Source of the DNA: Armatimonadota bacterium
GTDB lineage: Bacteria > Armatimonadota > Zipacnadia > Zipacnadales > UBA5352
Reading direction: 5' to 3'
NCBI GenBank assembly: GCA_034722055.1
Contig: JAYENL010000319.1
Location: 8,785-54,715 of the forward strand
Length of the DNA: 45,931 nucleotides
The position numbers were made by a program, and so were the translations under genes. A model generated the notes under the pieces. That model saw nothing but the letters and a program-made list of their open reading frames with translations, was not told where the DNA came from and did not search any database. Shown piece by piece: positions 1 through 45,931 of this stretch. Position 1 is the stretch's first letter; each line of letters starts with the position of its first letter.

Positions 1-104
1 CCGGGGGGGCCCCCCCCGCGCGATTCGGGCTCCCGGCAGGTCCGCGACGGCGCGTCGGGAAGATGTGCGCAGCATCAATCGCACTGCGACGAGGAGAGGG
101 CGCC

Positions 105-908
105 ATGGTCATCGACATCCACCACCACCTGCCGCGGGACTGGCGGGAGTACATGCCCAAGCTGCGCGACAAGTGCAAAGAGCTGGGGATCGACCGCGTC
201 GCGCTGTGCACCTCCGGGCCGCCTGGAGCCGGGAACCGGCACCTCTTCGAGGCCCTGCAGGAGAACGAGGACTTCATGCTGGCGCTGGGCTACGTGCGCC
301 TCGGCGAGGAAGGCCCGGCGGCAGTTGACAGGCTGCACGCCATGGGCTTCCATGGCCTGAAGGTCATCCGGCCGACCGTGGACTACGACGACGACATCTG
401 CATGCCGGTCTATGAGCGCGCCGCGCTGCTGGACATGCCGATCCTCTTCCACCTGGGGATCGTGGCCGCCAGCCGCAAGAGCGATCCCCTGCGCGACGTC
501 TCGATCGACCGCATGAGGCCCGCACACCTGGATCGCATCGCCCGGAAGTTCCCGTCGCTGTCGCTGATCGGCGCGCACCTGGGCAACCCGTGGTATGGGG
601 AGGCGGGCGAGATGGCCCGCATGCACCCCAACGTCTACTTCGACCTCACCGGCTCCACGATGAAGAAGATGGACCCCCAGTTCCTGGCGGACCTGCTCTG
701 GTGGGCGGACAACCCCCAGTACGGGCTGATGGGCGACAAGCACCCCTACGAGAAGATCGTGTTCGGCACCGACGTGTCGGCGGACCTCATGCACGATGTG
801 CTGGCCGACTACCACAAGTTCTTCGACCACGTGTCGATGTCCCTAGAGCACCAGGCGCTGATCATGGGCGACACCGCTGCGCAGATCTTCGGGATTGAGC
901 CTATGTAG
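105..908 (+). CDS. Amidohydrolase family protein (amidohydro_2, TIM-barrel metal hydrolase)
   Basis: N-terminal IDIHHH, PILFHLG, AHLG, VYFD and FGTD motifs; GAGGAG RBS at 91-96 before ATG 105. Confidence 0.85.
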   Translation: MVIDIHHHLPRDWREYMPKLRDKCKELGIDRVALCTSGPPGAGNRHLFEALQENEDFMLALGYVRLGEEGPAAVDRLHAMGFHGLKVIRPTVDYDDDICMPVYERAALLDMPILFHLGIVAASRKSDPLRDVSIDRMRPAHLDRIARKFPSLSLIGAHLGNPWYGEAGEMARMHPNVYFDLTGSTMKKMDPQFLADLLWWADNPQYGLMGDKHPYEKIVFGTDVSADLMHDVLADYHKFFDHVSMSLEHQALIMGDTAAQIFGIEPM

Positions 909-922
909 AGGAGATGTAGTGC

Positions 923-1771
923 ATGAGCAATAGCCAAAGCCAGCCTCCAACCCTGAGGATGCCAGTGGCAAGAGCCAAAGAAGCTCTGGAAGCGCAGATC
1001 GCCAAGGGCGAGGAGCTACTTGCGCGCGATTTCAGCAGCGAACAGCAGTTTGACAGCGTCCAGGAGGACTACTTCAGTTGGAGCGAGTACAACAAGACGC
1101 TCCTGGAGACGATGTTCAGTGATGCCTCTATTGTCGAGGAATACCGCGACGTTGCATTGGTATTGGGGGGGCGGTCGTCATTTGGAGAAGAGGTCAGAGA
1201 ACTGATTGACCGGATTCGGCGCAAGATTCGACGGCTTAAGTCTATACGCGATCGAGTGGGCCTCTTCGCTCGTGAAGATGAAGGCGACGCGTTGGCGAAG
1301 AGCATGGGCGGTTCAGGAAAGAGCGAAGCTCTGGGCGGGAGCGTCTTCATTATCCACGGGCATGACTACCGGGCGGCCCTGGAGCTCAGGGACCTACTTC
1401 AGGATGAGCATGGTCTCCAGGTAGTGCTAATGGAACAGGAGCCCCACGCTGGCCGGACCCTCATAGAGAAGTTCGAGGAGGAAGCCGAACCGTGCGGCTT
1501 CGCCGTGGCGGTCTTCACGCCGGACGACGTCGTGACAAAAGGCGAGGACGCAGAGTATGCGCAGATGCGGCCCAACGTGGTGTTTGAGCTGGGCTGGTTC
1601 TGTGCTCGGCTTGGCCGACCAAATGTAGCGATCCTGTACAAGGAAGGGACAACCATGCCGAGTGACCTGAGCGGTGTGGCCTACTACAAGTTCCACGAAA
1701 GTCCCGAGGAGTGCTGGCGGAAGCTACGCGACGAGTTGAAGCGGGCGGGCCTCCTCGCAGACGAGGACTGA
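923..1771 (+). CDS. Nucleotide-binding protein with C-terminal TIR-like domain (Cap12/PycTIR-type TIR family)
   Basis: VFIIHGHD, GRTLIEKFE, FAVAVFTPDD, RPNVVFELG and PSDLSG motifs; AGAGGAG RBS; visibly more A/T-rich codon usage than neighbours. Confidence 0.85.
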   Translation: MSNSQSQPPTLRMPVARAKEALEAQIAKGEELLARDFSSEQQFDSVQEDYFSWSEYNKTLLETMFSDASIVEEYRDVALVLGGRSSFGEEVRELIDRIRRKIRRLKSIRDRVGLFAREDEGDALAKSMGGSGKSEALGGSVFIIHGHDYRAALELRDLLQDEHGLQVVLMEQEPHAGRTLIEKFEEEAEPCGFAVAVFTPDDVVTKGEDAEYAQMRPNVVFELGWFCARLGRPNVAILYKEGTTMPSDLSGVAYYKFHESPEECWRKLRDELKRAGLLADED

Positions 1772-1914
1772 GTCACGCTGCCGCGCCACGCAGCGACGAG
1801 GGCGCCGGCGCCACAGCACGAGATGCCATTGATCGCCGCTGCACCGGCTCGCAGTGCTCAGTCACAGAAGTTCGCGTACCCTCTGCCGTCACGACAGCAT
1901 GCTCGCGCCCACCA

Positions 1915-2133
1915 TGGAGGGGCCGCCGCGAGCGAAGTGAGCGGTGAGCGGTGCGTTCTCTAACGCAGCGCTCAGGTTCCACCCCGGCCCACACGCTAAA
2001 CATTGCAGGCGCCCTCACCTGCACACCGTTTGGGCCCCTCGGCAGAGATGCGCCCTGGGCCGGGGTGGAACCCTCGGCCGGTTCGCTCAGCTCACCGGCC
2101 TCACCGGGCGCTGCGCGCCCGGCGGCCCCTCCA
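1915..2133. repeat. Nested inverted-repeat (fold-back) element between convergent genes
   Basis: Perfect 14-bp IR 1915-1928/2120-2133, imperfect IR 1937-1949/2090-2104, perfect 17-bp IR 1975-1991/2056-2072, inner hairpins 1952-1967 and 2004-2023. Confidence 0.75.
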
Positions 2134-2239
2134 CGAGGTACGCCGCGCATCTCCAACGCAGCCAAGCGCTGGGTGCACTCGTGGTCAACATGCGCGGAAT
2201 TGCGCCAGTCACCACTAGCCCAGCCGAGGCCAGCCTGGC

Positions 2240-3751
2240 CTACCCCTCCGCCAGCCACCGCTGGATCTGCGCCTCGTCCTCGGCGGTCCAGGGCATCAGG
2301 TCCTCGATGCACTGGCGGTCGAAGCCGCTGTAGACGTGCGCCATCGTCCGCTCGTAGGTGCCATCCGCGCGCGCCTGCTCGCTCCAGCGCAGGAAGGCCT
2401 CGCGGCCGTAGGCCCGCGCTGCCGCGTCGATGGCGGCGCAGTCGAAGCTCGCCTCCAGGATGCCGTCTAACTCCTCCACCACCTCGGGCCGCGTGCCGGC
2501 GAGATTCTCGACCTCCCACGGGTCGCTGTTGAGGTCGAAAAGCTGCGGCTCATAGCCGATGTACTTCACGTACTTCCACTGCCCGCGCCGGAGCATGTAG
2601 GCCCCGGTGTTGCAGCGGTCGCCGTTGTACTGCGCGAAGGCCCACTCGCGCTGCCGCGGCGCGTCTGTCGTGAGCTGCGGCATCAGGGACTCCCCGTCGA
2701 GCCTCTCCGGGTAGCCGGGATGGTGGGCGCAGTCATCATAGCTCAGGCGCGCCATATCCATCAGCGTCGGGTAGATGTCGATCAGCGAGACGGGCGCGTC
2801 CACCTGCCCGCCTCGGCACACGTCCGGCCCGGAGGCGATCAGCGGCACGTGGATGGAGGGCTCGTACATGGAGCGCTTGAGGATCTGGTTGTGCTCGCCC
2901 GCCATCTCCCCGTGATCGCTGGAGAAGATGACGTAGGTGGACTCGCGCAGCCCCAGGTCCTCCAGCGCGGCCAGCACCTGCCCCACAAGCTCGTCGAGCG
3001 TCGCGATCATGGCGAAGTACATGTGGCGCATCTCGCGGACGATCTGCTCCGGGAACTCGGTGTCGCAGTTCTTGGTGATGCGCATGTAGCGCATGACCGG
3101 ATGCTCGGTGTCCTCCAGCGGGCCGAGGTCGGGCGGGATCTCGATGGCGTCCTGGTCGATGAGCTCCATGTAGCGGGTGCTGGCAATGAAGGCCGGATGC
3201 ACGAGTCCGGTGGTGAGGTAGAGCATGAAGGGGCGGTCGCGCGATGACGCCTCCCGCATGAAGTCGATGGCCTGCCAGGCCCGCTGCCAGTCGGCGCCCC
3301 AGGGGTCGCCGTCGTCGATGCGCGGCAGGGGCGTGCGGCTGATGGGCCGCTGGATGTTGGCGGTTCGCGTCCAGGAGCCGATGCGGTCGCGGATGGAGTG
3401 CTTGCCCCACTGGTAGTCCAGCGGCCCGATGGCCTCGGTGAGGTAGCCGGCACGGTCGAAGGTGTCGCGGAAGGTCGGGACGTGGTCGTGCAGCCCCTCG
3501 TGGTTGTTCCAGCATTCATACACGTGCGGGTACTTGCCGCTCCACATGCTCGCCCGCGAGGGGTTGCAGACCGGGCAGGTGGAGTAGGCGTTGGTGAACA
3601 GCACCCCGTCCTCCGCCAGCGAATCCAGGTTCGGGGTGACGCTGGCGGCGTGGCCCATGCAGCGCATCTTCCGGCCGTCCATGCTCTCGGCATGAATAAA
3701 GACGATGTTGGGGCGGTCAGCGTTGAACCGGGACCTGTCCGATCGTGGCAT
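2240..3751 (-). CDS. Formylglycine-dependent sulfatase, arylsulfatase K-like
   Basis: CNPSR (CxPxR) motif, SDHGEM, K-SMYE and QLFDL..DP.E; start re-placed at ATG 3751 behind a GGAGGAG RBS. Confidence 0.9.
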   Translation of the reverse strand: MPRSDRSRFNADRPNIVFIHAESMDGRKMRCMGHAASVTPNLDSLAEDGVLFTNAYSTCPVCNPSRASMWSGKYPHVYECWNNHEGLHDHVPTFRDTFDRAGYLTEAIGPLDYQWGKHSIRDRIGSWTRTANIQRPISRTPLPRIDDGDPWGADWQRAWQAIDFMREASSRDRPFMLYLTTGLVHPAFIASTRYMELIDQDAIEIPPDLGPLEDTEHPVMRYMRITKNCDTEFPEQIVREMRHMYFAMIATLDELVGQVLAALEDLGLRESTYVIFSSDHGEMAGEHNQILKRSMYEPSIHVPLIASGPDVCRGGQVDAPVSLIDIYPTLMDMARLSYDDCAHHPGYPERLDGESLMPQLTTDAPRQREWAFAQYNGDRCNTGAYMLRRGQWKYVKYIGYEPQLFDLNSDPWEVENLAGTRPEVVEELDGILEASFDCAAIDAAARAYGREAFLRWSEQARADGTYERTMAHVYSGFDRQCIEDLMPWTAEDEAQIQRWLAEG

Positions 3752-3933
3752 CGGCGGCTCCTCCAACGTCGGGCGTGATGCCTGCTGGCTCTGTGCTTCC
3801 GCACGCGGCGGGGGAGTCCTCGGTTCGCGGCGTTGTCTTTCGGGGAGGCGCAAGCGACGCGAAGCACGAAAAGCCTGTCCGCGCGGCGGGTTCCCCGCTC
3901 TCAGGAGACCGGAGCCAGACTGGAGACGACCCC

Positions 3934-5094
3934 ATGCTGGCAGCAGAGAGCATAATCGCATGGATCGCGGCACTTGTGGCGGTGTGGTGGCTGATCGACT
4001 GGCTGCAACTCCGCCACGTGGGGAAGGCCCTGCCACTGCGGCGGGCGCCTCTGCGCATCCTCGCGGATGTGCTTGCGAAGCTCAGGCGCAACCGGACCTT
4101 CGTGGGCGCACTGGTGGCGCTGTGGCTTCTGGGAACGGCCGCCTCGCTGATGCGAGCCTACCTGGTGGCGGACATCGGCGGGCCGGCGCCGGCGCGGGCC
4201 ATGCCCATGCTGGCCTGGCTGAGCCGGCCGGCGGAGCTGATCCCCAGGCTGCTTGGCGGCGAGGTATACTGGGCGCTGCCGCGCCTGCGGGAGGTGCCGC
4301 TGACCGGATGGGCGAGTCTGCTGGTGGCGGTGCTGCTGGCCGCCGGGCTCGTTCGGGTGATGATCGATCCGCCCGACGGGATCGATGAGGACGCGGCCCG
4401 CGGCCTGCGATGGCCCATCGCATTCCTGTGCGCCCACGCCGCCGCGGCCGCGGCGGCAATAGCGGCGGGTCAGGACTTCTTCTGGAGATTGGCCGGGCCG
4501 GATGCCCCATGGTACACGCCATGGGTGCTCGGGATTCACGGGCTGGTGCTGGCGGGCGTGCTGCTTGCACCGGCCCACGCGCTGCTGTGGCGGATGATGC
4601 TGGAGATCGCAGGCGACGGCGTCTGGAGCTTTCGCTCCTCGATCCGCGCGGTTGGCGCGACGTGGGGATCAGCTGCGCTGCTGCTCCTGGTCGGCACGCC
4701 GGGGTCCGTCGTCCCAACGGAAGCCATGCCACCGTCGGCGCGCATCCTGAATGCTCTCCCGATCATCATCCACGTGCTGCTGGTCTTCGCGCCGTGGGCG
4801 ATTGTGGACCGCCAGCAGGGGCTTCTCGACGCCCTGCGCCAGAGCTGGCGCCTGTTCCGCCGGCGGGCGGTTGACGTGATTACCTTCGGGCTGCGCTTCG
4901 CGCTGCTGTTCGCGGTGCTGGGTGGCATCGTCGCGCTATTCGAGCCGGACGTCCTGGGTGGCTCGCGAACGCTCCACGGCCCACTGCTGGCGGTGGTGCG
5001 CAACCTCCTGCTGCTCCTGCAGGCGATGACCGTCGCGGGGCTCTACGTGCATCTGCGCGACGAGTTGGCCTGCCAGGCCAGCCCACGCGAATAA
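3934..5094 (+). CDS. Multi-pass membrane protein of unknown function
   Basis: Many hydrophobic helices; ALRQSWRL motif common in uncharacterised membrane domains; GGAG before ATG 3934. Confidence 0.65.
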   Translation: MLAAESIIAWIAALVAVWWLIDWLQLRHVGKALPLRRAPLRILADVLAKLRRNRTFVGALVALWLLGTAASLMRAYLVADIGGPAPARAMPMLAWLSRPAELIPRLLGGEVYWALPRLREVPLTGWASLLVAVLLAAGLVRVMIDPPDGIDEDAARGLRWPIAFLCAHAAAAAAAIAAGQDFFWRLAGPDAPWYTPWVLGIHGLVLAGVLLAPAHALLWRMMLEIAGDGVWSFRSSIRAVGATWGSAALLLLVGTPGSVVPTEAMPPSARILNALPIIIHVLLVFAPWAIVDRQQGLLDALRQSWRLFRRRAVDVITFGLRFALLFAVLGGIVALFEPDVLGGSRTLHGPLLAVVRNLLLLLQAMTVAGLYVHLRDELACQASPRE

Positions 5095-5191
5095 CTCCAT
5101 TCCTCCGGCGAGATGCGCTGCTGTGAAACGCGCACTTCCCCCATTGGCTGCTGTCCTGGAGCGTGCTGATGCCCAGTTTCCCAGCATTCCC

Positions 5192-5221
5192 TTGACAAGA
5201 CCTCAGCAGATCGTCTAAAGT
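5192..5221 (+). promoter_or_regulatory. Sigma70-type promoter of the pilin-like/metal-binding unit
   Basis: TTGACA 5192-5197, 18-bp spacer, TAAAGT 5216-5221. Confidence 0.7.
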
Positions 5222-5252
5222 TAGGCTGGCCTAAGTTAGGAGTGCCTAACTT
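5218..5252. promoter_or_regulatory. Tandem DtxR/IdeR/MntR-type operator boxes
   Basis: TTAGGCTGGCCTAA (5221-5234) and TTAGGAGTGCCTAA (5236-5249); the whole site is bracketed by AAGTTAGG...CCTAACTT and overlaps the -10/+1 region. Confidence 0.75.
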
Positions 5253-5388
5253 CCGGTCGTCGGATGACGGATATGGTAGCTCTGGACGCGGGGAAGCGCC
5301 GGTACTCGTCGTTCGGGCTGCAGGGCACTCTCTTATCGAACGTACAGGAGAAAGACGACCCGCAGCACGCTGCAACGCGCTGCGGGCT

Positions 5389-5465
5389 GGAGACGTGGCA
5401 ATCGCCACGCCCACAGCAGCGATTGTAGCACGTCTCCCCTGTGCCAACAAGCAGGAGGGACGAAT
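5389..5465 (+). promoter_or_regulatory. Conserved structured 5' leader, copy 1
   Basis: GGAGACGTG-GCAATCGC-13-nt loop-GCGATTGT-AG-CACGTCTCC stem, then a CCTG/CAGG stem overlapping the RBS AGGAGG; 66/77 nt identical to 7098-7174. Confidence 0.75.
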
Positions 5466-6149
5466 ATGTTCAGCCACAGACGTGGATTTACGCTGATCGA
5501 ATTGCTGGTGGTGATCGCAATCATCGCGATCCTGGCAGCAATCCTTTTCCCGGTTTTCGCACAGGCGCGGGAGAAGGCTCGCCAGACCTCGTGTCTGAGC
5601 AACCTCAAGCAGATCGGCATCGCAACGAAGATGTACGCGCAGGACTACGACGGGTGTACACCAATCATCAACGTCATGTTCCCGACTCCCCGCGACACCA
5701 CAGAAGGGGACCCGGACGGCCCCCTGTCGCCGATTACAGTGCTCAATCCTTACGTAAAGAACAGGCAGATATTCGTATGTCCGTCGAAGCTGTACGGAGT
5801 GCCAACTTCAGGCCCCTACGAGTTAACCTACGCTTTCTACGGGGCGAACCTGATGGAGAAGTGCTTTGGCTGGCCGCCGGGATGGGCGCCACCCGGATGG
5901 AGTCAGGATTATTGGGAGTTCTACAACGGGCAAATGATCGACAAACTTGCCGTGCACGGCGCGAGCACCGGAGACCCGGCAGCAAAGTACATCGTGCGTG
6001 ACTCAGTGAAAATCGACTACACCCAGGATCCGCCCGTGACGCAATTGCCTCACGTAATGGCGATAAACCGTCTATGCCAGGATGGCCACGCCAAGGTGAA
6101 GCGCGTTCCGCAGAGCGGCATGGGTGCGTACCTGATGTACGGCTTTTGA
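5466..6149 (+). CDS. Prepilin-type N-terminal cleavage/methylation domain protein (DUF1559/H-X9-DG type)
   Basis: [46 protein letters not shown]-terminal [13 protein letters not shown]. Confidence 0.9.
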
Positions 6150-6208
6150 CAGAGGAGAGCTATTCTCGGCTCAAGCAGTCCAATTTCAGCCCTTAGGAGG
6201 AGAGACTT

Positions 6209-7066
6209 ATGGTCAACCGACGCATTTTAGGAACAATCCTCGTACTCGCGGCGATATGCACAGGCCTGGCGCCGGCCGTGGCCCATGACTGGTTCATCCA
6301 GGCGACGGACTACGCGCTGCCCGAGCCGGGCCGGATCGCGTTGTTCATGGGCTGGGGCCACGCGCTACCGCTCGATGACCCCCTCGACGGCGCGAAGATC
6401 GCCACACTGCACATGACCGGCCCGGACGGCGCCGCGCGTGAGATCGCGGTCGCGCCCGGTCGCGGTTACCACTACACGCCCCTGACGCTGGACAGCTATG
6501 GGGTCTGGACACTCCACGGCACCTCGAACCCGGGGTACTACACGATCTACCAGGGGACCGACGGGAAGCAGCACCACAGCACGAAGCCGCTCAACGAGCT
6601 GGACGACGTCGCACGGGTCTTCATGAGCGTGCGCGCGTTCCAGTTTCCGAAATCCTACGTGCTCGTGGGCGACCCAGAGACCGCCGAGATGCCTCACCCG
6701 GTGGGCGCCAAGCTCGAGATCGTCCCCGAGAGCGTGCCCGGTACGATCCACGCCGGCCAGCGGTTGTCCTTCCAGGTGCTCTTCGACGGCAAGCCCCTCG
6801 AGGCCGAGGCGACCTTCGACGCCACGTACCTGGGGTTCTCGACCGCGCCGGAGGACTACATGTACATGGAGCGGCCGATCGTGAATGGCCGCGGCTGGAT
6901 CGATCTCTCACACGAGGGACCGTGGTTCATTCGCGTCCACCACACGCTGCCCGCCCCCGAAGACATGGAGGATGAGTTCAGGAACCTGTACTACGACGCC
7001 ACGCTTGTGCTGCATGTGCACCCCCGCGAGAGCGAGCAGTTTGACCACGCCCACGCGCACCAGTGA
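6209..7066 (+). CDS. Secreted DUF4198 (NikM/NikK-associated, Ni/Co uptake-related) protein
   Basis: Signal peptide ending AVA|H, GWGH motif, LEIVP and FQVLFDGKPL motifs, C-terminal HAHAHQ; AGGAGG RBS. Confidence 0.8.
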   Translation: MVNRRILGTILVLAAICTGLAPAVAHDWFIQATDYALPEPGRIALFMGWGHALPLDDPLDGAKIATLHMTGPDGAAREIAVAPGRGYHYTPLTLDSYGVWTLHGTSNPGYYTIYQGTDGKQHHSTKPLNELDDVARVFMSVRAFQFPKSYVLVGDPETAEMPHPVGAKLEIVPESVPGTIHAGQRLSFQVLFDGKPLEAEATFDATYLGFSTAPEDYMYMERPIVNGRGWIDLSHEGPWFIRVHHTLPAPEDMEDEFRNLYYDATLVLHVHPRESEQFDHAHAHQ

Positions 7067-7097
7067 ACTGCGCAGGTATGCCAGGGGGCCGGGGGCC

Positions 7098-7174
7098 GGA
7101 GACGTGGCAATCGCGACGCGAGCACCAGCGATTGTATCACGTCTCCCCTGCGCCGACAAACAGGAGGGACGTTT
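7098..7174 (+). promoter_or_regulatory. Conserved structured 5' leader, copy 2
   Basis: Same stems, length and distance to ATG as 5389-5465. Confidence 0.75.
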
Positions 7175-7837
7175 ATGTTGAGCAAAAGACGTGGATTTAC
7201 GCTGATCGAATTGCTGGTGGTGATCGCGATCATCGCGATCCTGGCAGCGATGCTCTTCCCCGTTTTTTCCCAGGCACGCGAGAAGGCTCGCCAGACCTCG
7301 TGTCTGAGCAACATGAAGCAGATCGGTCTGGCGATGATGATGTACATGGACGACTACGACGACCAGTTCTGCAAGGTCACGTGCAGTCAAGGCCCCGCCC
7401 CGTATAAGTGGTTCGACCCAATCGACCCTTACCTCAAGAACAAGCAGATCCTGTTCTGCCCGTCACTGCGCGGTCAGAGCGATAAAGGGACGCCAAAGAC
7501 GGACTACGTCCTCAACGGATGCTTCGCCCAGGGCGCGCACCGAGCGATGTTCGACGACCCCTCCGCCCAGATCATGGTCGCCGAGCGCGAGGCGTCCAGG
7601 CCCCGCGAGGGGTACAGGCCCTGGCCCAACGACGGGGTGAGTTGGGATGACCTCAGCACCTATGCGCACGGCGCCACCCCCCACAATCACTTCAACCACC
7701 TTTCCCATGACCGACACAACGGTGGCTGCAACTACACCTTCGGCGACGGCCACGCCAAGTGGCTGCGCTGGGATGCGACCTTCGAGGGGGGCCTTGGGCT
7801 CCCCGGCCTCCACAATCCGAGCCGCATCATTCCGTAA
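7175..7837 (+). CDS. Prepilin-type N-terminal cleavage/methylation domain protein (DUF1559/H-X9-DG type)
   Basis: [27 protein letters not shown]-terminal [17 protein letters not shown]. Confidence 0.92.
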
Positions 7838-7901
7838 CATCCGACTGGCCCCACCAGTTCAGCCAATCGGAGTATCACGAATACGAAAGAAGGATAGGAA
7901 C

Positions 7902-8633
7902 ATGTCACGAGCAGCGAGAGCAATACTTGTCGTGTTGATGGTGGCTTCGACCGCCCTCGCCGTCGCAAATGCCGAGAGCGAGAACCCCTGGCAGGGCTTC
8001 TACGCCGACGCCCCCGCAATCCGGGTCGTTGATCCGATGGTCAATCTCGTGGGATCGACCGTTGACGCTCAGGATACGTTGACGATTCATGTAAGCGATA
8101 TAGCGCTGTACACCGGGCATATCTGCCCTGGTGTCGCGTCAGGGTACATGCTCACGCGCGCTGCGCTCGCTGAGCTGTATCCGGACGGTACTCCGGTTCG
8201 GGGTCACATCCGCGTTGCCGCCTCCAAGCCGGCGTGCTGGCTGGATGTTCCCTCCTACATCACCGGAGCACGCGGCGCGTGGGGCCGCGCCGAAATGAAT
8301 AATGTCAACGATCTGGTCGTGGATCCGCATCTCGACGTGGAAGCTGACGATCATCTGGTCCTCATCTTCCAACGAAAAGACACCGGCGCTGCGGTCCAGG
8401 CGACATTCAACGTGGAACAGATCATGAGCCAGGAACAACACGAGTACTTTGAAGCCTTCCACCTGAGAGTTCTCGAGGGTGCGGCCTCGGAGCAGAAGAA
8501 GCGGGAGACCTGGTCGCGGATACAGTCGCTCGTGAAGAAGGTGCTCTTGGACACTCCCGAGGATCTCTTCGAGATCACGTCCATTGACGATTACGAGTTT
8601 CCTGAAGTCGTCGCACACCATCACGACTCCTGA
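7902..8633 (+). CDS. Secreted FmdE-domain metal-binding protein
   Basis: Signal peptide; YTGHICPGVASGY matches the FmdE (H)GHxCPG motif; C..D...ITG; C-terminal HHHDS. Confidence 0.78.
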   Translation: MSRAARAILVVLMVASTALAVANAESENPWQGFYADAPAIRVVDPMVNLVGSTVDAQDTLTIHVSDIALYTGHICPGVASGYMLTRAALAELYPDGTPVRGHIRVAASKPACWLDVPSYITGARGAWGRAEMNNVNDLVVDPHLDVEADDHLVLIFQRKDTGAAVQATFNVEQIMSQEQHEYFEAFHLRVLEGAASEQKKRETWSRIQSLVKKVLLDTPEDLFEITSIDDYEFPEVVAHHHDS

Positions 8634-8663
8634 GCCCCACGGCGTTCTACGGCCTGATCTCCG

Positions 8664-8696
8664 GCCCAGGCGGAATCCCACGGCCTGGGCTCTTTT
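8664..8696 (+). terminator. Intrinsic terminator
   Basis: GCCCAGGC/GCCTGGGC stem followed by TCTTTT, 30 nt after the FmdE stop codon. Confidence 0.65.
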
Positions 8697-8779
8697 CATG
8701 CAGGCCTCCTGCCCGGCTTCAACGAATCATCTTGCGCACCACTGAACGACAGTCTATCCTCGTCAAGGGACTCACTCAC

Positions 8780-9805
8780 ATGGAATACGTAGTGTTCGGG
8801 AACACCGGACTGAAGGTCTCCAGGTTCTGCCTGGGCGCGATGAACTTCCCGCTTCGCTGCGACTTCGACACGACCAAGGCAACCTTCGCGGACGCATTCG
8901 ACGCCGGCATCAACTTCATCGACAACGCCGACGCCTACGGCCGCGGAGAGTCTGAGGAGGTGCAGGGCCGCGCCCTGGCTGAGCTGGATGTGAAGCGAGA
9001 GAACCTGGTGATCGCCACCAAGTGCTGGGTGAAGATGTTCGACCGGGAGGGAGGCGGCGGAGGCGAGGGCGGCGGCTGCTCGCGGCGGCACATCATCCAG
9101 GCCTGCGAGGACTCCCTGCGGCGGCTGCAGACGGACTACATCGACCTCTACCAGCTCCACCATCCGGATCCGATCACGCCGGTAGAGGAGACGCTGGAGG
9201 CGCTGGACACCCTCATCAAGCAGGGGAAGATCCGCTACGCAGGCGTGTGCAACCACTACGCCTGGCAGATGGCGGAGATGCTGGGCAAGGCCGCCCTGCG
9301 CGATCTGCAGCCCATTGTCTCGGCCCAGGTGCGCTACAACATCATGGACCGGGTGATCGAGAACGAGACCGTGCCCTTCTGCCGGAAGTTCAACGTGGCG
9401 ATAATGGGCTACGGGCCGCTGCACGGCGGGATCTTCACAGGCAAGTACAAGCGCGGGGAGGAGCCGCCGGAGGGCTCGCGCTTCTCCAGCCCGCGGATGC
9501 AGGAGAAGTACCTCACTGAGGACACCTTCGACGTGGTGGAGGAGCTGGAGGACATCGCCCAGCGCAACGGGATGCAGATCAACCAGCTCGCCGTGAAGTG
9601 GGTGCTGAGCAAGGACTACATCACCACACCGATACTGGGCGGCTCCAGGCGCGAGCACTTCCAGCCCATGTACGATCTCTTCGACATGGAGGTCGATCCC
9701 GCCGATCTCCAGCACATCGACGAGATGGGCGAGCAGTACCGCTACCAGCCCTTCGCGAACCAGGCCATGGTGGACGGCTACCCGGCGGCGCCGGGCTTCT
9801 GGTAG
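8780..9805 (+). CDS. Aldo/keto reductase
   Basis: GLKVSRFCLG, GINFIDNADAYG, IATK and SLRRLQTDYIDLYQLH motifs. Confidence 0.93.
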   Translation: MEYVVFGNTGLKVSRFCLGAMNFPLRCDFDTTKATFADAFDAGINFIDNADAYGRGESEEVQGRALAELDVKRENLVIATKCWVKMFDREGGGGGEGGGCSRRHIIQACEDSLRRLQTDYIDLYQLHHPDPITPVEETLEALDTLIKQGKIRYAGVCNHYAWQMAEMLGKAALRDLQPIVSAQVRYNIMDRVIENETVPFCRKFNVAIMGYGPLHGGIFTGKYKRGEEPPEGSRFSSPRMQEKYLTEDTFDVVEELEDIAQRNGMQINQLAVKWVLSKDYITTPILGGSRREHFQPMYDLFDMEVDPADLQHIDEMGEQYRYQPFANQAMVDGYPAAPGFW

Positions 9806-9977
9806 CGATGACGTGCCGCGCAGGCGCACGAGCTGCACGGGCGGTTTGGGCCCCGTGAGAACTCGGCCGCGGGGCCCGCGTCCTGTACGCATCTCGGAGG
9901 CATCTCGGAGGACATTTCGTGCCGGGCTGGAAACGGCTGGCGAGCCCAGAATCCGGAGCAGATGTCGGGAGGCCACC

Positions 9978-11033
9978 ATGAGCGAGAGCTACACCGTCGC
10001 GATCATCGGCACAGGCGGAATCGCCAACACGCACGCCGGATACTACACCGCCAGCGACCGCACCGAGATGGTCGCCGGCTGCGACATCGACGAAGAACGC
10101 CTCAACGCCTTCTGCGACAAGCACGACATCGAGCACCGCTACCTCGACTACGAGACGCTGCTTGACGAGGTGGAGCCGGAGATGGTCAGCGTCTGCACCT
10201 GGAACGGCACGCACATGCCCATCTCCATCGCGGCCATCGAGGCCGGCGCGAAAGCCGTGGTCTCCGAGAAGCCCATGAGCGATGAGCTCGGCGGGCCTCT
10301 GGACGCGGTGGCACTGGCCGAGGAGCGCGGCTGCCACTTCGTGGTCCATCATCAGAGGCGCTTTGCGCCGGGCTACAACGCCGCGAAGCGGCTCATCGCG
10401 GAGGGCGCACTCGGCGAGACCGTCAGCGCCCGCATGGCCAGCGGCGGCGGCCTGCTTAACATCGGCTCCCATCTCATCGACGGCTGCCGCTGGGTTCTCA
10501 GCGACCCCGGCTGGACTGCCGTCGTCGGCTGGATCCAGCGCAACACCAACCGCTTCGAGCGCGGCTCCTACGCCGAGGAGAAGACGCACGCGCTGGTCGA
10601 GGTCGAGGGCGGCCATGAGATGACGCTCTCGGTGGACATGGTCGATCTGCAGAAGCAGCGCGGCTTCCAGGTCTGCGGGCCTGCTGGGGTCATCAACATC
10701 GACCGCGATCAGGCGGTGCTGATCGATGCCGCGGGGGCCCACGAGCCCGAGGCGGACCCGCAACCGGGCTACCTGGAGGAGCTGCTGGCGTGGATGGACG
10801 GCGGCCCGCCGCACCGCAACATCGCCTCCGAGGCGCTCGTGGCCCAGCAGATCATGATGGCCATCTACGAGTCCGCCCGCAGCCGCACGCGCGTCGAACC
10901 GCCCTACGAGAAGCGCGAATCCCCGCTGGAGCAGATGATCCACGCCGGCGAGCTGCCCGCAGAGGGCGAGTCGTACGACATCCGCATAGAGGAGGCGCTG
11001 GAGTGGGCGATGAAGCAGCGCGGAGAGGTCTGA
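9978..11033 (+). CDS. Gfo/Idh/MocA family oxidoreductase
   Basis: IIGTGGIA, EKPM and GSHLID motifs; GGGAGG RBS. Confidence 0.9.
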   Translation: MSESYTVAIIGTGGIANTHAGYYTASDRTEMVAGCDIDEERLNAFCDKHDIEHRYLDYETLLDEVEPEMVSVCTWNGTHMPISIAAIEAGAKAVVSEKPMSDELGGPLDAVALAEERGCHFVVHHQRRFAPGYNAAKRLIAEGALGETVSARMASGGGLLNIGSHLIDGCRWVLSDPGWTAVVGWIQRNTNRFERGSYAEEKTHALVEVEGGHEMTLSVDMVDLQKQRGFQVCGPAGVINIDRDQAVLIDAAGAHEPEADPQPGYLEELLAWMDGGPPHRNIASEALVAQQIMMAIYESARSRTRVEPPYEKRESPLEQMIHAGELPAEGESYDIRIEEALEWAMKQRGEV

Positions 11034-11058
11034 TGGCCGATCCCGAGGTGACGGTGCA

Positions 11059-13245
11059 ATGGTCAGAGTGACTGCGCGGGCAATCTGCATTGCAGCGCTG
11101 GTCGTGCTCCATGGCGCCATTGCCTTCGCCCAGGAGCCCGTGCTCCGGCTTGATTTCGGCAAGGCCGACTCGCCGGTGGAGGTGGGCTTCACGGGGGTCA
11201 CTGCCGAGACGGCGTACTCGCCGGAGCTGGGCTACGGTTGGGGCGCGGTGACCGAGCTCAAGGAGGCTGATCAGGGCTCAGGCTCCGCCCTGCAGCGCGA
11301 CTTCATCTACGGCTACGGCCCCACCGGCCCGCTGCCGGCCACCTTCCTGCTGGACCTCCAACCGGGCCGCTACCAGATCGCACTGCTCGCCGGCGACATG
11401 AAGTACAACCGCAGCGGACTGCCCTTCGACGTGCTGATCGACGGCCACGTGGCAATCGAGCAGTGGCATAACCGCCAGTGGGAGTTCCGGCTGGTCTCCG
11501 TCGAGGCCGGCGAGGAGCCGGTGAGCATCGCCTTCCGCAGCTCGGACGTGCAGCCGCGCCGCTACTCGTGGTGGCACTGCAACGGGATCGTGGTCCTGGA
11601 TGCTGATACGGAAGACCAGGCGCGCGATCAGATGGATGCGATGTTCGCCGCCATGCGCGAGGCCTGGTACGCCGACTACGAGGAGGTGTTCCCCGAGGAG
11701 CATCCGGCGCGCGGTGAGATCGCCGAAGCCGACCGCCAGCGCGGGTATGTGGCCTTTGCGCGCGACTACCTGGACATCGTCTACCCGGCTACCATCCCCT
11801 CCGACGAGGAGCGCCGCGCGGAGCTGAGCGCCTGGGCGACGCCCGGCGAGTACGAGCCGGTCAGCTTCGGGGTGGTGCCGCTGCGCGACCTGGGGGAGTG
11901 CCGCGTGAGTGTCAGCGACCTCAGATCCGGGCCGAATGTCATCAGCTCGGACCGATGGGACATCCGCATCGCGGGCATCCTGCGCCGCCGGCAGGGCCGC
12001 GATGAGAAGAAGTACCTGCGCGGCCCCAAGATGCTCTACCCTGGCGAGCGGGTGGAGATCGGCCCCGGGGACACCCGCTGGTGGTGGCTCACGGTGCACG
12101 TCCCGGAGGATCAACGGCCCGGCTGGTACTCCGGCAAGGTGACCTTCGCCCCCGAGGGCGCCGAGCCGTGGACCTGTCCGCTTCGACTGCGGGTGCTCCC
12201 CTTCACAATCGGGAGGCCCGAGGGCGAGATGTTCGGGATGTACTACGGCACCCACTACGCGATGTACCCCGAGAACCGGGACCTGCACTTCGCCGACATG
12301 CGCGAGCATCTCATCGACACCATCACGCTCAGCCGGGAGGCCCCGACGGGCGGGTGGGTCGATGGCGAGCTGCAGCTCGACTTCTCCGTGATGGACGAGT
12401 TCATCGCATCCGCGCAGCGGCACGGACTGACCGGCGACATGCCCTGGGGCGGCGTGCGGCGGCTGCCCGCCCTGATTCCGGAGGACCTCTCCTACGAGGA
12501 GTGGGACGAGCGCTACAAGCAGCTTCTGGCGGCGACGGTCGCACATGGCGAGGCGAAGGGCTGGCCGAGGCTGCTGTGCTACCCGGTGGACGAGCCCAGC
12601 AACAATGCAGAGCGCATCGAGCGGGCCCAGCACCTGCTGGGCCTGGCGCAGGAGGTTCCCGGCGCCTACACCTACTGCACTCCGAACGCCATCGAGGGCG
12701 GGCTGCGGCTGCTGCCGCTGATCGACTACGCCTGCTGGCAGCACCTCTCAGCCAACGCCGAGACCAGGCAGGCGACGCTGGATCAAGGCGCCACCTTCTG
12801 GTACTACTCCTCGAACTATGGGGCGAGGGCGGCCGTGCCCCGGTTCCGCAGCGGATTCCTGCGCTGGCGGCTGGGCGCCACGGGAATGCTCTACTGGCAC
12901 TACAACGCCTACGTGGGCAGCCCCTACGACGACCTCGACGCGGCGCGCTCGGACATGTTCGTCTCGGCGCCGACGCCCGAGGGGCCCATCCCCACCATCG
13001 GCTGGGAGTGCGAGCGAGAGGGCATCGAGGATGTGTGGTATCTGCGCCAGCTTGAGGGGCTGATCGAGGCCGCCCCGGCTGCGAAGGCCGATGAGGCCGC
13101 CGCCGCGCGGGCCACGCTCGATGAGCTTCGAGCCGGCATCATCCCCGACGGCAAGGAGAACCTGTCGATCCCGGAGGGCTTCAGCACCGCGACCTTCCAT
13201 CGCTTCCGCCGCCGCATCGCGGCGCACATCATCGACCTGATGTGA
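11059..13245 (+). CDS. Secreted putative glycoside hydrolase (N-terminal galactose-binding-like domain, GH123/DUF4091-like catalytic region)
   Basis: Signal peptide, LDFG...GYGW N-terminal module, GEYEP, DEP motif, G.LYW and WE..REGIED C-terminal motif. Confidence 0.65.
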   Translation: MVRVTARAICIAALVVLHGAIAFAQEPVLRLDFGKADSPVEVGFTGVTAETAYSPELGYGWGAVTELKEADQGSGSALQRDFIYGYGPTGPLPATFLLDLQPGRYQIALLAGDMKYNRSGLPFDVLIDGHVAIEQWHNRQWEFRLVSVEAGEEPVSIAFRSSDVQPRRYSWWHCNGIVVLDADTEDQARDQMDAMFAAMREAWYADYEEVFPEEHPARGEIAEADRQRGYVAFARDYLDIVYPATIPSDEERRAELSAWATPGEYEPVSFGVVPLRDLGECRVSVSDLRSGPNVISSDRWDIRIAGILRRRQGRDEKKYLRGPKMLYPGERVEIGPGDTRWWWLTVHVPEDQRPGWYSGKVTFAPEGAEPWTCPLRLRVLPFTIGRPEGEMFGMYYGTHYAMYPENRDLHFADMREHLIDTITLSREAPTGGWVDGELQLDFSVMDEFIASAQRHGLTGDMPWGGVRRLPALIPEDLSYEEWDERYKQLLAATVAHGEAKGWPRLLCYPVDEPSNNAERIERAQHLLGLAQEVPGAYTYCTPNAIEGGLRLLPLIDYACWQHLSANAETRQATLDQGATFWYYSSNYGARAAVPRFRSGFLRWRLGATGMLYWHYNAYVGSPYDDLDAARSDMFVSAPTPEGPIPTIGWECEREGIEDVWYLRQLEGLIEAAPAAKADEAAAARATLDELRAGIIPDGKENLSIPEGFSTATFHRFRRRIAAHIIDLM

Positions 13246-13316
13246 ACACCGCTCGGCAAGGGCTGCTCGGAAGCAACCGTGGGTAGGACCCTCGAGAGGA
13301 GAGAGGCGGGTCTGAT

Positions 13317-13871
13317 ATGAGATGGGACGACGACTGGGACCAATACGATGACCAGGAGCTGGACGAGCTCCTGGAGCCGGCGATCATCGCTCCCACGCTC
13401 ATGGACATGTTCGAGGCCATCGTCCTGATCTGTCTGGAGGCAGGGACACTGACCGAGGCGGACCTCGACAGGCTCGACGAGATCGAGTTCCCGGGCATGC
13501 CGGAGAACGCGACTGCACACGACAAGGCCCTCCACCTGGCCCTCCGGGCGTACGACGAGTGCCTGGAGGACCCGGAGTTGGCGCGCGAGTTGGCGGACGA
13601 GGCGATGGAGTTGGACCCCGCCTGCATCGACGCCAGAGTCGCCCGCTGGTTCACCCTCGACATCACCTCTCAGGAAGCGTTGGTCGCCGCCGACGTGGCG
13701 GCAGTGTCCGGCAGCGAGCTCGCCTCGGCAACCGCGGAGTTGCGCGACTCCTCCGACCTGTGGCAGTACCCTCGCCTCCGCGGGGTCGTGCGTGCATTTG
13801 CGGCTCTGGCGCTCGCGAACTGGGCCCATGGGCTCGAGGAGGACGCGATCGAGGTTGCTCGGCGACGATGA
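13317..13871 (+). CDS. Acidic hypothetical protein with TPR-like helices, possibly truncated
   Basis: GAGGAGAGAGG RBS; A.ELDP.CIDA helix pattern; stop overlaps the next ATG (ATGA). Confidence 0.55.
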   Translation: MRWDDDWDQYDDQELDELLEPAIIAPTLMDMFEAIVLICLEAGTLTEADLDRLDEIEFPGMPENATAHDKALHLALRAYDECLEDPELARELADEAMELDPACIDARVARWFTLDITSQEALVAADVAAVSGSELASATAELRDSSDLWQYPRLRGVVRAFAALALANWAHGLEEDAIEVARRR

Positions 13872-14884
13872 CGATCTCTGAGCGCTTCCGAGCCGCCATG
13901 CGCGGGGAGCCTGTGGACCGGCTGCCCCGCGTCGAGTGGGCGCCATACTGGGACCAGACGCTCGAGCGCTGGTACACCGAGGGCCTGCCGGAGGGCATGC
14001 CGCGCTACGAGGTGCAGGAGCACCTCGGCCTTGACCCCGTGTATCAGCTCCGCGTCAGCCCCATCGGCGCCGGCGCACCGGCTCCGCCGCGACACGGCGC
14101 CGGCATCCTGGAGGACGAGGCCGGCTACGAGCGTGTGCTGCCCTGGCTCTACCCGGACATCACGCCTCAGCTCGACGCGCTTGCCGACCTCATCGACAGC
14201 CGCGGCCGGGAGAGCTTCGTCCTGTGGTTCACCGTGGATGGCTTCTTCTGGTATCCGCGGCGGCTCTTCGGCATTCAGCGCCACTTCTACGCCTTCTACG
14301 ACCACGCCGAGCTGATGCACCGCATGAACGCCGACCTCGCCGCGCACAGCATCGAGTGCCTGCGACAGGTGGGTGAGATCACCGCCCCGGACTTCGTGAC
14401 CTTCGCTGAGGATATGTCCTACAACCACGGGCCGATGCTCTCCGAGGCGATGTTCGAGGAGTTCCTCGCGCCCTGGTACCGGCGGGTGGTTCCCGTCATC
14501 GAGGAGATCGGCTCGGAGCCGATCGTGGACAGCGACGGCGATGTGACCAAGATGATCCCGTGGCTGGAGCGCGTGGGCGCCACGGGGGTGCTGCCCCTGG
14601 AGCGCCAGGCGGGGGTGGACGGCATGGCCCTGCGGCGCGCGCACCCGGACCTGATCATGATCGGGCACTACGACAAGATGGTGATGAACCGCGGCGAGGA
14701 GGCCATCCGGGCGGAGTTCGAGCGCCTGCTGCCGCTGATGCGCTCTGGCCGGTTCATCCCCTCTGTGGACCACCAGACGCCACCGGGGGTCTCGTTCGGA
14801 GAGTATCAGGTCTACCTGCGGCTGCTGGAGGAGTACGCGGAGGTTGGAGCGGAGCGCTGCGACGGCGCCCGGCAGGTGGGATGA
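13868..14884 (+). CDS. Uroporphyrinogen decarboxylase/MtaA-CmuA family protein
   Basis: ERFRAAMRGEPVDRLP, EDMSYNHGPMLS, DSDG and IPSVDH motifs. Confidence 0.85.
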   Translation: MTISERFRAAMRGEPVDRLPRVEWAPYWDQTLERWYTEGLPEGMPRYEVQEHLGLDPVYQLRVSPIGAGAPAPPRHGAGILEDEAGYERVLPWLYPDITPQLDALADLIDSRGRESFVLWFTVDGFFWYPRRLFGIQRHFYAFYDHAELMHRMNADLAAHSIECLRQVGEITAPDFVTFAEDMSYNHGPMLSEAMFEEFLAPWYRRVVPVIEEIGSEPIVDSDGDVTKMIPWLERVGATGVLPLERQAGVDGMALRRAHPDLIMIGHYDKMVMNRGEEAIRAEFERLLPLMRSGRFIPSVDHQTPPGVSFGEYQVYLRLLEEYAEVGAERCDGARQVG

Positions 14885-14908
14885 CGTCCTTCGCACGCTT
14901 CCAGTGCT

Positions 14909-15654
14909 TCAGGTCCTGCGCGCCAGCACCACCAGCCGCTTCGCCTCGTGGTCGTAGGGGTCTCCGGCCAGCGAGCCGCAGACCTCGAAGTCCCCGAATC
15001 CCACCTCCGCCAGCAGGTCGGTCAGCTCCGCAGCCGAGTAGAGGCGGTGCTCGAAGGTCCGCTCGATGACCTCCCCGTCGCGGACCATGATCCAGCGGTT
15101 GCGCGCCCGCGTCCAGTCATCGATCACCTGGCACTCCTGAAGCTGCAACGAGCCATCGTCGCAGCGCGTCCAGTCGCGCGGCCGAAAGATACGGGCCAGG
15201 ACCTCCTTGCCCATCATCTCGATGAGCAGGGCGCCGCCGGGCTTGAGCGAGGTGAACAGGTTCTCGGCCACCAGGCGATCTCGGCCTCGTCCTCGAAGTA
15301 GCCGAAGGACGTGAACAGATTGATGGCCGCGTCGAAGGCCGCCGGCTGCCGGTAGCGGCGCATGTCCTCGAGCACCGCCTCCACCTCAAGGCCCTCGTCG
15401 GCCGCAGCTTCGCGCAGCGACCGGAGGTACTCCTCAGTGCGGTCAACCGCGGTGACGCGAAAGCCCCGGCGGGCCAGCTCCAGGCTGTGCCTGCCGGGGC
15501 CGCAGCAGAGATCGAGGATGCGCGCCCCGTCTGGCGGATGCAGCAGCTCCAGCGCCTGCTCCACCTCCTCGGGAGCCCGCTCCCAGCGCTCAGCCCCGAA
15601 CATGGCGGGGCGCCAGGTGGCCCAGAAAGCGTCATCCTCATGCCAGGGCCGCAT
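14909..15654 (-). pseudogene. Class I SAM-dependent methyltransferase split by a 1-bp frameshift at about 15280
   Basis: ILDLCCGPGRH and NLFTSFGYF in ORF 15214-15654; LKPGG and KE..AR in ORF 14909-15271; adding one base restores FEDEAEDRLVAEN. Confidence 0.8.
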
Positions 15655-15660
15655 CGCCCC

Positions 15661-17088
15661 TCACTCCCCGTTACCGTCGAAGGCGCACTTGGCTTCGACC
15701 TGCTCCTCGTACTCCTCCTCGGAGAGCTGTTTCCGCACCCACTCCAGACGAGCCTCCTGGTCAGCCTTGGCGGTGGTGTCGGTGATGTCGGGGTTGATCA
15801 TATCGTGGAGCTCACCGTCCAGGCCGGCGAGCTTGTGGTGGGCGTCGGGGTCTCGCGCCAGATCGCGAAGCTCGTCGGGATCGGCCTCCACGTCATAGAG
15901 CTCATGGCCGTAGCCGTGGTAGTGGATGAGCTTGTGCTCGTCCTTGCGGACCATGAACCAGCCGTTGCGCACGCCGTGTCCGTGGTACTGGGACAGGACC
16001 ACGCGGTTGAGATCATCCTCCTCCTCGCCGCGAGCGGCGCTCAGCAGGCTCTGTCCGGGCAGGTCCTCATCATCCTCGGTGAGCTCGCAGCCGGCCGCCT
16101 CCACGATGGTGGGGAACAGGTCCACCAGACTGACGGGGTGCTCGATGATCTCCCCCCGCTCGATGTCGGGGCCGGCGACGATCAGCGGCACGCGCGCGGA
16201 CGGCTCGAAGGGGGCGCACTTCCACCACATCCCGTGGGCGCCGAGCATCTCCCCGTGGTCGGACGCGAAGATGACGATGGTCTCGTCAGCGAGTCCCTCC
16301 TCCTCGAGCGTCGCCATGAGGTCGCCGACGAACCGATCGATGTAGCTGATGAGGCCGTGATAGCCGCGGATGTTGCGCATCCAGGTGTCCTCATCGATGG
16401 GCTCCTCCACCTCGAAGTGGTAGCGCAGATCCCGGTTGAGCTGGTTGAGGCGCTGGAGGTTGCCGAGCTCGGGGAGCTCGATCTCGTCGGGGTCATACAG
16501 CTCATACAGCTCCGGCGGGGCGAAGTGGGCGAAGTGAGGGTTCCGGTAGGAGCTCCACAGCATCCACGGACCGTCCTGGGCGTCGCTGGAGCGCAGGAAC
16601 TCCACGGACCTCTCGTAGACCTCCTCATCCACGTTGCCGGAGATGTCCTCGGGGCCGGCCTTGTCCAGCCGATCCCGGGCTCCCACGCGCCGGCACATGG
16701 GATTGCGGAAGAGGGCGCAGGTGTCGCCGATCTCCCGGTGTCCGGGCCGGAAGCTGCGCTCGAAGCCGTGGCTCTGGAAGGGCTGCACGAAGTCGAGCTT
16801 GCCGAAGGTAGTCACGGGCACACCCTGCTGCTCCAACCGGTGGCCGAAGGTCTCCCAGCTATCGTCGAAGGGCGAGGCGTTATCCCAGCAGTGGATCTGA
16901 TGCACGTGCCGGCCGCTCACGAAGCTGGCGCGGGCGGGCACGCAGAGGGGGCTGGTGGAGTAGGCGTTGCGGAACAGCACCCCGCGCTCGGCGAGGGCAT
17001 CCAGGTGCGGCGTGTGCATCCCCTCCCAGCCGGCGCAGCTCATCTTGCGGCCGTCCATCTCATCGACCATGATCAGCAGGACGTTCAT
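15661..17088 (-). CDS. Sulfatase (choline-sulfatase-like)
   Basis: SPLCVPARAS (CxPxR), SDHGEMLG.HG.WWK and ELYD...DPDE motifs; AAAGGGG RBS before ATG 17088. Confidence 0.9.
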   Translation of the reverse strand: MNVLLIMVDEMDGRKMSCAGWEGMHTPHLDALAERGVLFRNAYSTSPLCVPARASFVSGRHVHQIHCWDNASPFDDSWETFGHRLEQQGVPVTTFGKLDFVQPFQSHGFERSFRPGHREIGDTCALFRNPMCRRVGARDRLDKAGPEDISGNVDEEVYERSVEFLRSSDAQDGPWMLWSSYRNPHFAHFAPPELYELYDPDEIELPELGNLQRLNQLNRDLRYHFEVEEPIDEDTWMRNIRGYHGLISYIDRFVGDLMATLEEEGLADETIVIFASDHGEMLGAHGMWWKCAPFEPSARVPLIVAGPDIERGEIIEHPVSLVDLFPTIVEAAGCELTEDDEDLPGQSLLSAARGEEEDDLNRVVLSQYHGHGVRNGWFMVRKDEHKLIHYHGYGHELYDVEADPDELRDLARDPDAHHKLAGLDGELHDMINPDITDTTAKADQEARLEWVRKQLSEEEYEEQVEAKCAFDGNGE

Positions 17089-17349
17089 GCAATCCCCTTT
17101 CGGTCGCGTACACGACGGCGGGAGCATCCTCCCGCCGCCGATGATGGCATGCGTAAGCGCTGGGGCCCGACAGAGCGCACGCCGGTACGAACCCTTTTTC
17201 CTTCACTTCGGGATGCGAGGGGCGTTCTCCTTCCCCGGGGAGGGCAGCGCGGGGCGCTCCGCCGGGTCTGTGCAGGGCAGCGCGCCGGGAGCGGGGAATG
17301 TGGCTGTCACGGTCCGCAGCCAGTCGCCTTTGGGAGGGCCAGCGGCCAC

Positions 17350-19311
17350 GTGACGGTTCGAGCCATCCTGATCGCAATCGTGCTCTCGGTCGTGTCCGTG
17401 GCCTGGATCCACCAGGCCTCCCTCGTGCAGACCCCCGGCCAGACCATCTACGCCCCCGTGTACCTGGTGTCGGTTCCTCCTGTCCCGGCGCTGATGTTCC
17501 TGGTGGCGCTGGTGGGGCTGCGCCCGCTGCTGGCTCGCCGCGGCGTCACGCGGCCGATCACGCGGCGGGAGATGCTGGCCATCTACGCCTTTCTGGTGAT
17601 CGCCATTCCGCCGGTGACCTTCGGCATCATCGAGCTGATGCTGCCATGGATCACCGTGCCGGTGTACTTCGACAGCCCCTCGTCCCCCACGGCCAAGCTC
17701 GCGGCCCAGATGCCGGGCTGGTACGCGCCGGACAGCACCGAGGTCATCCGCACCATGTACGAGGGCACTGAGACCGAGGCGGTGCCGTGGCGGGAGTGGC
17801 TGCGGCCGCTGGCCTACTGGACGGTGTTCCTGACGATCCTCTACGCCACCGGCCTGTGCCTGGTAAGCCTGTTCCGCAAGCAGTGGTCGGAGTACGAGCG
17901 GCTGCGCTATCCCCTGCTGCTGATCCCCCTGGACATCACCGCCGAGTCCGCGACCACTGAGACGCGCGAGGCGGTTGAGGACTTCTTCCGCAACCCGCTG
18001 GTCTGGGTCGCCGTCGGCCTCGTCACGCTGCACCACGCGCTGAACGTGGCCAACGCCTACAACCCGGCCGTGACCGCATTCAGGGATCGCTACGGTCTGG
18101 CCCCGTTCTTCACCGAGGAGCCCTGGACGCCGTTCCGCAGCCTGACCTTCTTCCATCGCCCGGAGATCATCGGATTCGGCTGGTTTGTGTCCCTGGATGT
18201 GCTGTTCTCGGTGTGGTTCTTCCGGGTGCTGGGTCCACTGTCGCAGAGCCTGGCGACGATTTTCGGCTATCGGGCCGCAGCCGGCTGGCCCTACGTGCAG
18301 GAGCAGGGCACGGGCGCGTTCGTGATGCTGCTGTTGGTGCTGGTGTGGACGGGGCGCCGGCACCTGGGGGAGATGCTCCGGGCCGCGATTGGCAGAGACC
18401 GGGCCTCGCACGAGGACGAGCCCATGCCGCCCGCGTGGGCTGTCTTCGGCATGGTGGGCGGGTTCGTCGCCCTGGTGGGCTGGACCATGACCACGGGGAT
18501 GTCGATGCTCCCGGCGGCGGCTTACATGGCGATCCTGCTGGCCTTCGGACTGGTTTACAGTCGTATCCGGGCCGAGACGGGCGTCCCGACCATGTGGGCC
18601 TATCCCTTCGTGCAGGCGCGCAACACCATGGTCAACGTCATGGGCGGCGACGCCATCACCGGCCCGCACATCGGCAATCTCCTGGGCATATCCGGATTCG
18701 CCTGGCTGGGGCGGGGCTATTTCATGTCGCTGATGGGCTATCAGCTTGAGAACGTGAAGCTGGCCGAGGAGACGGGGCTGGATCGCCGGGGGATGATCTG
18801 GTTGATCATGGCGGCCTTCATCGTCGGCATGCTCGCAGGCTACGTCTTCAATCTGCGCAGCTACTACCAGTTCGGCGCCAACGTCCTCCACGGGGGCACG
18901 ACCGGTGGCGGCTACAACGTCCAGACGGCGGTCACGGAGTGGTCCAACGCCGCGTCCCAGGTGAAGAACCCATCCCTGCCGGACTGGAGCCGCGTTCAGG
19001 GCTCAATCGGCGGCGCCATTCTCACGCTGCTGCTGGTGGTCACCCGCTTCCAGTTCCTGCGCTCCCCCTTCCACCCCATCGGCTACGCTCTGTCGCTGAA
19101 CTACGGCTACTGCCTGTGGGGCCCATTCCTGGCGGTGTGGGTGGTGAAGGCCATCGTCCATAGGCTCGGCGGTGCGCGGTGGTTCCGCCGGGCGATCCCG
19201 TTCTTCCTGGGGTTGGCCTTCGGGGACCTGTTCATCGGCGGGCTGAGCTGGCTGGCGATGTGGATCTTCGGCCCCGAGATCTTCAACGGCTACATGGTGC
19301 AGTTCGGCTGA
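17350..19311 (+). CDS. DUF6785/DUF6784-type large polytopic membrane protein (putative transporter)
   Basis: RKQW...ERLRYPL, RIRAETG, PFHPIGY and PFFLGL..GD motifs; GTG 17350 after GGGAGG. Confidence 0.75.
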   Translation: MTVRAILIAIVLSVVSVAWIHQASLVQTPGQTIYAPVYLVSVPPVPALMFLVALVGLRPLLARRGVTRPITRREMLAIYAFLVIAIPPVTFGIIELMLPWITVPVYFDSPSSPTAKLAAQMPGWYAPDSTEVIRTMYEGTETEAVPWREWLRPLAYWTVFLTILYATGLCLVSLFRKQWSEYERLRYPLLLIPLDITAESATTETREAVEDFFRNPLVWVAVGLVTLHHALNVANAYNPAVTAFRDRYGLAPFFTEEPWTPFRSLTFFHRPEIIGFGWFVSLDVLFSVWFFRVLGPLSQSLATIFGYRAAAGWPYVQEQGTGAFVMLLLVLVWTGRRHLGEMLRAAIGRDRASHEDEPMPPAWAVFGMVGGFVALVGWTMTTGMSMLPAAAYMAILLAFGLVYSRIRAETGVPTMWAYPFVQARNTMVNVMGGDAITGPHIGNLLGISGFAWLGRGYFMSLMGYQLENVKLAEETGLDRRGMIWLIMAAFIVGMLAGYVFNLRSYYQFGANVLHGGTTGGGYNVQTAVTEWSNAASQVKNPSLPDWSRVQGSIGGAILTLLLVVTRFQFLRSPFHPIGYALSLNYGYCLWGPFLAVWVVKAIVHRLGGARWFRRAIPFFLGLAFGDLFIGGLSWLAMWIFGPEIFNGYMVQFG

Positions 19312-19345
19312 CCCCTCGCTTCTTCCGCTCGGGGAGGCATCAGAC

Positions 19346-20632
19346 ATGAAGGTGGCACTGATCGGGGCGGGAAGCGTCGCATTCTCGCGCCGGCTGCTCA
19401 TCGACCTGATGGCGATCGAGGAGGTCACGCCCTCCGAGATCGCCCTCATGGATGTGGCGGAGGAGCGCCTGGAGCTGGTCTCGCGCTACGCGCAACGGCT
19501 CATCCACGAGCGTGATGCTGACACGGACCTGACCGTGACAACCGACAATCGGGAGGCGGTTGCCGGCGCCCGCTACCTGGTGATATCTATCCGCGTGGGC
19601 GGCTATGAGCCGCGCCCGTATGACATCGGCATCCCGCTCAAGTACGGGGTGGACCAGTCCGTCGGCGACACCATCGGCCCCGGCGGCATCTTCCAGGGCC
19701 TGCGCAATGCGCCCGCGCTGCTGGAGATCGCGGACCTGATACGCGAGACGGCGCCGCGGGCGATGATCCTGCAGCACTCCAACCCCATGGCCATCAACTG
19801 CTGGCTGATGAGCGTGGCCGCGCCGGATATCCCGCACTACGGCCTCTGCCACTCCGTGCAGGGCACCTCCAAGCAGCTCGCCCGCTACATGGACGTGCCC
19901 TACGAGGAGCTGGACTGCTGGGTGGCCGGCATCAACCACATGGCCTGGTTCCTGCGCCTGGAGCGCGACGGCCAGGACCTCTACCCCCTGCTGCGCGAGC
20001 GCATGAGGGATCCGGAGATCTTCGCCAAGGATACCGTGCGCTTCGAGATCCTGCGACACTTCGGGTACTTCGTCACCGAGAGCACCGCTCACATGAGCGA
20101 GTACACTCCATGGTTCCGCGACCGCCCGGAGATCATGGCCCGTTTCGGCCTCAAGCCGCGCGACATGAATCGCATGACCGGTCGCTGGGAGACGCTTGCC
20201 GACCGCCTCGAGCGCGAGCTGGCCGCCGACGAGCCGCTGCCCGCCACCCGCAGCCACGAGTACACCACCATGATCATGGAGGCCATGGAGACCGATACGC
20301 CGACGCAGGTGAACGTCTCGGTCCCGAACACGGGGCTCATCACGAATCTGCCCGAGGGCTGCGCGGTCGAGGTCCCGTGCATGGTGGATCGCCGCGGGGT
20401 GCACCCCTGCCACGTTGGGGACCTGCCGCCGCAACTCGCGGCGCTCAACGAGAGCAACGTGCGCTCGCAGGAGCTGGCGGTGACCGCTGCGCTGGAGGGT
20501 GATCGCGACGCGCTGTATCAGTCGATCATGCTGGATCCGCTGACCTCTGCAGTGCTCTCGCTCCGGGAGATCCGACAGATGGTGGACGAGATGCTCCAGG
20601 CGCAGAAGCGCTGGCTGCCGCAGTTCGACTGA
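19346..20632 (+). CDS. melA: Family 4 glycoside hydrolase (NAD+-dependent alpha-galactosidase/glucosidase)
   Basis: IGAGS, DTIGPGG, NP, GLCHSVQ, AGINHMAW, TES..H.SEY and VEVPC motifs. Confidence 0.9.
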   Translation: MKVALIGAGSVAFSRRLLIDLMAIEEVTPSEIALMDVAEERLELVSRYAQRLIHERDADTDLTVTTDNREAVAGARYLVISIRVGGYEPRPYDIGIPLKYGVDQSVGDTIGPGGIFQGLRNAPALLEIADLIRETAPRAMILQHSNPMAINCWLMSVAAPDIPHYGLCHSVQGTSKQLARYMDVPYEELDCWVAGINHMAWFLRLERDGQDLYPLLRERMRDPEIFAKDTVRFEILRHFGYFVTESTAHMSEYTPWFRDRPEIMARFGLKPRDMNRMTGRWETLADRLERELAADEPLPATRSHEYTTMIMEAMETDTPTQVNVSVPNTGLITNLPEGCAVEVPCMVDRRGVHPCHVGDLPPQLAALNESNVRSQELAVTAALEGDRDALYQSIMLDPLTSAVLSLREIRQMVDEMLQAQKRWLPQFD

Positions 20633-20756
20633 CAGGCGCTGCGTGAAGCACAGGTTCGGCGGCGAATCGCGGAACATGCGACCGGTGCGGAAGGAGTGAC
20701 CTGTGCCGTCGGGGAAGACTCGGCCGCGTACAGGACGGACCTGGGAGGGGATCATC

Positions 20757-21809
20757 GTGAGTGACCACCAGACCTGCGCAGGCGTTGTCTTCACCAGGCC
20801 GCTCCATGCCGAGGTGCATGAGGACGTCCCCATGCCGCAGATGGACGAGGCCGGGGCGCTCACCCGCACCATCTTCAGCACCATCTCGCGCGGCACCGAG
20901 CTTGACCTCTACACTGGCCAGTTCCACAGCCGCCGGGCCGGGACGCAGTGGTATCCCATGCTCCCCGGCTACATCCCGGTGGGCGAGGTGCTGGAGGTGG
21001 GCGACGAGGTGGATCACATCCGGCCCGGTGACCACGTGGTGGGCTCGAACCTCTTCGGCGACTGGGCAGGCGACTACTGCGTGGCGTGGGCGGGGCACCT
21101 TGAGCAGGTGGTCTACTCGAAGGACTCCCACTCGGGCCTGGCCGCGGAGCGGGCCGTGAAGGTCCCCGAGGGCGTGCCGCTGGAGCACGCCGGCGTCTCG
21201 CTGCTGGGCGCCATCGCCTACCACGGCGTGCAGTACAAGGTGCGGCCTGAGGAGGGCGAGACGGTCTTCGTCATCGGCCAGGGTGCCATCGGCTCCATGG
21301 CGGCGCAACTGTGCAAGGTGCGGGGCGCGCGGGTCATCGTGGCGGACCTGTGCCAGAATCGCCTCGACGTGGCGCAGCGGTGGGGCGCGGATGCCACCAT
21401 CAACGCCTCCGAGACCGACATGTGGGAGGAGCTGTCGTCGCTCTGCGACGGCTCCCAGCCCCAGGCCATCATTGAGGTCACGGGCGAGCCGGAGCTGCTG
21501 GATGAGGCCCTGCACCGGGCCCCGGCCTACTGCCGCATCCACGCCCAGGGGATGTACCTGGAGCCGCTCTCCCTCTACATCCCTGAGACGCTCTTCGGCC
21601 GGCAGCTCACCCTCTCGGCGACCTGCGGGGAGCGGCCGGAGATGGTGCGGGCGGTGCTGGAGCTGATGGCGGAGGGTGAGGTGGTGGTGGATCACCTCGT
21701 CTCCGACACCATGCCCGCGAGCCAGGCCACCGAGGCCTACGAGCGGGTCCACGAGAATCCCGACGAGGTGGTGACCCTCGCGCTGGACTGGCGGGAGGTG
21801 GGACACTGA
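20757..21809 (+). CDS. MDR-family (zinc-binding-type) dehydrogenase
   Basis: ISRGTEL, PGY..VGEV and IGQGAIG motifs; GGGAGGGG RBS before GTG. Confidence 0.85.
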   Translation: MSDHQTCAGVVFTRPLHAEVHEDVPMPQMDEAGALTRTIFSTISRGTELDLYTGQFHSRRAGTQWYPMLPGYIPVGEVLEVGDEVDHIRPGDHVVGSNLFGDWAGDYCVAWAGHLEQVVYSKDSHSGLAAERAVKVPEGVPLEHAGVSLLGAIAYHGVQYKVRPEEGETVFVIGQGAIGSMAAQLCKVRGARVIVADLCQNRLDVAQRWGADATINASETDMWEELSSLCDGSQPQAIIEVTGEPELLDEALHRAPAYCRIHAQGMYLEPLSLYIPETLFGRQLTLSATCGERPEMVRAVLELMAEGEVVVDHLVSDTMPASQATEAYERVHENPDEVVTLALDWREVGH

Positions 21810-21853
21810 CCCGGCGGTCTCGGTCGTAGCATGTCGAGAAGGAATTGATCCTG

Positions 21854-22678
21854 ATGCCCGAGGGCGATGTGAAGTTCGCGTGCGCCGCGTGGGGGTTCCG
21901 CGAGATGTCCCTGCCGGAGTACTTCCAGGCTGCAAAGCGCCTGGGGCTGGACTACGTGGAGGTGAACGTCAGCCCCAGCACCCCCAAGCACCTCACCACC
22001 GACGCGATCGATGCCCAGGTCGAGGAGATGGTCCGCCAGGCCTCCGACACAGGCGTCACGGTCGTGGCCCTGGCGGGCGGCAACAACTTCGCGGCCGAGG
22101 ACCTGGCCTCTGAGATCGCCAGCGTCAAGCGGCAGATCGACATGACTGCCATGGCCCGGGCCCAGGTGCTGCGCATCTTCGCCGGCTGGATCGGCCCCTC
22201 GCAGTTCACCGACGAGACCTTCCACCGAATCTCCGGCGCCATGGAGGAGGTCGGGGAGTACGGCGCCGAGCAGGGGGTGATGGTGGCGGTGGAGAACCAC
22301 GGGGGCATCACGGCCACCGGCGCGCAGTGCCGGCGGCTGCTGGCGGAGGCCGCCGCGGGGATCCCCGTGACCCGGGTGAACAAGCCGCTGGGGCTCAACT
22401 ACGATCCGGCCAACTTCCGCCATGCCGGGGAGGACGCCCTGGCGGCGCTGATGGTGGCCGGCGATCTGATCAACTACTCGCACTGGAAGGACGTCCGCTA
22501 CGAGGGCGACGAGCCACAGTACTGCGCCGTCGGCGAGGGCGTCATCGACTGGGCGCCGATCGTTGAGATGCTGCTGCGCAGCGACTTCGACGGCTACTGG
22601 GCCATCGAGTATGAAGAGCCCTCGGACGTCGAGCGCGGCACGCGCGAGAGCCTGGAGCACCTGCGCGGGCTGCTGTAG
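21854..22678 (+). CDS. Sugar phosphate isomerase/epimerase (AP endonuclease 2 TIM barrel)
   Basis: VENHGG, NYDPAN, HWKD, GEGVIDW and IEYE motifs; start could be TTG 21845. Confidence 0.88.
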   Translation: MPEGDVKFACAAWGFREMSLPEYFQAAKRLGLDYVEVNVSPSTPKHLTTDAIDAQVEEMVRQASDTGVTVVALAGGNNFAAEDLASEIASVKRQIDMTAMARAQVLRIFAGWIGPSQFTDETFHRISGAMEEVGEYGAEQGVMVAVENHGGITATGAQCRRLLAEAAAGIPVTRVNKPLGLNYDPANFRHAGEDALAALMVAGDLINYSHWKDVRYEGDEPQYCAVGEGVIDWAPIVEMLLRSDFDGYWAIEYEEPSDVERGTRESLEHLRGLL

Positions 22679-22786
22679 CGGCAGGCGCCGCTCGCGGAGT
22701 AGACGGGGCAGGTGTGATAGGCGCCTGTCGCGAATAGGCTTTACGTGTAGCCACTCGGTTCGTGACCCTTGAGAGGGGGGCTCAGC

Positions 22787-23299
22787 GTGCCTCCGCGATA
22801 CGTGAAGACGGTGGAGGATGTGATCCACTACTATTACTCGCGCCTCGTCATCGCTCCATCAGCGGGCCTGGGAGGGAACTGGGGGTTCATCACCCACACC
22901 TTCAAGCGGTTGAAGTCCGGCGAGATCTCCATGTCGGACTACGACCGCGAAGTGCAGAAGCAGATGGAGGAGTTGCCGGAGCAGTGTGTTTACTGCGGCG
23001 CTGAGGGCCCACTGACGCGCGACCACGTTATCCCCATCAAGTGCCGAGGCCCCAACGCGCCGCACAACTGTGTCTACGTCTGCAAGCAGTGCAACTCCTC
23101 AAAGGGGATCTGCGACGTGGTGGACTGGTGGGTCAACCACGTGGGTAATGACCTGAGCGATCTTCCCCGACTGGTCGCAGGCATTTACCTCAAGTTCTGC
23201 TACGATGCCCACAAGATGGAGGGTACCCTGGACCGAATGTGCAATGAGCTGGCCGGCCTGTGGCCCTACGGGCCCTCGGCGGTCGGTGGCCGCGACTGA
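22787..23299 (+). CDS. HNH endonuclease
   Basis: CVYCG...DHVIP...N..HN....CKQCNSSKG; GAGGGGG RBS before GTG 22787. Confidence 0.85.
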   Translation: MPPRYVKTVEDVIHYYYSRLVIAPSAGLGGNWGFITHTFKRLKSGEISMSDYDREVQKQMEELPEQCVYCGAEGPLTRDHVIPIKCRGPNAPHNCVYVCKQCNSSKGICDVVDWWVNHVGNDLSDLPRLVAGIYLKFCYDAHKMEGTLDRMCNELAGLWPYGPSAVGGRD

Positions 23300-23568
23300 A
23301 CGCGATGCTCTCTCGCGTCATCGGACCATGAAGCTGTGCGTCCACTCGGGCCGGCGGTGATGATGATCGCCGGCCTGGATCACCTATTGGGGCCGGTGGC
23401 TGAGGGGCAGCAGAGCCAGTGTCCGAAGCCATCTATGGTGGCTCCCTCCGTCGTCTCGCAGGTCCCCCTCTCCGCTCGCGCGAAATACCAATCCACCCCA
23501 GGTGCCTGGCGGCCTTGTGGGTTCGCATTGCAGGTGGGGCTGATAGCCGGACAGATAAGGAGGCGCGG

Positions 23569-24675
23569 ATGACCGAGGAGACACGCTGTCCGGGAGTCTA
23601 CATCGCCGGGACCAGCCAGCACAGCGGCAAGACGCTGGTGTCGCTGGGGCTGGTGGCCGCCCTGCGTGAGCGGGGCCTGGATGTCCGGTATATGAAGCCG
23701 GTGGGCCAGCGCACCGTGCAGGTCAACGGGGCGCACGTTGACGAGGACGTCATCCTCATCAACACCGTCTACGGTCTCGACACACATCCCGTGGACTGCA
23801 ACCCCATCACCATTCCGTCGGGCTTCACCACCGAGTTCGTCCGGGAGGGCAAGTCGCGAGAGCCGCTGATCGATCGCATCCTTGAGGCCTACAGCCGGGT
23901 GTCCCATGGCGCCGATCTGATGATCGTGGAGGGCACAGGGCATGCGGGCGTGGGCTCCGTCGTCGGGATGGGCAACGCCCAGGTGGCGGCGATCCTGGAC
24001 GCCGGTGCCATGATTGTGACAGGGGGCGGCCTGGGGCGGCCCATCGACGAGTTCGTCCTCAATCAGGCCATGTTCGACCGCGAGGGCTGCCGGGTTATCG
24101 GCATGGTCGCCAACAAGTTCCTGCCCGAGAAGATCGATGAGCTCAAGCCGCTGCTGGCCGACTGGCTGAGCGGTCGAGAGCAGCGCCTGCTGGGCGTGAT
24201 CCCCTACGCACCTATCCTCACCGAGCTGACGATCCGTCAGATCGCGGCGGAGACCGGGGCCGAGGTGATACACGGGGAGCGCTTTCTCGACCGTCGCATC
24301 TCCGACTGCATCATCGGCGCCCAGCACTCCCACCGGCTGCTGCAGTCCCTGGAGCCGGGCGTGCTGGCGATCATCCCCGGCGACCGGGATGACCTCATCC
24401 TGGCGGCGGTCAGCTCCGAGGAGCTATCGTCGGAGACCGCCGGCACCATCGGCATCTGCATCACCGGCGGGATCATGCCCCACCACACGGTCATGCGACT
24501 CATCGAGCGCAGCCAGGCCCCGGTCATCGCCATCCGCCGCGGCACCTACGACGTGGCCAGCGAGATCTCCGACGTGGTCGGGAAGATGATGCCCAGCGAT
24601 ACCGAGAAGATCGACACCGGCCAGCGGCTGGTGAGGGATGCCGTGGACATCGACGCCCTGCTCCATGCCCTATAG
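23569..24675 (+). CDS. BioD-like P-loop + DRTGG domain protein (phosphotransacetylase N-terminal-like)
   Basis: HSGKT, YMKPVG, VEGTGH and PGDRDD...ITGG motifs; AAGGAGG RBS; no PTA_PTB catalytic domain. Confidence 0.85.
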   Translation: MTEETRCPGVYIAGTSQHSGKTLVSLGLVAALRERGLDVRYMKPVGQRTVQVNGAHVDEDVILINTVYGLDTHPVDCNPITIPSGFTTEFVREGKSREPLIDRILEAYSRVSHGADLMIVEGTGHAGVGSVVGMGNAQVAAILDAGAMIVTGGGLGRPIDEFVLNQAMFDREGCRVIGMVANKFLPEKIDELKPLLADWLSGREQRLLGVIPYAPILTELTIRQIAAETGAEVIHGERFLDRRISDCIIGAQHSHRLLQSLEPGVLAIIPGDRDDLILAAVSSEELSSETAGTIGICITGGIMPHHTVMRLIERSQAPVIAIRRGTYDVASEISDVVGKMMPSDTEKIDTGQRLVRDAVDIDALLHAL

Positions 24676-24765
24676 CATCGCGGACCACAGAATCGCGGAG
24701 GCGCCTTCAACACATCCTCTGCAGGCCGCGACGCCACGCGGCCGGAGTGCCTCAGAGCCCGAGGG

Positions 24766-26472
24766 GTGACGGCCTTGCCCAGCGACATTCAGATATCCCA
24801 GCAGGCCCGGATGAAGCCGATCATCGAGATCGCCCAGGAGGCCGGAGTGCTCCGCGAGGAGCTGGAGCCCTACGGCGACTACATGGCGAAGGTCACACTC
24901 GGCCTGCTCGACAGGCTCGAGCAGGCGCCGGACGGGAAGCTGATCCTCGTCACGGCTGTCACGCCCACACCGCTGGGCGAGGGCAAGACCGTCACCACCA
25001 TCGGCCTGGCGCAGGCGCTGCGGCACATCGGCGAGGATGCCATCGTCACCCTCCGCGAGCCGTCCATGGGGCCGACCTTCGGGATCAAAGGCGGGGCAAC
25101 CGGCGGCGGCCATGCCCAGGTGGTGCCGATGGAGGAGATCAACCTCCACTTCACCGGCGACATGCACGCCGTGGCAGCGGCCAACAACCTCCTGGCGGCC
25201 ATGATCGACGGGCACCTGTGGCACGGCAATCCGCTCGACATCGATCCCCTCACCATCTCCTGGAGTCGCAACGTGGACATGAGCGACGTGGCCCTGCGGC
25301 ACATGGTCATCGGCCTTGGCGGCAGGCGCGGCGGCATCCCGCGCGAGGCGGAGTTCGAGATCACCGCGGCCTCGGAGGTCATGGCCATCCTGTCGCTGAC
25401 CAGCGGTCTGCAGGACGTGCGCGAGCGGCTGGGCCGCATCCGGGTGGCGATGACCCGGGATGGGGCGCCCGTTACAGCCGAGGATCTCCACGCCGCCGGT
25501 GCCATGGCGGCGTTGATGAGGAATGCGGTCAAGCCCAACCTGGTGCAGACGCTGGAGGGCGGTCCGGCCCTTGTGCACGCGGGGCCCTTCGCGAACATCG
25601 CGGTTGGCAGCAACTCCATCCTCGCCGACCGCATGGCACTGAAGCTGGCGGACTACGTCACGACGGAGGCCGGCTTCGGTGCCGACTGCGGAGCGGAGAA
25701 GTTCTTCAACATCAAGTGCCGGCTGGCCGGATATCAGCCGGCCGCGGCGGTGATCGTGGCCACGGTGCGGGCGCTGCAGCTTCACGGGGGCGCCTTCGAG
25801 TTCCGCCCCGGAACCCGGCCGCCGGAGGAGGAGTTCGAGAGGGAGAACGTTGAGGCCGTGGTGGCCGGCGCCGAGAACCTCGCCAAGCAGATCGAGAACA
25901 TCCACCTCTTCGGCGTGCCCGCCGTGGTGGCCGTGAACCGCTTTCCCACCGACACCGACGCGGAGGTGGCGGCGGTGCGGGAGGCCGCGATGCAGGCCGG
26001 CGCTGAGGCGGCGGTGGTGAGCAACGTGTGGGCCGAGGGCGGCGCGGGAGGCGCTGCCCTCGCTGAGGCCGTCCTGGAGGTGGCCGACACGCCGAGCGAC
26101 TTCCGCTTCCTCTATCCGCTGGACGCGCCGATCACGGAGAAGATCGAGATCATCTGCACCAGGATCTACGGCGCCGACGGTGTGCAGTACTCGCCCAAGG
26201 CCAGGCGGAGGATCCGCGACTTCGAGGAGCAAGGGCTGGGGGAGCTGCCTATCTGCATGGCGAAGACCCAACTGTCGCTGAGTCACGATCCGGATCTCAA
26301 GGGGCGGCCCACGGGCTTCACGGTGCCCATCGAGGACATCCGGGCCTCCGTCGGCGCGGGATTCCTGTATCCCATGTGCGGCAGCATCCGCACCATGCCG
26401 GGCCTGCCGACCCGCCCGGCCGCCGCGGACGTGGACATCGACGAGGACGGGAGGATCGTGGGATTGTTCTGA
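24766..26472 (+). CDS. fhs: Formate--tetrahydrofolate ligase
   Basis: TPTPLGEGKT, GIKGGATGGG, INLHFTGD, GPFANIA, TEAGFGAD, CMAKT and TMPGLP motifs. Confidence 0.97.
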   Translation: MTALPSDIQISQQARMKPIIEIAQEAGVLREELEPYGDYMAKVTLGLLDRLEQAPDGKLILVTAVTPTPLGEGKTVTTIGLAQALRHIGEDAIVTLREPSMGPTFGIKGGATGGGHAQVVPMEEINLHFTGDMHAVAAANNLLAAMIDGHLWHGNPLDIDPLTISWSRNVDMSDVALRHMVIGLGGRRGGIPREAEFEITAASEVMAILSLTSGLQDVRERLGRIRVAMTRDGAPVTAEDLHAAGAMAALMRNAVKPNLVQTLEGGPALVHAGPFANIAVGSNSILADRMALKLADYVTTEAGFGADCGAEKFFNIKCRLAGYQPAAAVIVATVRALQLHGGAFEFRPGTRPPEEEFERENVEAVVAGAENLAKQIENIHLFGVPAVVAVNRFPTDTDAEVAAVREAAMQAGAEAAVVSNVWAEGGAGGAALAEAVLEVADTPSDFRFLYPLDAPITEKIEIICTRIYGADGVQYSPKARRRIRDFEEQGLGELPICMAKTQLSLSHDPDLKGRPTGFTVPIEDIRASVGAGFLYPMCGSIRTMPGLPTRPAAADVDIDEDGRIVGLF

Positions 26473-26531
26473 TGCCCCCTGGATCGTCGCTGCCGTCGGA
26501 GGGGCCGTCCTGAGGAGGGCCCTAAGGCCCG

Positions 26532-26597
26532 ACGAAGTCGGCCCGCCTCCCGGCCCCCAGGGATCGGGCCGACTTCGTGCGACTGCCAGGCAGTCGC
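26532..26597. repeat. Tandem intergenic hairpins (REP-like)
   Basis: 14-bp IR ACGAAGTCGGCCCG 26532-26545/26565-26578, then the palindrome GCGACTGCC-A-GGCAGTCGC 26579-26597. Confidence 0.6.
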
Positions 26598-26645
26598 CCT
26601 CAGGCCGCCTCGCCACCGAACCGGACAATCACGGAGTGTCTCACC

Positions 26646-27290
26646 ATGTCCGACACACACATGCCCGACCTGACCATCCGCGACTACGTCGAGCGGCTCG
26701 CCGGCGATGATCCCGCGCCGGGGGGAGGCAGCGCGGCCGCGCTCGCCGGCGCGCTGGCCGCCGCCTCGGCGCGCATGGTCGGCAGCTTTACCGTCGGCAA
26801 GAAGAAGTACGCCCAGGTCGAGGATGAGATCCGCGAGCACCTGGCGGTTATCGATGAGCTTCGCGCTGAGATGCTGGAGCTCGTGCAGCAGGACGTGGAG
26901 GCCTTCAGCGCCGTGGGCGAGGCCTATGCGATGCCCAGGGACACCGACGAGCAGAAGGAGGCCCGGAGCCAGGCCATCCAGCAGGCTCTGATGCAGGCGG
27001 CCGACGTGCCGCTGCGGCTGGCGCAAGCCTGCCATCGCCTGTCCGAGCATCTGCCGCCGCTGCTGGAGAAGGGCAACCAGAACCTGGTCAGCGACGTGGG
27101 CGTGGCGGCGAAGCTGTGCCAGGCGGCGTGCGAGTGTGCCTGGCTGAACGTGGAGGTCAATCTGGCCTACCTCAAGGATGAGGCCTTCATCGAGCGCACG
27201 CGCGCGCAGATCGAGGACCTGCTGACCGGCGTCCGCTGCACCTGCCGGGAGGTCTGGGAGGGCACGGCGGCCACGATCCGCGGCGAGTAG
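26646..27290 (+). CDS. fchA: Methenyl-THF cyclohydrolase (FTCD C-terminal/cyclodeaminase family)
   Basis: PAPGGGSAAAL, D..AF, GNQNLVSD and NVEVNL motifs; lies between fhs and folD. Confidence 0.88.
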   Translation: MSDTHMPDLTIRDYVERLAGDDPAPGGGSAAALAGALAAASARMVGSFTVGKKKYAQVEDEIREHLAVIDELRAEMLELVQQDVEAFSAVGEAYAMPRDTDEQKEARSQAIQQALMQAADVPLRLAQACHRLSEHLPPLLEKGNQNLVSDVGVAAKLCQAACECAWLNVEVNLAYLKDEAFIERTRAQIEDLLTGVRCTCREVWEGTAATIRGE

Positions 27291-27354
27291 CCGGCTGGCC
27301 GCAGTCGTGCCGTGTCGTCCAAGCAGCCGCATCACCGTGCGGAAGGAGCTACCG

Positions 27355-28218
27355 ATGAGTGCTGAGATACTGGAGGGAAGGCCGATCGCCGAGGCCATTC
27401 GCGCGGAGCTGGCCGCGCAGATCGAGGAGATGGAGCGGCCGCCGCGGCTGGTGGCGGTGATGGCCGGCGATGACCCGGGCGCGCGAGCCTATGCGCGCAT
27501 GCAGGCGCGCGCCTGTGAGGAGGTGGGCATCGACTACGGGCTGCGCGAGCTTGAGGCCGACATCACGCAGTCACAGCTTCTCGAGGCCGTCTCCGAGGTG
27601 AACCTCGACCCCCTGGTGGACGGCATCATCCTGCAGCTTCCACTGCCGGACCACCTCGGCGCCTTCGAGGCCCAGAGCAGCATCGATCCGATGAAGGACG
27701 TTGACGGCGTGCATCCCATGAACCTGGGACTGGTGACCGCCGAGCGACCGGTCCTTGCTCCCTGCACGGCCCAGGCGGTGGTGCGGCTGGTGGAGGAGTC
27801 CGGGGCGCAGATTCGCGGCGCGGAGGTCGTCATGGTCGGCCGCTCGGTCATCGTCGGCAAGCCGGCGGCGCTGATGCTCCTGGACCGCGGCGCCACCGTC
27901 ACCATCTGCCGCTCCACCACCCGCGACCTGGCCTTTCACACCTCCCGTGCGGAGATACTGATCGTGGCCATCGGCCAGGCCGAACACGTTCGCGGCGATC
28001 AGATCAAGCCCGGCGCGGTGGTCATCGACGTGGGGATGAACTACATCCCGGGCGAGGGCGATGAGAAGGGCCGCTACGTGGGCGACGTGGCCTTCGAGGA
28101 GGCAAAGGAGGTCGCCGGCGTCATCACGCCGGTCCCTGGCGGCGTCGGCCCCATGACGGTGACGATGCTGCTGCGCAACACGGTTGAGGCGGCGAGAAGA
28201 CAGCGAGGGCGTGCGTAG
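27355..28218 (+). CDS. folD: Methylene-THF dehydrogenase (FolD family)
   Basis: GIILQLPLP, KDVDG, PCT, GRS.IVGKP and TPVPGGVGPMT motifs. Confidence 0.96.
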   Translation: MSAEILEGRPIAEAIRAELAAQIEEMERPPRLVAVMAGDDPGARAYARMQARACEEVGIDYGLRELEADITQSQLLEAVSEVNLDPLVDGIILQLPLPDHLGAFEAQSSIDPMKDVDGVHPMNLGLVTAERPVLAPCTAQAVVRLVEESGAQIRGAEVVMVGRSVIVGKPAALMLLDRGATVTICRSTTRDLAFHTSRAEILIVAIGQAEHVRGDQIKPGAVVIDVGMNYIPGEGDEKGRYVGDVAFEEAKEVAGVITPVPGGVGPMTVTMLLRNTVEAARRQRGRA

Positions 28219-28354
28219 GTTGCGTCGGGCCTCGCTTCGCGTGAACGACTGGCGCCACCGACGACAGCCGGGCCGGAACGGAGACCGGCCCCTCGGAGAC
28301 CTTCGGTCTCAACCACTGGGCAACGACAACGACGGGCGCAGAGGCGCGACCCCG

Positions 28355-29410
28355 TCAGATGCTCACGTTCTCCTCCGCCTCGGCCAGCATCTCGTTCACG
28401 CTGACCGGGCGGCCGGTCTTATCGCACTCGATGGCCGCGAAGACCATCGCCACCGACTTGATGTTGTCCTCGATGGCCGTCTGCGTGGGAACGCCCGTGG
28501 CGAGGTACTCCAGGAACTCCGTCAGGATGGCCTCCCCCGCCTCAGGAGCATCCGCCGGCTGCTCCACGACCTCCTCGGCGCCGTCCACGCGCAGGATCCT
28601 GACGATGTTGTCCGCGTTCACCACCACCGCACCCTCCTCACACTCGGCGCGGTAGTACTCCCTGTGCCAGGGGTTCTCGTAGCCCTCGGTGGTGCAGCTT
28701 CCCTCGTAGAAGCCAAAGGCATCGTCGGTGAGCTTCATGACGTAGAGGCCGTTGGAGTCGCCCTGGAAGTCCGCCCAGGCCGGAATCCAGCCGTAGCCGA
28801 AGATCTCCTGGCAGTCGCGCCCGGAGACGTTACGGATCATGTCGAAGTGGTGCACCGAGCCCTCGATCAGCAGCGCGTACTCCATCTCGTGGCGAAAGCG
28901 CTTGCCCCAGCTCTTGGGCGGGTTGTAGTCGGCTGCGAAGCGGCAGATCACGTAGCTGAGCCGCCCCACATCCCCTCCGCGCACCGCGTCGCGAAAGGCC
29001 AGCATGTAGGGCGAGTAGCGGTAATTCTGCACAACGACCGTAGGCACGTCGGCGGCCTCCACCATCTTCTTGATGCGCACGCTGGCCTCCAGCGTGTCAG
29101 CGATGGGCTTCTCGGTGAGAATCGCCAGGCCATTCTCGCAGGCCGCGCGCACGTTCTCCTCATGCACCCACGGGGGCGTGGAGATGAGGCAGAAGTCCGC
29201 CTCCACCTCCTCAAAGGCGTCGTCGGCCTCTCGGAAGAGCGCAGAGTCCTGCAGGTCATGCGTCTCCGCGGCCTCTCTCAACGCCTCCTCGCTGATGTCC
29301 GCCAGCGCGACGACCTGTATCTGATCGCTGAGCTTCGGCAGCACCTGGTTCGTCCAGTAGCCGCCCCTGCCCCCGCAGCCGGCAACCATGCAGCGCCTCA
29401 CGTCGATCAC
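28355..29410 (-). CDS. Gfo/Idh/MocA family oxidoreductase
   Basis: GCGGRG, EKPIA, QNYRY and HHFD motifs. Confidence 0.88.
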   Translation of the reverse strand: MIDVRRCMVAGCGGRGGYWTNQVLPKLSDQIQVVALADISEEALREAAETHDLQDSALFREADDAFEEVEADFCLISTPPWVHEENVRAACENGLAILTEKPIADTLEASVRIKKMVEAADVPTVVVQNYRYSPYMLAFRDAVRGGDVGRLSYVICRFAADYNPPKSWGKRFRHEMEYALLIEGSVHHFDMIRNVSGRDCQEIFGYGWIPAWADFQGDSNGLYVMKLTDDAFGFYEGSCTTEGYENPWHREYYRAECEEGAVVVNADNIVRILRVDGAEEVVEQPADAPEAGEAILTEFLEYLATGVPTQTAIEDNIKSVAMVFAAIECDKTGRPVSVNEMLAEAEENVSI

Positions 29411-29545
29411 TCCTCGGTCGAGTCCATGTCACAATCGCGGGCGTCACCTGTTGCATTCAACACCCGGGCGTCCGGCAGCAGTCGGCACACCATATTCCGC
29501 AGAGGCCGCCGCTATCCCTCGCCCCGATGTGCGCCTGAGCACGAA

Positions 29546-29574
29546 TTGACCGCGCGCACGAATGGGCGTACAAT
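29546..29574 (+). promoter_or_regulatory. Sigma70-type promoter upstream of hypB
   Basis: TTGACC-17 bp-TACAAT. Confidence 0.65.
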
Positions 29575-29624
29575 GCTCTGGAGGTAAGCGCGCATGCGAC
29601 ACTGCTACTTGAGAGGACAGTTCC

Positions 29625-30290
29625 GTGGGAGACGCTGTTGAGCGCGGCGAGAGCCTCGATATCGTTCTGGACATGGACTTGAGCAAGCGAACCAGCGAGC
29701 TTGCCGACCGCAACCTGGAGCTGCTGGAGCGCTACGGCGTGAGGGCCGTGGACGTGCTGGGATCGGTGGGCTGCGGCAAGACCACGCTCATCAACGAGCT
29801 CATCGATCGCCTCAAAGACCGGCTGCGGATCGCCGTCATCGCCGGGGACATCACCACTCGCTTCGACGCGGAGCGGATCGAGATGCAGGGTGTGCCCGTT
29901 CTCCAGATTCAGACTGGCGGGATCTGCCACCTGGACGGCGAGCTGGTGCGTCGGGCGCTCGAGAAGCTGGATCTGGACGCCATCGACCTGCTGCTGATCG
30001 AGAACGTGGGGAATCTCATCTGCCCCGCGGCATTCCCCGTGGGCACCCACCAGCGCCTGCTCGTGCTGTCGGTCACCGAGGGCCCCCACATGGCCCTCAA
30101 GCACCCTATCATGGTCCGGCAGGCGGACGCGGTGGCCATCAACAAGATCGACCTCGCCGAGGCCATGCGGGTGGACGTCGAGCGGCTTGCTGAGGACGTG
30201 CGGAAGATCAGCCCGGAGATCGAGGTTATCACCACCGTGGCGCGCGACAGGGTGGGCATCGAGGACGTCATCGCCGCGCTGGGGCTGTGA
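29625..30290 (+). CDS. hypB: Hydrogenase nickel incorporation GTPase HypB
   Basis: GSVGCGKT, GGICHLD, IENVGNLICP and INKID motifs. Confidence 0.93.
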   Translation: MGDAVERGESLDIVLDMDLSKRTSELADRNLELLERYGVRAVDVLGSVGCGKTTLINELIDRLKDRLRIAVIAGDITTRFDAERIEMQGVPVLQIQTGGICHLDGELVRRALEKLDLDAIDLLLIENVGNLICPAAFPVGTHQRLLVLSVTEGPHMALKHPIMVRQADAVAINKIDLAEAMRVDVERLAEDVRKISPEIEVITTVARDRVGIEDVIAALGL

Positions 30291-30299
30291 GGCTGCTGC

Positions 30300-30701
30300 A
30301 TGCATGACATCACAGCCGCGCAGGGAATCGCCCGCACTGTGCTGCAGGCGGCTGCGGAGCGGGACGCCGAGCGTGTGGAGCGGGTTCGAATCGTCCTCGG
30401 CGCCATGCAGATGATCGACCCCGAGCAGCTCCAGTTCTGGCTGGGGCACATCCTGCGGGGGACTATCGGCCAGGACGCCCAGATCGATATCGAGCGGCGG
30501 CCCCTGATGATCCGCTGCGAGGCCTGCGGCTACAAGGGCGAGGTGGACGTGCCTGAGGACCCCATCTATCACCTGATGGCCTTCGCGCCGGCCTGTCCCG
30601 AATGTGGCAGCCACGACCTGCAGGTCCTGGGCGGCGACGAGTGTATCGTGCAGAGCATCCGCGTGACCGCTCCGGACGGCCAGGATGATGGCGATGCGTG
30701 A
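30300..30701 (+). CDS. hypA: Hydrogenase maturation nickel metallochaperone HypA
   Basis: N-terminal MH(D), CEAC and CPEC zinc finger. Confidence 0.88.
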   Translation: MHDITAAQGIARTVLQAAAERDAERVERVRIVLGAMQMIDPEQLQFWLGHILRGTIGQDAQIDIERRPLMIRCEACGYKGEVDVPEDPIYHLMAFAPACPECGSHDLQVLGGDECIVQSIRVTAPDGQDDGDA

Positions 30702-31542
30702 GAGCACGCGGCGGCAGCTCCGGCGGCTGGGCGTCCGCCCTCGAAAGGCCCTCGGCCAGCACTTCCTGGTCAACGAGGGTGCGGCGGACGCCATCGTCGC
30801 GGCGGCACTGGCCGAGGATCCGGACGTGGTGGTGGAGATCGGGCCGGGCCTGGGCGTGCTCACCCGGCGGCTGGTGCGCTCGAGCAAGCCGGTGGTGGCC
30901 ATCGAGAAGGACCGGGCCATGGCGTCCGAGGTGGCACGCATCGGTGACGAGCACCCCAACCTGGAGGTCCGCTACGCGGACGTGCTGGAGGCGGACCTGA
31001 GTGAGCTGACTGCCGGCGGGCACTGCGTGGCGGTGGGGAACATCCCCTACCAGATCACCTCCCCGCTGCTGGAGAAGCTGCTGACCTGTCAGCCACCGTT
31101 CGCGGCCATCGTGTTGATGGTGCAGCGTGAGGTCGGCGAGCGGCTGGCGGCCGAGCCAGGCACCAGCGAGTACGGGGCACTGACCCTGCTGGCGCGCTTC
31201 TACGCCCACGAGCCCGAGGTAGTGGCGGAGCTGGCGCCGGGGTCGTTCCACCCGCCGCCGAAGGTGCACTCGGTAGTCCTGAAGGTGATTCCCCGCCAGC
31301 CGCCCGTCGAGGAGGGTCGGCGGCGGGAGCTGCTGTTCGCGGTGGTGAAGGCCGCCTTCGGCCAGCGCCGCAAGCAGCTCCCCAATGCGCTCAGCGGCGC
31401 GCCGGAGCTGGAGATTGACAAGAGCCAGGCGCGTGAGGCCCTCATCCGGGCGGGCATAGCGACCGAGCGCCGGGGCGAGACGCTCTCCCTGGAGGAGTTC
31501 GCGACCTTGACCGAGGCGGTGGAGGAGGTCGCGAACGAGTGA
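30685..31542 (+). CDS. rsmA: 16S rRNA (A1518/A1519) dimethyltransferase
   Basis: LGQHFL, EIGPGLG, GNIPYQIT, F.PPPKV.S and AFGQRRK motifs. Confidence 0.95.
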   Translation: MMAMRESTRRQLRRLGVRPRKALGQHFLVNEGAADAIVAAALAEDPDVVVEIGPGLGVLTRRLVRSSKPVVAIEKDRAMASEVARIGDEHPNLEVRYADVLEADLSELTAGGHCVAVGNIPYQITSPLLEKLLTCQPPFAAIVLMVQREVGERLAAEPGTSEYGALTLLARFYAHEPEVVAELAPGSFHPPPKVHSVVLKVIPRQPPVEEGRRRELLFAVVKAAFGQRRKQLPNALSGAPELEIDKSQAREALIRAGIATERRGETLSLEEFATLTEAVEEVANE

Positions 31543-32432
31543 GCGGGGTGCGCCTGCGTGCTTTCTGCAAGATCAACCTCTGCCTGGAGGTGCTCGGCCG
31601 CAGACCCGATGGCTATCACGAGCTGGCGACGGTCTTCCAGGCCCTCTCCCTCGCCGACGACGTGCGGGTGCGGACCCGCGACGAGCGGGGCATCACGCTG
31701 GACGTGGACGGCGATGGCGTGCCGCCCGGACGGGCCAACCTGGCCTGGCAGGCGGCCAAGGCCTACCGACAGGAGCGAAACTGGCCGGAGGGGGTGAGCC
31801 TCGGCCTCGTCAAGCGTATACCGGTGGGCGCCGGTCTGGGCGGCGGCAGCACGGACGCGGCCGCAGTGCTCAATGGGCTGGCGGAGCTCGACCCGGACCC
31901 GCTGGGTGTGCTGGAGCTGCGCGCCCTGGCCGCCGATCTCGGCGCTGACGTGCCCTTCTTCATCACCGGCGGGGCGGCCATCGGATACGGGCGGGGCGAC
32001 GAGGTCAATGGACTGATAGGCGGCATCTTGGGATGGGTCGTGCTGGCGCGCCCACGGGACCTGCAGATACCCACCTCCGAGGCCTACTCCATGCTCTCGG
32101 CGGACGACTTCACCGACGGCTCCAGAGCAGCAGAGATGGCCACCACGCTGGAGCACTTCGCCGGGCTCGCCGCCGTCGCGGACCTGGTGTACACTGCCTT
32201 CTCGCGCCCACTGATCGAGCGCTGGCCGGTGCTGGGAGAGCTGCGGGAAGGGCTCCGTGAGTTGGGAGCGCTGGCGGCGGAGATCACGGGCTCCGGCTCG
32301 GCGGTGTTCGGCCTCTTCGAGCGAGAGAGCCTCGCGGAGCAGGCGGCGCAGTCCCTGGCCGCCGCGGGGCACTGGACGCGCGTTACCGAGCCGGTGGAGA
32401 TTGGAGCGGAGATCATTGAGCGAACAGAGTGA
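31539..32432 (+). CDS. ispE: 4-diphosphocytidyl-2-C-methyl-D-erythritol kinase
   Basis: KINL, DGYHEL, KRIPVGAGLGGGS, GADVPFF and TGSGS motifs. Confidence 0.95.
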   Translation: MSGVRLRAFCKINLCLEVLGRRPDGYHELATVFQALSLADDVRVRTRDERGITLDVDGDGVPPGRANLAWQAAKAYRQERNWPEGVSLGLVKRIPVGAGLGGGSTDAAAVLNGLAELDPDPLGVLELRALAADLGADVPFFITGGAAIGYGRGDEVNGLIGGILGWVVLARPRDLQIPTSEAYSMLSADDFTDGSRAAEMATTLEHFAGLAAVADLVYTAFSRPLIERWPVLGELREGLRELGALAAEITGSGSAVFGLFERESLAEQAAQSLAAAGHWTRVTEPVEIGAEIIERTE

Positions 32433-33216
32433 GGCTGTCGGCGGCGAGCAGACGGTGCCCGCTGCGGTGCTGGCCGGCGGTGGCGCGACGGACCGTGTGG
32501 CGGCCGCGGCACCGTGTAAGGGCCTGGTGGAGGTGGAGGACCGGCCGCTGGTGGAGTGGGTGCTCGACGCGCTGAATGGGGCGCAGTTGGTCTCCGAGGT
32601 GGTGATCGTCGAGGGCCCGACGCGCCCGATCAGCGCCACAGGCCGTGGCCTCGCTGCGGAGGTCATCTCGGCCGACGGAGACGGCTTCATCGACACCCTC
32701 ACTGCGGCGGCCCAGGCGCTGGATGGCCACGAGAGGTTCCTGGTGGCGACGGGCGATCTGCCGATGCTGACGCCCGAGGCGGTGGACGGCTTCGTGCGGT
32801 CTTGTCAAGAATCGCAGGCTGAGGTATTATATCCACTAGTCAAGGCCGAGGACATCAACCGAGCCTTCCCCGGACGAGGCAAGAGAGCGGTCCGTCTGCG
32901 GGAGGGCCGTTTCGTCGGCGCGAACCTCGCGATGCTGTCGCGGCGGTTCGTTCTGGAGGAGGGGCCGACCATCGCCACCACCTTCGCCCGGCGGAAGAAC
33001 CCGCTGACCATGGCCGGGATGTTCGGCTGGTGGTTCGTGGTCCGGCTGCTGACGGGTCGGCTGTCGGCGGCGGACCTCGAGCGGCGGGCCTCCGAGATGC
33101 TGGGCGCGAAGATGCAGGCGGTCCCGACGCAGTGGCCGGAGATAGGGTTCGACGTTGATGACGCGCGCGATCTTGCGCTGGCGCGTCGCTATGTGAGTGA
33201 GCGGCGGGGCGGCTGA
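32416..33216 (+). CDS. MobA-like nucleotidyltransferase family protein
   Basis: AVLAGG...K.L, GDLP and EIGFDVD motifs; start uncertain (TTG 32416 after GGAG). Confidence 0.78.
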   Translation: MSEQSEAVGGEQTVPAAVLAGGGATDRVAAAAPCKGLVEVEDRPLVEWVLDALNGAQLVSEVVIVEGPTRPISATGRGLAAEVISADGDGFIDTLTAAAQALDGHERFLVATGDLPMLTPEAVDGFVRSCQESQAEVLYPLVKAEDINRAFPGRGKRAVRLREGRFVGANLAMLSRRFVLEEGPTIATTFARRKNPLTMAGMFGWWFVVRLLTGRLSAADLERRASEMLGAKMQAVPTQWPEIGFDVDDARDLALARRYVSERRGG

Positions 33217-33233
33217 GATCGCTTCGCCTGCGC

Positions 33234-33308
33234 TGGGGCGTGGCCAAGTGGTAAGGCGCGGGACTTTGGATCCCGTATTCGCAGGTTCGAATCCTGCCGC
33301 CCCAGCCA
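33234..33308 (+). tRNA. tRNA-Gln (anticodon TTG)
   Basis: TGGGGCG/CGCCCCA acceptor stem, D-loop AAGTGGTA, anticodon loop CTTTGGA, GGTTCGAATCC T-arm, encoded CCA. Confidence 0.97.
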
Positions 33309-33383
33309 TACGTTTCTGACACTGACGCGAATGACACAGACCGCCTTCGCAGGCGCGTTACGCGGAGGCCGGGAGGCATTGTG

Positions 33384-34151
33384 ATGGAACTGATCGAGCT
33401 GAAGGCTGACGCACGAGAGGAGACCGGGAAGGGCCCCGCTCGGCGAATGCGCGGGCGTGGGATAATCCCCGGAGTGGTCTACGGGCTGAGGCGGGACACG
33501 CTGCACGTGTCCGTTCCACGCCTGCAGCTTGAGCGTGTCTACGGCAGCGCAGAGAATGTGCTCATCGACCTGGATGTTCCCGGTGAGGAGAAGGAAGAGG
33601 CCGTGGCCGCGGTGGTCAAGGAGATTCAGCGCGACCCCGTCACCCAGGATCCGCTGAGCGTGGACTTCCAGTGGATTTCGCTGGAGGAGACCATTGAGGT
33701 GGAGGTGCCCATTCAGATCACCGGGCACGCTCCGGGCGTGGATGAGGAGGGCGGAGTGGTGCAGATGCAGCTTCATACCATCCCGGTGAGCTGCCTGCCC
33801 ACCGATATTCCGCAGAGCATCACCACTGAGATCGAGGGCATGGAGATCGGCGACGCGCTCTTCGTCGAGGACCTGCCGGAGGTCGAAGGCGTCACCTACA
33901 TCCCGGAGCCCGACGAGGTCGTCCTCAGCATCGCTCCCCCCATTACCGAGGAGGAGCTTGAGGCCCGCATCGACGAGGAGATGCTGGAGTCTCTGGTGGA
34001 CCTGGAGGTCGGCGAGGAGGTCGTCGAGGCCGAGGAGCTGATCCCGGAGGCCGAGGAAGAGGAGGTCGAGGAGCGCGCTCCGAGCGCGCCTGAGGGCGCT
34101 CAGGTCGATGTCCAGGAGGCCGACGAGGAGGAGCTGGAGGGCCCGGCCTGA
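33384..34151 (+). CDS. rplY: 50S ribosomal protein L25/Ctc (long form with acidic tail)
   Basis: GKGPARRMR..G.IPGVVYG, KEIQRDPV and VDF motifs; upstream of pth. Confidence 0.94.
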   Translation: MELIELKADAREETGKGPARRMRGRGIIPGVVYGLRRDTLHVSVPRLQLERVYGSAENVLIDLDVPGEEKEEAVAAVVKEIQRDPVTQDPLSVDFQWISLEETIEVEVPIQITGHAPGVDEEGGVVQMQLHTIPVSCLPTDIPQSITTEIEGMEIGDALFVEDLPEVEGVTYIPEPDEVVLSIAPPITEEELEARIDEEMLESLVDLEVGEEVVEAEELIPEAEEEEVEERAPSAPEGAQVDVQEADEEELEGPA

Positions 34152-34173
34152 GGCCGGCGCACACGCGTAGACG

Positions 34174-34734
34174 ATGTGGGGAATCATCGGGCTGGGCAAT
34201 GCCGGCGCCGAGTACGAGCAGACGCGGCATAACGTGGGCTTTGAGGCGGTGCACGCACTGTCTCGGGCCCACCGAATCCGTCTGCGTCGGCCTCGCGCCG
34301 CCGCCCTGGCGGGCATGGGGGAGATCGACGGGGTCCCGGTGCTGCTGGGCATGCCGTTGACCATGATGAACGCCAGCGGTGTGGCCGTGGCCCGGCTCTG
34401 CCACCTCCACGATCTGCAGCCCGAGGAGCTCATCATCATCGTCGATGACGTCAACCTCGATCTGGGCCAGATGCGCCTGCGGCGTGGGGGCTCGGAGGGC
34501 GGGCACAATGGGCTGAAGTCCGTCACTGATCGGCTCGGCACGCGAGACTACCCGCGGCTGCGCATCGGCATCGGCTCCCCTCCAGGTGGCATGAGCGTCC
34601 GCGATTGGGTGCTCTCGCCCTTCTCCGCCGAGCAGCGCGAGGAGGCTGATGAGGCCATCGGCCGGGCGCGGAAGTGCATCGAGACGGCCGTCACCGAGGG
34701 GCTGGAGGCGGCCATGAACGAGTTCAACTCCTGA
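34174..34734 (+). CDS. pth: Peptidyl-tRNA hydrolase
   Basis: GLGN...Y..TRHNVGF, MN.SG, GGHNGLKS and RLRIGIG motifs. Confidence 0.96.
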   Translation: MWGIIGLGNAGAEYEQTRHNVGFEAVHALSRAHRIRLRRPRAAALAGMGEIDGVPVLLGMPLTMMNASGVAVARLCHLHDLQPEELIIIVDDVNLDLGQMRLRRGGSEGGHNGLKSVTDRLGTRDYPRLRIGIGSPPGGMSVRDWVLSPFSAEQREEADEAIGRARKCIETAVTEGLEAAMNEFNS

Positions 34735-34756
34735 CCGCATCCCTCTGGAGGCTCTC

Positions 34757-35422
34757 ATGGCGCGCAGGGTCAGCAGGGGCCGGCGCAGGAAGATCACTCC
34801 CGCGGGATGGTTCGGCATCGGCTGCGGGGCCACGCTGGTCATCGGCCTCATCGCCCTGGGCGTGGTCTACTACTTGCTTACCGCTGAGCCCCCGCTTCCG
34901 CCCGAGGCCGCCCAATCCCGCCAGGCGCAGTCACAGCCCACCTCCGGCTCCCCAGCGTCCTCACCGGCGGGGCCTGGCTCGCACTCCGTCCCCTCCCTGG
35001 AGCAGCAGATCCGGCAGGTGCAGCGCGCGTCACGATCCCGGCAGCCCACTCAGGTGACGCTGACCGTCCAGCAGGACGATCTCAACAGCCTCATCAGGCG
35101 CCAAGCCCCGCCCGACGTGCGCGACCTCACCTTCTACTTCGGCGACGGAACCGTGGCGGGCACGGGCGAGGTCACCTGGGAGGGCCGGAGGCTGCACCTG
35201 ACCGTCCGCGCCCGTCCTGTCGTCTCCGGTGGGCAGGTCGCGCTGGACGTGCAGGAGGTGCGGCTCGGCCGCCTGCAGGCACCCGCCGGCATCCAGCAGC
35301 AGGTGCGAGACCAACTCAACCGGGGGGTCCAGGAGCTGCTCTCCGAACGCACCATGCGCGCCGAGTCCGTGGAGGTGCGCCCGGGTGTGATGACCATCCA
35401 GGGCCGGGTCGGCGGGCGATGA
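34757..35422 (+). CDS. Single-pass membrane hypothetical protein (possible tubular lipid-binding-like C-terminal domain)
   Basis: GGAGG RBS, one TM helix, P/S/Q-rich linker, beta-rich C-terminus. Confidence 0.6.
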   Translation: MARRVSRGRRRKITPAGWFGIGCGATLVIGLIALGVVYYLLTAEPPLPPEAAQSRQAQSQPTSGSPASSPAGPGSHSVPSLEQQIRQVQRASRSRQPTQVTLTVQQDDLNSLIRRQAPPDVRDLTFYFGDGTVAGTGEVTWEGRRLHLTVRARPVVSGGQVALDVQEVRLGRLQAPAGIQQQVRDQLNRGVQELLSERTMRAESVEVRPGVMTIQGRVGGR

Positions 35423-35453
35423 GGCCGGGCGAGCCCGCGGCCGGTGACCTGCA

Positions 35454-36356
35454 GTGACAGCCGCCCGGTCCCAATCGACTCAGGACACCCGCGGCCGGCG
35501 GCGCATCTGGACCACGACCCTCCGCCTGGCGGTGCCCGACCTGCCCCCCGGCCTTGTCGGCAGCCGCCTCGCCTTCGTCTCCGACCTCCACGAGGACCAG
35601 CTCTACGTCACCCGCGAGGAGCTGTTCGACGCGGTGGAGCGTGCTGCGCCCCGCATACTGCTGCTGGGCGGCGACTACGCGGCCAACAGGCGAAACAGGG
35701 ATGCGGCCCTGGACCTGCTGTCTGAGCTGGCGAGGCGCATCCCGACCCTCGGCGTACCCGGCAACGCCGATCACTACTATCGCCTCGACCTGCAGGCGGC
35801 GCGGGAGAGGCTCCGGGCCGGCGGTGGCGATCTGCTGGTCAATCAGTCCCGCCCGGTGGAGCTGGGAGGCGCGCGGATTGAGATCGTGGGGCTCGATGAC
35901 CCTGAAGAGAGAGCGGTGGACGTGGATGCCGCACTGGCCGGGCTCAGCGGTGCTGCGCCCTTCCGCGTGGCGCTGGTGCACTCGCCGGCTGCGTGGCAGG
36001 TGTTGGGCGGGGTGGGGGCGCATATCCTCCTGTGCGGGCACTCGCACGGCGGACAGGTGCGGCTGCCGGGCCTTGAGGCGCCGGTCACCCACCTGAGCTA
36101 TCCCGCTCGGGTGGCCGCGGGGCTCTTCCGCTATCGTGAGGAGCCACGGCCCCGTGTGGACCGCCTCTTGAGCCATTGGCAGATCCTCGCGCGCCGCCGG
36201 CGTCCGATCGTCGCCTCCACGGCCGACGGGCCGCTCATGTATGTCAGCCGCGGGGTGGGCACGGCCATCCTGGGCGTGCGCCTGCTATGCCCGCCGGAGC
36301 TGGTGCTGATCGAGCTGCACGCGGAGGAGGCCGATGAAGCAGGCCGACAGCGATAG
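35454..36356 (+). CDS. Calcineurin-like metallophosphoesterase (YkuE/YaeI-like)
   Basis: SDLH, GGD, GNAD, GHSHGGQ and YVSRGVG motifs. Confidence 0.85.
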   Translation: MTAARSQSTQDTRGRRRIWTTTLRLAVPDLPPGLVGSRLAFVSDLHEDQLYVTREELFDAVERAAPRILLLGGDYAANRRNRDAALDLLSELARRIPTLGVPGNADHYYRLDLQAARERLRAGGGDLLVNQSRPVELGGARIEIVGLDDPEERAVDVDAALAGLSGAAPFRVALVHSPAAWQVLGGVGAHILLCGHSHGGQVRLPGLEAPVTHLSYPARVAAGLFRYREEPRPRVDRLLSHWQILARRRRPIVASTADGPLMYVSRGVGTAILGVRLLCPPELVLIELHAEEADEAGRQR

Positions 36357-36990
36357 CCCTGCCGAGCCGACGCACTACTTCGTGCAGCGGCCGCAGGTGC
36401 CGTCGCGGCCGCGCGAGATCGCGGCGGAGGTGCGGGGACAGCGCCTCAGCCTGGTCACGGACCGCGGGGTGTTCTCCTACGGGAAGGTCGATTCCGGCAG
36501 CCGCCTGCTGGCTGAGAAGATGCAACTGCCCGAGACCGGTGAGCTGCTGGACTGGGGCTGCGCGTGGGGGCTGATCGGCATCGTGGCCGCCCGCATCCGC
36601 CCCCGCCTGCAGGTGACCATGGTGGATGTGAACCACCGGGCCTGCGAGCTGGCGCGGGAGAACGCCAGGCGCAACCGGGTAGAGGTCGAGGTGCTCTGCG
36701 GACCGGCGGAGGAGGTCCTGGCCGGTCGGCGCTTCGACGTCATCGTCGTTAATCCACCTATCAGCGCCGGCCGCGCAGCCGTGCTGGCCATGATGGACTG
36801 GTGTGCGGAGGCCCTGCGAGAGGGCGGCAGCTTCTGGATGGTGGCCGCCACCAAGAAGGGCGCCAAGACGCTCCGCCGCGAGCTGGAGGCTCGCTACGCG
36901 AGCGTGCAGCGTGCAGCCATGCGCGGCGGATTCCGTGTCTACTGCTGCAAGAAGCCCCTGGCGAGGGAGGAAGATGGCTGTGACGAGTAG
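36334..36990 (+). CDS. Class I SAM methyltransferase, RsmC/YbxB-like
   Basis: HYF, GVFS..VD.GSRLL, LDWGC.WG and NPP motifs. Confidence 0.87.
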   Translation: MKQADSDSPAEPTHYFVQRPQVPSRPREIAAEVRGQRLSLVTDRGVFSYGKVDSGSRLLAEKMQLPETGELLDWGCAWGLIGIVAARIRPRLQVTMVDVNHRACELARENARRNRVEVEVLCGPAEEVLAGRRFDVIVVNPPISAGRAAVLAMMDWCAEALREGGSFWMVAATKKGAKTLRRELEARYASVQRAAMRGGFRVYCCKKPLAREEDGCDE

Positions 36991-38038
36991 AGAGCGCGTG
37001 CTGGCGGCGCTGAGCCACCGCGAGGCGGACCGCGTGCCCATCGATGACAGCCCGTGGGCCACCACGATCAGGCGGTGGCGGCGGGAGGGGCTGCCGGAGG
37101 GCGTCTCGCCGGCGGAGTACTTCGGCTACGAGTTCTCCGGCGTGGGGGCCGATCTATCGCTGCGCATGCCCACCGAGGTGGTGGAGGAGACGGACGAGTA
37201 CACCATCGCGTGGAACGCCAACGGAGCGCTGCGCAAGAACTTCAAGCACTCCACCTCCACGCCCGAGTGCATCGACTTCCGAATCAAGACCAGCGCCGAC
37301 TGGTACGCCTGGAAGGAGGAGATGGAGGTCGGCCGCGACCGCATCAACTGGGAGGGGGGCCTTCGCGCCCAGCGTGCAGCGCGGGAAGGGGGGCTCTGGT
37401 TCCCCTACCGCGCCGCCACCGGCTACGACAAGACACAGGGCGTCGTGGGCTCCGAGCGGCTGCTGATCGCCATGGCCCAGGAGCCCCACTGGCCCGCCGA
37501 CATGTACATGACCTGGAGCGATATGATCGTGGAGACGGCGCAGATGATGATGGATGGTGGCTTCGAGTTCGACGGCGCCTTCCTCTACGATGACATGGGC
37601 TACCGGAACGGTCCCCTGTTCTCGCCGCAGATGTACCGCGACATCTGCCAGCCCGCGCACGCCAAGGCCTGCGAGTTCTTCCACGGCTACGGCCTGAAGG
37701 TGATTCTGCACTCCTGCGGGTGCGTCGCTCCCCTGGTCCCCGACATCATCGACGCCGGCTTCGACTGCCTCCAGCCCCTGGAGGTGAAGGCCGGCATGGA
37801 CCTGGTGGAGCTCAAGCAGCAGTACGGTCAGGAGCTGGCCTTCATGGGAGGGATCGACGTCCGTGCCATGGCGGACCCCGACCCGCGCGTCATCGAGGAG
37901 GAGATTGCCACCAAGATCGAATTCGCGAAGCGCAGGGGCGGGTACATCTACCACTCCGACCACTCCGTGCCCGATAACGTCAGCTTCCAGCGGTACGGGT
38001 ATGTCATAGAATTAGTGCATAAACATGGACAGTACTAA
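36974..38038 (+). CDS. Uroporphyrinogen decarboxylase/MtaA-CmuA family protein
   Basis: TSRERV.AAL.H.E.DRVP, DDMGY, LHSCG, GGIDV and SDHSVP motifs. Confidence 0.88.
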   Translation: MAVTSRERVLAALSHREADRVPIDDSPWATTIRRWRREGLPEGVSPAEYFGYEFSGVGADLSLRMPTEVVEETDEYTIAWNANGALRKNFKHSTSTPECIDFRIKTSADWYAWKEEMEVGRDRINWEGGLRAQRAAREGGLWFPYRAATGYDKTQGVVGSERLLIAMAQEPHWPADMYMTWSDMIVETAQMMMDGGFEFDGAFLYDDMGYRNGPLFSPQMYRDICQPAHAKACEFFHGYGLKVILHSCGCVAPLVPDIIDAGFDCLQPLEVKAGMDLVELKQQYGQELAFMGGIDVRAMADPDPRVIEEEIATKIEFAKRRGGYIYHSDHSVPDNVSFQRYGYVIELVHKHGQY

Positions 38039-38058
38039 CAACTCCCCCGCCGTCCGCG

Positions 38059-38086
38059 TTGACAGTGGGAGGCTGTAATGTATAAT
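38059..38086 (+). promoter_or_regulatory. Consensus sigma70 promoter at the galK start
   Basis: TTGACA 38059-38064, 16-bp spacer, TATAAT 38081-38086. Confidence 0.65.
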
Positions 38087-39268
38087 CATCACTGTCGCGT
38101 GGGTCCCCGGACCGCCAAGCTCGCGCAGCGGGCCACAGAGTCGCTGGCGCGGCAGTGGGAGCGTCGCCCGGAGGTCGTGGCTCGCGCGCCCGGCAGGCTG
38201 GAGGTGCTGGGCGGGCACACCGACTACAATGAGGGCTTTGTAGCCGCCATCGCCATCGAGCAGGCCACCATCGTGGCCGCGGCCCGACGGGACGATAGCC
38301 TCGTGCGGGCCTGGACCGACTTCGATGGGTCCCAAGCGGAGCTCGATCTGGAGCGCCTCGATGAGGGCCCGTGGGGGCGATGGTGGGATTACGTGGCGGG
38401 CGTGTGCGCGGAGCTTGCGCGGGAGGGCTGCGCGCTACCCGGCGCCGACATGGCCATCGTCAGCGATGTGCCGGTGGGCGGCGGCGTGTCATCGTCGGCG
38501 GCCATTGAGGTTGCCTGCGCAGTTGCTCTCAGCTCAATGGCCGGCTGTGAGATCGAGCCGGAGCGGCTGGCGCTACTCTGTCAGCGAGCCGAGAACGAGT
38601 ACGTTGGGATGCGCTGCGGCATACTGGATCAGTTCACGTCCGTCTTCGCGCGTCCCGACAGCGTTCTGTGGCTCGACTGCCGGAGCCACGAGCGCCGGCT
38701 GGTTCTCATGGGCGAGGAGAGCGTTCGCTTTGTGGTCTGCGACACCCGCAAGCCGCGAGAGCTGGTGGACTCGGCCTACAACGAGCGCCGGCGGCAGTGC
38801 GAGCGGGCGGCCGATATCCTGGGCGTGCGCGCGCTTCGCGACGTCGATGAGGAGATGCTGGCGTTCAGGGCGCAGCGCCTCGACGAGACGCTGCTGAAGC
38901 GGGCCCGGCACGTGGTGAGCGAGAACGCACGCGTGCAGGCCGGGGCGAGGGCGCTGCAGGCCGGCGATCTGGAGGCGCTGGGGCAGCTCATGAACGCCAG
39001 CCACGTAAGCGTGCGCGACGACTACGAGGTGAGCTGCCCGGAGCTAGAGGTCATGCGCGAGGCCGCTCTGGCTGCCCCCGGATGCTACGGCGCGCGTCTG
39101 GTGGGGGCCGGCTTCGGCGGCTGCGTGATGGCCCTCGTTGAGGCCGTCGCGGTGGAGCAGTTCGCCGCCCAGGTCGGGCAGCAGTACGAGGCGGAGACGG
39201 GTCTGACGCCGGAGATCTTCGCCACCCGCGCCGCCGACGGCGCCGGGCTGGTTCGCCACGAGGGCTGA
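38078..39268 (+). CDS. galK: Galactokinase
   Basis: APGR....G.HTDYNEG, P.GGGVSSSAA, CGILDQ and GARLVGAGFGGC motifs; alternative start GTG 38099. Confidence 0.95.
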   Translation: MYNHHCRVGPRTAKLAQRATESLARQWERRPEVVARAPGRLEVLGGHTDYNEGFVAAIAIEQATIVAAARRDDSLVRAWTDFDGSQAELDLERLDEGPWGRWWDYVAGVCAELAREGCALPGADMAIVSDVPVGGGVSSSAAIEVACAVALSSMAGCEIEPERLALLCQRAENEYVGMRCGILDQFTSVFARPDSVLWLDCRSHERRLVLMGEESVRFVVCDTRKPRELVDSAYNERRRQCERAADILGVRALRDVDEEMLAFRAQRLDETLLKRARHVVSENARVQAGARALQAGDLEALGQLMNASHVSVRDDYEVSCPELEVMREAALAAPGCYGARLVGAGFGGCVMALVEAVAVEQFAAQVGQQYEAETGLTPEIFATRAADGAGLVRHEG

Positions 39269-39278
39269 CCGCGGAGGG

Positions 39279-40385
39279 ATGATAGCCGTGACGCGGGCCG
39301 AAGAGGTTACCGCCAAGCTGGACAGGACCCGCACCTTCCTGGCAGAGAAGGCTCTGGACGCGGTCGTCCTGGCCACGCGGGCCAACTTCGCGTGGCTGAC
39401 AGCCGGCGGTAGCAGCCACGTCGGCCTTGGCTCCGAGACCGGCGTGGGCTGGCTGGTGGTGACTCCCGAGGGACAGCGTCTGCTGACCAACAACATCGAG
39501 GCCGGACGCTTCGAGGACGAGGAGATCGGCGACCTCCCCTTCGAGATCCACTACATGCAGTGGGACGAGGAGGACCGCCGGGAGATGCTGGAGTCCCTGG
39601 CCTCCGGCCGCATCGGCGCCGACGTGCCCCTGACATTCGCGGAGGACGTTTCCGAGGACTTCAATCGCCTGCGCTGGCGGCTGATGGAGCCCGAGATCGA
39701 GCGCTACCGCGAGGTGGGACGCATCGCCTCGGAGGCCATCGCTGAGACCGGGCGTGAGATCAAGCCGGGGATGACCGAGCATGAGATCGCCGGGCTGATG
39801 ATGCAGAAGGTGTTCACGGCCGGCGCACAGCCGGTGGTGGCGCTGATCGCCGCCGACCAGCGCGCCATGCTCTACCGGCACCCAATCCCAACCGACAAGC
39901 AGCTCGACCGGCACGTCATGCTGGTCATCGGAGCGTCGAAGTGGGGCCTGGGTATCTCCGCCACGCGCATGGTGCACTTCGGCCAGCCGCCGGCGGAGCT
40001 GCGTGAGAAGCACGCCGCCTGCTGCTTCGTGGACGCGGCCTTCAACCTCGAGACCCGGCCCGGCGCTGAGGTCGCGCAGGTCTTCCGCGCCGGAATCGCA
40101 GCCTACGAGGAGGCCGGATTCGGGGACGAGTGGCGCCTGCACCACCAGGGCGGCGCCACCGGCTACGCGCCGCGCGATTACAAGGGCACGCTGGACTGCG
40201 AGGAGCGGGTGCTCGCAGATCAGGCCTTCGCGTGGAACCCCTCGATTGCGGGCACCAAGTCCGAGGACACCATCATTGCCCGCGAGGACGGGCCGGAGCT
40301 GCTCAGCCAGCCGGCTGGCTGGCCGACGCTGGACGTGACCTACAAGGGCACGACGCTGCAGCGCCCGGACATACTGGTGCGCTGA
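39279..40385 (+). CDS. M24 family metallopeptidase (Xaa-Pro peptidase-like)
   Basis: N-terminal creatinase-like domain; TE.EIA, RHP, HHQGG, WNP and KSEDT motifs. Confidence 0.87.
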   Translation: MIAVTRAEEVTAKLDRTRTFLAEKALDAVVLATRANFAWLTAGGSSHVGLGSETGVGWLVVTPEGQRLLTNNIEAGRFEDEEIGDLPFEIHYMQWDEEDRREMLESLASGRIGADVPLTFAEDVSEDFNRLRWRLMEPEIERYREVGRIASEAIAETGREIKPGMTEHEIAGLMMQKVFTAGAQPVVALIAADQRAMLYRHPIPTDKQLDRHVMLVIGASKWGLGISATRMVHFGQPPAELREKHAACCFVDAAFNLETRPGAEVAQVFRAGIAAYEEAGFGDEWRLHHQGGATGYAPRDYKGTLDCEERVLADQAFAWNPSIAGTKSEDTIIAREDGPELLSQPAGWPTLDVTYKGTTLQRPDILVR

Positions 40386-40447
40386 TCAACGCAGCACCGA
40401 ACGCGGCACGCATCGCACCAACGACGGCACAGCAGGGGTTTGAGCCA

Positions 40448-43400
40448 GTGTATCTCAAACGGCTGGAGATGCGGGGCTTCAAGAGCTTCGCAGACCATAC
40501 GGAGTTGGAGTTCGGTGAGGGTCTCACGGCCATCGTGGGGCCCAACGGTGCCGGCAAGAGCAACATCGCCGACGCCGTCCTCTGGGCGCTGGGGGAGCAG
40601 GGCACCCGCGCCATCCGCACGCAGACCTCCCAGGACGTCATCTTCGCAGGCGCCGAGGAGCGCAGCCCCCTGGGGATGGCCGAGGTCCGCCTGCTGCTGG
40701 ACAACACCGACGGAGTGCTGCCGGTGGACTACACCGAGGTCGAGGTCTACCGGCGCCTGTACCGCACCGGCGAGAGCGAGTACGGCATCAACAACTCGGA
40801 CTGCCTGCTGCGCGAAGTCCACGAGCTCTTCGTGGACACCGGCGTTGGTCAGGCGGCCTACTCGCTGGTGGGCCAGGGCGAGATTGAGGCCATCCTCAGT
40901 GTCCGCTCCGAGGACCGGCGCGAGCTGCTGGAGGAGGTGGCGGGGATCGGCAAGTACCGCCGGCGCCGCCGCAAGGCCCAGCGCCAGCTCGACGCCACCG
41001 AGGCCAACATCCGCCGCATCGCCGACATCATCTACGAGCTGAGCTCCCAGCGCCAGCCCCTGGAACGGCAGGCCCAGAAGGCCCGACAGTACCGGGAGCT
41101 CGACGGCCAGCTTCGCGAGCTGGAGCTGAGGCTCCTCGCCATCGACTACCGCCAGCGCAGCGATCGTCTCGGCAAGCTGGCCAACGATCAGGAGGTGGGC
41201 AAGGCCGACGCGGAGGGGACACGCTCGCGCCTGAATGTGGTCGAGAACGAGGTCGAGAAGATCGCCGCCGAGCTGCATTCCCACGAGAGGGAGCTCTCGT
41301 CGCTGCGGGAGCAGGCGCGGGAGGCCGAGCGCGCCGCGGAGCGCACCGACCGGGCGCGAGCGGTGGCCGAGGAGAAGCTGCGCGCCGCCCGCGAGCGGCT
41401 GGAGGAGCTTCAGCAGACCGACCGCGATGACGCGTCGCACATCGAGCAGTTGCAGCAGCGCCACCAGAGCCTGGCCGCCGAGCGCGAGCAGGTCCGCCAG
41501 CGCGCCGAGGCCATCACCAAGGAGATCGAGGGCCGCCGGGAGGAGCTTCAGTCCCTGGAGCGGCGCCGGCAGGAGGCGGAGGAGCGGGTCAGCTCCCACG
41601 AGGATGAGCGCCAGCAACACTCCCGAAGGGCCGACAATCTACGCCGCGAGGCCGAGGCCATGGCGAGCCTCCAGGAGGAGCTGCGCGAGCGGGTGCAGCG
41701 CCTGCAGGCCCAGCAGGCCGCGCTGCACGAGCAGGCGGAGCAGGCCCGCGCCGGCATGCACGAGGTGCAGCAGCGGCGGGAGAAGCTTGCCGAGCGGGTG
41801 CAGGGGGCTCGCGAAAGGCTGGGGGAGCTGACTCAGCGACACGAGATGGTCACCACGACGCTCCGGGAGCACCGGGCCAAACGGGATATCCTGGCCGGGG
41901 CTGCGACGGCGGCGGAGACGAGGCTGTCGCTGCTGGAGGAGCTGGACCGCAGCCACGAGGGCTTCGAGGACGCTGTGCGGCACATCCTGGAGGCCGCTGA
42001 GCGAGAGGAGCTCTCCGGGGTGCGCGGTGTGGTGGGCGACCTGCTGGAGGTGTCCGCGAAGTACGAGCTGGCCATTGAGGCCGCGCTGGGCGAGCGGCTG
42101 CAGTGGATTGTCGTGCAGACCGAGGAGCAGGCGCTGGCGGGGGTGCGCTACTTGCGCGAGCGAGGGCTGGGCTGGGCGACCTTCCTGCCCCTGGCCTCAC
42201 TCTCGTCGGTGGCGCCGCGGACCGTCTCGGCCCCCGGTGACGGCTGCCTGGGGCCGGCGACTCGATTCGTCCGCGCACCCCGAGACGTCTCGCAGATCCT
42301 GGATCACCTCCTGGGCGACTGCCTGATCGTGGAGGACCTGGAGAGCGCCATCCGCCATCTGCGGCACATCGGCTACCAGGGCCGGGCGGCTACCCTGGCG
42401 GGCGAGGTCGTCGAGCGCGGTGGCGCTGTCCGGGGTGGGGAAAGGGCTGAGGACGCCGGCGAGATCTTCTCCCGCAAGCGCGAGATGGAGCAGGTTCGCG
42501 ACGAGCTCGAGATGCTGCGGCGGGCGCTGGCGCGGGCCTATCAGTACGAGGAGAAGTTCGAGAGCGAGAGCGACAGGCTGGCGGGAGAGATGGAGGCGGC
42601 CGCCGACGCCGCGGGTGACGCCCGCGCCGAGCTCTCCGAGGTCGAACGCGACCTGGTGCACATGCGAGACCAGGCACAGGCGGCGGCGAACGCTGCCGAG
42701 GAGCTCGATGACGAGATCGAGGAGCTGCGCAAGCGAGTGGACTCCACCGCAGCCAGGCAGCGCGAACTGGCGGGGGAGGCCGTGGAGGCGGAGGGCGAGG
42801 CCGAGCAGTTGAACGAGCGGCTTGAGGAGGCCCGCAGCGAGCAGCTTCCCGCGTCGGAGATCGAGGACCGGCGCCAGGGACTGACACAGTCCGAGGTGGC
42901 ACTGGCGGAGCTGCGTGAGAAGCAGCGCTCGCTGCAGGAGCTTATGCGCACGACAGAGGAGGACCTGCAGCGAGCGCGCCGCGAGGCCGCCAGCGTGGAG
43001 GAGACGCGAGCGGAGCTGACCGCCCGCATCGAGGCGCTTGAGGGCGAGCTGGAGCACACCCGCGAACGGCTTGCCGAGGAACGGAAGACGGCCGAGGAGC
43101 TGCGCGAGCAGGTCACGGAGAGAGCCGGCACGGCGGATACGCTGCGCTCCAGAGGCGAGGAGCTGGAGGCGTCGGCGCGCAAGCTGCGCCGACTGCTGGA
43201 GAGTCAGCAGGAGCAGGTCCAGCGCGCCGAGGTGTCCTTCACCCGCGAGCAGGCGCAGCTTGAGAGCATCGAGGAGCGCCTCGCCGACGTCTACGAGGTG
43301 ACGCCGGAGCAGGCGCTGGAGCAGCTCGGCGATGAGGAGCCCAGCCGGCACAACATGGCCCGGGAGGTCAACGCCCTGAAGCGGGAGATCCGCAAGCTGG

Positions 43401-44086
43401 GGCACGTGAATCTCAGCGCCATCGACGAGTGCGAGCGCCTCACCGCACGGGAGGAGTTCCTGAGAAAGCAGCGCGAGGACCTGGAGGGCGGGCGCGAGGA
43501 CCTGCTCCAGATCATCGAGGAGATTGACACCGCCGCGGAGCAGGAGTTCATGAAGACCTTCCGGCAGGTCGCGGAGGCCTTCGAGGACACATTCACCACG
43601 CTCTTCGCCGGCGGGACCACTGAGCTCTACCTGACGGACGACGAGAACCCGCTGGAGAGCGGGGTCGAGGTCTTCGGGCAGCCGCCTGGTAAGCGTCAGA
43701 AGCATCTGAGCCTGCTGTCGGGCGGCGAACGCGCCATGACCGCCCTGGCGCTGCTGTTTGCCATGCTGAGGGTCAAGCCCAGCCCCTTCTGTGTGCTGGA
43801 TGAGATCGACGCTGCACTGGACGCCACGAACACCGACCGCTTCGTGAGGCTCCTTAAGGAGTTCGCGGAGCGCTCGCAGTTCATCATCATCACCCATAAC
43901 CCCCGAACCATGGAGGCCGTGGACCTGCTGCACGGGATTACCATGCAGGAGGCCGGGGTCTCCCAGCGCATCTCCGTGGAGCTGCGTGATGCGCAGGAGG
44001 AGGGGCGCCGGCAGCAGGAGAGGGCGCGGCGGCAGCGGGCTGGAGCACGCGAGGACACCGCAGGGGTCTCCAGCGGGGGGCAGTAA
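40448..44086 (+). CDS. smc: Chromosome segregation protein SMC
   Basis: GFKSF, GPNGAGKSN, coiled coils, hinge with G...F.PL, LSGGE and LDEIDAALD; GTG start 40448. Confidence 0.97.
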   Translation: MYLKRLEMRGFKSFADHTELEFGEGLTAIVGPNGAGKSNIADAVLWALGEQGTRAIRTQTSQDVIFAGAEERSPLGMAEVRLLLDNTDGVLPVDYTEVEVYRRLYRTGESEYGINNSDCLLREVHELFVDTGVGQAAYSLVGQGEIEAILSVRSEDRRELLEEVAGIGKYRRRRRKAQRQLDATEANIRRIADIIYELSSQRQPLERQAQKARQYRELDGQLRELELRLLAIDYRQRSDRLGKLANDQEVGKADAEGTRSRLNVVENEVEKIAAELHSHERELSSLREQAREAERAAERTDRARAVAEEKLRAARERLEELQQTDRDDASHIEQLQQRHQSLAAEREQVRQRAEAITKEIEGRREELQSLERRRQEAEERVSSHEDERQQHSRRADNLRREAEAMASLQEELRERVQRLQAQQAALHEQAEQARAGMHEVQQRREKLAERVQGARERLGELTQRHEMVTTTLREHRAKRDILAGAATAAETRLSLLEELDRSHEGFEDAVRHILEAAEREELSGVRGVVGDLLEVSAKYELAIEAALGERLQWIVVQTEEQALAGVRYLRERGLGWATFLPLASLSSVAPRTVSAPGDGCLGPATRFVRAPRDVSQILDHLLGDCLIVEDLESAIRHLRHIGYQGRAATLAGEVVERGGAVRGGERAEDAGEIFSRKREMEQVRDELEMLRRALARAYQYEEKFESESDRLAGEMEAAADAAGDARAELSEVERDLVHMRDQAQAAANAAEELDDEIEELRKRVDSTAARQRELAGEAVEAEGEAEQLNERLEEARSEQLPASEIEDRRQGLTQSEVALAELREKQRSLQELMRTTEEDLQRARREAASVEETRAELTARIEALEGELEHTRERLAEERKTAEELREQVTERAGTADTLRSRGEELEASARKLRRLLESQQEQVQRAEVSFTREQAQLESIEERLADVYEVTPEQALEQLGDEEPSRHNMAREVNALKREIRKLGHVNLSAIDECERLTAREEFLRKQREDLEGGREDLLQIIEEIDTAAEQEFMKTFRQVAEAFEDTFTTLFAGGTTELYLTDDENPLESGVEVFGQPPGKRQKHLSLLSGGERAMTALALLFAMLRVKPSPFCVLDEIDAALDATNTDRFVRLLKEFAERSQFIIITHNPRTMEAVDLLHGITMQEAGVSQRISVELRDAQEEGRRQQERARRQRAGAREDTAGVSSGGQ

Positions 44087-44146
44087 GCCACGACGAATGG
44101 GGTGGCGGTGGCCACACACTGACGGGACTGATTCCGAGAGGACGGG

Positions 44147-45022
44147 ATGGAGTTGCTCAAGGGACTGCTGCGCCGCGTGGGAAACGTCCTTCGCGGCCGC
44201 GCCACGCTGGATGGGGAGACGACTGAGGACCTGGAGGCCGCCCTGGTGCAGGCCGACGTGAGCGTGCCGGTGGCCATGGAGATCGTCGAGGAACTGCGCG
44301 AGCGCGCCGAGCGCGAGCGTGTCACCGACGAGGAGGGCCTTCTGCAGCTCCTTCGCGATGAGGTCTTCGAGCGCCTGGAGCCATACGAGGGCGAGCTGAA
44401 CATGGCTGACGAGCCGCCCACCACGATCCTGGTGCTGGGCGTCAACGGCGTGGGGAAGACCACCACCATCGCGAAGCTGGCACACATGTTCAAGTCACAG
44501 GGGAAGACGGTGCTGCTGGCGGCCGGCGACACCTTCCGGGCCGCCGCCATCGAGCAGCTTGAGGCCTGGGGCGAGCGGGTGGGCTGCGAGGTGGTGGCCC
44601 AGAGGATGGGCGCAGATCCCGGCGCGGTGATGTTCGACGCTCTGGACGCCACGAAGGCCCGCGACATCGACGTGGTCATCGCCGATACCGCCGGCCGGCT
44701 GCATACCAAGGTCAACCTCATGGAGGAGCTGCGGAAGATGGGCCGCGTCGTCGAGCGCGCCACCGGCCGCCCCGCTGACGAGCGCCTTCTGGTCCTCGAC
44801 GCCAACACCGGTCAGAACGCCATCAGTCAGGCCCGGGAGTTCAATCAGGCGGTCGAGGTGACGAGCATCGCCGTCGCCAAGCTCGACAGCACCGCCAAGG
44901 GTGGCGCTCTCCTGTCGCTGACCGCCGAGATGGAGATCCCCATCAAGCTGGTGGGCATCGGCGAGAAGCCTGAGGACCTGGCGCCCTTCTCGGCCCGCGA
45001 GTTCGCCGACGGCATCGTCTGA
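44147..45022 (+). CDS. ftsY: Signal recognition particle receptor (NG-only form)
   Basis: GVNGVGKTTT, DTFRAAA, DTAGR and KLDSTAKGG motifs; follows smc. Confidence 0.96.
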   Translation: MELLKGLLRRVGNVLRGRATLDGETTEDLEAALVQADVSVPVAMEIVEELRERAERERVTDEEGLLQLLRDEVFERLEPYEGELNMADEPPTTILVLGVNGVGKTTTIAKLAHMFKSQGKTVLLAAGDTFRAAAIEQLEAWGERVGCEVVAQRMGADPGAVMFDALDATKARDIDVVIADTAGRLHTKVNLMEELRKMGRVVERATGRPADERLLVLDANTGQNAISQAREFNQAVEVTSIAVAKLDSTAKGGALLSLTAEMEIPIKLVGIGEKPEDLAPFSAREFADGIV

Positions 45023-45072
45023 GGCAGGCCGCCGCCGTCGGATGGCGAATCGCTTCACGGGAGAGTGATCGC

Positions 45073-45931
45073 ATGGAGGGACTCTGCCGCCAGGCAATCG
45101 AGGCCGCAGTCGCGGCGGGAGCATCCTACGCCGACGCCCGATGCATTGACCAGCGCACCGAGCGGGCGCGCGTGAAGAATGGCGCCACGGACGGGCTGGT
45201 TGACGAGCGAAGCCAGGGCCTGGGCGTGCGGGTGATAGCGGACGGTGCCTGGGGCTTCTCCGGGACCGCCGACCTCTCCGGCGCCAGCATACGTGAGGCG
45301 GCACGCCGGGCCGTGGAGCTTGCCCGCGCCGCCGCCCCCACGGTCCAGGACCCCGTGGCGTTGGCGCCTCTCGAGCCCGTCACCGACTCCGTCACGGCCG
45401 ACTTCGAGATTGACCCCGGCGACGTGTCCCAGGACGACCGACTCGCGCTGCTGATGGACTGCGACCGGCTGATGCGTCGGGAGGGCGCGGACCTCTCCAT
45501 CGCCTATTGCAGCGTCCTTCGCCGGGAGCAGCACTTCTGCTCCAGCGAGGGCGCCTCGATCTTCCAGGAGCGTATCGAGACCGGCGCGGGCGTTGAGGCC
45601 ACGGCGGTCGCCGAGGACCAGAGCCATCGGCGCTCCTACCCGTCCTCACACGGGGGACAGGTCATGGCGCGGGGGTGGGAGGTCGTGGAGGAGCTGGAGC
45701 TTGCCGAGCACGCCCCTCGCGTCGCCGCCGAGGCCCGGCAGCTTATCGATGCCCCGGCCTGCCCCAGCGGCCGGATGGATCTCATCCTCGGCCGCGGCCA
45801 GCTCGCCCTGCAGGTCCACGAGTCCTGCGGCCATCCCATCGAGCTCGACCGCGTCCTGGGCACGGAGGCCAGCTTCGCCGGCACCAGCTTCCTGACGCCG
45901 GAGAAGCTGGGCAGCTTCCGCTACGGCTCCG
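45073..45931 (+). CDS. tldD: TldD/PmbA family metalloprotease (runs off the window end; absent from the ORF track)
   Basis: Manual translation from ATG 45073: MEGLCRQAIEAAVAAGASYADAR...GLGVRVIADGAWGF...HESCGHPIELDRVLG..ASFAGTSF. Confidence 0.9.
   Translation, partial: MEGLCRQAIEAAVAAGASYADARCIDQRTERARVKNGATDGLVDERSQGLGVRVIADGAWGFSGTADLSGASIREAARRAVELARAAAPTVQDPVALAPLEPVTDSVTADFEIDPGDVSQDDRLALLMDCDRLMRREGADLSIAYCSVLRREQHFCSSEGASIFQERIETGAGVEATAVAEDQSHRRSYPSSHGGQVMARGWEVVEELELAEHAPRVAAEARQLIDAPACPSGRMDLILGRGQLALQVHESCGHPIELDRVLGTEASFAGTSFLTPEKLGSFRYGS

Follow-up and report, generated by a model that had tools for sequence, protein, structure and literature searches.

The window, i.e., the entire 45,931-nt stretch of Armatimonadota DNA that was analyzed, contains two DUF1559 prepilin-type genes with a DUF4198 gene between them; downstream of the second lies an FmdE-family gene, the last of an inserted cassette (Table 1). 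Visual inspection of 10 relatives showed that in 5 of them the membrane-protein and reductase genes flanking the cassette adjoin one another without it, which marks the operon as an accessory insert; the remaining genes of the window, named from their sequences, appear to be chromosomal. Upstream of the first prepilin-type gene, a σ70-type promoter was predicted and then scored with a matrix that had been derived from 2646 upstream regions in the window's genome (leader-bearing genes excluded, gene calls rough), and no other plus-strand site of at least 6 bits was found between this promoter and the ATG. It is accompanied by two tandem TTAG-N6-CTAA boxes, which we take to resemble the DtxR/IdeR/MntR-type consensus and which probably constitute the operator of a DtxR-family metal repressor. 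The genome contains four such boxes, compared to 11 expected from its composition: two are located here, one before the DtxR-family gene of the genome (PF02742), and one elsewhere. A box was present 5' of the PF02742 gene in five of the six loci examined, and the palindromic box over the operon promoter is shared with the putative repressor's own promoter.

Table 1. Positions of genes and of observed and predicted features in the window
Feature	Position	Strand	Details
Predicted σ70-type operon promoter	5192..5221	+	TTGACA, 18 nt, TAAAGT; 14.7 bits with genome-trained matrix
Two tandem TTAG-N6-CTAA boxes	5221..5249		5221-5234 and 5236-5249; overlie -10 and start site
P1, predicted intrinsic terminator	5348..5387	-	13-pair stem (5387-5358), then U-rich run; fold and strand bias
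Predicted antisense RNA, ~65 nt	5350..5415	-	8-pair hairpin with 4-nt loop, 3-nt linker, terminator; folding
P2 of copy 1, long bulged stem of the mRNA leader	5389..5437	+	3 of 17 pairs changed on both sides (11 copies)
First antisense hairpin; same letters on the mRNA form the alternative A:B hairpin	5392..5411	-	Pairing counts
Predicted antisense promoter, copy 1	5422..5450	-	TTGTTG (5450-5445), 17 nt ending in TGC, TACAAT (5427-5422); 15.4 bits
Alternative anti-Shine-Dalgarno helix, copy 1	5431..5462	+	Segment C (5431-5441) with segment D (5452-5462); D holds the Shine-Dalgarno sequence; folding
DUF1559 prepilin-type gene 1	5466..6149	+	227 aa; PF07963, PF07596, TIGR02532
DUF4198 gene, between both copies	6209..7066	+	285 aa; PF10670, E = 2.9e-33
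Copy 2	7084..7174	+	Retains P2, the anti-Shine-Dalgarno segment at 7140-7150, and the Shine-Dalgarno segment at 7161-7171
Predicted antisense promoter, copy 2	7131..7159	-	TTGTCG, 17 nt ending in TGA, TACAAT; 18.6 bits; no terminator follows
DUF1559 prepilin-type gene 2	7175..7837	+	220 aa; H-X9-DG C-terminal motif, TIGR04294
FmdE-family gene	7902..8633	+	PF02663, E = 8.7e-14

Distribution and conservation of the leader

Both prepilin-type genes are preceded by the same leader. In a sequence-only reading of the window, it had been described as a 77-nt duplication (5389-5465 and 7098-7174) with 11 mismatches, and this was confirmed (positions 18, 23, 24, 25, 28, 40, 54, 58, 63, 75, and 76 of the 77-mers). 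The duplication is real, but the alignment of further copies identified the 77 nt as the 3' part of an element of approximately 120 nt, at the 5' end of which stand an A-rich run and a hairpin, P1. Identity between the two window copies extends into the genes, with 149 of the first 170 coding bases being the same, so that the duplicated block consists of the leader plus the pilin N-terminus. Of the 60 bases 5' of the second 77-mer, 22 are identical to copy 1.

A search for homologues and a scan of Rfam had both been suggested along with the sequence-only reading. In the former, 5 of the 18 genomes examined from one Armatimonadota family proved to contain the element, with 11 copies in total, each directly 5' of a DUF1559 prepilin-type start. 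Five copies belong to the window's genome, namely the two in the window and three full ones on contig C95, all before DUF1559 genes, and six further copies were found in 4 of the other 17 family genomes; a partial C95 copy adjoining a 100-N gap was taken as an assembly duplicate and left out of all counts. Ten of the 11 copies precede a 10-letter pilin-type protein start, and in the eleventh the first ten codons are fused to an unrelated frame. In the window's genome, at least 43 genes have a pilin-type start, and five of these carry the leader.

Outside the family, model R1 detected no copy in 49 genomes of the order and model R2, with stricter filters, none in 61 genomes of the class, many of the genomes in either set being incomplete. 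Within the family, 13 weak R2 matches (12 in other genomes and one in this genome) lacked promoter and pilin start and were rejected. Pattern searches of metagenomes gave no match for the first pattern and two stretches for the second, which matched by chance and lacked the remainder of the element; the same applied to four matches in a scan of viral sequences, and a pattern search of a genome collection returned four records but no new copy.

In seven of eight comparisons with copy 1, identity in the 95 nt 5' of the element was 0.49 to 0.57, i.e., at the level of shuffled sequences (0.51 to 0.52), whereas the element itself retained an identity of 0.70 to 0.90. As the flank has reached shuffle level while the element has stayed similar, the element is under selection; the 11 copies are related and come from five genomes, so these counts overstate independence, and the shuffle tests ignore relatedness. 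The Rfam scan yielded no family: with Rfam 15, only two chance-level matches were obtained for positions 4900 to 8800 (E values of 1.7 and 8.4), and at four loci no model reached the gathering score, those of riboswitch aptamers and ctRNAs included. Nor did a Shine-Dalgarno-led upstream open reading frame or leader peptide recur across the copies. The literature search, which left aside the supplementary tables of RNA-motif surveys and most subscription papers, gave no description of an antisense RNA associated with pilin genes in Armatimonadota. The element is real and selected and, within that scope, previously undescribed, and the view that it is a selected, structured regulatory element without an Rfam match was borne out.

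Along with the sequence-only reading, probing or reporter fusions with and without Ni, Co, Mn, and Fe had also been suggested, which bears on a metal-sensing role of the RNA. The TTAG-N6-CTAA boxes occur at six leader-bearing loci and are absent from the C95 copies, which thus belong to a locus of the same genome without metal-repressor boxes; for two of these three copies, no clear sense promoter was found. Metal sensing is therefore ascribed to the putative repressor protein rather than to the RNA, for which such a role was not supported. In a sixth genome, the operator-bearing promoter precedes another gene, and the leader is absent. The DtxR-type operator is regarded as an ordinary element of the operon promoter that is separate from the repeated leader.

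Predicted signals on the two strands

On the plus strand, the leader is predicted to choose between two folds. Segment A (5389-5398) forms the 5' arm of the long bulged stem P2 and in the predicted fold keeps the anti-Shine-Dalgarno segment C off the ribosome-binding site; A can be paired with C (P2) or with the loop, and C with either A or D. The stem invariance claimed earlier holds for the window copies, in which none of the 11 changes falls into the 17 pairs of P2 (the chance of 11 changes avoiding 42 paired positions is about 6e-5, for a structure that was picked after the sequences had been seen), but not for all 11 copies, in which 94.1% of 187 cells pair and 11 cells are broken. Likewise, the changes in the small hairpin are not all unpaired, because positions 54 and 63 form its fifth pair, a U-G in copy 1 that no longer pairs in copy 2. 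The switch-like pairing with the Shine-Dalgarno region is present and is longer than had been stated, comprising 11 pairs with 95.9% of 121 cells paired; no pair of this helix is changed on both sides in the 11 copies. The energy gap between the two leader folds ranges from -1.5 to +6.1 kcal/mol, with the closed fold slightly ahead in 3 of the 11 copies. The three most open-biased copies are a promoter-less copy and window copy 2 (6.1 and 5.5 kcal/mol, respectively) and an intact C95 copy (5.5 kcal/mol).

On the minus strand, P1 is predicted to be an intrinsic terminator. Where P1 is complete, in nine copies, its non-Watson-Crick cells comprise 10 A-C, 2 plus-strand G-U, and 2 others; since A-C on the plus strand corresponds to G-U on the minus strand, P1 pairs better on the minus strand, and it is more stable on that strand in seven of the nine copies. 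With RNAalifold, most of P1 was missed on the plus strand. The 8 bases after P1 contain 4 to 6 T on the minus strand versus 0 to 1 on the plus strand; for comparison, 463 hairpins past stop codons are followed by a mean of 1.9 T in 8 bases. The U-runs of P1 are interrupted.

A promoter that would read toward P1 was predicted within the leader. In 10 of the 11 copies, the minus-strand site scored 11.3 to 18.6 bits, compared to a median of 16.9 bits for 404 called promoters, and was thus on a par with the operon promoter at 14.7 bits. Such scores were reached by 0.1 to 0.5% of 2461 antisense control windows and by 0 to 2 of 200 shuffles (0.3% and 1 of 200, respectively, for copy 1), the promoter having been noticed first and scored later. 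The motif TGnTACAAT occurs 22 times in the genome, five times in leader copies; 11 of the other 17 occurrences are located outside called genes, though the genome is 85% coding. Among 754 promoter-like sites of the genome, 12 are followed by a terminator-like hairpin 40 to 100 nt on, and these 12 include all four P1-bearing copies. In the region from 5000 to 8800, the copy 2 promoter is one of two promoter-like sites, and P1 accounts for the only terminator-like sites.

These predictions also bear on the letters that do not pair on the mRNA. Apical loop and bulge had been listed among the unpaired places of change, but conserved letters were found in the first half of the apical loop, at the bulge A, and in the CAA of the small loop. 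The invariant bulge A corresponds to the first T of the -10 hexamer, the free bulge base to the n of TGn, and the CAA to the TTG of the -35 hexamer. The predicted promoter and terminator on the minus strand, which account for most of these conserved letters, had been overlooked. In the copy on contig C79 of genome G005, the -10 hexamer has become TAGACT, the site still scores 13.5 bits, and three inner P2 pairs are broken; in the second copy of genome G016, the -10 hexamer, the -35 hexamer, and a perfect P1 have been lost jointly. The P2 stem by itself could explain part of the -10 conservation.

With a putative start 7 to 8 nt past the -10 hexamer, the promoter would give rise to an antisense RNA of two hairpins, the second being the terminator. 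Such an RNA is predicted in 9 of the 11 copies, one of the nine being imperfect; it is absent from copy 2, and another copy is cut by a contig end. Its first hairpin arises from pairing of the 5' arm with the conserved first half of the apical loop. The fold of the RNA pairs 96.3% of 189 cells (nine copies), and for the first hairpin the paired fraction is 95.8% on the minus strand (nine copies) versus 81.8% on the plus strand (11 copies); no pair of this hairpin is changed on both sides. In copy 2, P1 is a remnant of the right arm only, and the A:B hairpin is damaged. Copy 2 has the highest promoter score and yet lacks a terminator, a combination that is not needed by the antisense model; retaining promoter and switch, this copy may be trans-regulated or decaying. 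An antisense gene is probably present in the leader.

The effect of antisense binding on the leader was approximated by masking the antisense target. Masking raised the cost of opening the Shine-Dalgarno region by 1.0 to 8.7 kcal/mol in all 11 copies, compared to 0.0 ± 1.5 kcal/mol (maximum, 3.3 kcal/mol) in 38 other DUF1559 leaders, for which 20 of 62 tblastn hits had been dropped (no pilin-type start, short upstream DNA, or N). Without masking, the opening cost was 1.8 to 9.9 kcal/mol in the copies versus a mean of 4.6 kcal/mol in the other DUF1559 leaders; the unmasked leaders are thus no more open than the controls, and the simple view that the leader is on by default loses strength by this. 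The predicted co-fold of copy 1 with the antisense RNA contains the anti-Shine-Dalgarno helix. The computed results comprise the duplicated leader and the selection on it, the match of the antisense site to promoters, the terminator's strand bias and U-run, and both leader folds.

Proposed mechanism and alternative explanations

Based on these models, we lean, by somewhat more than an even chance, toward the element being an antisense-RNA-driven translational attenuator of the pilin-like genes. The mRNA would start at the upstream promoter and read through the entire element. The leader alone would mostly adopt P2, in which A holds C and the Shine-Dalgarno sequence is covered by a short hairpin only. 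The opposite-strand promoter, whose letters also form the 3' arm of P2 and the small hairpin's loop, would yield the approximately 65-nt RNA ending at P1, an RNA with perfect complementarity to P1, segment A, and the P2 loop. Its binding would free C to form the 11-pair helix with the Shine-Dalgarno region, and translation of the pilin-like gene would stop. As the sense promoter of the window operon would be under the control of the DtxR-family repressor, the antisense RNA would set a threshold, and protein synthesis would require a lack of metal under which the mRNA comes to exceed the antisense RNA in number. Synthesis of the RNA, its start site, its binding, the drop in translation, and the threshold role are what we infer from the computed features.

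The antisense RNA might be real and nonetheless act otherwise, by collision of the facing promoters, by cutting of a long duplex by a double-strand RNase, or on distant targets, with the anti-Shine-Dalgarno helix being secondary. All promoter and terminator evidence is compatible with such an action, the predicted starts of the two transcripts point toward one another from approximately 190 nt apart, copy 2 has a promoter without a terminator, and the anti-Shine-Dalgarno helix lacks covariation. We consider this unlikely, though worth keeping in mind, as the segment GGAGGGACG, invariant in 11 of 11 copies, exceeds the needs of a Shine-Dalgarno sequence, its extra letters pairing with segment C, and as masking closes the Shine-Dalgarno region in every copy and not in the controls. 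A switch confined to the sense strand, in which a ligand or protein shifts the leader between P2 and the fold with A:B and the anti-Shine-Dalgarno helix while the reverse promoter is incidental, has to account for P1 and A:B pairing better on the minus strand and for the U-run lying on that same strand. The energy gap of the two folds is small enough for a shift by a ligand, and P2 shows compensatory changes; however, the conserved unpaired letters coincide with -10 and -35 positions, so that no conserved pocket or junction remains, the copies are under different regulators, and neither a recurring Shine-Dalgarno-led upstream open reading frame nor an Rfam family was found. This riboswitch-like or protein-bound switch therefore appears rather improbable to us.

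Even less weight is given to fixed hairpins for stability or processing, or to leader DNA that was merely carried along with duplicated pilin 5' ends. The likeness of the window copies stems partly from recent copying, as indicated by the shared coding bases, and for copy 2, which is internal to an operon, a 5' hairpin could lend stability to a processed message. Across genera, however, the element is 70 to 90% identical next to a spacer that is no more similar than shuffled sequence, a sense-strand stabilizer would gather plus-strand G-U rather than A-C, and the promoter match is left unexplained. A DNA hairpin at which pilin cassettes recombine, also proposed in the sequence-only reading, or a REP-like mobile repeat seems very improbable. 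The leader and pilin N-terminus stand before at least seven different variable domains among the nine complete genes, and once before an unrelated frame, which means that reshuffling has happened; single-stranded DNA hairpins can show strand bias too, so this bias would fit such a site as well, and the genome contains six Y1_Tnp matches. Yet attC sites have RYYYAAC and GTTRRRY cores at the ends of their hairpin, and these motifs are present in 0 of 11 copies on either strand, with at most five copies per genome. The shared DNA stops approximately 170 to 180 nt inside the gene and not at the hairpin, which fits homologous exchange through the conserved N-terminus. REP/RAYT systems are characterized by many dispersed copies in varied gene contexts, a tetranucleotide foot, and a transposase flanked by repeats. 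Here, the five genome copies have a single orientation and a fixed distance to the start codon, and no Y1_Tnp match is located on contig C319 or C95. An assignment to REP/RAYT was rejected, all five copies being located before pilin-type starts and GTAG being absent or at shifting places.

The variable domains differ widely. Among the nine complete leader-bearing genes, there are only two close pairs (55% and 70%), and neither of the two pilin-like genes of the window is among the other's five best matches. Exchange through the conserved N-terminus explains this variety. In a tree of N-terminal DNA, the leader-bearing genes cluster, with 4 changes versus 8.2 for shuffled labels, a result by which a single origin is neither demonstrated nor excluded. 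Net binding of the predicted RNAs to the other P1-bearing leaders was calculated as -24 to -57 kcal/mol and to copy 2 as -9 to -14 kcal/mol, with the Shine-Dalgarno sequence paired, compared to a mean of -2.9 and a lowest value of -6.6 kcal/mol for the 38 other DUF1559 leaders. A speculative extension, which we judge to be unlikely, would see in the element a portable cassette for control that unites the antisense gene and the switch with the ribosome-binding site and the pilin N-terminus and is grafted on different variable domains. The RNAs of the five copies would then form one cross-reacting pool that counts or mutually excludes paralogues in the manner of incompatible plasmids, and induction of one operon, e.g., by metal shortage, would titrate the pool and shift the set of surface proteins made.

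Relation to antisense control of plasmid replication

The proposed attenuator has its closest counterparts on plasmids. RNAI of pSK41, from the staphylococcal RepA_N plasmids, is a counter-transcribed RNA of approximately 83 nt with two stem-loops that is proposed to induce a stem-loop hiding the rep ribosome-binding site (PMC5703833). The predicted RNA resembles RNAI in being short, two-hairpinned, and complementary to a leader 5' of a translation start, whereas its target is a chromosomal DUF1559 prepilin-type gene instead of a replication initiator and it is multicopy; moreover, it measures approximately 65 nt versus 83 nt, and its target ends approximately 50 nt before the start codon versus approximately 100 nt (PMC5703833). 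Segment A would take the role of the pT181 pre-emptor, which holds the 5' arm of the inducible stem, and the two layers of sense-promoter repressor and convergent antisense promoter would recall CopR and RNAIII of pIP501, with the repressor here being a metal sensor (PMC5703833). In the systems of pT181 and pIP501, a transcription terminator is induced (PMC5703833), whereas the helix considered here precedes a spacer and start codon without a U-run, so that the output would be translational.

For repABC plasmids, two papers describe a ctRNA gene of 55 to 59 nt in an intergenic leader and, in its absence, a large mRNA stem-loop that leaves the Shine-Dalgarno sequence free (PMC3155836, PMC10194956). 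The predicted RNA is similar in size and placement; unlike in that system, repB and repC are absent, and the structure induced in repABC is a terminator (PMC3155836, PMC10194956). Assignment to one of these plasmid copy-control RNA families (pSK41, pT181, pIP501, or repABC ctRNA) was rejected: the downstream genes are of the DUF1559 type, there is no replication gene, and no Rfam match was obtained. On the proposed model, what is found here would most likely be a control scheme known from plasmid replication that operates on chromosomal surface-protein genes of a little-studied phylum.

The reach of the finding is narrow, as it concerns one family and five genomes. If the model is correct, the leader illustrates that conserved "unpaired" letters of an apparent riboswitch can be a promoter of the opposite strand. 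A plasmid-style antisense attenuator would act on a chromosomal multigene family, with promoter, RNA gene, and mRNA switch accommodated in approximately 120 bases, and one of the operons concerned would be linked to a metal repressor. DUF1559 proteins are abundant and little studied, and for some of them regulation would thereby become open to a concrete and cheap test.

Target-specific insertion element in DUF1559 prepilin genes

DUF1559 prepilin genes of the window's own genome (G000) are interrupted at one site by a target-specific insertion element, accompanied by 5-base duplications. The insertion site, the codons IAI^IAI, is a small palindrome and holds 15 of the 16 element ends found in G000. 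Three miniature elements of 106 bases each are complete; the remaining ends, of two sequence types, run off contig ends. No transposase was recovered. The leader-bearing gene of a second genome, G011, is cut at the same IAI^IAI site by a related element end.

Insertion elements and element ends, by contig (C) or extracted locus (L)
Feature	Genome	Position
Insertion element in DUF1559 gene	G000	C57:9082-9187
Insertion element in DUF1559 gene	G000	C64:8231-8336
Insertion element in DUF1559 gene	G000	C149:39749-39854
Insertion-element positions	G000	C28:274, C106:86869, C154:80536, C176:115, C203:318
Insertion-element positions, further	G000	C230:6038, C250:5249, C269:74, C275:119
Related insertion-element end	G011	L005:1660

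Variants of leader and cassette

Two leader copies on contig C95 of G000 (locus L001) share a further upstream sequence of ~50 bases (about 31045-30990 and 27755-27700), which may constitute a different promoter or operator. In genome G005 (C825; L006:1-1030), the leader together with the pilin's first ten codons runs in frame into an unrelated reading frame of ~314 amino acids, for which no NCBIfam match was found; the reductase gene that follows this fusion is the one that follows the cassette in the window. At the cassette position of genome G009 (C116; L058), immediately behind the gene for the membrane protein, lies the remnant of a DUF1559 gene whose promoter, leader, and N-terminus have been lost.

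Possible metal-related features of the window operon, an apparently split gene of the window, and the DtxR-type box

Elsewhere in the window, a minus-strand gene resembling a methyltransferase gene (14909-15654) is apparently broken into two frames (ORFs 15214-15654 and 14909-15271). The DUF4198 protein has a histidine-rich C-terminal tail (7018-7066), and the last three residues of the FmdE-family protein are histidines; both features fit a metal-handling operon.

The promoter-plus-box pattern of this operon also occurs, without leader, before a membrane-protein gene of genome G004 (C361; L046:1501-2150). In G000, the promoter of the single DtxR-family gene (C324; L044:1243-3206) contains this box as well, and the next frame encodes a GTPase that looks like FeoB, a hint at iron or manganese.
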